Below are positions 1 through 46,105 of a stretch of 46,105 nt of DNA, one piece after another. Positions within the stretch are counted from its first letter, which is position 1. Each line of letters begins with the position of its first letter. The translations under genes and the position numbers were made by a program. The stretch covers positions 1-46,105 of the forward strand of contig JBBQWJ010000001.1 of NCBI GenBank assembly GCA_038210685.1. Reading direction: 5' to 3'. The DNA is from Chitinophagales bacterium (GTDB lineage: Bacteria > Bacteroidota > Bacteroidia > Chitinophagales > Chitinophagaceae). A model generated the notes under the pieces. That model saw nothing but the letters and a program-made list of their open reading frames with translations, did no database searches and was not told the DNA's origin.

Positions 1-939
1 CTTTTTGAGTCGGTGATGAATGAAGCCATTTCGCTGGTTAAGGAATTAATGCAACTGGATGATGACCACGAAGTTTTGTTTTTGCATGGAGGCGCCACTG
101 TTCAGTTTATGCAGGTGCCCATGAATCTTTTGAATGAAAAAGAAACCGCTTCGTATGCTGATACAGGTGTGTGGAGCAGCAAAGCGATAAAAGAAGCTAA
201 TCTATTTGGAAACGTAGATGTGGTATGCAGTTCAAAGGAAAGCAATTATACTTTTATTCCAAAGGATTTCGCTGTGGCCAATGAATCAAAATATTTTCAT
301 ATTACAACCAACAATACGATTTACGGAACTCAATGGCAGCAGATTCCGAAAGTAAGTATGCCTGTAATTGCTGATATGTCCAGCGATATTTTCAGTAGAA
401 AACTCGACTTTAATTCTTTTGATTTGATATTTGCCGGCGCTCAGAAAAACATGGGAGCTGCAGGCGCGACGTTGGTCGTAGTAAACAAACAAATTCTGGG
501 AAAAGTTAAACGTGCTATTCCTGCTATTATGGATTACAGAAATCATATCAAGGCGGAAAGTATGCTTAATACGCCACCGGTTTTTGCAGTATATGTGTCC
601 ATGCTTACGCTTCGCTGGCTTAAGGAAAACGGGGGAGTGGAGGCTATGGAAAAATTAAATAATGAAAAAGCAGCTTTGCTTTATACTGCGATCGATAACA
701 GTAAAATTTTTAAAGGCACTGTGGTTAAAGAAGATCGTAGTAAGATGAACGTTTGTTTTGTGATGGATGATGCAGAAAAAGAAAAAAGCTTTCTTGATTT
801 TGCCAAACAAAATAATATCTACGGAATAAAAGGTCACCGTTCAGTGGGTGGCTTCAGGGCATCACTATACAATGCTTTGCCTTTGAGCAGTGTAAAATTC
901 CTGGTTGAAAAAATGGAAGAGTTTGAGAAGGGAATTTAA
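1..939 (+). CDS. serC: Phosphoserine aminotransferase (5'-truncated by window edge)
   Basis: Motifs LFLHGGATVQF, DMSSD, FAGAQKN (PLP lysine), NTPP and GHRSVGGFRASLYNA; frame is open from base 1. Confidence 0.95.
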   Translation, partial: LFESVMNEAISLVKELMQLDDDHEVLFLHGGATVQFMQVPMNLLNEKETASYADTGVWSSKAIKEANLFGNVDVVCSSKESNYTFIPKDFAVANESKYFHITTNNTIYGTQWQQIPKVSMPVIADMSSDIFSRKLDFNSFDLIFAGAQKNMGAAGATLVVVNKQILGKVKRAIPAIMDYRNHIKAESMLNTPPVFAVYVSMLTLRWLKENGGVEAMEKLNNEKAALLYTAIDNSKIFKGTVVKEDRSKMNVCFVMDDAEKEKSFLDFAKQNNIYGIKGHRSVGGFRASLYNALPLSSVKFLVEKMEEFEKGI

Positions 940-987
940 TCTGAATAAGTACGTTTTGGAAAATGGGAAAATATTAGTCGATTGAAT

Positions 988-995
988 TATATTTG
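988..995 (+). promoter_or_regulatory. Bacteroidota -7 promoter box (TATATTTG)
   Basis: Matches TAnnTTTG about 50 nt upstream of the ATG at 1047. Confidence 0.55.
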
Positions 996-1046
996 CAGCC
1001 CTTACAAAAATTGAATGTCTTTCCAGGCAAAAAGTTAAAATAAAAC

Positions 1047-2273
1047 ATGATATCTATTTCTCCTTTTAAAGCATTACGTCCTGAACCTCAATTTGCCAAA
1101 CAAGTTGCCTCAAGGCCTTATGATGTTTTAACCACCAAAGAAGCAAAAGTTGAAGCTGAAGGCAATCCCTATTCTTTTCTGCACATTACAAGAAGCGAGA
1201 TCGATCTTCCTGCCAATACTGATATTCACAGCCAGGAAGTCTATGAAAAAGCAAAGGAAAACCTGGATGCATTTCTCAGCCGGCCAATCCTTTTTAGCGA
1301 AAGCAAACCATGCTATTACATATACCAGTTAACGATGAACGACAAAACACAAACCGGATTGGTTTGTTGTAGTTCTGTATCAGATTATGAAGAAGGTTTG
1401 ATAAAAAAACATGAATTAACGAGGCCTGAAAAAGAACAGGACCGCATTAATCATATAAAAACTACCAGGGCTCAAACAGGTAATGTTTTTCTTGCTTTCA
1501 GGGATATTGATGAATTGAATAAGTTGATGGAAAAATGGAAAACGACCAAGAACCCGGTTTATAATTTTACAGCTGAAGATGGAATTCAGCACAGCATCTG
1601 GGTTGTAAGCGATGAGAAGATAATTGACAGGATTACGGAGATCTTTAAAACGGAAGTTAATAGTACATACATTGCTGATGGGCATCACCGCGTAGCTTCA
1701 GCAGCAAAAGTGAAATATATATTTGCTGATGATGAAGAAGCAGGACATTTTCTTTCTACTTTATTTCCTGCTTCACAGCTAAAGATCATGGATTATAACA
1801 GGGTGGTAAAAGATTTAAACGGGTTATCAGAAGAAGTATTTTTAGATCATCTAAACAAGAATTTTTCAGTTTCTAAAGTTTCAAAAGCCTTCGCTCCGCT
1901 CGAGCCCCACGAATTTGGAATGTATATGAATGGCCAGTGGTACATGCTGGCAGCATTAGGAGGAACTTATTCAACAGATCCGATCGGGATTCTTGATATT
2001 ACTATTTTGCAAAATAATTTGCTGGAACCAGTTTTAGGAATAAAAGATCAGCGTACGGATACACGTATTGATTTTGTAGGTGGAATAAGGGGTATGGGTG
2101 AATTGGAAGAGAGGGTGAACAGCGGAGAATGGAAGGTGGCGTTTAGCGTCTATCCTGTGACTATCGACCAATTATTTGATATTGCAGATACCAACAATAT
2201 TATGCCGCCTAAAAGCACCTGGTTTGAACCGAAGTTAAGAGATGGGCTTTTAACGCATCTTATCTCCTCATAA
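1047..2273 (+). CDS. DUF1015 family protein
   Basis: PYDV, KKHELT, YIADGHHR and C-terminal MPPKSTWFEPKLRDGL motifs; typical serC neighbour. Confidence 0.9.
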   Translation: MISISPFKALRPEPQFAKQVASRPYDVLTTKEAKVEAEGNPYSFLHITRSEIDLPANTDIHSQEVYEKAKENLDAFLSRPILFSESKPCYYIYQLTMNDKTQTGLVCCSSVSDYEEGLIKKHELTRPEKEQDRINHIKTTRAQTGNVFLAFRDIDELNKLMEKWKTTKNPVYNFTAEDGIQHSIWVVSDEKIIDRITEIFKTEVNSTYIADGHHRVASAAKVKYIFADDEEAGHFLSTLFPASQLKIMDYNRVVKDLNGLSEEVFLDHLNKNFSVSKVSKAFAPLEPHEFGMYMNGQWYMLAALGGTYSTDPIGILDITILQNNLLEPVLGIKDQRTDTRIDFVGGIRGMGELEERVNSGEWKVAFSVYPVTIDQLFDIADTNNIMPPKSTWFEPKLRDGLLTHLISS

Positions 2274-2367
2274 TATTTTACGGTTGAGCATTTCTTTTTT
2301 TAAGCAGTTTCTATAATTTTTTGTTTTTATAAAGATTTCCGGTTCTAAAGTATTTTATCTTTACCCG

Positions 2368-3372
2368 ATGAAAAAGATCTTATTCGCCATAATTTTCTGT
2401 ACGCTTACTGCCAGTGTAATGGCGCAACAGGAAGATGTTGACCAGCTTCATGAAAATGCAAAAGCGTTTATGCAACAGGGTGATTATGGAAATGCAACTT
2501 TGATATTAACGCGGGCGCTGCAACAGGACAAGCAAAACCTGGGAATAGCCAAAGATCTTTCAATGAGTTATTTTTTACAAAAAGAAGATCAAAAGGCATT
2601 AAACGTTATAAAACCATTTATTGATAACGATAATGCTGATGACCAGGCTTACCAGATAGCCGGAACTATTTACCGGAGGATGGGCCAGGAAAAAGAAGCT
2701 GACAAAAATTACAAAGACGCGCTAAAAAAATTCCCTAATAGTGGTGGTTTATATAATGATTATGGCGAGCTTCTTTTTAAAAACCACAATCCCGAAGCAA
2801 TAAATATGTGGGAAAAGGGAATTAAAGAGGACCCCTCTTTTGGGTATAATTATTACAACGCCAGTAAATACTATTATTATAACAGAAATTATATCTGGAG
2901 TCTTTTGTATGGCGAAACCTTTATCAATCTTGAATCTTTCACTTCCCGCACAGCAGAAATAAAAGATATTTTGCTGAACGGCTACAAAAGACTTTTTGCT
3001 GATCCTGATCTGCTAAAAAATACAAAGGATAAAAGCGCTTTTGAAATTGCTTTTTTAACCTCTATGAATAAGCAGAATGATATAGTGATACGCGGTATCA
3101 ATCCTGAAACGCTTACCATGATCAGGACGAGGTTTATACTTGATTGGAACAGAAATTACGCTCAAAAATTCCCTTTCAAACTTTTTGATCTCCAGGAACA
3201 ACTTCTCGAAAACGGGTTATTTTCCGCCTATAACCAGTGGATTTTTGGTGCCTCACAAAACCTCACTGCTTATCAAAACTGGACAAGTAATCATCCGGAA
3301 GAAGCAGAAAACTTTAAAAAATTCAAAGCCTCAAGCATTTTTAAAATCCCCAAAGGGCAAGACTATCAATAA
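2368..3372 (+). CDS. Exported tetratricopeptide-repeat protein
   Basis: N-terminal signal peptide (MKKILFAIIFCTLTASVMA) and TPR-like helical repeats. Confidence 0.75.
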   Translation: MKKILFAIIFCTLTASVMAQQEDVDQLHENAKAFMQQGDYGNATLILTRALQQDKQNLGIAKDLSMSYFLQKEDQKALNVIKPFIDNDNADDQAYQIAGTIYRRMGQEKEADKNYKDALKKFPNSGGLYNDYGELLFKNHNPEAINMWEKGIKEDPSFGYNYYNASKYYYYNRNYIWSLLYGETFINLESFTSRTAEIKDILLNGYKRLFADPDLLKNTKDKSAFEIAFLTSMNKQNDIVIRGINPETLTMIRTRFILDWNRNYAQKFPFKLFDLQEQLLENGLFSAYNQWIFGASQNLTAYQNWTSNHPEEAENFKKFKASSIFKIPKGQDYQ

Positions 3373-3493
3373 TTTTTCAAAAAATATTCCACTTTAAAGT
3401 TGCCAAACCCTTTTTTGTATATTTAATTGTTTAATTTAGAATTTCTCTAACCATACCAATAATGGTTTTGAGTATAAATTTAAAGTGCAAACA

Positions 3494-5272
3494 ATGACTC
3501 CCACACGACTATTTGATTGTATTGAGATGCAGTTAAAAGATGCACCGAACCACACTATGTTGGCTGGAAAAGAAAATGGACAATGGAAAGAATATACAAC
3601 TGTAGAAGTATCTGAAATTGTAAATAAGCTGAGTTCGGGTTTACTATATTCAGGCATTGCGCCGGGCGATTTTTCTATTGAAGGGAGGGATAAGGTGGCT
3701 GTTATTTCCAAAAACCGGCCTGAATGGGTGATGCTTGACCTGGCGGTTCAGCGGGTAGGTGCTGTGTTGGTTCCGGTTTATCCTACCATCAGTGATATTG
3801 AACTGGAGTTCATTTTAAAAGATGCCAACGTAAAATTAGTTTTTGTAAACGACTACGAATTATTTGAAAAAGCCAACCGTATAAAAGGCAATCTTCCGAA
3901 TCTTAAAGAAATTATTTCGTTTGAAGAAATTGACGACGTAAAACATTGGAAAGAACTGTTGCTGCCTCTTACAGAAAATATTCTTGGCGAAATTCAAATT
4001 ATTTCAGATAAAATAAAATCGGAGGATCTTGCTACAATAATTTATACCTCAGGCACCACGGGAACTCCAAAAGGAGTAATGCTATCACACCGAAATATTT
4101 TAAGTAATGTTATGGATAGTATGCCTTGTTTCCCACCGGGAGAAAATATGAAAGCGCTGAGTTTTTTGCCTCTTAATCACATATTTGAGCGAATGATCAG
4201 CTTTTTGTATTTGTTTAAAGGAACAAGCATTTTTTTTGCAGAAAGTATTGATACCATTCCTCAGAACCTGAAAGAGGTTTGCCCTGATATATTTGCAACA
4301 GTTCCAAGATTATTAGAAAAAGTGTATGAGAAAATAATGGATAAAGGCAGTGAATTAAAAGGGATAAAGAGAAGATTATTTTTTTGGGCGCATCGGCTTG
4401 GATTAAAATATGATGTAAATAAAAATCTTGGATTTCTTTATAATCTTCAATTGGCGCTGGCTAATAAATTGATTTTTAATAAATGGCGCGAGGCGCTTGG
4501 GAATAATATTGTATGCATCATCAGCGGCGGTGCTGCCTGCCAGGTGAGGCTTTTAAAGATTTTTACGGCAGCTAAACTTCCAATAATGGAAGGCTATGGC
4601 CTTACTGAAACTTCACCGGTGATAAGCGTGAATCGCTTTGAAGAAAGTGGAAGAATGCTGGGAACCGTTGGCCCTCTAATTGAAAACGTGGAAGTAAAAT
4701 TTGGTGAAGACGGAGAAATTTTATGTAAGGGGCCTAATGTGATGTTGGGGTACTATAAACATCCGGAATTGACTGCTGAATGCATGCAGGACGGATGGTT
4801 TAAAACCGGCGACATAGGAGTGATGATTGGCGATTTTTTAAAAATTACTGATCGTAAGAAAGAAATTTTTAAAACCAGCGGTGGAAAATATGTAGCTCCG
4901 ATAGCTATTGAAAATAAATTAAAGGAGTCGAGATTTATAGAAAATATAATGGTGCTGGGCGCAGGCGAAAAATTTGTGAGCGCTTTGATAGTTCCTTCAT
5001 TTCCCAATTTAAAAACCTGGTGTAGTGCGAATGATATTGATTGTACTGATAAGTATAAAGCAGTTAACAATCCGCAGGTTAAAGAATTCTTTCAAAAGGA
5101 AATTGCGCGTTATGATAAATTTTTCAGTCATGTAGAACTGGTAAAGAAATTCGAATTACTTCCCAATGAATGGTCTACTGCAAATGGCGAACTAACACCA
5201 AAACTTAGTTTAAGGCGCAAAGTAATAATGGAAAAAAATAAAGAAGCGATCAGGAACATTTATTCGGTTTAG
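3494..5272 (+). CDS. Long-chain fatty-acid--CoA ligase (AMP-binding)
   Basis: IIYTSGTTGTPKG, EGYGLTET and GWFKTGDIG motifs; ATG at 3494 preferred over GTG at 3485. Confidence 0.92.
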   Translation: MTPTRLFDCIEMQLKDAPNHTMLAGKENGQWKEYTTVEVSEIVNKLSSGLLYSGIAPGDFSIEGRDKVAVISKNRPEWVMLDLAVQRVGAVLVPVYPTISDIELEFILKDANVKLVFVNDYELFEKANRIKGNLPNLKEIISFEEIDDVKHWKELLLPLTENILGEIQIISDKIKSEDLATIIYTSGTTGTPKGVMLSHRNILSNVMDSMPCFPPGENMKALSFLPLNHIFERMISFLYLFKGTSIFFAESIDTIPQNLKEVCPDIFATVPRLLEKVYEKIMDKGSELKGIKRRLFFWAHRLGLKYDVNKNLGFLYNLQLALANKLIFNKWREALGNNIVCIISGGAACQVRLLKIFTAAKLPIMEGYGLTETSPVISVNRFEESGRMLGTVGPLIENVEVKFGEDGEILCKGPNVMLGYYKHPELTAECMQDGWFKTGDIGVMIGDFLKITDRKKEIFKTSGGKYVAPIAIENKLKESRFIENIMVLGAGEKFVSALIVPSFPNLKTWCSANDIDCTDKYKAVNNPQVKEFFQKEIARYDKFFSHVELVKKFELLPNEWSTANGELTPKLSLRRKVIMEKNKEAIRNIYSV

Positions 5273-5319
5273 ACAGTAAACCAACAAATATTCCTGTTTT
5301 TTAATTTACTGAATGGCAA

Positions 5320-5670
5320 TTAAAAAATTTGCGCTTCTTCCTTTTCTGCAACGGGTATTTTTCGCAGGAAGTCATCATAATCTCCATCATGATCACTATT
5401 TGCTCCATACACATCTATGGTGTAACCAATTAATCCATCGGTTGCTTCTATTAAATAAATAGCTGAATTGTCTTCAGGATCTGACTCACCTTCAAAACGA
5501 TACGTTCTGATGATCTTTAACTCTTCAGGTTGATAAGTTTTACCTTTCCCTGCAGTAAACCCTTCTTCATTCATTTTGAATTCATTATCAATTTTTTTCA
5601 GGCGCAATTTTTCCAATACACCTGTCATCGTCGTCATGTGGGTTTTAAACTCCTGGCTTGAATGTATCAT
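5320..5670 (-). CDS. Conserved Bacteroidota hypothetical protein (YRFEGESDP family)
   Basis: YRFEGESDPEDNSAIYLIE...DVYG motif; function unknown. Confidence 0.75.
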   Translation of the reverse strand: MIHSSQEFKTHMTTMTGVLEKLRLKKIDNEFKMNEEGFTAGKGKTYQPEELKIIRTYRFEGESDPEDNSAIYLIEATDGLIGYTIDVYGANSDHDGDYDDFLRKIPVAEKEEAQIF

Positions 5671-5741
5671 AAAAAAGAATTTGTTTAGTCAATATTGTTT
5701 TTATCTACACGACAAATTACATACCGAAAAGCGCTTAAAAT

Positions 5742-5774
5742 AAAAATCCCCAATAAAGGGATTTTATTGGGGAT
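5742..5774 (-). terminator. Rho-independent terminator after the response regulator
   Basis: Perfect 12-bp stem ATCCCCAATAAA/TTTATTGGGGAT (5746-5774), 5-nt loop, T-tract on the minus strand. Confidence 0.7.
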
Positions 5775-5795
5775 AATATATTTTTATGAATCAGT

Positions 5796-7223
5796 TTACA
5801 ATGATTCGTAGATCTTAATTTTATTATACAAAGTTTTGCGGTCAATCTTAAGTATCTCTGCTGCTTTTGTTTTGTTGAAATTTACGTCTTTCAACACATT
5901 CATAATGGTTTCATATTCAGCTTTTGCTGCAGCATCTTTTAAATCCACTTCTTTTACTCCAACATTTTGAACAAGTGAAATATCTTCTGAACCATTGGTA
6001 TGAGTCTCCGGCCGCGTTGGTGACTGGGTAATCTCCCATGGAAGAACTTTTGAATTTATCTTTCCAGAGGGCGTAAGCAAAACCGCACGGCGCACTACGT
6101 TTCTAAACTCTCTAAGATTACCTGGCCACGCATAATTTAAAAACATTTGTTCTACATCTTCTTCGTAACCTTCTATATTTTTTTGTAATTCTTCATTTGT
6201 TTTATCCAGAAAAAATTGGGCAAATAGCGGAATATCGTCTTTTCTTTTTCTTAACGAGGGCAGGTTGATTGAAAATTCATTGAACCTATGGTAAAGATCT
6301 TCACGGAATTTTCCTTTTTGGTAAGCCTCCTGTAGGTTTTCATTAGAGGCAACTATGATGCGCACGTCAACATCCATTTCTTTGGTTCCACCCACTCTTT
6401 TATATTTTCTTTCCTGTATCACGCGCAGTAACGAAGCTTGCACATCTCTGGAAAGGTTAGAAACCTCGTCGAGGAATAAAGTGCCACCGTTGGCCAATTC
6501 AAAATGACCCTCTTTATCTGTAACAGCACCGGTAAAAGCTCCCTTTACGTGGCCAAAAAGTTCACTTCCTGATAATTCTTTTGACAATGTGCCACAATCC
6601 ATCGCGATGAAAGGTTTGCCTTTGCGCTTACTACCTTCGTGAATGGTTTTCGCGATCACTTCTTTACCTGTTCCGCTTTCTCCATATAAAATAACGCTAT
6701 AATTGGTAGGTGCTACCATTTCAATTTGCCGGTAAATTTTTGCAGTCTCTGTATCCTGACCAATCAGGTATTCGTTATTGGACGAAAGCTCGTATATTTT
6801 TTTCTTTCCTGCAGATTGGGAAGGTGACTTTTGCTGTTGGGCTGCTTGTTGGATAACAACTGGTGCGGCAATCGCTTTTTCGATCACATTGATCACCTCA
6901 TCCGGGATAAGTGGTTTTGTAATATAATCGAAAGCGCCCAGTTTAATTACATCAACCGCTATTTTAATATCCGAATAACCGGTAATGATAATTACAATGG
7001 TTTTCGGCTTTGCTTCCTTGATCTTCATTAATACCTCTTTCCCGTCTTTATCACCAAGACGAAAATCACATAACACAATATCAAAGTGAAACTCATTGAA
7101 TTTAGCCAGACCTTTCGATGCATTGTGCGCTACTTCAGTGCTATAGCCCTTTTTATCAAGGAAACGGCTCAGGAGAGTACACATGTCGAAATCGTCATCA
7201 ATAATAAGTATCTTTTTGTTCAT
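5796..7223 (-). CDS. Sigma54-dependent response regulator (NtrC family, REC-AAA+-HTH)
   Basis: Receiver domain (IIDDD...), GESGTGKE, GAFTGA, TLFLDE, WPGNLRE and C-terminal Fis-type HTH. Confidence 0.95.
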   Translation of the reverse strand: MNKKILIIDDDFDMCTLLSRFLDKKGYSTEVAHNASKGLAKFNEFHFDIVLCDFRLGDKDGKEVLMKIKEAKPKTIVIIITGYSDIKIAVDVIKLGAFDYITKPLIPDEVINVIEKAIAAPVVIQQAAQQQKSPSQSAGKKKIYELSSNNEYLIGQDTETAKIYRQIEMVAPTNYSVILYGESGTGKEVIAKTIHEGSKRKGKPFIAMDCGTLSKELSGSELFGHVKGAFTGAVTDKEGHFELANGGTLFLDEVSNLSRDVQASLLRVIQERKYKRVGGTKEMDVDVRIIVASNENLQEAYQKGKFREDLYHRFNEFSINLPSLRKRKDDIPLFAQFFLDKTNEELQKNIEGYEEDVEQMFLNYAWPGNLREFRNVVRRAVLLTPSGKINSKVLPWEITQSPTRPETHTNGSEDISLVQNVGVKEVDLKDAAAKAEYETIMNVLKDVNFNKTKAAEILKIDRKTLYNKIKIYESL

Positions 7224-7254
7224 AAGTTTAAAATAAGCATTAAGGGCTTCAAAG

Positions 7255-8196
7255 TTAACTTAAATCTTTGTTTTTTAGTTCAGGCGAAGAAACAGTTTTT
7301 TTTTCTATTTTAATCCAGTCGGCATAATCATTAGGCGCAATATTTTTACCGTACAGTTTTGTGAAGACTTTTGTAAATTCTGCACCAAGATATAAAATAA
7401 TAGAACTATAATATACCCACACCATCAAAATAATGATTGATCCTGCGGCACCATACAGTGAAGTTAAATTACTATTTTGAATATAAAAATTAATTCCTAA
7501 TTTTCCAATTGTGAAAAACAGGGCAGTTATAAATCCGCCAAAAAGTACATCTTTCCAGCGGATTTTTGCATCTGGCAATACTTTAAAAATAAAAGCAAAT
7601 AAAAAGGTAGTCACGAGGAAGGAAAGTATGGCTTCAGATGCCTGGATGAAATAGACACTGTAACCGGCTATAAACTTTCCTATCAGTTTGCCAAAAGCTG
7701 CAACCAGCGCGTTAAGCAGTATTGACACGAGCATTATCAATCCCATACTTAGTATTAAAGAGAAGGACAACAATCGGGTAAGAATCAATTTCCACCATAC
7801 TTTATGATTTTTGATCTTTAATCCCCATATTTTATTTATCGAATCCTGTATTTCGCCAAAAATGCTGGTGGCGGCTATCAATAAAATAATGAGACTTAAA
7901 ACGGTTGCAAAAAAACTGTTCTTACTCAAATGAATATTCTTAATAAGATCCTGTATCTCAATTGCAACATTACTTCCAACAAGATTGTTAAGTTGTACAT
8001 AAACTCTTCCCTGCATTGCTTCTTTGCCGAACAAAAATCCAAATAAAGTAGTGAGAACCACCAATAATGGAGCGATTGAAAATACCGTATAATAAGCAAG
8101 CGAAGCGCTGTATTTAAGTAGATTATCTGCAGAAAATTCCCTTGAAACTTCTTTTATAACCAACACGAATGACGATAAGTTTTTTTTCAACGGCAT
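7255..8196 (-). CDS. YihY/BrkB family membrane protein
   Basis: SASLAYYTVFSIAP and YGAAGSIIILMVWVYYSSIILYLGAE motifs; multiple TM segments. Confidence 0.92.
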   Translation of the reverse strand: MPLKKNLSSFVLVIKEVSREFSADNLLKYSASLAYYTVFSIAPLLVVLTTLFGFLFGKEAMQGRVYVQLNNLVGSNVAIEIQDLIKNIHLSKNSFFATVLSLIILLIAATSIFGEIQDSINKIWGLKIKNHKVWWKLILTRLLSFSLILSMGLIMLVSILLNALVAAFGKLIGKFIAGYSVYFIQASEAILSFLVTTFLFAFIFKVLPDAKIRWKDVLFGGFITALFFTIGKLGINFYIQNSNLTSLYGAAGSIIILMVWVYYSSIILYLGAEFTKVFTKLYGKNIAPNDYADWIKIEKKTVSSPELKNKDLS

Positions 8197-8526
8197 CTAA
8201 AATTTTTTATAAAGGGAAATTTAAAGTTACTGCAAAAGAATTTGGAACAAGTAAACGCTTGCTTCCTTTAATTAAAAACTAAAAATGATCGGCTTGCTTT
8301 TACTCAAATATATTGTGCGTTTATAAAAGTCGGTTAAATATGAAAAAATGCTCATTTCGTGGAGGGATTTCCCCGAGCATAAGTGTGTTCTGTTATTTGT
8401 AAATGCCTTATTTTATAGGTGTTTATACGGAAAGAGGATTTATTTTTTCAAATAAAATGTCTTTGGCAAACTTTTGAATATTATGATTACTGTAAATAAA
8501 ATTTCAACATTTTAAAACAAAACAAA

Positions 8527-8676
8527 ATGAGTAGTCTTTTATATGTCATCGCAGTAATTCTTGTAATCATTTGGGTGCTTTCTTTTTTGGTATACCATGT
8601 TACAGGAGGCTTAATCCACATCTTATTAGTCATAGCTATTATTGCAATCATTATGGGAGTTATACGTCGTGCATAA
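8527..8676 (+). CDS. lmo0937-like small membrane protein, copy 1 (49 aa; not in ORF track)
   Basis: Manual translation MSSLLYVIAVILVIIWVLSFLVYHVTGGLIHILLVIAIIAIIMGVIRRA; GGLIHILLVIA signature. Confidence 0.85.
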   Translation: MSSLLYVIAVILVIIWVLSFLVYHVTGGLIHILLVIAIIAIIMGVIRRA

Positions 8677-8772
8677 TTTCTCTTTAAAAAATTGAAAACA
8701 GGAATCTTAATTATTTATTTATTTGCTGTGCACTTTTCTTTAAATGTATTTAAAAACTAAAAATTAAAAAAA

Positions 8773-8922
8773 ATGGGAAATTTATTGTATGTCATCGCTG
8801 TGGTTCTAATAATTATTTGGGCCATAAGCTTTTTAGGCGGCTTTTATACAGGCGGCCTGATTCATATTTTATTAGTAATTGCTGTGATAGCAATTCTTTT
8901 AAGAGTCATCAGATCTGCTTAA
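8773..8922 (+). CDS. lmo0937-like small membrane protein, copy 2 (49 aa; not in ORF track)
   Basis: Manual translation MGNLLYVIAVVLIIIWAISFLGGFYTGGLIHILLVIAVIAILLRVIRSA. Confidence 0.85.
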   Translation: MGNLLYVIAVVLIIIWAISFLGGFYTGGLIHILLVIAVIAILLRVIRSA

Positions 8923-8947
8923 TTATTAAAAATCTAAAAACAAAATT

Positions 8948-9139
8948 ATGGAAGACTGGAAATTAAAATTAAAAGGTAACTGGAACGAATTGAAAGGGAA
9001 AATGAAGCAGGAATACGGGAAACTTACCGAAGACGATTTGAAACGGGAAGAAGGTAAAGATGATGAATTTTTAGGAAGACTACAACAAAAACTTGGAAAA
9101 ACAAAAGACGAAGTGATCAACTGGATTCAAGACCTGTAA
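8948..9139 (+). CDS. csbD: CsbD family general stress protein
   Basis: [23 protein letters not shown]...[10 protein letters not shown] motif. Confidence 0.9.
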
Positions 9140-9160
9140 GTTTACCGGGATAAAAAATAC

Positions 9161-9193
9161 AAAACCTCATTCATTATGTTTGAGGTTTTTTTT
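9161..9193. terminator. Probable bidirectional terminator between csbD and the sensor kinase
   Basis: AAAACCTCA-N11-TGAGGTTTT followed by a T-run, between convergent genes. Confidence 0.6.
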
Positions 9194-9213
9194 GCTTCAA
9201 TAAAATTAATAAA

Positions 9214-10620
9214 TCATTTATCCTCAGTACTATTAAAGGTGATAGTAAATGAAGTTCCTTTGCCCACTTCACTTTCAGCAGAGATGCTTCCTTTGTGGCC
9301 AATGATAATATTTTGAGAATTTGCGAGGCCAAGGCCGGTTCCTTTTTCTTTTGTGGTAAAATAAGGTTCGAATAAGCGATCTAATTCCCTTTTTTTCATT
9401 CCCTTTCCATTGTCTGTTATCTTCACCACGCATTTTCCCTCCATGGATTCTGTAGTTATTTTTAAAATCCCATTCTCACCCATAGCTTCTAATGCATTAA
9501 CAATGATATTTAAAAATGCAATTTTTATTTTTTCAATATCTACAGGTAATGAGCACACATTCTTATCATAATTTTTAATCACTTTTATCTTGTTCAACTG
9601 AATTCTGTCGAGAGCCAATTCCAGGCTTGCATCAAGAATTTCATTGATGGAAGCCAACGAAAAACTAAGCTCTGCTCTCGTTGTAGCCAGGAGATCAGAT
9701 ACGAGTTGGTTAATCCGGTCTGAATTGCGGTTAATCATATCAAAAAATATATCAGAATCTTCATTCCCTACTTCAGAGCGTAACTGTTCACACGCCAGAT
9801 TAATGTTCGTGAGCGGATTTCTTACCTCATGCGCCATTACACGCGCAATCCGTCCTGTTACCATATATTTTTCAAGCTGCCTTAGTTCAATTAATTCTGC
9901 ATTTAGTTTAGCCAGTTGGTCTACTCTTTCTTGCAACTCTTCTTTGTATTCCCCTGCTTTTTTAGAAGCGATGTTTTTTTCTTTATTCTCTTTATTATAC
10001 ACCACCAGCGAATAAATCGTAAGCATAACTGCAATTACAATTGAAAGAACATTAAGTATTTGTATAAGGCCTGAATATTGAGAAATTTTGTCTGACCAAT
10101 CAGTTCTTAAATGAATTTCTTCCTGCTTCATTTTAAAGATCATGGCATCAATTGCCATAGAATTAGCAATACCTTGCTCACTTCCGTTCAAATTGAACGA
10201 AGTGATATTTTGTCCTGACGGCGGCTTGGATATGATATTTTCAATCCAATTGTATCTTTCCTGGATGAGATCATGAAGTGTATCCAGATTTTCTTGCTGG
10301 CTTTCATTTCGGATTGTAAGTACTTTTAGTTTCGAAAAAATGCTGTCAGTTTTTTCTTTGCTCACCTTATATTTCGTAAGCGGTATCTTTTCATTTGTGA
10401 TGAGGTAACCTCTAAAGGAGGATTCTCCATTGCTGATAAAACCTAGAATATTATCAAGGTTGTGGATCACTTCATTGGTATGATCCATCCAAAAATCCTG
10501 TATGGATACTTTCCTGGTTGAAATAAAAGTAAGCGCATAAGAAATGAATAAGAGAAAGATGGCAGCAAAGAAACCAACTCGTGGTCGCTTAGTAATCCTA
10601 TTTAAAATTTTTTTGACCAT
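9214..10620 (-). CDS. Membrane sensor histidine kinase (CHASE3-like sensor domain)
   Basis: Two TM segments flanking a HTNEV...ESSFRGYLIT domain; H-box AHEVRNPL, N-box NALEAM, G boxes DNGKG and GTGLGL. Confidence 0.92.
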   Translation of the reverse strand: MVKKILNRITKRPRVGFFAAIFLLFISYALTFISTRKVSIQDFWMDHTNEVIHNLDNILGFISNGESSFRGYLITNEKIPLTKYKVSKEKTDSIFSKLKVLTIRNESQQENLDTLHDLIQERYNWIENIISKPPSGQNITSFNLNGSEQGIANSMAIDAMIFKMKQEEIHLRTDWSDKISQYSGLIQILNVLSIVIAVMLTIYSLVVYNKENKEKNIASKKAGEYKEELQERVDQLAKLNAELIELRQLEKYMVTGRIARVMAHEVRNPLTNINLACEQLRSEVGNEDSDIFFDMINRNSDRINQLVSDLLATTRAELSFSLASINEILDASLELALDRIQLNKIKVIKNYDKNVCSLPVDIEKIKIAFLNIIVNALEAMGENGILKITTESMEGKCVVKITDNGKGMKKRELDRLFEPYFTTKEKGTGLGLANSQNIIIGHKGSISAESEVGKGTSFTITFNSTEDK

Positions 10621-10658
10621 TGCTTCTTTGAGATGCCTAAATATACAAAGGCTACGGC

Positions 10659-10829
10659 TTATTTAGAAAATTTTCTGATTAGCCAGAAAATAATTACCAG
10701 TACGATAACAACTATAACGATTCCAACCCACATACCTGCTTTAAAAATTGCGCCGATAGCTTCGCAACTGCTTACTGCGATAACCAGAAGCAGTAAAATT
10801 GGGAGAAAATGGCGGTTCATCTTATTCAT
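10659..10829 (-). CDS. Small membrane lipoprotein (56 aa; not in ORF track)
   Basis: Manual translation MNKMNRHFLPILLLLVIAVSSCEAIGAIFKAGMWVGIVIVVIVLVIIFWLIRKFSK; lipobox-like VSS|C plus one TM helix; A-rich leader. Confidence 0.8.
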   Translation of the reverse strand: MNKMNRHFLPILLLLVIAVSSCEAIGAIFKAGMWVGIVIVVIVLVIIFWLIRKFSK

Positions 10830-11312
10830 AAATTTTTTGGTTTTAGATTTTTTTGATAGCGTTTCGTGTTATGATTTTGATTTTTTGTTATTCTGAAACA
10901 TCCTGTTTCTTTTCAATTTTTCCTGGCCTTTTCCGGCTTGCCACGTGAGTTTGAAATTCCTTTTTTCCCTTCACATTTTTATATTTTATAAAAAAAACCA
11001 GAGTAATATTTAAATAATTATCGCTCAAAATATTATGCCAATTATTGTTTTTGGCTGATTTAAAAAAAGTAAATGAAGAGGGTTGTTGTTTTTAAGAAAC
11101 AAAATGATTTTAAAAAATCAAGAAATCTTCCTCAGTGTGGGCAAAAATTTACTCAGGGATAGAAACACCGTTTAAAGGGCGTGATTTAAGAAGTCGCTAA
11201 AACCCAATGTTGAAAAGGGTTTTAGAAGAAAAGCCTTTGTCTGTTTTTTCTTGGCAATATATTTTGTCTTTATAGATCAAACAATATTTTTTAAAATTTA
11301 AACTTACAAATC

Positions 11313-11633
11313 ATGGGCGCAGGAAAAGTATTCGCGAGTGTTTTAGCAGGTGCCGCAGCCGGTGCAGTATTAGGAATTTTATTTGCACCCGATAAGGGCA
11401 CAGAAACAAGGCGTAAAATAGCAGAAAAAGGATCTGACTTTGCAGGTTCAGTTAAGGACACATACAGTGATATTTCTGATACAGTTTCAGAAAAGTATGA
11501 TACAGCAAAGCAAAAGTTAACAGATCTTGTTTCTGAAGGTAAAGACCTTGGAAAAGACATGGTGAACCAGGCAAAAGAAAAAGCAAACGCAATGAAGAAT
11601 GACGTTAGAAATCCTAACCCAATGAACTCTTAA
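11313..11633 (+). CDS. YtxH domain protein
   Basis: GAAAGAVLGILFAPDKGTETRRKI motif. Confidence 0.92.
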   Translation: MGAGKVFASVLAGAAAGAVLGILFAPDKGTETRRKIAEKGSDFAGSVKDTYSDISDTVSEKYDTAKQKLTDLVSEGKDLGKDMVNQAKEKANAMKNDVRNPNPMNS

Positions 11634-11691
11634 AAGCGTTTATTTTTAATTGGTTTTAAAGGGCAATCTGTCCGGTGATAAAATAAAGAAT

Positions 11692-12033
11692 ATGGAAAAC
11701 GACCCTACTGCGGTAGAAGAACTGTTTTATAAATTGAAGGAATATGGAGAAACTACTGTTGATCTGCTTAAATTAAAAGCCATCAATAAGGTTTCAGGTT
11801 TTACTTCCAATTTAATTGTTTCAATTATTTTAATAGTCCTTTTATTCCTAATATTGATATGTGTTAGTATAGGCTTTGCTCTACTCATTGGAGTATGGCT
11901 GGGAAACGCTTATTGGGGATTTTTTATCATATCAGCACTTTATATTATCATCGGACTTGCTTTATTTGCAAGCCGTAAGAAAATTCTGAAAGAACCAATT
12001 AGTAACATGTTCATCAAAGAATTAATTGATTAA
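11692..12033 (+). CDS. Two-TM membrane protein (phage-holin-like/YqjE-type family)
   Basis: Short N-terminal helix, two TM segments and a basic tail; follows the YtxH gene; ATG at 11692. Confidence 0.7.
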   Translation: MENDPTAVEELFYKLKEYGETTVDLLKLKAINKVSGFTSNLIVSIILIVLLFLILICVSIGFALLIGVWLGNAYWGFFIISALYIIIGLALFASRKKILKEPISNMFIKELID

Positions 12034-12045
12034 ATTTTAGGGAAA

Positions 12046-12459
12046 ATGGAAAATGGTGAAACAGCTGAGGAAAAACTGGAAAGTATTGCAAATACTACTG
12101 ATTTGGCTACCGCTATCAAAAGACTGGAAAGAAGAAAAGCGGTGTTGGAAGAAGATTTGAAAGACAAATTTCATGTTTTAACAGAAGACCTGAAACCAAA
12201 AAATATTTTAAAAAATACGATTCATGAATTCCAGGAATCCACGGATCTAAAACATAATTTATTAAAGGTAGCTCTGGGACTGGGAGCAGGCTATTTTTCA
12301 CGTAAGCTCCTCGTAAATAAATCAGCTGGGTTTATAAAAAAAGCACTTGGCACAGCAGTTCAATACGGGATTACCAATTTCGTAGCTAAGAATGACTACG
12401 AAGACTCCCCTGGCCATCCCAAAAAGAAAAATCTTTTCAGGCGGATATTATCCATTTAG
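12046..12459 (+). CDS. Hypothetical protein
   Basis: 137-aa ORF co-oriented with the YtxH/holin-like genes; coiled coil plus Gly-rich hydrophobic segment. Confidence 0.7.
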   Translation: MENGETAEEKLESIANTTDLATAIKRLERRKAVLEEDLKDKFHVLTEDLKPKNILKNTIHEFQESTDLKHNLLKVALGLGAGYFSRKLLVNKSAGFIKKALGTAVQYGITNFVAKNDYEDSPGHPKKKNLFRRILSI

Positions 12460-12862
12460 GACTTCCTAATAATTGATTTAATCCTTCCTGATTACTACCA
12501 AAACTGTTATTCATTTTCATTATCTTTCTTTTTCAATTAATCACCGCAAACTATTTCTAAAAATGGAAAATGATGCTGTGGTAATGCAGGCAACCTTTTA
12601 ATTCTTCTGAACACAATGGCAGAAGACATTAATGGATAAGGCTAGATATAAAAAAATGGTATTTAGATTTTACCGCATGTAAGCTGGAAATGGAGTTTCA
12701 GCTTCAATTTGAGGGAGAAACAGATACTATAAACATCTTTGTGAAATAATTGAAATAATACCTGGATAAAAATGTCACATACCTGGAAGTATGAAGGCTA
12801 TCAGGGAATTCTTGAAAAAGAATCGTAGCTTTTTAAAATTATTTTTTCTGAAAAACATCATT

Positions 12863-13858
12863 TTGAAAAAAATCTTTCTCGCAGTCTGTCTTTGCCTTCT
12901 GTATCAAAATATTTTTTGTCAACAAATCAGCATATGTGCAGACAGCATTCCATCTTCCTTCCGTGGGCTAAGCGTTGTGAGTAATAGTCTGCTGTGGGTT
13001 AGTGGAAGTAATGGCACTATCGGAAGAAGTACCGATTCAGGAAAGAATTGGAAATGGATGAAAGTAAAGGGATTTGAAAAAACCGATTTCAGGGACATTG
13101 AAGCATTTGATGAAAAGACGGCAGTTATTATGGGCGTAGATGAGCCGGCCTATATTTTAAGAACAACCGATGGCGGTGATACCTGGAAGGTGGCCTATAA
13201 AAACGATAGCAAAGGAATGTTTTTAGATGCAATTGATTTTTGGGATAAGGAAAACGGAATTGTAGTTGGCGATCCGGTAAATGGGCGCTTTTTTATTGCA
13301 AGAACTTTTGATGGCGGAAAAACGTGGCAGAATATTCCGGAAGAAAATAAACCCATTACAGATAGCGGTGAAGCATGCTTTGCAGCAAGCGGCACCAATG
13401 TAAGAGAACTAAATAAATCAGAACCTGTTATTATTTCAGGAGGTTTAACTTCCCACATTTTTATAAGTGATAAAAAAATATTGCTTCCTATTTTGCAGGG
13501 AAAAGAATCAACCGGCGCCAATTCTATTGCTGTAAAAAACAGTAAAACGATAATCGTTGTAGGAGGAGATTTTTTAGAAAAAGAGTCCAAAAAAGGGAAT
13601 TGTGCGTTGTCGGTAGATGGTGGGAATAGCTGGATGCAGCCACAAACGCCACCTTCTGGCTACAGAAGTTGTGTTGAATATTTATCCAAAGATAAATGGA
13701 TCACCTGTGGTTTAAATGGCGTTGATATTTCAAATGATAATGGAATGAATTGGAAAAAAATAAGCGATCAAAGTTTTAATGTTTGTCGCAAGGCAAAAAA
13801 AGGAAGTGCTGTTTATTTCGCTGGGGCAGGAGGGAGGATTGGAAAATTTGAACAGTAA
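12863..13858 (+). CDS. YCF48/BNR-repeat beta-propeller protein (exported)
   Basis: Repeated Asp-boxes (STDSGKNW, TTDGGDTW, TFDGGKTW, SVDGGNSW); a TTG start at 12863 gives a signal peptide (track start 12791). Confidence 0.85.
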   Translation: MKKIFLAVCLCLLYQNIFCQQISICADSIPSSFRGLSVVSNSLLWVSGSNGTIGRSTDSGKNWKWMKVKGFEKTDFRDIEAFDEKTAVIMGVDEPAYILRTTDGGDTWKVAYKNDSKGMFLDAIDFWDKENGIVVGDPVNGRFFIARTFDGGKTWQNIPEENKPITDSGEACFAASGTNVRELNKSEPVIISGGLTSHIFISDKKILLPILQGKESTGANSIAVKNSKTIIVVGGDFLEKESKKGNCALSVDGGNSWMQPQTPPSGYRSCVEYLSKDKWITCGLNGVDISNDNGMNWKKISDQSFNVCRKAKKGSAVYFAGAGGRIGKFEQ

Positions 13859-13902
13859 ACGAACAAAATAGCTGGATTTTTATTTGATTTATAGATTCCT
13901 TT

Positions 13903-16023
13903 TCACACGGCAATGAGGTTAGTTAATTTACCGATATCAGCAATTAATTTTTGAATAAAATCAAGCTGAATGAGCCATTGTTTGTCAGAATTTTTGTCAA
14001 ATGAAATCGGAAGATTTAAGTTGGCCGGATTTTTTTCCGTAGCATAATGGATGTCCAGTTTTTGCAGACTTTGTTGCAAACAATAAATAGAAGATTCTAC
14101 TGTATTCATTAATTGTTTATAGGTAACCGTTTGATGTTGCATCATTTCAGAAGTAAGGCTCGCCACGTTTGAGGACAATAGGTTGTTCAAAACCACAAAC
14201 TCATAAATTTCATTTTTATGCTTTTGTTTACTTTTTGGTTCGCTTTGCATACGGTGCAATGCGGCTGCAAGGTTTGCCGTACTTACAAATAATTCTTTAC
14301 GCACCACCTTATAATCTAATGTCGATATTTTATTCCCCATAAAAAGGTCTCTTAGTTTCTCCAGGTAATGAATATTGGCTTTTAAAACATTGGCCATATA
14401 CGTCTGCAATTGCGATGATTCCCACAGTGGGAATAAAAAATAACTTGCCAAAGCCGCCAGCCCTGATCCAATCGCGGTATCTAACAGTCTTTCTCCTGCA
14501 ACATTTAAAGCGCCAAGCCCCAAAAAATGGAAAAGAATCAAAACGTATGGCGTAAGAAAGATTACCATTAGTATATAATTCAAGGTTTTGTAAGTGTATG
14601 TGCCCAGCATAAAAAACACAAGAAGACTGAAGAGAATCACTTTATCGTGAATAAAATAAAGCAAGAGTAATCCGAGAATTCCACCGCCAATCGTTCCTAA
14701 AAGCCTGTCTCTGTTTTTTTGTTTCGTGAGGCTGAAGGCGGGTTTTAAAATAATAATAATGGTCATTAAAATCCAATAACTGTGGTGGCCATGCAGGAAG
14801 AGTTTGGAAATAATAAACCCAACGCCACATGTGATCATTACCCGCAATGAATGCCTGAAAATTGAAGATTCGAAGGTGAGGTTATTTTTTAAAACTTTCC
14901 AACTGATACTTTGTTGCGTAACAAACGGGGAATATTCTTTCCGCGTTCTGATTTTTCTTTTTATAGAAATATCCTCGTTGAAGTATTCTAAAATGCCGTC
15001 AATTTTTTTGCTGAGATTCCAAAGATTTGCCAGTACTTTTTGGAGCATGAAAGCATTTTTGCTTTTAGAAATCTCATCTATTTTTTTCTTTAATGAATTT
15101 AATTCGTTTTCAAGATCATACTCTTTTTTGTAAGAACTATTCGACTGAATGGCTTCACCAATATTATTTAATTCAGCAGCAAGATTTTTTATTATCAATG
15201 AAACTTCCTGCAAAATTCCCGTATCAGCATATTCTTTTCTCAGATCTTCATAATCATAACCGGTCGCCATTATCTGTTCAAATAAGTCTACAGTATCAAC
15301 GAAAGTTAATACCAACAGGCGTCCTGTGCGTGTGGATTCTTTTAATAAAGCGCGGTTTTTAAATAGCAATTCCCTGGCATCGTCCTGGCTTGTGTTGACG
15401 GCGACCTGTTGTTCAAGCAACTTGTAATATTGTTGTTGAATGTCTGAATTGATATCATACAATTCGGCTTTTATCAATAAATATTTTGCAGTCTCTCTCA
15501 GGCATTCTCCAATGGAACGTTGCACAGGACGATAAGGAGTGAGCCGGAAAAACAACAACGCAAGCAGCATATACCAAACACCTCCGCTCAGGATTAGTAA
15601 ACTTTCTGTCAAGACCTTCGCAGGTGGGATCACCTGTGTCATTTGAAGGATCATGATGAGCAAGGCTGCAAATCCTATGGAAGTAGCGCGGTTTCCAAAT
15701 ACAGAAAACATCGTAAAGATGAATGCTGCTAATAGAATAAGAATACCTAATGTAACGGGGTTTTGATTGAGAAACCCGGTTAATAAAGCGCTGATAAAAA
15801 CGAAAAGATTACAAAAAATCATCCCGTTTCTTTTATGCACTACTGGCCCGGGCCCGTCACTAATGCTTACGCATAATGCGCCTAAAGATAGCGCCAGACC
15901 CGTTTCCAGATCTCCTAAATAGGAAAAAAACACCGCCGGAATTATTATTTCTAAAGTGATGCGAACGCCATCAGAAAAATATTGGCTGAAAAGAAAATAT
16001 CGTATTTGCTGGGATCTTTCCAT
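13903..16023 (-). CDS. FUSC/YccS-YhfK family membrane transporter
   Basis: FRHSLR, HSYWILMTIIIILKP and RLLGTIGG motifs; two TM blocks. Confidence 0.88.
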   Translation of the reverse strand: MERSQQIRYFLFSQYFSDGVRITLEIIIPAVFFSYLGDLETGLALSLGALCVSISDGPGPVVHKRNGMIFCNLFVFISALLTGFLNQNPVTLGILILLAAFIFTMFSVFGNRATSIGFAALLIMILQMTQVIPPAKVLTESLLILSGGVWYMLLALLFFRLTPYRPVQRSIGECLRETAKYLLIKAELYDINSDIQQQYYKLLEQQVAVNTSQDDARELLFKNRALLKESTRTGRLLVLTFVDTVDLFEQIMATGYDYEDLRKEYADTGILQEVSLIIKNLAAELNNIGEAIQSNSSYKKEYDLENELNSLKKKIDEISKSKNAFMLQKVLANLWNLSKKIDGILEYFNEDISIKRKIRTRKEYSPFVTQQSISWKVLKNNLTFESSIFRHSLRVMITCGVGFIISKLFLHGHHSYWILMTIIIILKPAFSLTKQKNRDRLLGTIGGGILGLLLLYFIHDKVILFSLLVFFMLGTYTYKTLNYILMVIFLTPYVLILFHFLGLGALNVAGERLLDTAIGSGLAALASYFLFPLWESSQLQTYMANVLKANIHYLEKLRDLFMGNKISTLDYKVVRKELFVSTANLAAALHRMQSEPKSKQKHKNEIYEFVVLNNLLSSNVASLTSEMMQHQTVTYKQLMNTVESSIYCLQQSLQKLDIHYATEKNPANLNLPISFDKNSDKQWLIQLDFIQKLIADIGKLTNLIAV

Positions 16024-16173
16024 GAATTATTAGATCACAAAGAAAGATAAATTTTGGTTGTTTTATTTTGTGAAATGCTTAAATAATAAAAGGATTGTGT
16101 TTGGCTCAAGTTTATGCTAAACAAAAAAGAGAAATCCCCATTATTTCTTTGTTTACTCCACTTCAATAAAAAA

Positions 16174-17577
16174 TCAATTCAACACATTCGCTTCTTTTTC
16201 AGTTTCTATACTTTTTTGCTCTTTTATTTTATCCCAGCCACCCATAACATTCCTTAGGTTGTGGTATCCTTGCCTTTTTAAAAGTGAAGCAGCTATAACG
16301 CTCCTGTAGCCTGCGCCGCATTGTATATAGATATTCTGATCTTCTTCAAGTTGGGCGATCTGGGCAACATCTGCCATGTCAGCAAGTGGTATATTAACTG
16401 CGCCTTTTACGTGGCCATCTGCAAATTCATTGAACTTTCTAACATCCAATACAACTAAACGGTCATCAAAAGGAATATCCATTGCCAGCTCATCAGCTTC
16501 CACATTTATGATCAGATCAATTTTTTCTCCTGCCTTTTTCCAGGTATCAAATCCGCCTCTTAAATAGCCTTCTATATTTTCAAAACCAACTCGCGCCAGT
16601 CTTACCACAACTTCTTCTTCTTTTCCTTTATCACTGATAAAAAGAATAGGCTTATCAAACGGCAACAAACTTCCCGCCCATTCCGCAAACCTTCCGTCAA
16701 GACCTATAAAGACAGAACCCGGAATAAAGCCATTTGAAAAATCTTCAGCTTCTCTTGTGTCAAGAATGACAGCATCGTTTTGAATTTGATTTTTAAATTC
16801 TTTTATAGAAAGCTCATGCAGCCCTTTCGATTTTATTTCGTTCAGGTTCGAATAACCTTCTTTATTGATTCTGGCATTGATCGGGAAATACGGTGGGGGA
16901 TCAGCCAGGTCTTTCGTTACGGCTTCAATAAATTCCTCTCTTGTCTGGGGCAGCATGGCATAATTCGTTTGCTTTTCAGTTCCAAGTGTACTTTGCTTTT
17001 CAGGACCAAGATTTTTTCCACAGCTGCTTCCGGGTCCATGGGCCGGATAAACGATAAGGTCGTCCGGCAAAGGCATTAGTTTGTTTTGAATAGAATCATA
17101 CATAATTGAAGCCAGCTCTTCTTTGGAAAGATTGCCGCTGCTCAGATCAGGACGGCCAACATCGCCTACAAATAAAGTATCGCCGGTAAAAAGGGAATAT
17201 GGTTTTCCCGTTTCGTTTTTTAAAAGATAGCAGGTAGATTCTAAAGTGTGTCCGGGCGTATGAATGGCTTGCAAAGTAAGATTGCCAATTTTAAACTCTT
17301 CGCCATCATTGGCAAGATGAAATTTAAAATTGGCTTTTGTATTTGGCCCGTAAATAATAGTGGCACCGGTTTGTTTGGCCAGATCTAAATGACCGCTTAT
17401 AAAATCAGCATGGAAATGCGTTTCAAAAATATATTTAATGGAAGCATTGTGTTCTTTTGCTATTTGCAGATAAGATTCGGTATCTCTTATCGGGTCAATT
17501 ACTGCCGCTTCGCCATTGCTCTCAACAAAATAAGAGGCTTCACTCAGGCAGCCAGTATAAATTTGTTCTATGTACAT
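16174..17577 (-). CDS. MBL-fold persulfide dioxygenase-rhodanese fusion (CstB-like)
   Basis: ETHFHADF, HTPGHT, TGDTLF and PAHGPGSSCG motifs; C-terminal rhodanese loop CGAGYRS. Confidence 0.88.
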   Translation of the reverse strand: MYIEQIYTGCLSEASYFVESNGEAAVIDPIRDTESYLQIAKEHNASIKYIFETHFHADFISGHLDLAKQTGATIIYGPNTKANFKFHLANDGEEFKIGNLTLQAIHTPGHTLESTCYLLKNETGKPYSLFTGDTLFVGDVGRPDLSSGNLSKEELASIMYDSIQNKLMPLPDDLIVYPAHGPGSSCGKNLGPEKQSTLGTEKQTNYAMLPQTREEFIEAVTKDLADPPPYFPINARINKEGYSNLNEIKSKGLHELSIKEFKNQIQNDAVILDTREAEDFSNGFIPGSVFIGLDGRFAEWAGSLLPFDKPILFISDKGKEEEVVVRLARVGFENIEGYLRGGFDTWKKAGEKIDLIINVEADELAMDIPFDDRLVVLDVRKFNEFADGHVKGAVNIPLADMADVAQIAQLEEDQNIYIQCGAGYRSVIAASLLKRQGYHNLRNVMGGWDKIKEQKSIETEKEANVLN

Positions 17578-17683
17578 AAGTTCAGGTTTAGAAATAAAAT
17601 AGCCATATTTATTTAAAGTTCATAAATATGGCCGGAAATTTCTTGTAAAAACTCAATAATCTCTTTCAGAAAATTATTGGTTT

Positions 17684-18037
17684 TTATCCAACAAGTTCTT
17701 TAACAAACTTATTGATATCTGCGATACGATCTTCATTGATAGTATAAAAAATGAATTTTCCTTCGCGCACTGTATTTACAATCTCAGCTTTACGTAAAAT
17801 AGCGAGATGTTGTGAAGCCACAGATTGCTCAAGGCGTAATTTTACATAAAGTTCAGTAACAGTAATTCTTTTGTGTTCGTCAATTGTTTTAAGAATTAGT
17901 TGCCTTAGTTTATGATTTAGGGCTCTTAAAACAAGAGCGGCTTTTTTGATTTTTAGGAAATCCATGTTTTTCAGAGCATCACTTTCGTTAGTGTGCTCCA
18001 GTCGACTTGTTTCGTGACTTTGAGCTGTGAGTGTCAT
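17684..18037 (-). CDS. ArsR/SmtB family transcriptional regulator
   Basis: LRALNHKLR...EQSVASQHLAILR...REGKFIFY winged HTH. Confidence 0.9.
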   Translation of the reverse strand: MTLTAQSHETSRLEHTNESDALKNMDFLKIKKAALVLRALNHKLRQLILKTIDEHKRITVTELYVKLRLEQSVASQHLAILRKAEIVNTVREGKFIFYTINEDRIADINKFVKELVG

Positions 18038-18095
18038 TCTAATTAGGTTTTAATGATAATTAATGTTTTTCAAAAAGAATTCAAATTTTCAATAG

Positions 18096-18103
18096 CAAAG
18101 GTA
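18096..18103 (-). promoter_or_regulatory. -7 promoter box (TACCTTTG)
   Basis: TAnnTTTG match upstream of the ArsR-family gene. Confidence 0.6.
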
Positions 18104-18154
18104 CGTATTGTAAATAGATATAGTTTGTAACGAAATATTAAAATAATTATCCTT

Positions 18155-18844
18155 TTAGCCAATTTTTGCAGGTGTATAAAATTCTTTAACGTATAAAGGC
18201 TTAGCGCTTATTAGGTTTTCAAAATCTTTGTTTTGAAATTTTTTCCAGCCAAATTTTGCTAAGGAGGTAGAAGATATCTCCGATAAAATATAATTCAGAT
18301 TACCAGATTGGGGTACTGCTAATTTTTTAAATTTTTCCGCACCGCTTCCGAAGTAAAAGAAAGTATGTTTTTCTACCAGATCTTTAAAGCTATTTTCTTC
18401 TAAAACTATTGCTGCTGGCGGATTTATTTCATTTAATTCATAGTCATAAACCGCAGTAAAAACTTCCATCCTTCGCGCATCTATCATTGGGCAAAAGAGC
18501 GCATTTCTATCAAAATCCGGAAAATTTTCAATCGCGGAAAAGGCCATTAGTTCTAAGGTGTTAAACATAATCATGGGGATTTTTAAAGAGAAACACAATC
18601 CTTTTGCGGTAGCCAATCCTACTCTTATCCCAGTGTAAGAACCAGGCCCCCCGGATACGCCAATCGCTTTAATATCGCTTATGGCAATGTCATTATTCTG
18701 TAAAATTTTTTTAATTGCTATATGTAAAAAAGAAGCGTGTTCTTTCGGTTCGGTATTAATTGAAGTGTCTAAAACCTGGTCTTCATTACAAATATTTACA
18801 ATTGCCTTTTCTGCTGTGGTGTGAATATGTAAGATATAATTCAT
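18155..18844 (-). CDS. tsaB: tRNA t6A biosynthesis protein TsaB
   Basis: GPGSYTGIRVG and PMIDARRMEVF motifs. Confidence 0.93.
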   Translation of the reverse strand: MNYILHIHTTAEKAIVNICNEDQVLDTSINTEPKEHASFLHIAIKKILQNNDIAISDIKAIGVSGGPGSYTGIRVGLATAKGLCFSLKIPMIMFNTLELMAFSAIENFPDFDRNALFCPMIDARRMEVFTAVYDYELNEINPPAAIVLEENSFKDLVEKHTFFYFGSGAEKFKKLAVPQSGNLNYILSEISSTSLAKFGWKKFQNKDFENLISAKPLYVKEFYTPAKIG

Positions 18845-19479
18845 TGATCAACTCTTTCTATTATGTCTAAATATAATTTTTTTAATGCCGGCGCGGGCAA
18901 ATAGCGGTCTTCTTTTTCAGTTAATTTTTCCAATAAACAATAGATGTTTTCTATGCCGATTTTTTCCGCCCATTCAAATGGACCATTAGGATAATTAGTT
19001 CCGAGTTTCATGGCCATATCAATTTCTTCTATGGTACTTATCTTTTCACCAAAGGCAAAAAAAGCCTCATTTACGATCATGCTGATCACTCTTGCAGATA
19101 CAAAACCCGGCTCATCTTTTACAATAATTACTTTTCGGTTGAGTGAAGCAAAAATGGGTTCATGGTTTTCCTGATTATTAGTGGCTACTTCCCATAGCGG
19201 CCTTTCCAAAAAACCGGGCCATCCGTTAAGCCTGCTTACATTCTCGGGAAAACCCGATTCGGATAAAGTGTCAATTACCTGGTTCACATATACGGGCTTT
19301 CCTTTAAACCTTTCAAAATTGATTTCCTTATTACCTGAAAGAAGAAAAAATGCGTCAAAATCTTTTGAATCATCCAGATCAGTAATTTCCGAAACAAAAG
19401 TTACTGATACATGCTCAGGAGCAGGTATCGATACTATTTCCTTCTTCTGTTCTTCCTTACCAAGAATAAAAATATTCAT
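18841..19479 (-). CDS. 3-hydroxyacyl-CoA dehydrogenase C-terminal-domain protein with degenerate N-terminus
   Basis: DEPGFVSARVISMIVNEA, IDMAMKLGTNYPNGPFEW motifs; no GxGxxG motif. Confidence 0.8.
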   Translation of the reverse strand: MNIFILGKEEQKKEIVSIPAPEHVSVTFVSEITDLDDSKDFDAFFLLSGNKEINFERFKGKPVYVNQVIDTLSESGFPENVSRLNGWPGFLERPLWEVATNNQENHEPIFASLNRKVIIVKDEPGFVSARVISMIVNEAFFAFGEKISTIEEIDMAMKLGTNYPNGPFEWAEKIGIENIYCLLEKLTEKEDRYLPAPALKKLYLDIIERVDQ

Positions 19480-19558
19480 ACTGTATTTTTTGCAAAAATA
19501 GGTTTGTTAGTTGAGGGAAAGTTTTGCAACTTTAAACTCTTTTCAAAAAAAATAAAAT

Positions 19559-19942
19559 ATGAGCAAAACGATCGTTAAAACTACAAAAGCACCAGAGCCG
19601 ATTGGTCCGTATAGCCAGGCAGTAAAAGCAGGAGGATTTTTATTTTTATCAGGCCAGGTAGCATTGATACCAGGCACTTCCCAATTAAGTACCGATAATA
19701 TTACCAATGAAACGATGCAGGTGATGGAGAATTTAAAAGCCGTGCTGCAAGAAGCGGAATTAGATTTTAGCCATGTGGTAAAAACCACTATTTTCTTAAA
19801 AGAAATGAGTTCTTTTACAGAAGTGAATGCAGAATATGGTAAATATTTTGATAAAGATTTTCCGGCAAGAGAAACAGTTGCTGTGAAAACGTTGCCTAAA
19901 GATGTAAACGTGGAAATTAGCATGATTGCATTTGCAGACTGA
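19559..19942 (+). CDS. ridA: RidA/YjgF enamine-imine deaminase
   Basis: APEPIGPYSQA, FLSGQ, PARETV and VEI motifs. Confidence 0.92.
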   Translation: MSKTIVKTTKAPEPIGPYSQAVKAGGFLFLSGQVALIPGTSQLSTDNITNETMQVMENLKAVLQEAELDFSHVVKTTIFLKEMSSFTEVNAEYGKYFDKDFPARETVAVKTLPKDVNVEISMIAFAD

Positions 19943-20034
19943 CAGTAAACCGACATATTTTTAATAAAGTTATTTTTACAAATGGGGATGAATTTTGGTA
20001 ACGAAAATTTCAAAAGAATTATAAAAAATAAAAT

Positions 20035-20964
20035 TTGAACAGGCAGGTAATTATAACATCAAAGGCCCATAAGTTTTTAACTGAAACGCTTCAGCATAAG
20101 GGGTTTTCTGTTCTTATTTCAGAAAAGATTACCTACGAAGAATTGAGTTCAATAATCGGCCAGGCGGAAGGGCTGGTAGTTACAACAAGGATGCCAATAG
20201 ATAAAACCATTTTGGATAAAGCAAGCCGTTTAAAGTGGATCGGAAGGCTCGGGAGCGGCATGGAACTTATCGATGTGGAATATGCAGAATCGAAAGGAAT
20301 TAAATGTGTGAGTAGTCCCGAAGGAAACCGTAATGCAGTAGCAGAACATGCACTCGGTTTATTGCTGAATCTCACCAACAAAATTTCTTCAAGTTATGAA
20401 GAGATCAAGGATAGAAAATGGATAAGAGATGCAAATCGTGGTACTGAGTTGGAAGGCAAAACGATCGGAATTATCGGATATGGAAATACAGGCTCTGCGT
20501 TTGCAAAGTTGCTGGGATGTTTCGATGTAACAGTTCTTGCTTATGATAAATATAAATTTGGGTTCAGCAAGGATCATGTTAAAGAAGCGAATTTTGAGCA
20601 GGTTTGCCGGTATGCTGATGTGCTAAGTATTCATGTACCACTTACAGAGGAAACTCAGCACATGGCAAACGAACAGTTTTTTAATTCTCTCGAAAGATCT
20701 CCTTTTTTAATTTCTACCTGTCGTGGAAAGGTGACAGATACAGGGGCATTAATAAATGCTTTAAAAAGTAAAAAAATTGCAGGCGCAGGACTTGATGTGT
20801 TGGAAAATGAAAAATTTGAAACGTATTCAAAAGAAGAAAATCAACGATTGAGTTGGTTGTTAGCGCAACCTAATGTAATTTTGACGCCTCATATAGCCGG
20901 ATATTCGCATGAAGCCTTTTATAAAATGACAAAAGTGCTTTTGGAAAAATTAGGCTTGAAATAA
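20035..20964 (+). CDS. D-2-hydroxyacid dehydrogenase (SerA-like)
   Basis: [22 protein letters not shown] and LTPHIAG motifs; TTG start. Confidence 0.88.
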
Positions 20965-20978
20965 AATTTAATCTTTCT

Positions 20979-20986
20979 TATATTTG
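20979..20986 (+). promoter_or_regulatory. -7 promoter box (TATATTTG) for greA
   Basis: TAnnTTTG match; it overlaps the track's TTG at 20984, which argues for the ATG at 21071 as the real start. Confidence 0.6.
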
Positions 20987-21070
20987 TATTCATACAACGT
21001 CTTAGTAAATACTGGGACGTTGTATTTTTTTTCAACATTACATAAAGTTTTGACAATTAAATCAGATGTT

Positions 21071-21544
21071 ATGAACCAGGTTAATTATGTAACAAAAGAC
21101 ACGTTTGAGCAAATGCAGGCAGAATTGCAGCACATGAAAGGTGTGGATAGGCCCGCAGCTTCAGTGGCAATAGGTGAGGCCCGTGAAAAAGGAGACCTTA
21201 AAGAAAATGCTGAATATGATGCTGCCAAAGAAGCACAGGGAATGCTTGAGGCTAAAATAAAACAGCTGGAAACTATTATTGCTACTGCAAAAATTGTAGA
21301 TGAAAGTACCATCGATACCAGCAAAGTTTCAATTCTTACTACAGTAACGCTCACGAATGTTGCTACAAAAAAACAGGTTACCTACAAGATAGTTTCTGAA
21401 AAAGAAGCCAATCTTAAAGAACAAAAAATTTCTGCTAATTCTCCAATAGGAAATGGATTGCTTGGAAAAGCAGTGGGTGAAGTAGCTGAAATAAAAGTTC
21501 CTGCGGGAATGATAAAATTCAGGATTGATAAAATAACTGCTTAA
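21071..21544 (+). CDS. greA: Transcription elongation factor GreA
   Basis: AREKGDLKENAEYDAAK and SPIGNGLLGK motifs. Confidence 0.95.
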   Translation: MNQVNYVTKDTFEQMQAELQHMKGVDRPAASVAIGEAREKGDLKENAEYDAAKEAQGMLEAKIKQLETIIATAKIVDESTIDTSKVSILTTVTLTNVATKKQVTYKIVSEKEANLKEQKISANSPIGNGLLGKAVGEVAEIKVPAGMIKFRIDKITA

Positions 21545-21553
21545 ACAGCAACA

Positions 21554-21946
21554 ATGACGATATTCAGTAAAATAATCAACGGCGAAATTCCTTCTTATAA
21601 AATAGCAGAGAACGAAAAGTTTTTTGCTTTCCTGGATATAAATCCATTAGTTGAAGGACATACGTTGGTAGTTCCCAAAGTGGAAGTGGATAAATTTCTA
21701 GAGATGCCGGATGATTATCTTTCTGAGATTTTACTTTTTGCAAAGCCGGTTGCAGCCGCTATTGAAAAAGCAATTCCCTGCAAGCGCTGCGGGCTAAGTG
21801 TTATAGGCCTTGAAGTGCCGCATGCGCATTTGCATTTGATTCCACTGAACAATATGGATGATATTAATTTTACCAGGAAAAAGCTTACTCCTACAAAAGA
21901 AGAATTAAAGAATGCACAAGAGAAAATTTTGAATGCGTTGAAATAA
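21554..21946 (+). CDS. HIT family nucleotide hydrolase
   Basis: TIFSKII, FLDINP, GHTLVVPK and HAHLH motifs. Confidence 0.93.
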   Translation: MTIFSKIINGEIPSYKIAENEKFFAFLDINPLVEGHTLVVPKVEVDKFLEMPDDYLSEILLFAKPVAAAIEKAIPCKRCGLSVIGLEVPHAHLHLIPLNNMDDINFTRKKLTPTKEELKNAQEKILNALK

Positions 21947-21979
21947 TCTTTCCAGCAAATAAACAAATAAAACGGATTT

Positions 21980-22540
21980 TTATTTTATTCGCTGAGGATT
22001 TTGCACCAGGAAATCTTTCCATCCATTTAGTTTTTTGGATGAATCCTTTATTAAGGTATTTCCCTGGAAATGGTGGCACACTGCCACTGCAAGTGCATCA
22101 GTTGCATCAAAAGATTTTGGATCTTCTTCAAAAACAATAAGCCGCTGCAGCATTTTCAATACTTGTTGTTTATCAGCATTTCCATTTCCGGTGATAGATT
22201 GTTTAACTTTTCGTGGTGAATATTCTGTAACGGGAATGCCGGCCTGCATTGCGGCTGCAATGGCTACACCCTGCGCGCGGCCCAGCTTTAGCATGCTTTG
22301 CACGTTCTTTCCAAAGAAAGGAGCTTCAATAGCAAATTCATGCGGGCAAAATTCAGTGAGCAGTTCACAAACTTTTTGGTATATGATCTGCAATCTTTCG
22401 TAAGTATCTTTTTTAGGAGAAATTTTCAGTACATCCATAATGATCAAGGTCATTCCTGAAGAAGAAATTTCAATGATTCCAAAACCCATAAACAACGTTC
22501 CTGGATCAATGCCTAAAATGATTTTTGAATTTGTATTCAA
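21980..22540 (-). CDS. ruvC: Holliday junction resolvase RuvC
   Basis: ILGIDPG, AIEAPF, KLGRAQG and DATDALAVA motifs; TTG at 22540 likelier than 22591. Confidence 0.95.
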   Translation of the reverse strand: MNTNSKIILGIDPGTLFMGFGIIEISSSGMTLIIMDVLKISPKKDTYERLQIIYQKVCELLTEFCPHEFAIEAPFFGKNVQSMLKLGRAQGVAIAAAMQAGIPVTEYSPRKVKQSITGNGNADKQQVLKMLQRLIVFEEDPKSFDATDALAVAVCHHFQGNTLIKDSSKKLNGWKDFLVQNPQRIK

Positions 22541-22611
22541 TTGAAGTTTATTTTTACCACTATTTGAATAGATGATTGTAAAATAAGGCAAAATTTCTGT
22601 ATTAAAGCTTC

Positions 22612-23607
22612 ATGATTCGTAATAAAAAAATCAAAATAATCGTCAAATACTTTATCGGCCCACTTCTTGGCGCGTGGTTATTTTATTCTTTGTATCAGCA
22701 AATAAAGCATCAGCCTCATCTTCATGAATCTTTGATGCTTATTAAAGAAGCTCCTTTTGGGGACAATGCATGGAAATTCTGGGTCGTTTTATTACTTGCC
22801 TTTTTAAACTGGGGCATTGAGGCACGCAAGTGGCAGGTGTTACTAAAACCTTTACAAAAAATTCGTTATTTAAGAGCTTATCGTTCGGTGTTAAGTGGCT
22901 TGGCTTTATCATTAAATACTCCAAACAGGATGGGTGAGTATGGTGGAAGAATTTTGTATGTAAAAGATGGAAGCCGGCTAAAAGCGATTTCTTTATCAAT
23001 TGCCGGAAGTATAAGCCAACTCATTATCACCTTACTGTTGGGATGCGGAGGTTTGATTTTTCTTTTGTTTTTTCAAAAACTGCCTTCCGGTTCTGTTATG
23101 GGGTTGTCGGTTTATTGGATAAAAGTTTTGCTATTCATTTCATCGGTGGCAACTGCCATCCTAATTTTATTTTTCTTCAGGCTTTCATGGTTGATCAGGT
23201 TAATTGAAAAGATACCAGGATCATTAAAATTTATAGAGTACTTTAACGTTTTAGAGGAGTTTACTGCTAAATTATTGTTAAGGCTACTTTCACTTTCGTT
23301 CTTTCGCTACCTTGTTTTCGTCCTACAATATATCTTGCTGTTGCAGGTTTTGCAGGTAGAAATATTTTGGTTCGATTGTTTCTGGATAATAAGTATCCTT
23401 TTTCTTGTGCTGGCAATCGTTCCATCCATTGCAATTGCTGATCTTGGAATTCGGGGAAAATTCAGTACCGGGTTATTAAGTCTGTATAGCATGAACACGA
23501 TTGGTATATTAGGCACTACATTTGGTATTTGGTTCATCAATTTATTTATACCGGCTGTTGCAGGAAGCATATTGATTTTGGGTATAAAATTTTTTAAAGA
23601 AAAATAG
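22612..23607 (+). CDS. Lysylphosphatidylglycerol synthase TM-domain (flippase-like) protein
   Basis: NWGIEARKW, TPNRMGEYGGR motifs; polytopic membrane protein. Confidence 0.8.
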   Translation: MIRNKKIKIIVKYFIGPLLGAWLFYSLYQQIKHQPHLHESLMLIKEAPFGDNAWKFWVVLLLAFLNWGIEARKWQVLLKPLQKIRYLRAYRSVLSGLALSLNTPNRMGEYGGRILYVKDGSRLKAISLSIAGSISQLIITLLLGCGGLIFLLFFQKLPSGSVMGLSVYWIKVLLFISSVATAILILFFFRLSWLIRLIEKIPGSLKFIEYFNVLEEFTAKLLLRLLSLSFFRYLVFVLQYILLLQVLQVEIFWFDCFWIISILFLVLAIVPSIAIADLGIRGKFSTGLLSLYSMNTIGILGTTFGIWFINLFIPAVAGSILILGIKFFKEK

Positions 23608-23615
23608 TTACAGAT

Positions 23616-24398
23616 TTGAGAGCAATTATTTCACTATTACTTTTACTTTTTACTACAACCCGCCAGGAGCCACCATTCTGTGGCATACACAATACTGCTT
23701 TTAAAGACGGTGAAGAAGTTACGATGAGGGTTTATTACACCACCCTCGGTTTGTATGTTGGTGCAGGGGAAGCGAAATTTACTACCAATATTGAAAAGTA
23801 CAATGGTGTTCCTACTTATCATTGTGTGGGAGTGGGCAATACTTATTCTTTCTTTGATAACTTTTATAAGGTTCGTGACCGTTACGAAACCTATATTGAT
23901 ACAGCAACCATGCTTCCCGTAAAATTTATACGAAATGTGGATGAAGGTGGCACAAAAATTTATAACAATGTAACTTTCAATCACGAAACGGGCACTGCAG
24001 TAAGTACGCACGGGCTTTTTAAAGTAACCTCATGTATCCAGGATGTGATCAGTTCCGTTTATTATGCAAGGAATATAGATTTTAATAAGTATAAACCGGG
24101 CGATAAAATTCCTTTTGATATGTTCCTGGATGATGAAATTTATCATCTTTATCTGCGCTATGAAGGAAAAGAAGATGTAAAAACAAAATATGGAAAATTC
24201 CGGGCGATAAAGTTTAAACCTTTATTGATCAAAGGGACTATTTTCCAGGGAGGTGAAAATATGAATGTGTGGGTAAGTGATGATGCCAATCATTTATTAT
24301 TACGTGCTGAAAGCCCGATATCAGTAGGTTCTATCAAAGTTGATATGATGAGCTACAAAAATCTTCGCTATCCGCTTACCTCATTGATCAGAAGATAA
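23616..24398 (+). CDS. DUF3108 domain protein
   Basis: YKVRDRYETYID, QDVISSVYYAR and VWVSDDANHL motifs; N-terminal signal-like segment. Confidence 0.8.
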   Translation: MRAIISLLLLLFTTTRQEPPFCGIHNTAFKDGEEVTMRVYYTTLGLYVGAGEAKFTTNIEKYNGVPTYHCVGVGNTYSFFDNFYKVRDRYETYIDTATMLPVKFIRNVDEGGTKIYNNVTFNHETGTAVSTHGLFKVTSCIQDVISSVYYARNIDFNKYKPGDKIPFDMFLDDEIYHLYLRYEGKEDVKTKYGKFRAIKFKPLLIKGTIFQGGENMNVWVSDDANHLLLRAESPISVGSIKVDMMSYKNLRYPLTSLIRR

Positions 24399-24405
24399 AA
24401 AAAAT

Positions 24406-24612
24406 TTATTTTTTTAGATTATCCTGCTTTTTATTCTCCATATGTTTTAACCTGAAAAGGATTAAAAGTGATATTCCCACAAGAAGATAAGTAACGGATA
24501 AAAGCATATTTTCCGTATGCGATAAAACAACGCCTTTGAATTGCTCTTTTATAAAAAAGTAAATGATGGTTACGATACTTAGCAAAAGAACAATAAAAGA
24601 AATCTTTTTCAA
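24406..24612 (-). CDS. Small two-TM hypothetical protein
   Basis: 68-aa ORF with two hydrophobic helices, filling the gap after the MBL gene. Confidence 0.55.
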   Translation of the reverse strand: MKKISFIVLLLSIVTIIYFFIKEQFKGVVLSHTENMLLSVTYLLVGISLLILFRLKHMENKKQDNLKK

Positions 24613-24622
24613 ATTGATGATT

Positions 24623-25465
24623 TTATAAAATGCTCTCCAGTTTAAAAGTTTCTTTACTGCGTATACCCTTTTCCGTTAGTTGTAAGGTGCAGCATTCAAT
24701 TTCAGGATCATGTTCAAAGAATAGAATAAAATCTTTTTCAACGGCTTCATTAAGAAAGGATCTTTTTTCAACCAAGGTTTCAAGCGGTCTTGTATCATAA
24801 GCCATCACATAAGGAATAGGAATGTGTGCTACAGAAGGTAATAGATCCGCCATATAAATAATCGTTTTGTCTTTGTATTTTATTTCAGGCAACATCATCG
24901 ATTCTGTATGTCCTTTTACAAAACGCAGTTTTATATTTTCAGTGAATTGAATTCCTTCTTTTGGTTCGATAAATCTCAGTTTGCCACTTTCCTGAATCGG
25001 TAAAATGTTTTCCTTTAAAAAACTGGCTTTCTCCCTGTCATTCGGTTGGGTAGCCCATTTCCAGTGATTTTCATTGCTCCAATAGGTAGCGTTTTTAAAT
25101 GCCGGCACCAGTTTGTCATCAACCTTTTCTATAGAGCCGCCGCAATGATCAAAATGAAGATGGGTTAAAAAAACATCAGTAATATCATCTCTTGTAAAAC
25201 CATATTTGGCTAAAGATTTATCGAGGGTATCATCGCCGTTTAAATAATAGTAACCAAAAAACTTTTCACTTTGTTTGTTGCCCATTCCATTGTCAATAAG
25301 AATTAAACGGCCTTCATCTTCAACAAGAAGGCAACGCATAGCCCAGTTGCACATATTATTTTCATCCGGCGGATTTAATTTTTGCCACATGCTTTTGGGA
25401 ACCACACCAAACATAGCGCCACCGTCAAGTTTAAAATGGCCGGCGTTGATTGAGTACAATTTCAT
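24623..25465 (-). CDS. MBL-fold metallohydrolase (YtnP-like)
   Basis: LDGGAMFGVVPK, THLHFDHCGG and FFEHDP motifs. Confidence 0.9.
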   Translation of the reverse strand: MKLYSINAGHFKLDGGAMFGVVPKSMWQKLNPPDENNMCNWAMRCLLVEDEGRLILIDNGMGNKQSEKFFGYYYLNGDDTLDKSLAKYGFTRDDITDVFLTHLHFDHCGGSIEKVDDKLVPAFKNATYWSNENHWKWATQPNDREKASFLKENILPIQESGKLRFIEPKEGIQFTENIKLRFVKGHTESMMLPEIKYKDKTIIYMADLLPSVAHIPIPYVMAYDTRPLETLVEKRSFLNEAVEKDFILFFEHDPEIECCTLQLTEKGIRSKETFKLESIL

Positions 25466-25528
25466 TCAATTTTATTTTTTTAAAAAAAATAAAATTACAA
25501 AATAATAATAGAGATGTTTTGAGAGAAT

Positions 25529-26863
25529 TTACGCAGCTACTGTTTTTTCCAGGTGCTTCTCTTTTTTTAGGGTGAGAAAAAGAAGAAAAAATCCTATTAT
25601 AAAAAAGCACATTACTACCAATACTGAGTTTTTCATACTTCCTGTTAATTCTTCAATCAGGCCAAAACTAAACATGCCGATTACGATCCCGATCTTTTCA
25701 GTAACATCATAGAAACTAAAAAATGAAGTGGTGTCTCTGGTGACAGGCATAAGCTTGGAATAGGTTGACCTGCTCAATGACTGGATGCCACCCATTACCA
25801 ATCCTACAACAGCTGCTAAAATATAAAAATAGAATTCTGCATTTATTCCCCGTTCACTAAGGATTGAAATTTGATAAGCACCGATACATACTAAAATCCA
25901 GATAACAACTACAGATAACAACGTTTGAAAATTACCAAATTTTTCTGAAAGTTTTGCCATCAGGTAAGCGCCCAAAATGGCAACAATTTGTATGATTAAA
26001 ATGGTAATTATTAATTTCTCTGTTGGCAATTTTAATTCTTTGCTTCCAAAAAGTGCTGCAACCAACATTATGGTTTGAACACCCATATTGTAAAAGAAAA
26101 ATGAAAATAAAAACCGTTTTAAAACAGGGAGATGTTTTATTTGCCCGAAAACTTTTTTCAGTTCGATAAAACCATTCACCAATAAACTTTTTTCCGGCCG
26201 ATTCGCTGCAGGAATGCCTTTTGGCATTCTTGTAAGTGTAAATTGTGCAAAACCAAACCACCAGATTCCAACCAACAAAAATGAAAACCGCGCAGGAAGT
26301 GTTGCGTCATTTTGCATGCCGAACCATTCTGGTTTAAAAACGAAAATGAAGCAAATCAATTGTAAAATTACACTGCCAATGTAGCCCATTGAAAATCCTT
26401 TGGCGCTTACTCTGTCACGGTCTTTTGGGGCTGCAATTTCAGGCAAATAAGAATTATAAAAAACAATGCTGCTCCAAAAACCAATGCAACCAAAAATAGA
26501 GCATACAATTGCAATCCACAGTGTTTCCGTGCCTTTGAAAAAGAAAAGAAGACCGCAGGATAAACTTCCGAGAAAGCAAAAAAATCGAAGAAAATTTTTC
26601 TTATTTCCTTTGTAATCGGCTATGGAAGATAACATCGGCGACATAATAGCTACAATCAAAAAGCCAACACCGAGGGCATAATTATACAGAGCTGAGTTTA
26701 CAAATTTTCTACCGAGAAATATTACTTCACTGTTGACGTTATTTTTCGTCACACTTTCATAATAAGCTGGAAAAATGGTGGAAGTAATTACTAAACTGTA
26801 AACAGAATTGGCCCAATCATACATGGCCCAACCGTTAATTACTTTTTTGGAAGCAGTTTGCAT
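25529..26863 (-). CDS. MFS transporter (UMF1/Atg22-like)
   Basis: WAMYDWANS, FYNSYLPEIA and GGIQSLSRS motifs. Confidence 0.9.
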   Translation of the reverse strand: MQTASKKVINGWAMYDWANSVYSLVITSTIFPAYYESVTKNNVNSEVIFLGRKFVNSALYNYALGVGFLIVAIMSPMLSSIADYKGNKKNFLRFFCFLGSLSCGLLFFFKGTETLWIAIVCSIFGCIGFWSSIVFYNSYLPEIAAPKDRDRVSAKGFSMGYIGSVILQLICFIFVFKPEWFGMQNDATLPARFSFLLVGIWWFGFAQFTLTRMPKGIPAANRPEKSLLVNGFIELKKVFGQIKHLPVLKRFLFSFFFYNMGVQTIMLVAALFGSKELKLPTEKLIITILIIQIVAILGAYLMAKLSEKFGNFQTLLSVVVIWILVCIGAYQISILSERGINAEFYFYILAAVVGLVMGGIQSLSRSTYSKLMPVTRDTTSFFSFYDVTEKIGIVIGMFSFGLIEELTGSMKNSVLVVMCFFIIGFFLLFLTLKKEKHLEKTVAA

Positions 26864-26977
26864 TTAAAATAAATAAAGCATCCAAAATAATGAAAATATT
26901 TTACAGTACGTTTCTTTTATAAAATAAGATTCTGCATTATTTGTTGCTTTACTGCATCTGCGTAGCCTGAAGCCGGA

Positions 26978-27772
26978 TTACTTTTGGATGTAACCCGTAT
27001 AAATTAGGAATAATAAGATAACACCAACAATTGTTCTGTAAATTCCCCAAATTCTAAAGCCATGTTTTTTTAAAAACTCAATAAAAAATTTGATAGCTAA
27101 CAAAGCCACCACAAACGCAACAGCATTTCCAATCAACAGCAGTTTTATTTCAGGAGCGGTAAAGCCGCCAGCGGTTTTATAATGTTTGAATAATTTGTAG
27201 CCCGTTGCAGCTATCATAGTAGGAACCGCAAGAAAAAAAGAAAATTCTGCTGCGGCACTGCGTGTAAGCTTTTGTTGCATGCCCCCGATAATAGAAGAAG
27301 CGCTTCGGCTCATGCCGGGAATCATTGCCAGGCATTGCCAGATACCAATTGCAAATGAATTTTTATACGAAACCTGTTTCTCCGAATTAATACGCGGGTG
27401 CTTGAAAACGTCATCTATAAATATCAGTACCACACCGCCAATCAATATTGCCAAAGCTACCACGGTAGTACTTTGCATCATTTCATCAATTTTTTTGGAG
27501 AATAGCAAACCTAAAATTATCGCAGGGATAACGCCGATTATTAGTTTAAAATAGAAATGCAGATTTTTGAAATCAAAAAACTTTTTCCAATACAAAACAA
27601 CCACAGCGAGAATAGCACCGAGTTGAATAGCTACCGTGAACATTTCTGTAAATTCAGTTGAAGGAATGCCTAATAATTTTTCGGCAATGATCATGTGCCC
27701 GGTTGAAGATATAGGGATGAATTCTGTAATTCCTTCTACAATGCCTATTATTATTGACTGTACGACGTCCAT
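26978..27772 (-). CDS. uppP: Undecaprenyl-diphosphatase
   Basis: EGITEFIPISSTGH, IQLGAILA, PGMSRS and AAEFSFFLAVP motifs. Confidence 0.95.
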   Translation of the reverse strand: MDVVQSIIIGIVEGITEFIPISSTGHMIIAEKLLGIPSTEFTEMFTVAIQLGAILAVVVLYWKKFFDFKNLHFYFKLIIGVIPAIILGLLFSKKIDEMMQSTTVVALAILIGGVVLIFIDDVFKHPRINSEKQVSYKNSFAIGIWQCLAMIPGMSRSASSIIGGMQQKLTRSAAAEFSFFLAVPTMIAATGYKLFKHYKTAGGFTAPEIKLLLIGNAVAFVVALLAIKFFIEFLKKHGFRIWGIYRTIVGVILLFLIYTGYIQK

Positions 27773-27808
27773 TTTTTGCGGTGTGGGTAATATTAAAATT
27801 CTAAATAT

Positions 27809-27834
27809 AAAAAAAGCGATGAAAATTTCACCGC
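27809..27834 (-). terminator. Probable intrinsic terminator between DUF3098 and uppP
   Basis: Minus strand GCGGTGAAA-T-TTTCATCGC (one G-U pair) followed by T7. Confidence 0.5.
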
Positions 27835-27851
27835 CTAAATGGTATTAAAAA

Positions 27852-28136
27852 CTATTTCTTTTTTTTTATGATAGCAAATATTTCAATAACTAAACCGCCA
27901 ACTATCAAGATCGGGGCAAGAGTTATTCTTCTGAAACTATAGATCTGGTTGTCATTAAAAACATTCGGATCTGAACTTTTACCACCGGACATTAAAAAAA
28001 ATCCAATGGTCATTACAATAAGGCCTATTACCATCCATTTATAATTTTCTTTTGAAAACAATGCATTTTCTTGAGAAGGTTGATGAGCAATTTCTTTTTT
28101 AGAAATGGACGGAGTAACTTTTTTAGCAGTACTCAT
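27852..28136 (-). CDS. DUF3098 membrane protein
   Basis: GFFLMSGG.S.DPNVFN..IYSFRRITLAP motif; ftsX-DUF3098-uppP gene order. Confidence 0.88.
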   Translation of the reverse strand: MSTAKKVTPSISKKEIAHQPSQENALFSKENYKWMVIGLIVMTIGFFLMSGGKSSDPNVFNDNQIYSFRRITLAPILIVGGLVIEIFAIIKKKK

Positions 28137-28188
28137 ATTTTTAATTTTATTTGCAATGTTAAGTAATTAAAATATAGATTTTTCAAAA

Positions 28189-29067
28189 TCAATACAACTC
28201 ATCCAGTTTCATTCTCAGGTATTTGAGCGCCGATCTATGCGTACTTAAAAGTGTGATGCATATTCCAAGAATAACAATGCCTCCAAAGATCAACAGCATG
28301 TTTTTTGTATCGTGCAATATCTGTAAATAAGGAATAAATTTTTCTGAAATAGTTATAAATCCGAACATCAGGCCGATGGCGATGGCGGAAGCAATAATGC
28401 CGTTTATAATAGCGCGGCCATCAAGTGGACGTGTTATAAACCATCTTGTAGCACCCACCATTTGCATCGTTTTTATGAGGAATCGGTTGCTGTACATCGC
28501 AAGCCTTATCGTATTATCAATTGAAACGATCACCAAAATCGATAAGAGGATGGCGACCACAAGCAAAACGATAGTGGTGGTTTTTACAAACTGGCTAACA
28601 CTTGCAACCGTTGCTTTAGGCGTTTGAAATTCAGATAATGTATGCGGGAAATTGGCAGTCAGCGAATCTTCTAAATTCGCCAGGCTGTCTTTGTTAACAT
28701 AATTCGCTTTTACATAAAAATCAATACTCTCAGGCAGGGGATTACTGATTGCCAGCTTTTTCCAAAGTGTGTCATTTTCCTGGTTGTATTTTGCGATCGC
28801 TTTTTCTCGAGTGATATATTCCACTTTCACAGCATATGGAAGTGAATCGATATAATTTTTTAATGAATCGATCTGATCATCTGAGGCAGTTCGGTATATG
28901 TAGGCATGAAGCTGGATATTTTCTTTAAAATAATCGCCGGTTTTTTGGATGTTCAGGAAAATCCACGCTACTATTCCAAAAAGAAACAATACCAAAGAAA
29001 CACCTATGATTGCATAAACATAGGATGGTTTTCCGCGTTTGGTGGATGCTTTACCGAATTGGGCCAT
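28189..29067 (-). CDS. ftsX: Cell division permease FtsX
   Basis: NPLPES and IDNTIRLAMYSNRFLIKTMQMVGAT motifs; four TM segments. Confidence 0.93.
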   Translation of the reverse strand: MAQFGKASTKRGKPSYVYAIIGVSLVLFLFGIVAWIFLNIQKTGDYFKENIQLHAYIYRTASDDQIDSLKNYIDSLPYAVKVEYITREKAIAKYNQENDTLWKKLAISNPLPESIDFYVKANYVNKDSLANLEDSLTANFPHTLSEFQTPKATVASVSQFVKTTTIVLLVVAILLSILVIVSIDNTIRLAMYSNRFLIKTMQMVGATRWFITRPLDGRAIINGIIASAIAIGLMFGFITISEKFIPYLQILHDTKNMLLIFGGIVILGICITLLSTHRSALKYLRMKLDELY

Positions 29068-29110
29068 AATGATAAGGATGAATTTATTTTTTACCTTTTT
29101 TCTACTGCGG

Positions 29111-29147
29111 CAAAAATAAATGATTTTAAACAGGTTTAGTATTTTTG
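29111..29147. promoter_or_regulatory. Divergent -7 boxes for ftsX (29111-29118, minus) and leuS (29140-29147, plus)
   Basis: TATTTTTG on each strand, back to back. Confidence 0.6.
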
Positions 29148-29328
29148 CGCCTTCGCAATTGATAGCTAATGTAATTTACATAAGCCATTGAAAACAGTGA
29201 AAACAAATCAATAACATTTCTTTCACAAAAAATTGCAAAATGATCTTGCCCGGATCCTGCCTGGTAAAGGATTTTAGGTTTCATTTGCAATAAAACAATA
29301 AAAATTGATTGGATTTTAATAACAAAGA

Positions 29329-32300
29329 ATGGAATATAATTTTAGAGAAATAGAGACCAAATGGCAGGATGCCTGGAAGGAAACAGGGATTTATCATGTG
29401 AGTAACTCATCAGATAAACCCAAATATTATGTGTTGGATATGTTTCCTTACCCAAGTGGTGCAGGATTACATGTGGGCCATCCTTTGGGATACATTGCAA
29501 GTGATATTTATGCCCGATATAAAAGATTGAAAGGTTTTAATGTGTTGCACCCAATGGGTTTTGACAGTTTTGGTTTGCCGGCTGAACAGTACGCAATTGA
29601 AACCGGCCAGCATCCCATAATAACAACCGAAAAAAATATTGCCACTTTTAAAGATCAATTGGATAAGATCGGTTTTTGCTTTGACTGGAGCCGTGAAATA
29701 AAAACGAGCGACCCTGAATATTACCGCTGGACACAATGGATTTTTTTACAAATTTTCAATAGCTGGTTCAATCCTAAAAGCAATAAAGCGGAATCAATAG
29801 AAACACTGGTAAATATTTTTGAAACAAACGGTTCATCTGAGTTTGAAACTGCTCATTCTTTTATTGCTGAAGAGTGGAAAAATTTTGATGAAAAAAAGAA
29901 GCAAGAAATTCTTATGGATTTCAGGCTTGCGTTTTCTTCTTATGGCGAAGTGAACTGGTGTGAAGCGTTAGGAACCGTTTTGGCAAATGATGAAGTGGTA
30001 AACGGAGTGAGTGAACGTGGGGGTTATCCTGTAGAAAAAAAGAAAATGAGGCAATGGTATTTAAGGATAACAGAATATGCTGACAGATTACTTGAAGGAC
30101 TGGAAACAGTTGATTTTAGCGATGCGATGAAAGAAATGCAGCGCAACTGGATTGGCAGGAGCGAGGGAGCGGAGATGAAATTCACAATTGACCACTTACC
30201 ATTTACAATTGACGTATACACCACCCGCCCGGATACCATTTTCGGAGTAGATTTCTTGGTTCTTGCCCCCGAACATGAACTGGTAAATGAAATTACTACT
30301 GATGTACAACGGTCATCAATAGACGAATATCTTAATTACGTAAAAAGCAGGAGCGACAGGGAAAGAATGGCTGAGGTGAAACAAATTACCGGTTGTTTTA
30401 CGGGTGCATACGCGATAAATCCTTTCGATGGCCGAAAAGTTCCTATTTGGATTGCAGAATATGTGTTGGCGGGTTACGGCACAGGCGCTATCATGGCAGT
30501 TCCTTGTGGCGACCAAAGGGATTTTGATTTTGCTACCTATTTTAAAATTCCAATCACCAATATTATCGGTGATCATTATAACGGAAAAGAAGCGAACCCG
30601 ACGAAGGAAGCAGTTTTGCAAAATTCCGGGTTTCTTGATGGTCTGTTGATGAAAGATGCGATAGGAGTGGCGATCAATAAAATAGAAGAATTAAAAATAG
30701 GAAAGCGAAAAGTAAATTACAGGATGCGAGATGCTGGCTTCAGCCGTCAAAGGTATTGGGGTGAGCCATTTCCGATTATCTGGAGTGACGGAGTTGCTGT
30801 TCCTCTTGATGAAAAAGAATTGCCTTTGGAATTGCCTTTCGTAGAAAAATATGGCCCCGGAAAAGAGGGCGAAGGACCATTGTCTAATTTAATTGATTGG
30901 GTGACAGTTGAGGTCAATGAAGCTTCGCAACATTTAAACCTCACCCCCGACCCCTCTCCTAAGGAGAGGGGGGAAGAAGCTTCAGGATATATAACTTCTG
31001 AAGCTTCAACTTGGAAAAAATTAAAACCCTTTGCCAGGGAAAACAGAAAGAATCCTACAGAAGCTGAAAATTTACTTTGGGAAAATGTAAGAAATAGAAA
31101 TATCAGTAATTGTAAATTTAGGAGGCAACATGCTATTGAAGGATTTATTGTTGATTTTGTTTGTCTTGAAAAAATGCTGGTAATTGAAATTGATGGTGAA
31201 TATCATTTAGAGGATGAGCAAAAGAAATATGATGAATCGAGAACTGAATATTTGAATGAACAAGGATTTAAGGAATTAAGATTTACTAACCAGGAAGTTG
31301 AAAAAAACATTCCGGGAGTTCTTACAAAAATCCGCGAAGAGTTAACTCAATGTTCCCCTCTCCCCGGGAGAGGGGTTAGGGGTGAGGTTAAAAAGGGCAA
31401 ACGTGAAACCTCTACCATGCCCGGTTATGCCGGCAGCAGCTGGTATTTTCTTCGTTATATGGATCCTCATAACAACCAAACTTTTGCTGATAAAAAAGCC
31501 ACTGATTACTGGAACCAGGTTGATGTGTATATAGGTGGAACCGAACACGCTGTTGGACATTTATTGTACAGCCGTTTGTGGACAAAAGTTTTGTACGATT
31601 TAGGTTATATAAGTTTTGATGAGCCATATAAAAAGTTGGTGAACCAGGGGATGATACAGGGAAGTAGCAGGTTTGTGTACAGGTTAGATAAATATCAAGT
31701 TCAAAATGAAAATTCGCTTGATTATATAGAAAATCAAGTGCTCTTCTTATCGTTAGACTTTTATAATAAGTTGCGAGATTTTGAGAATTTTGAAAATAGA
31801 ATGGAGGCAATAAAAATAATTGACGGTTTTTTAAGTGTAGAAAATAACAAAATTGGGAATACTTATTCAACAAGTGTAACTCCAATTCATGTTAATGTAA
31901 ATATTGTTGATGGAGTTGAATTAGATATGGAAGCTTTCAAAAAGTCAAAACCGGAATATGCCAATGCTGAATTTATTTTAGAAGATGGAAAATACATCTG
32001 TGGAGTAGAAACAGAAAAAATGTCCAAATCAAAATACAACACGGTAAATCCAAATGATTTGGTTGATAAATATGGTGCTGATACTTTTCGTATGTATGAA
32101 ATGTTTCTCGGTCCGGTAGAACAAAGCAAACCGTGGGATACCAAAGGCATTGAAGGTGTTCATCGTTTTCTAAAAAAATTATGGAGATTGTTTTTCGATG
32201 AGCAAAAAGGTAAAGTTTGGAATGAAGAAAAAGCAAATGATGCTGAATTAAAAACCCTTCATAAAACCATTAAAAAAATTGAAGAAGATACTGAACGTTT

Positions 32301-32700
32301 TTCTTTCAACACGGCAGTAAGCGCTTTTATGGTTTGTGTAAATGAACTGACAGATCTTAAATGTCATAAAAAAGAAATCCTTGAACCGCTGTTGATTTTA
32401 CTTGTCCCTTATGCACCGCATATTGCTGAAGAGTTGTACCATGTTCTTGGAAATGCTGATTCAATTTTAAATGCTGAATATCCCAAACTGGAAAATAAAT
32501 ATTTGGTTGAATCTGAAAAGGAATATCCTATTTCTATCAATGGAAAATTAAGAACAACGATGATTATTTCTCTAGAAGCATCTCAAAAAGAAGTTGAAGA
32601 AATGGTTCTTGAAAATGAAATTGTACAAAAATGGATTGAAAGCAAACCAATAAAAAAGATAATTTTTGTGAAGAATAAGATGGTGAATGTGGTAGTGTAA
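29329..32700 (+). CDS. leuS: Leucine--tRNA ligase with an internal DUF559 insertion
   Basis: MFPYPSGAGLHVGH, editing-domain YTTRPDT and GTGAIMAVP, SRQRYWGEP and KMSKS motifs; 1123 aa is oversized. Confidence 0.97.
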   Translation: MEYNFREIETKWQDAWKETGIYHVSNSSDKPKYYVLDMFPYPSGAGLHVGHPLGYIASDIYARYKRLKGFNVLHPMGFDSFGLPAEQYAIETGQHPIITTEKNIATFKDQLDKIGFCFDWSREIKTSDPEYYRWTQWIFLQIFNSWFNPKSNKAESIETLVNIFETNGSSEFETAHSFIAEEWKNFDEKKKQEILMDFRLAFSSYGEVNWCEALGTVLANDEVVNGVSERGGYPVEKKKMRQWYLRITEYADRLLEGLETVDFSDAMKEMQRNWIGRSEGAEMKFTIDHLPFTIDVYTTRPDTIFGVDFLVLAPEHELVNEITTDVQRSSIDEYLNYVKSRSDRERMAEVKQITGCFTGAYAINPFDGRKVPIWIAEYVLAGYGTGAIMAVPCGDQRDFDFATYFKIPITNIIGDHYNGKEANPTKEAVLQNSGFLDGLLMKDAIGVAINKIEELKIGKRKVNYRMRDAGFSRQRYWGEPFPIIWSDGVAVPLDEKELPLELPFVEKYGPGKEGEGPLSNLIDWVTVEVNEASQHLNLTPDPSPKERGEEASGYITSEASTWKKLKPFARENRKNPTEAENLLWENVRNRNISNCKFRRQHAIEGFIVDFVCLEKMLVIEIDGEYHLEDEQKKYDESRTEYLNEQGFKELRFTNQEVEKNIPGVLTKIREELTQCSPLPGRGVRGEVKKGKRETSTMPGYAGSSWYFLRYMDPHNNQTFADKKATDYWNQVDVYIGGTEHAVGHLLYSRLWTKVLYDLGYISFDEPYKKLVNQGMIQGSSRFVYRLDKYQVQNENSLDYIENQVLFLSLDFYNKLRDFENFENRMEAIKIIDGFLSVENNKIGNTYSTSVTPIHVNVNIVDGVELDMEAFKKSKPEYANAEFILEDGKYICGVETEKMSKSKYNTVNPNDLVDKYGADTFRMYEMFLGPVEQSKPWDTKGIEGVHRFLKKLWRLFFDEQKGKVWNEEKANDAELKTLHKTIKKIEEDTERFSFNTAVSAFMVCVNELTDLKCHKKEILEPLLILLVPYAPHIAEELYHVLGNADSILNAEYPKLENKYLVESEKEYPISINGKLRTTMIISLEASQKEVEEMVLENEIVQKWIESKPIKKIIFVKNKMVNVVV
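30182..30216 (+). repeat. Five imperfect tandem heptamers inside leuS
   Basis: TCACAAT TGACCAC TTACCAT TTACAAT TGACGTA; encodes FTIDHLPFTID. Confidence 0.6.
30937..30971 (+). repeat. Left palindromic repeat
   Basis: AACCTCACCCCCGA-CCCCTCTCC-TAA-GGAGAGGGG; internal 9-bp hairpin. Confidence 0.92.
31355..31389 (-). repeat. Right palindromic repeat (inverted copy)
   Basis: Reverse complement AACCTCACCCCTAA-CCCCTCTCC-CGG-GGAGAGGGG; 30/35 identical to the left copy. Confidence 0.92.
32653..32700 (+). repeat. Direct repeat copy 1 (3' end of leuS)
   Basis: 48 bp, 45/48 identical to 33300-33347. Confidence 0.92.
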
Positions 32701-32845
32701 TTTTATAAAAGAAGATTCTTTTTTTTTGTTTGTTTACTGTTCTTTAAAATGTTTTCCACAGTGAAATTTGTATTGAATTGCTCATCGCCTAAATTCAATT
32801 TTTAAAAAGTTATTTTTATTTGTACAACTAATAAAGTAAAAATTA

Positions 32846-33229
32846 ATGGAAGCAAAAAGGTCAGGAAATACGACAGATCACTTAGCCAACGAACGGACAT
32901 TTTTGGCGTGGATGCGAACCAGTATCGGAATTATGGCTTTCGGTTTTGTTGTGGTAAAGTTTTCTTTGTTTTTAAAGCAGGTATCTCTCATTTTAGGAAA
33001 AGAAAATATTATTCAAAACCGAGGCTACTCTGCCATTGTGGGTATTCTTTTAGTGGCGGTTGGCACCCTTACTTCCATTTTATCATATCTAAGATACAGG
33101 CAATCTGAAAAACAAATAAATGGAGGAACTTATAAACAATCAACGTTGCTTATTAGTATTATTACCGCGTTTATATTTATAGTAAGTGTTTCTTTAATTG
33201 TTTACCTAATCCGTAGTACGGGGTTTTAA
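32846..33229 (+). CDS. DUF202/YidH family membrane protein
   Basis: DHLANERTFLAWMRT motif; three TM segments. Confidence 0.92.
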   Translation: MEAKRSGNTTDHLANERTFLAWMRTSIGIMAFGFVVVKFSLFLKQVSLILGKENIIQNRGYSAIVGILLVAVGTLTSILSYLRYRQSEKQINGGTYKQSTLLISIITAFIFIVSVSLIVYLIRSTGF

Positions 33230-33299
33230 AATCTTTGTAAGGAACTGATTTTGTTGAGACCAAAAATTCTTTTTTTAAAGGCCTTAGTAAAAACTTGTG

Positions 33300-33347
33300 A
33301 AAAAGATAATTTTTGTGAAGAATAAAATGGTGAATGTAGTGGTGTAA
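33300..33347 (+). repeat. Direct repeat copy 2 (displaced leuS 3' end, att-like)
   Basis: Encodes the same KKIIFVKNKMVNVVV-stop; three synonymous differences. Confidence 0.92.
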
Positions 33348-33670
33348 ATTCTCTCAATATTCCAGTAAATAAACAAATAAGGGGATTTTTTATTTTATTT
33401 GCCGGCAGAGTTCCTGCCATTAATCAATCCTTCTATAAATTGGCCCGCCTAACTGAATAATAAAAATTAAGATGATGGCCCTTTTAAAATTTTGCTGGCT
33501 TAATAATTTTTTCATGTAATTATTTTGAAATCCAAATTAACCAATAAAATCTTTCATTTTTGTTGATTTACTACAAGCATCTAATTGATCAGTTAAAATA
33601 AATCCGTCTGCGTTTTTTAATTAACAATTTTATCGGAATTTTAGAGGAATCAAATTCTATTTTTGTAAAA

Positions 33671-34087
33671 ATGAGTTTAAAGACAACAAATAGCAATTCA
33701 GGTTTTAAAGCTAAGGTATCCTCTGTTTTAATGTTATCAATTGCTTTGATGCTTCTTGTTTTTTCCTGTCCTTTAAAAAAAATGCTAATAAATGAGGCAA
33801 CTCATTCCTCTTCTATCCGCACCAACCAAACTAATCAGCCAGCAAACAATAATTACGAACAGGAGGTTGCGCTCAATTCCTGCTTGGTTAAGAAGCCCGC
33901 ACAAATTTTAAAATTTAACGTTGCAAAGGAAATAAAATCTATTACACCCGTTACACATCATTTGTTCCTTTCCGCAGGTCCTTTCAGTCCTTATTTTTTA
34001 TCTGCAACATTTACGCATTCACTTTACGCTGGTTCTTTTTCTCACTCTCTACCTCTTTTTTTAAGACATTCAAGTCTCCTTATATAA
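33671..34087 (+). CDS. Hypothetical protein with N-terminal TM/signal segment
   Basis: 138-aa ORF; hydrophobic segment ending in FSCP; His/Ser-rich C-terminus. Confidence 0.6.
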   Translation: MSLKTTNSNSGFKAKVSSVLMLSIALMLLVFSCPLKKMLINEATHSSSIRTNQTNQPANNNYEQEVALNSCLVKKPAQILKFNVAKEIKSITPVTHHLFLSAGPFSPYFLSATFTHSLYAGSFSHSLPLFLRHSSLLI

Positions 34088-34100
34088 TACTATTTTTCTC

Positions 34101-34120
34101 TGCTATTTTTTAAAATAGCA
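34101..34120. repeat. AT-rich inverted repeat (operator or weak hairpin)
   Basis: TGCTATTTT-TT-AAAATAGCA. Confidence 0.4.
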
Positions 34121-34218
34121 TGATTCATTTTAAAGCTAAGGGCTTTCTGTTTTTATAAATTGAAAAGCTGATGGCTCAATAAAAACACAAGAATTTTAAT
34201 CTATCAAAAACAATAAAT

Positions 34219-34764
34219 ATGAATATTAAATCAATCACTTTTTTAGGCATAACAGCCATTCTTTTTGCCGCCTGTTCAAATACTTCAAGGGATAAAAATC
34301 CCGATACGGATTCTTCTTTAACCACAACAGTAAATGCGCCTGCTGCAAATGTGGCTGATAAAACTCCGCAAATGTTGCCTTCGTTCCAGTTAACTTCGGT
34401 GGATGGAAAAACAATTAATCTTGCTGATTTAAAAGGTAAAAAGGTTTTTGTAAATCTTTGGGCTACCTGGTGTCCTCCCTGCAGGGCAGAAATTCCTTCA
34501 ATTGAAAGGCTCAGCAAAAAAACTCCAAATGTTACGTATGTTATGCTTTCTTTAGATCAAAGTTTTGCCCTTGCAAAGGCATACGCAAAAGCAAACAAGA
34601 TCAATTTGCCCGTATATTATCCGGCAGGGAATTTGCCCGACATGTTTAATACAGAAGGGATACCTGCCACCTTTATTTTTAATGAAATGGGCGAATTAAT
34701 CAAAGCAAACATGGGTGCAGAAGATTATAATACGCCTGCATATTTGCAAATGCTCGGATCTTAA
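34219..34764 (+). CDS. TlpA/ResA-like thiol-disulfide oxidoreductase lipoprotein
   Basis: Lipobox FAA|C; NLWATWCPPCRAEIP and GIPATF motifs. Confidence 0.9.
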   Translation: MNIKSITFLGITAILFAACSNTSRDKNPDTDSSLTTTVNAPAANVADKTPQMLPSFQLTSVDGKTINLADLKGKKVFVNLWATWCPPCRAEIPSIERLSKKTPNVTYVMLSLDQSFALAKAYAKANKINLPVYYPAGNLPDMFNTEGIPATFIFNEMGELIKANMGAEDYNTPAYLQMLGS

Positions 34765-34796
34765 AATTCAAGCTTTGTTTGTTATCAAATCATTTT

Positions 34797-36224
34797 ATGA
34801 ATTTAGATATAGCTTACATCAATGATGTACATGGTTACCTGGAGCCACATCCGGAATTATTTTATAAAGACGGAGAAGAATATATTGAAACAGCAGGAGG
34901 CTACGCCAGGATAGCCTCCTTAGTAAATGATGCCAGGGAAAAAAATCCGCACTTTTTATTGTTCGACGGGGGCGATACTTTTCATGGCACCTTACCGGTC
35001 GTGAAGTCCCGCGGGGAGTGCCTTGTACCGATACTTAACAAAATGAGATTTTCTGCGATGGTAGGCCATTGGGATTTTGCTTATGGTCCGGGTCAATTAC
35101 AGAATCTTGCGCAACAATTGAATTATCCTGTTTTGGGAATGAATGTTTATAAGGAAAATGATGAACTTTTTTTGCCCCCTTTTATAATGAAAACGGTTGG
35201 AGATTTAAAAGTAGCAGTGTTGGGTATTTGTTGCAATATCATCGACAAAACAATGCCAAAGCATTTTAGTGAAGGGATAAAGTTAACCGATGGTTCAGAA
35301 GAACTTCCCCGCTACATTGAAAAAGTTAAGGAGCAAGGCGCTGATATAGTGATCCTTCTTTCTCACAACGGCTTTCCACAGGATGTTTCTTTACTTAAAA
35401 AAGTGAAGGGCGTTGATGTATGTTTATCTGCGCATACGCATAACCGTTTGTACGAAGCGGTAAAAGTAAACGATGGTATTATTATACAATGCGGATGTCA
35501 TGGTTCTTTTGTGGGTAATTTAAAATTGCACTTGGAAGAAAAAAAAATCAAAAGCTTTTCGTATCAGTTAAATACCGTTGATTCAGAAATTAAGCCTGAT
35601 AGTGAGATTGAAAAAATGGTGCATGATATTATGCAACCTTATCGTGAAATTGAAAAAGATGAAAAAGGAAAAACATCAGGAATCCTGCACCGTTACAGCA
35701 CCTTAGCATCTACAATGGATGATTTTTTATTATCTGCGATAAAAGATGCGGCTGATGCGGAAATTGCTTTTTCCAATGGATGGCGGTATGGTATACCTAT
35801 CGCCGAAGGGCCAATTAGTACATGGAATCTTTACAATATTATTCCTATGAATCCGGTAATTTCTACTGTTGAAATTAGCGGTGAAGAAATAATTGAATTA
35901 TTGGAGGCTAATCTTGAAAAAACATTTTCTGCCAATGCGATGAATCAGATGGGTGGCTATGTAAAGAGATGTTTAGGGCTTTATGTAAAAATGCGGGTTG
36001 AAAATCCCGCGGGGCATCGCATCCAGCAAATTTATTTTAATGGCGATCATTTGCAGAAAGACAAGTTCTATAAAGCTGCTTTTGTAACCATGCAGGGAGT
36101 ACCTGAAAAATTTGGGAAGAACAGGCAAAATCTGGACATAAGGGCGGTGGAGGCGATGGAGAACTACTTAAAAAAGAACCCCGGTTATAGACCGGGGAAA
36201 TTGAATTCATTTTGCCTCGTTTAG
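34797..36224 (+). CDS. Metallophosphoesterase/5'-nucleotidase superfamily protein, SoxB-like
   Basis: NDVHG, DGGDTFHG, GHWDF, LLSHNG, AHTH, GWRYG and QMGG motifs; no signal peptide. Confidence 0.8.
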   Translation: MNLDIAYINDVHGYLEPHPELFYKDGEEYIETAGGYARIASLVNDAREKNPHFLLFDGGDTFHGTLPVVKSRGECLVPILNKMRFSAMVGHWDFAYGPGQLQNLAQQLNYPVLGMNVYKENDELFLPPFIMKTVGDLKVAVLGICCNIIDKTMPKHFSEGIKLTDGSEELPRYIEKVKEQGADIVILLSHNGFPQDVSLLKKVKGVDVCLSAHTHNRLYEAVKVNDGIIIQCGCHGSFVGNLKLHLEEKKIKSFSYQLNTVDSEIKPDSEIEKMVHDIMQPYREIEKDEKGKTSGILHRYSTLASTMDDFLLSAIKDAADAEIAFSNGWRYGIPIAEGPISTWNLYNIIPMNPVISTVEISGEEIIELLEANLEKTFSANAMNQMGGYVKRCLGLYVKMRVENPAGHRIQQIYFNGDHLQKDKFYKAAFVTMQGVPEKFGKNRQNLDIRAVEAMENYLKKNPGYRPGKLNSFCLV

Positions 36225-36293
36225 AATTTCTACGGGCTGTTTTTCAAAGAATAAAAATTCTCAATAAAAGTTTGTTTACTGGCACCACAGCAA

Positions 36294-36608
36294 TCAATTA
36301 ATCTTATTTTGAAGGCTGTACCATGATCCTCCGTTGTACACTTCACTATAACCGCTCGTCTTTAAAAGGCTCTTTGCCGAAGCGCTTCGCATCCCGGATG
36401 CGCAACAGGTGATAACGGGTTTGTTCTTTTTTATTTTTGCAAAATTGTTTCTAAGCGAATCCAAAGGTATATTTATAGATCCTTTAATATGGCCGCTTTG
36501 AAACTCTCCGCGCGTGCGCACATCAATAATAATTGCTCCGCCAGCAACCAATTCACTGTAATTTACTTTTGGGCCGATGCCAAATATTTTTTTAATTGCT
36601 TCTAACAT
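36294..36608 (-). CDS. Single-domain rhodanese
   Basis: IDVRT..EF..GHI and CASGMRS motifs. Confidence 0.92.
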   Translation of the reverse strand: MLEAIKKIFGIGPKVNYSELVAGGAIIIDVRTRGEFQSGHIKGSINIPLDSLRNNFAKIKKNKPVITCCASGMRSASAKSLLKTSGYSEVYNGGSWYSLQNKIN

Positions 36609-36620
36609 TCATTTCTAATT

Positions 36621-36881
36621 TTATGCAGTTTGATAATCAAAGTTTACATTGTACCAGCTACCACCGTTTTCGCAATTGATTCCATTGCTCTGCAAAAAAC
36701 CTGTGGCTTGTCCGCTCCTGGATCCGCTGGCGCAGCAAAGAACGATGGGCTGTGGCATTTCTTTAATTTCATTTACCCGTTGTGGAATTTCATTTAATGG
36801 GATATTGATACTGCCGGCTACATTTCCTCCCATAAATTCTCCGCGGGTTCTTACATCAATAATTGTTTTTTTGTTGTTCAT
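36621..36881 (-). CDS. Single-domain rhodanese
   Basis: IDVRT..EF and CASGSRS motifs. Confidence 0.9.
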   Translation of the reverse strand: MNNKKTIIDVRTRGEFMGGNVAGSINIPLNEIPQRVNEIKEMPQPIVLCCASGSRSGQATGFLQSNGINCENGGSWYNVNFDYQTA

Positions 36882-36888
36882 AGTTTTT

Positions 36889-37104
36889 TTAATTTTTATT
36901 TTGATCTGAATAAATTTTTTCTTTTTTAAAAATGCTGAAAAATAAACCTCCCATTATCGCTCCGTAAATACTACTGTTCAAAGGTTTTGAAGTGATAGGA
37001 CAGCTACCGCTACTGCAACCTATGAAATAATAATAGAGGTAGCCTCCGACGGCTCCCACCATAATTCCTGCAATGGAGAGCCAGTTTTTTCTGATAAAAT
37101 TCAT
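36889..37104 (-). CDS. DUF6132-like small membrane protein with a CxxGxC loop
   Basis: GGYLYYYFIGCSSGSCPITSKP between two TM segments. Confidence 0.8.
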   Translation of the reverse strand: MNFIRKNWLSIAGIMVGAVGGYLYYYFIGCSSGSCPITSKPLNSSIYGAIMGGLFFSIFKKEKIYSDQNKN

Positions 37105-37107
37105 TGA

Positions 37108-38451
37108 CTAAAATGTTTTTACGGCTTCGCTTAAATCGAATACCTGTGCACTGCCATTTACTTTTGATTTGATGATGCTACTGCCGGCAGCGCTTCTGAA
37201 GCCTGCTTCGCAATGCACCACGATTGGCTTATTTAAAGGGATTTCATTGGTTCGTTCTCTTAATTCGTATAATGGAATTTCTATTGTGTGTTCAAATACT
37301 TTTTTTGTTTTTATTTCTGATGGATTGCGAATGTCAACAATCGTAAACGCTTCCTCATTTTCTCTCAGCTCTTCGCTATCAAAGTTGGCAGTTACCACAT
37401 TTCCTATATCGCCTGAAATTGCCAATTCAATTTGGCCTTCATAACCAATCTTTGCAATACGCGCGATCAGTTCATTTAATTCTGTTTCGTTCTCTGCCAC
37501 CAGGTAAAATTTTTCTCCGGGATTTACAATACTTCCCAGCCATGTTTCAAAACTATTGTCCTTCATAAGGTTGATGGCATTTTTAAAATGGCCTTTCTTA
37601 AATTGTTGTTGAGGCCTGCTATCAATTATAACCAGGGAAGAATCTATGGTTTGAGCATTTACATTTTCTGCTTTTATCTTTTGCACTTTTGAAATACTTT
37701 CTGAAAAATTTTCAGCTCCCTTTTTATTCAATCCTACTTCATAAGGAAAATACCGCGGAACAAATGGTTGATCAGCTAAAAGTTGCTCTACGAAATCATC
37801 TTCACTCATTTCCTGCAAACTCCAGTTACTCATTTTTTCAGCACCCATAGTGCTTGAATTCAGTTGGCTCAAACCTTTTCCACATAAGCTTCCTGCACCA
37901 TGTGCCGGATAAAGCAACACAGCATCCGCCAAAGGAATAAACTTATCACGAAGGGAATGATACATGTTTTTCGCTAAATCTTTTCTTGTCATCTTGATAG
38001 AGCCTGCACCTTCCCTCAAATCCGGGCGCCCGCAATCTCCAATAAAAAGAGTATCTCCTGAGAATACAGCACGTTCTTTATCATTTTCATCTATCAATAG
38101 AATACTGATACTGTCGGGCGAATGTCCTGGCGTGTTCAAGGCTTTTAAAGTAATGTGTCCTAAAATGATTGCGTCATCCTCATCAAAAGGTTCGTGTGGA
38201 TATTCTGCACCGAGCAATTTGCTTACGTAAATAGTAGCACCTGTCTTGTTATAAATTTCCAGGTGGCTGCTTACAAAATCAGCATGAGGATGTGTTTCTA
38301 TTATTGTAGTAATTTTCGCATGATGTTCATGAGCAAAATCGTAATACGGCTGTGGGTTTCTTGATGGATCAATTACTGCTACTTCTCCATTGCTTACGAT
38401 CGCATAAGAATAGTGCGCTAAATTTTTATCTTGAAATTGTTTTATTTCCAT
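37108..38451 (-). CDS. MBL-fold persulfide dioxygenase-rhodanese fusion (second paralogue)
   Basis: ETHPHADF, TPGHSPD, PAHGAGSLCG and CEAGFRS motifs. Confidence 0.88.
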   Translation of the reverse strand: MEIKQFQDKNLAHYSYAIVSNGEVAVIDPSRNPQPYYDFAHEHHAKITTIIETHPHADFVSSHLEIYNKTGATIYVSKLLGAEYPHEPFDEDDAIILGHITLKALNTPGHSPDSISILLIDENDKERAVFSGDTLFIGDCGRPDLREGAGSIKMTRKDLAKNMYHSLRDKFIPLADAVLLYPAHGAGSLCGKGLSQLNSSTMGAEKMSNWSLQEMSEDDFVEQLLADQPFVPRYFPYEVGLNKKGAENFSESISKVQKIKAENVNAQTIDSSLVIIDSRPQQQFKKGHFKNAINLMKDNSFETWLGSIVNPGEKFYLVAENETELNELIARIAKIGYEGQIELAISGDIGNVVTANFDSEELRENEEAFTIVDIRNPSEIKTKKVFEHTIEIPLYELRERTNEIPLNKPIVVHCEAGFRSAAGSSIIKSKVNGSAQVFDLSEAVKTF

Positions 38452-38473
38452 AACGTAATTATTATTTTGAATG

Positions 38474-38518
38474 CAAAGTTACATTGCTGAAAGTCGCTCT
38501 ACAGCTACTTTTGTTACA
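38474..38518 (-). promoter_or_regulatory. Operator (TGTAAC-AAAA-GTAGCT) plus -7 box (TAACTTTG)
   Basis: 16-bp imperfect palindrome at 38503-38518, 21-nt spacer, -7 box at 38474-38481. Confidence 0.65.
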
Positions 38519-38526
38519 CTCGTTAT

Positions 38527-38907
38527 TTATTTTAAAGCTTTTTCAAAAAACAACATTTTTACAGCAATCATAAGGAGCATTATTGCAAATAATTTCTTTA
38601 AAAGCCCTTGGGGAATATGGGTAGCGTATTTCGCGCCAAAGTATCCGCCCACAAAAAAGAATACAGCCATTAATAAGGCAGGTTTAATTTGCACAAATCC
38701 GTCCTGGTAATATTGATACGCGGCCAGAGCGCCTACCGGTAATACCATCATTACCAAAGCTGTTCCCTGCGCCATTTGTTGCGAATAGCCCAAAAATAAA
38801 ACCAATGCAGGAATGATAATTATTGCTCCGCCAAGTCCAAGCAATCCACTTAAAATACCGGCTGCAATTCCGATGAGTGCAACGATAATAAGATTTTGTA
38901 AATCCAT
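38527..38907 (-). CDS. Half-size TauE/SafE (TSUP) family exporter
   Basis: AGILSGLLGLGGAIIIIPAL...AQGTAL motif; 126 aa, four TM segments. Confidence 0.85.
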   Translation of the reverse strand: MDLQNLIIVALIGIAAGILSGLLGLGGAIIIIPALVLFLGYSQQMAQGTALVMMVLPVGALAAYQYYQDGFVQIKPALLMAVFFFVGGYFGAKYATHIPQGLLKKLFAIMLLMIAVKMLFFEKALK

Positions 38908-38939
38908 AATAATAGTATTTGTGATTAATTTAATTTGTG

Positions 38940-38984
38940 CAAAATTCTATTAATAAATTCTGATGCACGGTTATTAAAGTTACA
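38940..38984 (-). promoter_or_regulatory. Operator (TGTAAC-TTTA-ATAACC) plus degenerate -7 box (GAATTTTG)
   Basis: Palindrome at 38969-38984, 21-nt spacer, box at 38940-38947. Confidence 0.6.
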
Positions 38985-39019
38985 TAAGAAAATGTTTTGG
39001 AAATTTTTTGAAGAACGTG

Positions 39020-39613
39020 TTATTTGGTAGCGAGCAGGCGAATAACATCTCCTTTGCCTGAATGATGTGTGCCTTCTGCTAAATCTATTTTTAATTCTTC
39101 CAGGTAATTGATTGTTGCGTTATCGAAATCGGATTCAAGCTTTGCTACTGTATAAAGCATGTCTACATCTTTAGGGCCTCCACTTTCATTGTTGAGTTGT
39201 AATGGATTAAAAGCCTCTAGTAAAAGTAACGCTCCTGGTTTAAGTGCCTTGATAAAGTTTTGGTGGATTTGCCTTCTGATTGTTGATGGAAAATGCGCAT
39301 AGATCAAAGCGATCATATCGTATTTATTTTCTTCCAATTCTATTGTAAACGCATCTGCAATTGTATAATTTACTGTTACATTATACTGGTCTGCGAGAGC
39401 TAAGCATTTTTCTTTTCCTTTTTCACTTTGATCAAATGCATCCACAACCCAATTTAGCGTTGCTGCAAATACGGCATTTCTTCCTTCTCCTTCACATGGT
39501 AAAAGCAATTTTCCAGGTTGCAAATTGCTGATCTGGGATTTAAAAAATTCGTTAGGCTCTTTGCCATAAATATATTCTTCTGCTGAAAACCGTTCATTCC
39601 AAAACTGTTTCAT
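39020..39613 (-). CDS. Class I SAM-dependent methyltransferase (TehB-like)
   Basis: FWNERF...YGKEPNEF and EGEGRNA motifs; ATG at 39613 preferred over TTG at 39655. Confidence 0.87.
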   Translation of the reverse strand: MKQFWNERFSAEEYIYGKEPNEFFKSQISNLQPGKLLLPCEGEGRNAVFAATLNWVVDAFDQSEKGKEKCLALADQYNVTVNYTIADAFTIELEENKYDMIALIYAHFPSTIRRQIHQNFIKALKPGALLLLEAFNPLQLNNESGGPKDVDMLYTVAKLESDFDNATINYLEELKIDLAEGTHHSGKGDVIRLLATK

Positions 39614-39698
39614 AATTATTGATATGTTGAGTTTATAATAAATACATCGCTGCAATAAAGATTAAATAGGGTAATGATTATTACCCTTTATTGATGTT

Positions 39699-39744
39699 CA
39701 AAAATCAACAAATAAAAAACAGTAAAAAGTAACTTAAGTTACTT
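39699..39744 (-). promoter_or_regulatory. Perfect operator palindrome AAGTAACTTAAGTTACTT plus degenerate -7 box (GATTTTTG)
   Basis: 18-bp perfect palindrome at 39727-39744; its 16-bp core is 21 nt from the box at 39699-39706. Confidence 0.7.
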
Positions 39745-40362
39745 AAGTGTTATTTTATTGCGGCCTAACTCTACAAGGCCTTCGTCTTCCATTTGTTTGA
39801 GTAAGCGGGAAACTACTACACGTGCAGTTCCCAGCTCATTGGCTAGCTGCTCGTGAGTAACATACAGGGTATGGCTTTTGGTTAGTTCAGACTTCCTTTT
39901 AATAAAATGAAGGAGGCGTTCATCCATCTTCTTAAAGGCAACGGCATTTACCACTTCCAGCAATTCTTCAAAGCGTTTATGATACAAATGAAAAATGTAA
40001 TCGAGCCATTCAGGAAATTCTTTAATAAGCCCGCCTACTTTTTCTATGGGAATAAAAAGTATTTCAGTTTCTTCTTCGGCAATTGCTTTTACTTTGCTTG
40101 TATCTTCATGCATGCCTCCGAGGAAAGACATGATGCAACTTTCGCCGGGCTTTATATAATACAATAAAATTTCGCGGCCTTCTTCGTCGGTGCGCATTAC
40201 CCTAACACTTCCGTTCATTACAATCGGTATGGCTTTAATGTAAGCGTTTTCATTCTGTACTGTTTCTCCTTCAGAAAAGACTTTTACACTTCCATAATGA
40301 AGTAACTTTTCTTTGATAGCCGGAGAGTACCTGAATTCAAATATTTTATCTAATTGTTCCAT
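39739..40362 (-). CDS. Crp/Fnr family transcriptional regulator
   Basis: GREILLYYIKPGESC motif; HTH THEQLANELGTARVVVSRLLK. Confidence 0.93.
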   Translation of the reverse strand: MEQLDKIFEFRYSPAIKEKLLHYGSVKVFSEGETVQNENAYIKAIPIVMNGSVRVMRTDEEGREILLYYIKPGESCIMSFLGGMHEDTSKVKAIAEEETEILFIPIEKVGGLIKEFPEWLDYIFHLYHKRFEELLEVVNAVAFKKMDERLLHFIKRKSELTKSHTLYVTHEQLANELGTARVVVSRLLKQMEDEGLVELGRNKITLK

Positions 40363-40387
40363 GTTAATGCATTAATATTTACCGAAA

Positions 40388-40777
40388 TTATCCTGCTGCC
40401 ACGCTGAAGATACTGTAAGTAATTATCCCCAATACAATTAAAGATATTACTACATACAGATAATCCTTTTCAAAAAGAAATCCTACTACAGAAAAAATTA
40501 CACGTGAGATAGGTGTAGCGATCAATAAAAGAATTCCCAGTTGTATAATTGACAAACTATCGAATTGAATTACACCTTTAAAGATTTGGCCGACAGAACG
40601 AAGATTTGAAGGTTCTCCTCTGAAGGTTTTGAAATGAGGGATTGAAAATCCATGTTGAATTAAATAATAAACGCCGCCGAAAAGGATCATAGAGCCTGAA
40701 ATAATAACACCAGTAATCAGTAATTTTCCCATCACTGCTTCGAGATCATAATCCGATATTTTTATTTCTTTCTTCAT
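40388..40777 (-). CDS. DUF1634 membrane protein
   Basis: IIQLGILLLIATPISRV...EKDYLYV motif; ATGA overlap with the TauE gene. Confidence 0.85.
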   Translation of the reverse strand: MKKEIKISDYDLEAVMGKLLITGVIISGSMILFGGVYYLIQHGFSIPHFKTFRGEPSNLRSVGQIFKGVIQFDSLSIIQLGILLLIATPISRVIFSVVGFLFEKDYLYVVISLIVLGIITYSIFSVAAG

Positions 40778-41610
40778 ATTTGGCCTGTTATGCCGTTATA
40801 GATCATTTGTAATGCCAGGAAAGTGATAATGATGGCGAAAAGAATCCGCAGCCATTGAGTCTCTGATTTTACCAAAATTTTTGAACCCAAAAATGCTCCT
40901 GCAATTACACCCAAAACCACAGGCATTGAAAGCCCTGGATTGATATAACCTCTTTGCATGTAAATACCCGCGCTTGCAGCAGCAGTAACGCCTATCATAA
41001 AGTTGCTTGTAGTAGTGGAAACTTTAAAAGGGAGTTTCATAAAATGGTCCATTGCAATTACTTTTAAAGCGCCGGATCCAATTCCCAGCAAACCAGAAAT
41101 TAAGCCTGCTATTACCATCATAAAAAAACCACCGGGAATATTTTGAGCAGAATATTTGATTTCGCCTTGTGCTGTTGGATACGAACTGTTGAGTTTTAAA
41201 ACATGCGATAATTTGCCACCTTCAGGTTCAACAAGCATTTCATTTTTCTTTTTTAAAGATAGTGCGGCTGAAAAAATTAAAACAAAACCGAAAATGACTG
41301 CAATAATATGAGTAGGTGCAAATGCAGCAAGCGTAGCTCCTCCAACGGCGCCAAGCGTGGTTGCAATTTCTAAAAACATGCCAATACGGATATTCGAAAT
41401 TCCTTCTTTTACATAAGCTGCGGCTGCGCCGGATGAAGTGGCAATAACAGAAACGAGCGAAGCACCGATTGCATAATGAATATCAACGCCAAATACAAGC
41501 GTGAGCATTGGAATAATAACTACACCACCTCCTAAACCCGTAAGTGAACCAACTAAGCCCGCCAGGAAAGAGCCTGCTAATACAATGAGAGAGAATAAAA
41601 TTACCGTCAT
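40774..41610 (-). CDS. TauE/SafE sulfite-exporter family protein
   Basis: GSLTGLGGG, SVIATSSG, SGLLGIGSG and TTTSNFMIGVT motifs. Confidence 0.92.
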   Translation of the reverse strand: MTVILFSLIVLAGSFLAGLVGSLTGLGGGVVIIPMLTLVFGVDIHYAIGASLVSVIATSSGAAAAYVKEGISNIRIGMFLEIATTLGAVGGATLAAFAPTHIIAVIFGFVLIFSAALSLKKKNEMLVEPEGGKLSHVLKLNSSYPTAQGEIKYSAQNIPGGFFMMVIAGLISGLLGIGSGALKVIAMDHFMKLPFKVSTTTSNFMIGVTAAASAGIYMQRGYINPGLSMPVVLGVIAGAFLGSKILVKSETQWLRILFAIIITFLALQMIYNGITGQI

Positions 41611-41681
41611 TCATTTTTATTTAAGAATAGACCAAAGAAATAAACTCAGACAGTAAACAAAGAAATTTTTACTTTTCTTAT

Positions 41682-41990
41682 TTATCTATCAAACTTTTCG
41701 CGCCAGGCGAGCATCCCGCCCGTTAGATTTTTTGTATTGGAAAACCCCATCTGGTCCAATATCATTGCTGCCACACCGCTTCTGCCACCACTACGGCAAT
41801 ACAAGATTACTTCATCATTTTTAAGATCTTCAATATCTTCTATTTGCATGTTTTGAATGTTTCCTAATGGAAGTGCAACACCACCAATGTTGTATTCGGC
41901 TGTTTCTTCAGGTTGTCTTACATCTACAAGATGTAATTTTTCACCTTTGTCCAATCTTGCTTTTACTTCTTCCGCAGAAATGTTCGTCAT
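41682..41990 (-). CDS. Single-domain rhodanese
   Basis: DVRQPEE, YCRSGGRS and NLTGGMLAW motifs. Confidence 0.92.
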   Translation of the reverse strand: MTNISAEEVKARLDKGEKLHLVDVRQPEETAEYNIGGVALPLGNIQNMQIEDIEDLKNDEVILYCRSGGRSGVAAMILDQMGFSNTKNLTGGMLAWREKFDR

Positions 41991-42000
41991 ATTCTATTCT

Positions 42001-42819
42001 TTATTGTTTTATTATTTGAGAACTATCGGTTTTTATACTATCTATCGCGGGCCGTTCAGTCTGAATCCAGATATCCATTGTTTGGCCCGGCTGAATATAA
42101 TTAGGATTGCCATAACTATCATACTCGCCAGGATTTTGCCTGTAAATAAAGGCGCTGGAAGTATCGGAAATAGCAGCTGTGCTTAGTATCGCTGCCAGCA
42201 TAATGCCTTTGGTTTGTAGAATATCTCTTGCGCCCTGTACAGTCAAACCGGTTAAATCCGGCACAGAAATCTTTACAGCTTCAAGACCACCACCAATTAC
42301 AAGATCTATTTGAGAACCCCACCTGATTTTTGATCCAAAAAGGATTTTTTTGCCTTTGTAATCCTGTTCCAAAACCGATCCTTTCATAAAATTTGGACGA
42401 TACGTAGTGTCGCCTAATTCCAAATGATTTTTAGTGAGTTTATCTACTGCAAACCGATAACTCAATCCTTCAAGATTGGGCATTTCAATCATAGGTAAAG
42501 TAGTTGGATTCACATTTAAAAAAACGGTGCGGTTCACTTTTACAAGCGCATCCGCATCAGGTAATTGTTTTTTCACCGTATTCAATGGCAGACTGTCATT
42601 GTACAAAGAGTCAGTAATAATTACATCAAAGCCTTTTTTTTCTAAAAGATCAATTGCGCTGTCGACATTTTTTCCGGTAACAGAAGGTACTTTTAAAGAT
42701 TCTCCATGGTGAGTAAGCCAGCCAAGTGACTGGAAAAATAAAAGCCCAAGCAAGAAGGCCAAAGCTATGGCTGCCAGTAGGTTGACTAAAAAACTTTGTT
42801 TTGCAATAAATCTAAACAC
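42001..42819 (-). CDS. PASTA-domain membrane protein
   Basis: N-terminal TM segment; three PASTA repeats (VPSVTG, MPNLEG, VPDLTG). Confidence 0.88.
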   Translation of the reverse strand: MFRFIAKQSFLVNLLAAIALAFLLGLLFFQSLGWLTHHGESLKVPSVTGKNVDSAIDLLEKKGFDVIITDSLYNDSLPLNTVKKQLPDADALVKVNRTVFLNVNPTTLPMIEMPNLEGLSYRFAVDKLTKNHLELGDTTYRPNFMKGSVLEQDYKGKKILFGSKIRWGSQIDLVIGGGLEAVKISVPDLTGLTVQGARDILQTKGIMLAAILSTAAISDTSSAFIYRQNPGEYDSYGNPNYIQPGQTMDIWIQTERPAIDSIKTDSSQIIKQ

Positions 42820-42864
42820 GGTGCGTATATGAGTGAAAAATTAAAGTGCTGCAATTTAATAAAT

Positions 42865-43851
42865 TTAAGCAGGTAAACATTCCTGCAGTAACGCTGTATA
42901 AAAATCCATTAAAGTCCACCCCATTACTTTCACCTGCTGGGGAACAAGGCTGGCCTCAGTTTGGCCGGGTACAGTGTTTATTTCCAGCATGTAGGGTTGA
43001 TGTTCTTCCTCATTGTAAATAAAATCTATCCTTATAATACCGCTGCAATTAAAAATTTGATAAATTTTTATTGCTTCCTCTTTTATTTGCATGGCAATTT
43101 CATTCTCTATTTCAGCAGGCGTTATTTCCTGGCTTGCGCCCAGGTATTTTGCTTCATAATCAAAAAAATCTTTTTTGGTGATGATCTCGGTGATGGGCAA
43201 CGCAATGATCTTTCCTTTTGATTTAAAAAGACCAATAGTAAGCTCTCTCCCTTTAATAAATTCTTCTACCAGCACCTGGCCGTCTTCTTTAAAAGCTTTT
43301 TCAATTGCCGTGCCTAATTCTTCAGAAGGAGCATTTACTTTACTCATTCCAATACTTGAGCCTCCATTATTTGGCTTTACAAAAACCGGGAATTTTAAAT
43401 TCTTCACTAATTCATCAGGGCTTTCATACGTTTTCTTAAATAACAGAACAGAGTTGGCCACTTTAATTCCTGCGAAAGAAGCTACTGCCACGGTATATCT
43501 TTTATTAAATGTAAGTGCAGAAATAGCGCAATCGCATGAAGTGTAAGGAAGGTTAAGTATATCAAAATACCCCTGGAGTTTTCCGTCTTCTCCGGGCGTA
43601 CCATGAATGCCGATTAAGACCGCGTCAAAATGTATTTTTTGCTGGTCAACAATAATTGAGAAATCATTTTTATCCACCTCCGTTTTTTGACCGTTCGTTT
43701 CATAAAACCAGCCTTTGGGTGTGATATCAATTTTATAATAATCAAACTTTTCCGGATCAATATTCTTTTCTATTGTTTTTGCTGATTTGTATGAAATTTC
43801 AGCTTCGCCTGAATAGCCACCGGTTACAAACGCGATCTTTGGTTTCTTCAT
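42865..43851 (-). CDS. ddl: D-alanine--D-alanine ligase
   Basis: GGYSGEAEIS, HGTPGEDG, GSSIG, FDYEAKY and LEINTVPG motifs. Confidence 0.96.
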   Translation of the reverse strand: MKKPKIAFVTGGYSGEAEISYKSAKTIEKNIDPEKFDYYKIDITPKGWFYETNGQKTEVDKNDFSIIVDQQKIHFDAVLIGIHGTPGEDGKLQGYFDILNLPYTSCDCAISALTFNKRYTVAVASFAGIKVANSVLLFKKTYESPDELVKNLKFPVFVKPNNGGSSIGMSKVNAPSEELGTAIEKAFKEDGQVLVEEFIKGRELTIGLFKSKGKIIALPITEIITKKDFFDYEAKYLGASQEITPAEIENEIAMQIKEEAIKIYQIFNCSGIIRIDFIYNEEEHQPYMLEINTVPGQTEASLVPQQVKVMGWTLMDFYTALLQECLPA

Positions 43852-44051
43852 GTATTGGCAAATTTAGCGTATAAAATAAATTTAAATTTAGAATAATACT
43901 AATCCCGCGTAAAATAAAATCAAAAATCGTTTTTCAGAAAATAAAAATTTTTAATCGCTTAAATTTTTATACTTGAAACGCGATTTAAAAAAATATCAAA
44001 ACAGAAATCTGCATTATTTATTGCTTTACTATTAACCGTAAGATTTTGTGT

Positions 44052-44078
44052 AAAAAAAAATCCCGCAAAAAGCGGGAT
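44052..44078 (-). terminator. Rho-independent terminator after the L,D-transpeptidase gene
   Basis: ATCCCGC-N5-GCGGGAT followed by a T-run on the minus strand. Confidence 0.75.
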
Positions 44079-44085
44079 AAAATAT

Positions 44086-44838
44086 TTAAGAAGCTGGTTG
44101 TAATAATGATGATCGCGAAACGTATTTTTGATTATCGCTGTAAACAAAAAAGCAGGATCCGTCTTTAATAGTTTTAATGATGGGTGCAGCCACTTTTTTT
44201 GGTAAGGCCGGGCAACCATAACTTCTTCCCAAATACCCCAATGATTTCACAGTTTTTTCGCTTACATAATCAGCCGGATGAATAACAATTGCACGACTTT
44301 CGGCATTGTCATTTATTCCTTTTTCTTCGCCCTCAAGCCTCAATGAAAGGCCATTGTCCCCATAATAAGTACTTAGAGTTACATAAAATCCGAGGCTGCT
44401 CATGTGGCTTTCAGGTGAGTTGGAAAAGTGATTGGCATATTCCTTTCCGGAGTTGCGACCGTGTGCTACGTAGGTATTGAAAAGTAATTTATAGTTTTCA
44501 AGATCAATTACAAACAAACGTTTTTGAGTAGATGGTAGACTGAAATCAACAATTGATAAAATATTGTCATTATTTAGTTTTCCTTGTGAGCGTAAAATTT
44601 TATATCCTTTTACACCTTCAATAAAAGCTTGTTTTGATAATCCAAGAGAATTCAATTGCAAACTATCGTATACAATCAATTTGCTGTTATTATTCTCATC
44701 CGAAGAATTAGAGGTTTTTGCAATCGTTGTTCTTACTATTGACGCAGCAGGTTTAAAGCTCGCAAACGTAAATGTCAAAGGAATTAAAAACAGTAAAATC
44801 AGGCGTAGCGGCAGCAGGTTTTTCATAGGTCTTTTCAT
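44086..44838 (-). CDS. Murein L,D-transpeptidase catalytic-domain family protein (YkuD_2)
   Basis: VDFSLPSTQKRL, VAHGRNSG, SSLGFY and IVIH...GRSYGC motifs. Confidence 0.88.
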   Translation of the reverse strand: MKRPMKNLLPLRLILLFLIPLTFTFASFKPAASIVRTTIAKTSNSSDENNNSKLIVYDSLQLNSLGLSKQAFIEGVKGYKILRSQGKLNNDNILSIVDFSLPSTQKRLFVIDLENYKLLFNTYVAHGRNSGKEYANHFSNSPESHMSSLGFYVTLSTYYGDNGLSLRLEGEEKGINDNAESRAIVIHPADYVSEKTVKSLGYLGRSYGCPALPKKVAAPIIKTIKDGSCFFVYSDNQKYVSRSSLLQPAS

Positions 44839-45170
44839 TAATATGTTTTTAAGTTTAAGAATAAAAAAGAAACGGATTTAGATCTCATTGAGTAGTTCTG
44901 AAAATGTTTCCATGGATTTATGTCGCTTGTTAGCCGGCAATTTGATTTAAAAAATGGATATTGATTTTTTAAATACAGTGCAAATTTACGAAATGTTTTT
45001 CTATTAAAAGCTACTGCTATAAGCATTTCCAGCCGTTTTACAACTGCTTTAACAGAATGAAAATACAATTTTCTCAATGCCTTTTTTTTAAACAATTTTT
45101 TTTACAATTTATTGTGCAAACATTATTCGAAATCCACTTTTTCTTTTTATTATCTCTTACTTCATCTTGT

Positions 45171-45178
45171 TATATTTG
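45171..45178 (+). promoter_or_regulatory. -7 promoter box (TATATTTG) for recG
   Basis: TAnnTTTG match about 25 nt before the inferred start. Confidence 0.6.
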
Positions 45179-45202
45179 TAATATTCAACTACAGAAAAGA
45201 TA

Positions 45203-46105
45203 ATTGCCATTTCAAACACAGCTTCTATATTAAATAATCCAATAGAATACCTTAAGGGTGTTGGTCCCCTAAGAGGGGATATTTTAAAGAAGGAAGCGGG
45301 AATCTTTATATTTAACGATCTGCTTCAATATTTTCCATTTCGTCATATTGACCGCACTCAAATAACGCCTATATCTAAAATAAATGCTGAAACTGAATAT
45401 GTGCAGGTAAAGGGAAAACTTACTTCTGTGGAATCTTTAGGTGAAAAGCGTGGAAGAAGATTGGTAGCTACTTTATACGATGGAACAGGCGAACTTGAAT
45501 TGGTTTGGTTCCAGGGAATAAACTGGATACAAAAAAGTTTACATATCGGAGCGTCATACATTGTTTTTGGAAAAGCAGGATTTTTTATGAATACGCCTCA
45601 AATTACTCACCCGGAAATGGAATTGCTGACTGAGGCGAACAAGGAAGCTAAAAATTTTCTGGAACCCATTTATCCTGCTACCGAAAAGTTGAAAGCAAAA
45701 GGGATGGGAGGCAGGCAAATAGGAAACCTTACAGCCAGGTTATTACAATTAATTTCTGAAAAAGATATTCCTGAAAATATTCCGGCAGAAATGCTTTTAA
45801 AATTTCGATTGGTAAAACGGTTTGAGGCAATAAAAAATATACATTTTCCCACCTCAAAAGATGATTATGAAAATGCCGTTAAGAGATTAAAATTTGAAGA
45901 GCTTTTTATCTCGCAGCTGCGGATGGGTTTATTGCGATTTAAAAGAAATACATATTCTAAAGGACATATTTTTTCAAAGGTTGGTAATCTTTTTAATGAC
46001 TTTTATACCCATCATCTTCCTTTTGAATTAACAGGCGCACAAAAAAGAGTTTTAAAAGAGATCAGGAAAGATGTGGGCAGTGGAAAACAAATGAATCGTC
46101 TTTTG
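45203..46105 (+). CDS. recG: ATP-dependent DNA helicase RecG (3'-truncated; not in ORF track)
   Basis: Manual translation gives PIEYLKGVGP, YFPFRHIDR, ELVWFQG, HPE, IHFP, RLKFEELF, LPFELTGAQKR and MNRLL; start inferred at ATT 45203 (uncertain). Confidence 0.93.
   Translation, partial: MAISNTASILNNPIEYLKGVGPLRGDILKKEAGIFIFNDLLQYFPFRHIDRTQITPISKINAETEYVQVKGKLTSVESLGEKRGRRLVATLYDGTGELELVWFQGINWIQKSLHIGASYIVFGKAGFFMNTPQITHPEMELLTEANKEAKNFLEPIYPATEKLKAKGMGGRQIGNLTARLLQLISEKDIPENIPAEMLLKFRLVKRFEAIKNIHFPTSKDDYENAVKRLKFEELFISQLRMGLLRFKRNTYSKGHIFSKVGNLFNDFYTHHLPFELTGAQKRVLKEIRKDVGSGKQMNRLL

What the first reader, a model, noticed from the sequence alone, without database searches (positions are those of the whole stretch)
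30937..31389. Nuclease cassette with hairpin terminal inverted repeats inserted in frame inside essential leuS
Seen: a 453-bp segment (exactly 151 codons, codon-aligned, aa 537-687) begins AACCTCACCCC and ends GGGGTGAGGTT. Its 35-bp ends are inverted copies (30/35), each with a CCCCTCTCC/GGAGAGGGG hairpin, and are strongly GC-rich in AT-rich DNA. Deleting it leaves ...HL|KKGKRETSTMPG in frame. Between the ends is an apparently intact DUF559 domain (FRRQH, IVDF, EIDGEYH) with no start codon of its own and no intein splice residues. Known: DUF559 is a Vsr-like PD-(D/E)XK nuclease fold, and the site is the variable CP2/zinc-knuckle loop before the RETxT motif. From memory and unverified, the repeat resembles E. 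coli BoxC near fabI/ycjD. Inference: a REP/RAYT-like repeat-plus-nuclease selfish element that persists as a passenger domain in a permissive loop of an essential protein, possibly homing or spreading its repeats.
Basis: partly seen in the sequence, partly recalled or inferred. Interest (0 to 1): 0.9.

Follow-up and report, generated by a model that had tools for sequence, protein, structure and literature searches.

The report
Unspliced nuclease cassette swapping inside leuS
An essential tRNA-charging gene carries, in frame, a small nuclease gene between two folded DNA repeats; near-identical soil strains lack it here but carry a sister cassette at another spot in the same gene, so it is likely a selfish element that spreads by cutting empty copies and is likely translated as an extra protein domain rather than spliced out.

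Summary
Confirmed: leuS (29329-32700) holds an in-frame DUF559 domain between 35-bp inverted ends (30/35). The ends resemble the unexplained TMECO/BoxC triplex repeats of E. coli, where one copy lies beside the DUF559 gene ycjD. One correction: against the closest empty allele the variable unit is 480 bp net, not 453 bp, with no target duplication, so it arrived or left by allele replacement.

Soil contigs about 92-99% identical (mostly 97-99%) have this site empty and a second leuS site filled. In the genus, at least two unrelated nuclease lineages occupy this site across both host clades. Sister cassettes sit inside metH, icmF, acsA, aroC and hsdR. Putative catalytic residues are invariant and dN/dS is 0.04-0.16. 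No intein, Rfam intron or linked transposase was found.

Best reading (0.55): a homing-like Vsr-fold nuclease that survives unspliced in surface loops of essential proteins. Cutting, its target and full-length translation are untested. This scan found the same kind of cassette before on other DNA; my nine literature searches found no description of it.

The parts
29329..32700 (+). leuS, 1123-aa leucyl-tRNA synthetase, uninterrupted frame including the cassette
30903..31395 (+). Presence/absence unit against the closest empty allele (493 bp here, 13 bp there; 480 bp net): leader plus cassette plus 6 bp
   Evidence: table 5c (X2 joint 30902 to 31396); loop 226 vs 66 aa
30903..30936 (+). Leader of about 11 codons that travels with T1-type filled alleles
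   Evidence: similar leader in a run X4 contig (table 5c)
30937..30971 (-). Left end: 9-nt tail (30939-30947), 3-nt spacer, 9-bp hairpin (30951-30971); TMECO-like, type B-like second loop; encodes a low-confidence linker
   Evidence: (4 mismatches to the TMECO consensus)
31018..31344 (+). DUF559 / Vsr-fold nuclease domain, aa 564-672
   Evidence: Pfam E 2.6e-33; PDB 3HRL E 8e-19; separate folded domain in the model
31153..31233 (+). Putative active-site residues D609, E620, D622, H626, D635 (roles inferred from Vsr/EDxHD enzymes)
   Evidence: 81, 81, 80, 81 and 79 of 81 internal cassettes
31355..31389 (+). Right end: 9-bp hairpin (31355-31375), TTA spacer, 9-nt tail (31379-31387); TMECO-like, type A-like
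   Evidence: 3 mismatches to the TMECO consensus
30183..30207 (+). Site A of leuS: empty here, filled by a sister cassette in close soil strains and in many relatives

Best explanation
The segment is a DUF559 nuclease gene between two TMECO-like inverted repeats that sits in frame in a loop of LeuRS, is likely translated as an extra domain without splicing, and likely spreads by homing-like allele replacement. Inferred steps: (1) the domain, still fused to LeuRS, nicks or cuts a cassette-free or scar allele when one enters the cell; (2) recombinational repair copies the cassette plus some flank; (3) it is lost by deletion between the two hairpins, which leaves tail-hairpin-tail scars, or by back-conversion from an empty allele; (4) rarely it reaches a new site, probably by recombination at pre-existing solo repeats, and only in-frame landings in tolerant loops survive.
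For: Shown by calls: (a) Strain-level flips. Soil contigs mostly 97-99% identical have site B empty and site A filled, the reverse of the window. (b) Flank divergence is higher next to the polymorphic sites: 35/671 vs 22/1473 differences, p 3e-6, or p 0.01 with the stricter grouping, as co-conversion predicts. (c) The starred five-genome host clade holding G000 has site B as T1, T2, T2, empty, empty; G000 and G062 share 90% host but 51% nuclease identity. (d) AU tests reject T1 hosts (p 4e-84) and T2 hosts (p 8e-5) as clades, and site-B nucleases as one clade (p 0.008). (e) Nuclease clades are mostly site-specific with occasional jumps: a T1 relative in aroC, a T2 relative at site A. (f) dN/dS is 0.04-0.16 in the 19 computable of 23 internal pairs, with near-invariant acidic and His residues, although 40 of 121 genomes had no DUF559 match. 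(g) Fused and half scars occur at both sites. (h) No intein family, no Rfam intron, no conserved internal start: none in 10 of 21 site-B and 15 of 22 site-A cassettes.
Against: No cleavage, target or expression data exist. The domain lacks the NUMOD DNA-binding region of I-Bth0305I (none), so long-site specificity is doubtful, and a nuclease fused to an abundant enzyme could be toxic. Ordinary recombination can also flip alleles and import diverged flanks without any drive. At site A the divergence peak is on one side only: 15/210 upstream vs 6/507 downstream. The X2 pieces are separate metagenome contigs, assigned to one strain by depth and by agreement with one X3 contig. Site-A nucleases as one clade were not rejected (p 0.18). 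Purifying selection could reflect folding inside an essential protein or a repair role. No close relative was found in viral contigs, so the vehicle is unknown.
Confidence: 0.55

Rival explanations
1. The nuclease recognises and nicks its own triplex/hairpin ends and acts as the mobiliser of the cassette and of the solo repeats, as RAYT does for REPs but with a Vsr fold.
For: Left and right ends are the same repeat class in 98 of 99 cassettes with both ends called, against 0.33 by chance. Repeat class tracks nuclease clade. Genomes with a strong DUF559 have a median of 12 repeat matches against 1 without. For classes III and IV, genomes with the cognate nuclease have more solo copies than genomes with other DUF559 only (p 0.012 and 0.016). 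A TMECO lies beside E. coli ycjD. In a GTDB scan 46 of 62 domains had a repeat-like end on both sides and 16 on one side, across 11 phyla.
Against: For class I, the class of this cassette, there was no cognate effect (p 0.42), and 8 of 46 genomes without a strong DUF559 had 5 or more class I copies. The 99 cassettes fall into only 16 site/class groups, the classes are my own post hoc patterns, the totals include cassette ends, and the GTDB pattern was loose with no shuffle control. Junctions are not clean and show no target duplication. Copies are not scattered at random sites as transposons are.
Confidence: 0.22
2. The repeats spread by some other means and occasionally bracket a DUF559 gene; the nuclease is kept for a host benefit such as mismatch or very-short-patch repair, and the alleles are shuffled by ordinary recombination.
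For: Caulobacter VsrA contains DUF559 and causes a DNA-damage response in cells lacking its methyltransferase (PMC12907096, passages). Solo repeats insert in frame without a nuclease, for example in hsdR of this genome. E. coli ycjD is stable across phylogroups A, B1 and C (PMC12817139, passages). Repeat-rich genomes without DUF559 exist.
Against: A third of genomes had no DUF559 match (40 of 121), and others carry up to nine. A repair gene has no need to sit inside leuS, metH, icmF, acsA, aroC and hsdR. Unrelated nuclease lineages replace one another at the same site.
Confidence: 0.17
3. The two ends pair in the mRNA and the segment is excised or bypassed by the ribosome, so normal LeuRS is made.
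For: As RNA the ends pair into a long stem: -153 kcal/mol, z -5.3, 0 of 100 shuffles as stable.
Against: Any inverted repeat gives such a stem. The frame stays open through nearly all internal cassettes; breaks were seen only in G007, G010 and G015, whose leuS is broken elsewhere too. Removing the 453 bp would not restore the native loop. There is no Rfam intron match, and the domain shows protein-level selection without a start codon of its own.
Confidence: 0.05

Closest known systems
EDxHD (Vsr-like) homing endonucleases, prototype I-Bth0305I (PMC3239194, passages read; PMC2677866, listing only)
   Same: Vsr-type fold and a similar acidic/His motif; site-specific allele families; patchy presence and allele replacement.
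   Different: No group I intron or intein around it and no NUMOD region; sequence match to 3R3P is weak (E 0.043); it stays fused to the host protein and is bounded by triplex-type inverted repeats.
TMECO / BoxC / PIT intrastrand-triplex repeats of E. coli (PMC4666352, passages and section 12 read)
   Same: Same hairpin-plus-third-strand layout; 3 and 4 mismatches to the consensus; an A-type plus B-type inverted pair, as in the E. coli doublets; TMECO 9 lies beside ycjD.
   Different: The paper describes TMECO as always intergenic, with no linked transposase or integrase and unknown origin. Here the repeats are translated and bracket a nuclease; stems are one base longer.
Rickettsia palindromic elements (via review PMC10969869, passages read)
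   Same: Palindromic selfish DNA inserted in frame in unrelated housekeeping genes and translated.
   Different: RPEs are about 150 bp and encode a short peptide, not an enzyme.
REP-RAYT systems (features recalled; PMC3733652 seen as listing only)
   Same: A single nuclease gene flanked by inverted hairpin repeats whose solo copies are scattered in the genome.
   Different: RAYT is an HUH (Y1) enzyme with tetranucleotide-tagged, extragenic REPs; this is a PD-(D/E)XK domain, often intragenic.
Inteins with homing endonuclease domains (recalled)
   Same: In-frame parasite of essential genes, with site-specific alleles.
   Different: No Hint domain or splice-junction residues; it sits in variable loops rather than conserved motifs and is apparently not removed.

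Membership tests
DUF559 (PF04480) / Vsr-like PD-(D/E)XK | Profile match above the curated cut-off | tested here: met
   114.6 bits vs 20.6; 3HRL by sequence E 8e-19 and top fold hit, E 0.003 on a low-confidence model
DUF559 (PF04480) / Vsr-like PD-(D/E)XK | Nuclease activity | not testable with these tools
   Only conservation of D609/E620/D622/H626/D635
EDxHD homing endonucleases | Vsr-like catalytic domain with acidic and His residues | tested here: met
   (residue-to-residue roles inferred)
EDxHD homing endonucleases | N-terminal NUMOD DNA-binding motifs | tested here: not met
   Only 27 residues precede the domain in the cassette; no such Pfam match
EDxHD homing endonucleases | Association with a group I intron or (split) intein | tested here: not met
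EDxHD homing endonucleases | Cleaves the empty allele at the insertion site | not testable with these tools
   Indirect only: allele swaps and flank divergence
Inteins | Hint domain and C/S/T...H-N plus C/S/T junction residues | tested here: not met
   No Pfam intein hit; site-B right junctions vary and lack these residues
Self-splicing introns | Match to group I or II RNA models | tested here: not met
   One chance hit, E 0.84, in 29000-33000
TMECO/BoxC repeats | Published consensus sequence | tested here: inconclusive
   3 and 4 mismatches with loosened loop lengths: same architecture, not an exact match
TMECO/BoxC repeats | Intrastrand triplex formation | not testable with these tools
   Only the Watson-Crick hairpin was folded
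TMECO/BoxC repeats | Intergenic location | tested here: not met
   Inside leuS; other copies in frame in hsdR and icmF
REP-RAYT | HUH (Y1_Tnp) enzyme between the repeats | tested here: not met
   The cassette encodes DUF559; 0 of 29 best-scoring Y1_Tnp loci carry these repeats; weaker RAYT-like hits were not examined
IS elements / MITEs | Terminal inverted repeats | tested here: met
IS elements / MITEs | Target-site duplication and clean ends | tested here: not met
   Loop bases are replaced, not duplicated
IS elements / MITEs | Known transposase in the element, or multiple near-identical copies | tested here: not met
   One other DUF559 in the genome, 51% identical (genome 86% complete)

The most novel reading that the evidence does not exclude
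DUF559 cassettes are the autonomous elements behind the TMECO/BoxC triplex repeats: a new class of selfish DNA in which a Vsr-fold nuclease, working while still fused to an essential enzyme, recognises triplex-hairpin ends, homes between alleles, seeds solo repeats across the genome and colonises protein loops in many phyla without any splicing device.
Probability: 0.3. Interest if true: 0.93.

Novelty: new variant of a known kind. Interest (0 to 1): 0.78.

Why it matters
Known parasites of essential genes remove themselves (introns, inteins) or are short (RPEs). This one appears to stay as a full enzyme domain inside the host protein while still turning over at strain level. It offers a testable candidate for the open origin of the E. 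coli TMECO/BoxC repeats, using ycjD in a laboratory strain. It would also give a function to a widespread domain of unknown function, and it means many 'DUF559 fusion' annotations in synthetases and metabolic enzymes are probably insertions rather than functional partnerships.

Tried and rejected
Expression: no RNA holder was listed, so splicing and expression could not be examined.

Vehicles: no relative in IMG/VR contigs by the pattern scan; 3 weak phage hits in 50,697 records; 38 plasmid records, all under 60% identity.

E. coli empty site: the ycjD segment is present in 3375 of 5426 genomes. The alternative allele in the 2 strains opened begins with a TetR gene, the eefRABCD cluster of PMC12817139, so it gives no clean junction.

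Mobiliser in trans: none found next to the repeats; repeat clusters without DUF559 in G121 and G088 enclosed no mobility gene that I could recognise, judged by eye without a family scan.

Structure: the single-sequence model was weak (pLDDT 57). The full-length model has pTM 0.42 with an unresolved catalytic core, so it supports only 'separate domain on flexible linkers', not exact placement.

An AU test on 63 rows did not finish and was redone on 24 rows. The regex typing mislabelled G089, G107 and G127 and was corrected from the nuclease tree. Nuclease dS was below host dS in 6 of 7 comparable pairs, but the pairs were chosen for nuclease similarity, so I give this no weight.

Rejected: assembly artefact (the whole stretch lies in one X1 contig, though X1 may be the source; independent relatives share the layout); fixed vertical inheritance; intein; intron; IS or MITE; RAYT.

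Full report
OBSERVATION. The 453-bp segment at 30937-31389 is codon-aligned within an open 1123-aa leuS. Its 35-bp ends match 30/35 and each consists of a 9-nt tail, a 3-nt spacer and a 9-bp hairpin. Between them is DUF559, aa 564-672, whose nearest solved relative is Neisseria 3HRL (E 8e-19); I-Bth0305I (3R3P) matches weakly (E 0.043). The closest named relatives are Chitinophagaceae genomes. The site corresponds to the variable turn before RETDT in solved LeuRS. In a full-length model of low overall confidence (pTM 0.42) the insert forms its own domain on low-confidence linkers encoded by the repeats.

TRUE BOUNDARIES. Empty relatives have a 66-67-residue loop and the window has 226, so 160 codons differ, not 151. 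In soil run X2 a contig 95-97% identical to the window joins 30902 to 31396 with 13 other letters. No target duplication is seen at either leuS site; loop bases are replaced. Several T1-type alleles share an extra leader before the left repeat.

STRAIN-LEVEL TURNOVER. The same runs carry a sister cassette at a second leuS site (A, 30183-30207), which is empty in the window. One 2250-nt X3 contig and one 932-nt X2 contig match the window at 96.6-99.3% outside site A and run through the site-A cassette of G015. Differences from the window are denser beside the polymorphic sites: 35/671 vs 22/1473 (p 3e-6), or 41/1178 vs 16/966 (p 0.01) if the piece downstream of site A is counted as near. These are metagenome contigs from one study (P2), assigned to one strain by depth and by agreement between X2 and X3.

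GENUS SURVEY. 81 of 121 genomes have a DUF559 match. At least 19 of 87 genomes of 80% completeness or more have site B filled (top rows). Among 63 genomes where both sites lay on one ORF (a sample enriched for filled alleles), site B was 41 empty, 10 T2, 6 T1 and 6 scar; site A was 29 empty, 17 T3, 16 scar and 1 T2. 'Empty' includes a few small non-repeat indels. At least 13 and 17 filled/unfilled changes are needed on the host tree. G000 sits in a starred five-row clade with G062 and G136 (T2) and G067 and G104 (empty). AU tests reject T1 hosts and T2 hosts as clades (24 rows) and site-B nucleases as one clade (p 0.008), but not site-A nucleases (p 0.18, 38 rows).

OTHER HOST GENES. I fetched most of the strong hits and kept 114 domains of 120, dropping unpublished genomes and domains under 95 aa. 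Hosts named by NCBIfam on 18 representatives include metH (two sites), icmF, acsA, aroC and hsdR internally, 5-prime fusions to trpA, argB and hisA, and an ORF ending in murU; 21 are free-standing. Nuclease clades are mostly site-specific, with jumps: a site-B nuclease groups with two aroC copies (100/94), and a site-A copy groups with the T2 site-B clade (100/96). The tree has only 109 columns. The window's own genome holds a second cassette in icmF and 10 further class I repeats, one in frame in hsdR.

SELECTION. D609, E620 and H626 are present in 81 of 81 internal cassettes, D622 in 80 and D635 in 79. dN/dS is 0.04-0.16 in the 19 computable of 23 internal pairs, similar to the LeuRS backbone. 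There is no conserved internal start codon, so the nuclease is probably made only as part of the host protein.

THE ENDS. They resemble TMECO, a motif shown to form an intrastrand triplex in vitro but not by in vivo footprinting, and for which the authors found no linked mobility gene (PMC4666352). The right and left ends differ from the consensus by 3 and 4 bases and form an A-type plus B-type pair. TMECO 9 lies about 170 bp downstream of E. coli ycjD, with a degenerate hairpin over its stop codon. In the genus I defined four repeat classes by eye; both ends agree in 98 of 99 cassettes (chance 0.33), but these fall into 16 site/class groups only. Class I, IV and III patterns occur in 88, 59 and 68 of 127 genomes (classes III and IV count overlapping matches). 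Among 118 genomes, those with a strong DUF559 have a median of 12 matches against 1. The class-specific effect is weak for III and IV and absent for I, and 8 of 46 genomes without DUF559 have 5 or more class I copies (kin are not independent). Scars at both leuS sites include fused tail-hairpin-tail forms and a two-ended form with a 17-bp interior. The fused form also occurs between genes, so it may be a precursor as well as a product. Beyond the genus, 60 GTDB loci from 11 phyla show repeat-like ends, in either orientation, by a loose uncontrolled pattern and with a query that included end-encoded peptides.

MECHANISM. Shown: in-frame position, patchiness, allele swaps down to near-strain level, replacement of one nuclease lineage by another at one site, purifying selection, conserved ends, scars. 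Inferred: translation as a fused domain, DNA cutting, drive, and the route to new sites. I put homing-like allele replacement at 0.55, an end-recognising mobiliser at 0.22 (not exclusive of the first), a passenger with a repair role at 0.17, and RNA-level removal at 0.05.

PRIOR ART. Searches for DUF559, BoxC (17), Vsr-like homing enzymes (47), synthetase insertions (48), intrastrand triplex with endonuclease (71), ycjD (81), RPEs (72) and two broader combinations returned no paper describing this arrangement; the library lacks most subscription journals. Read as passages: PMC12907096, PMC3239194, PMC10969869, PMC12817139, PMC1189080, PMC3424549 (which groups DUF559 with Vsr and reports no horizontal transfer for the group); passages plus section 12: PMC4666352; listing only: PMC2677866, PMC3733652. 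Supplements were not opened; the TMECO supplementary tables could bear on links to flanking genes. RAYT and intein features are recalled. Earlier unchecked notes of this scan describe the same kind of cassette in other genomes. Tallies include up to three unpublished genomes (G022, G048, G126); no claim here depends on them.

VERDICT. A real selfish-looking element that is still turning over and for which my searches found no description. It works most like a homing endonuclease but fails the membership tests for EDxHD enzymes, inteins, introns, IS/MITEs and RAYTs. New variant of a known kind, with a 0.3 chance of being a new class; interest 0.78.

Noticed in passing
window 32644-32703 and 33291-33350: The last 60 bp of leuS are duplicated (87%) 647 bp downstream, bracketing a DUF202 gene (32846-33229), as if a small segment had integrated at the 3' end of leuS.
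   Followed up: partly
window 31657-31890: A second variable, AT-rich (26-32% GC) stretch inside leuS, with no Pfam match and poorly conserved among relatives. Repeat copies also lie in the 3' part of leuS in G136 and G107.
   Followed up: partly
window 30918-31010: Three copies of a short palindrome around the left end; two form a 12-bp hairpin just inside the cassette.
   Followed up: no
window 5268-5306, 13847-13892, 21947-21992, 33360-33402, 41645-41683; also 8686-8727, 16116-16157, 26915-26953, 43989-44030: An AT-rich intergenic repeat family of about 35-43 nt in both orientations (families D1-D5), possibly promoter or terminator motifs.
   Followed up: no
G000 C122:2065-2747: Second DUF559 cassette in frame in icmF, with shorter class II ends; at least three nuclease lineages use icmF in the genus.
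   Followed up: yes
G000 C277:847-885 and C161:3676-4063: A solo repeat translated in frame inside hsdR, and three same-orientation copies 170-185 bp apart.
   Followed up: partly
L255-L256 (G121 C1:467407-492833): Nine same-orientation class I repeats embedded in longer repeated units, in a complete genome with no DUF559 match.
   Followed up: partly
L204-L222: One cassette site, with shared flanking peptides, is occupied in Bacteroidota, Nitrospirota and Ignavibacteriota; the host looks like a DNA methyltransferase subunit (recalled, not scanned).
   Followed up: no
L191 (E. coli K-12 fabI-ycjD-sapF): ycjD with its TMECO stands in place of the eefRABCD operon in 3375 of 5426 genomes; the repeat link is not mentioned in the passages read.
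   Followed up: partly
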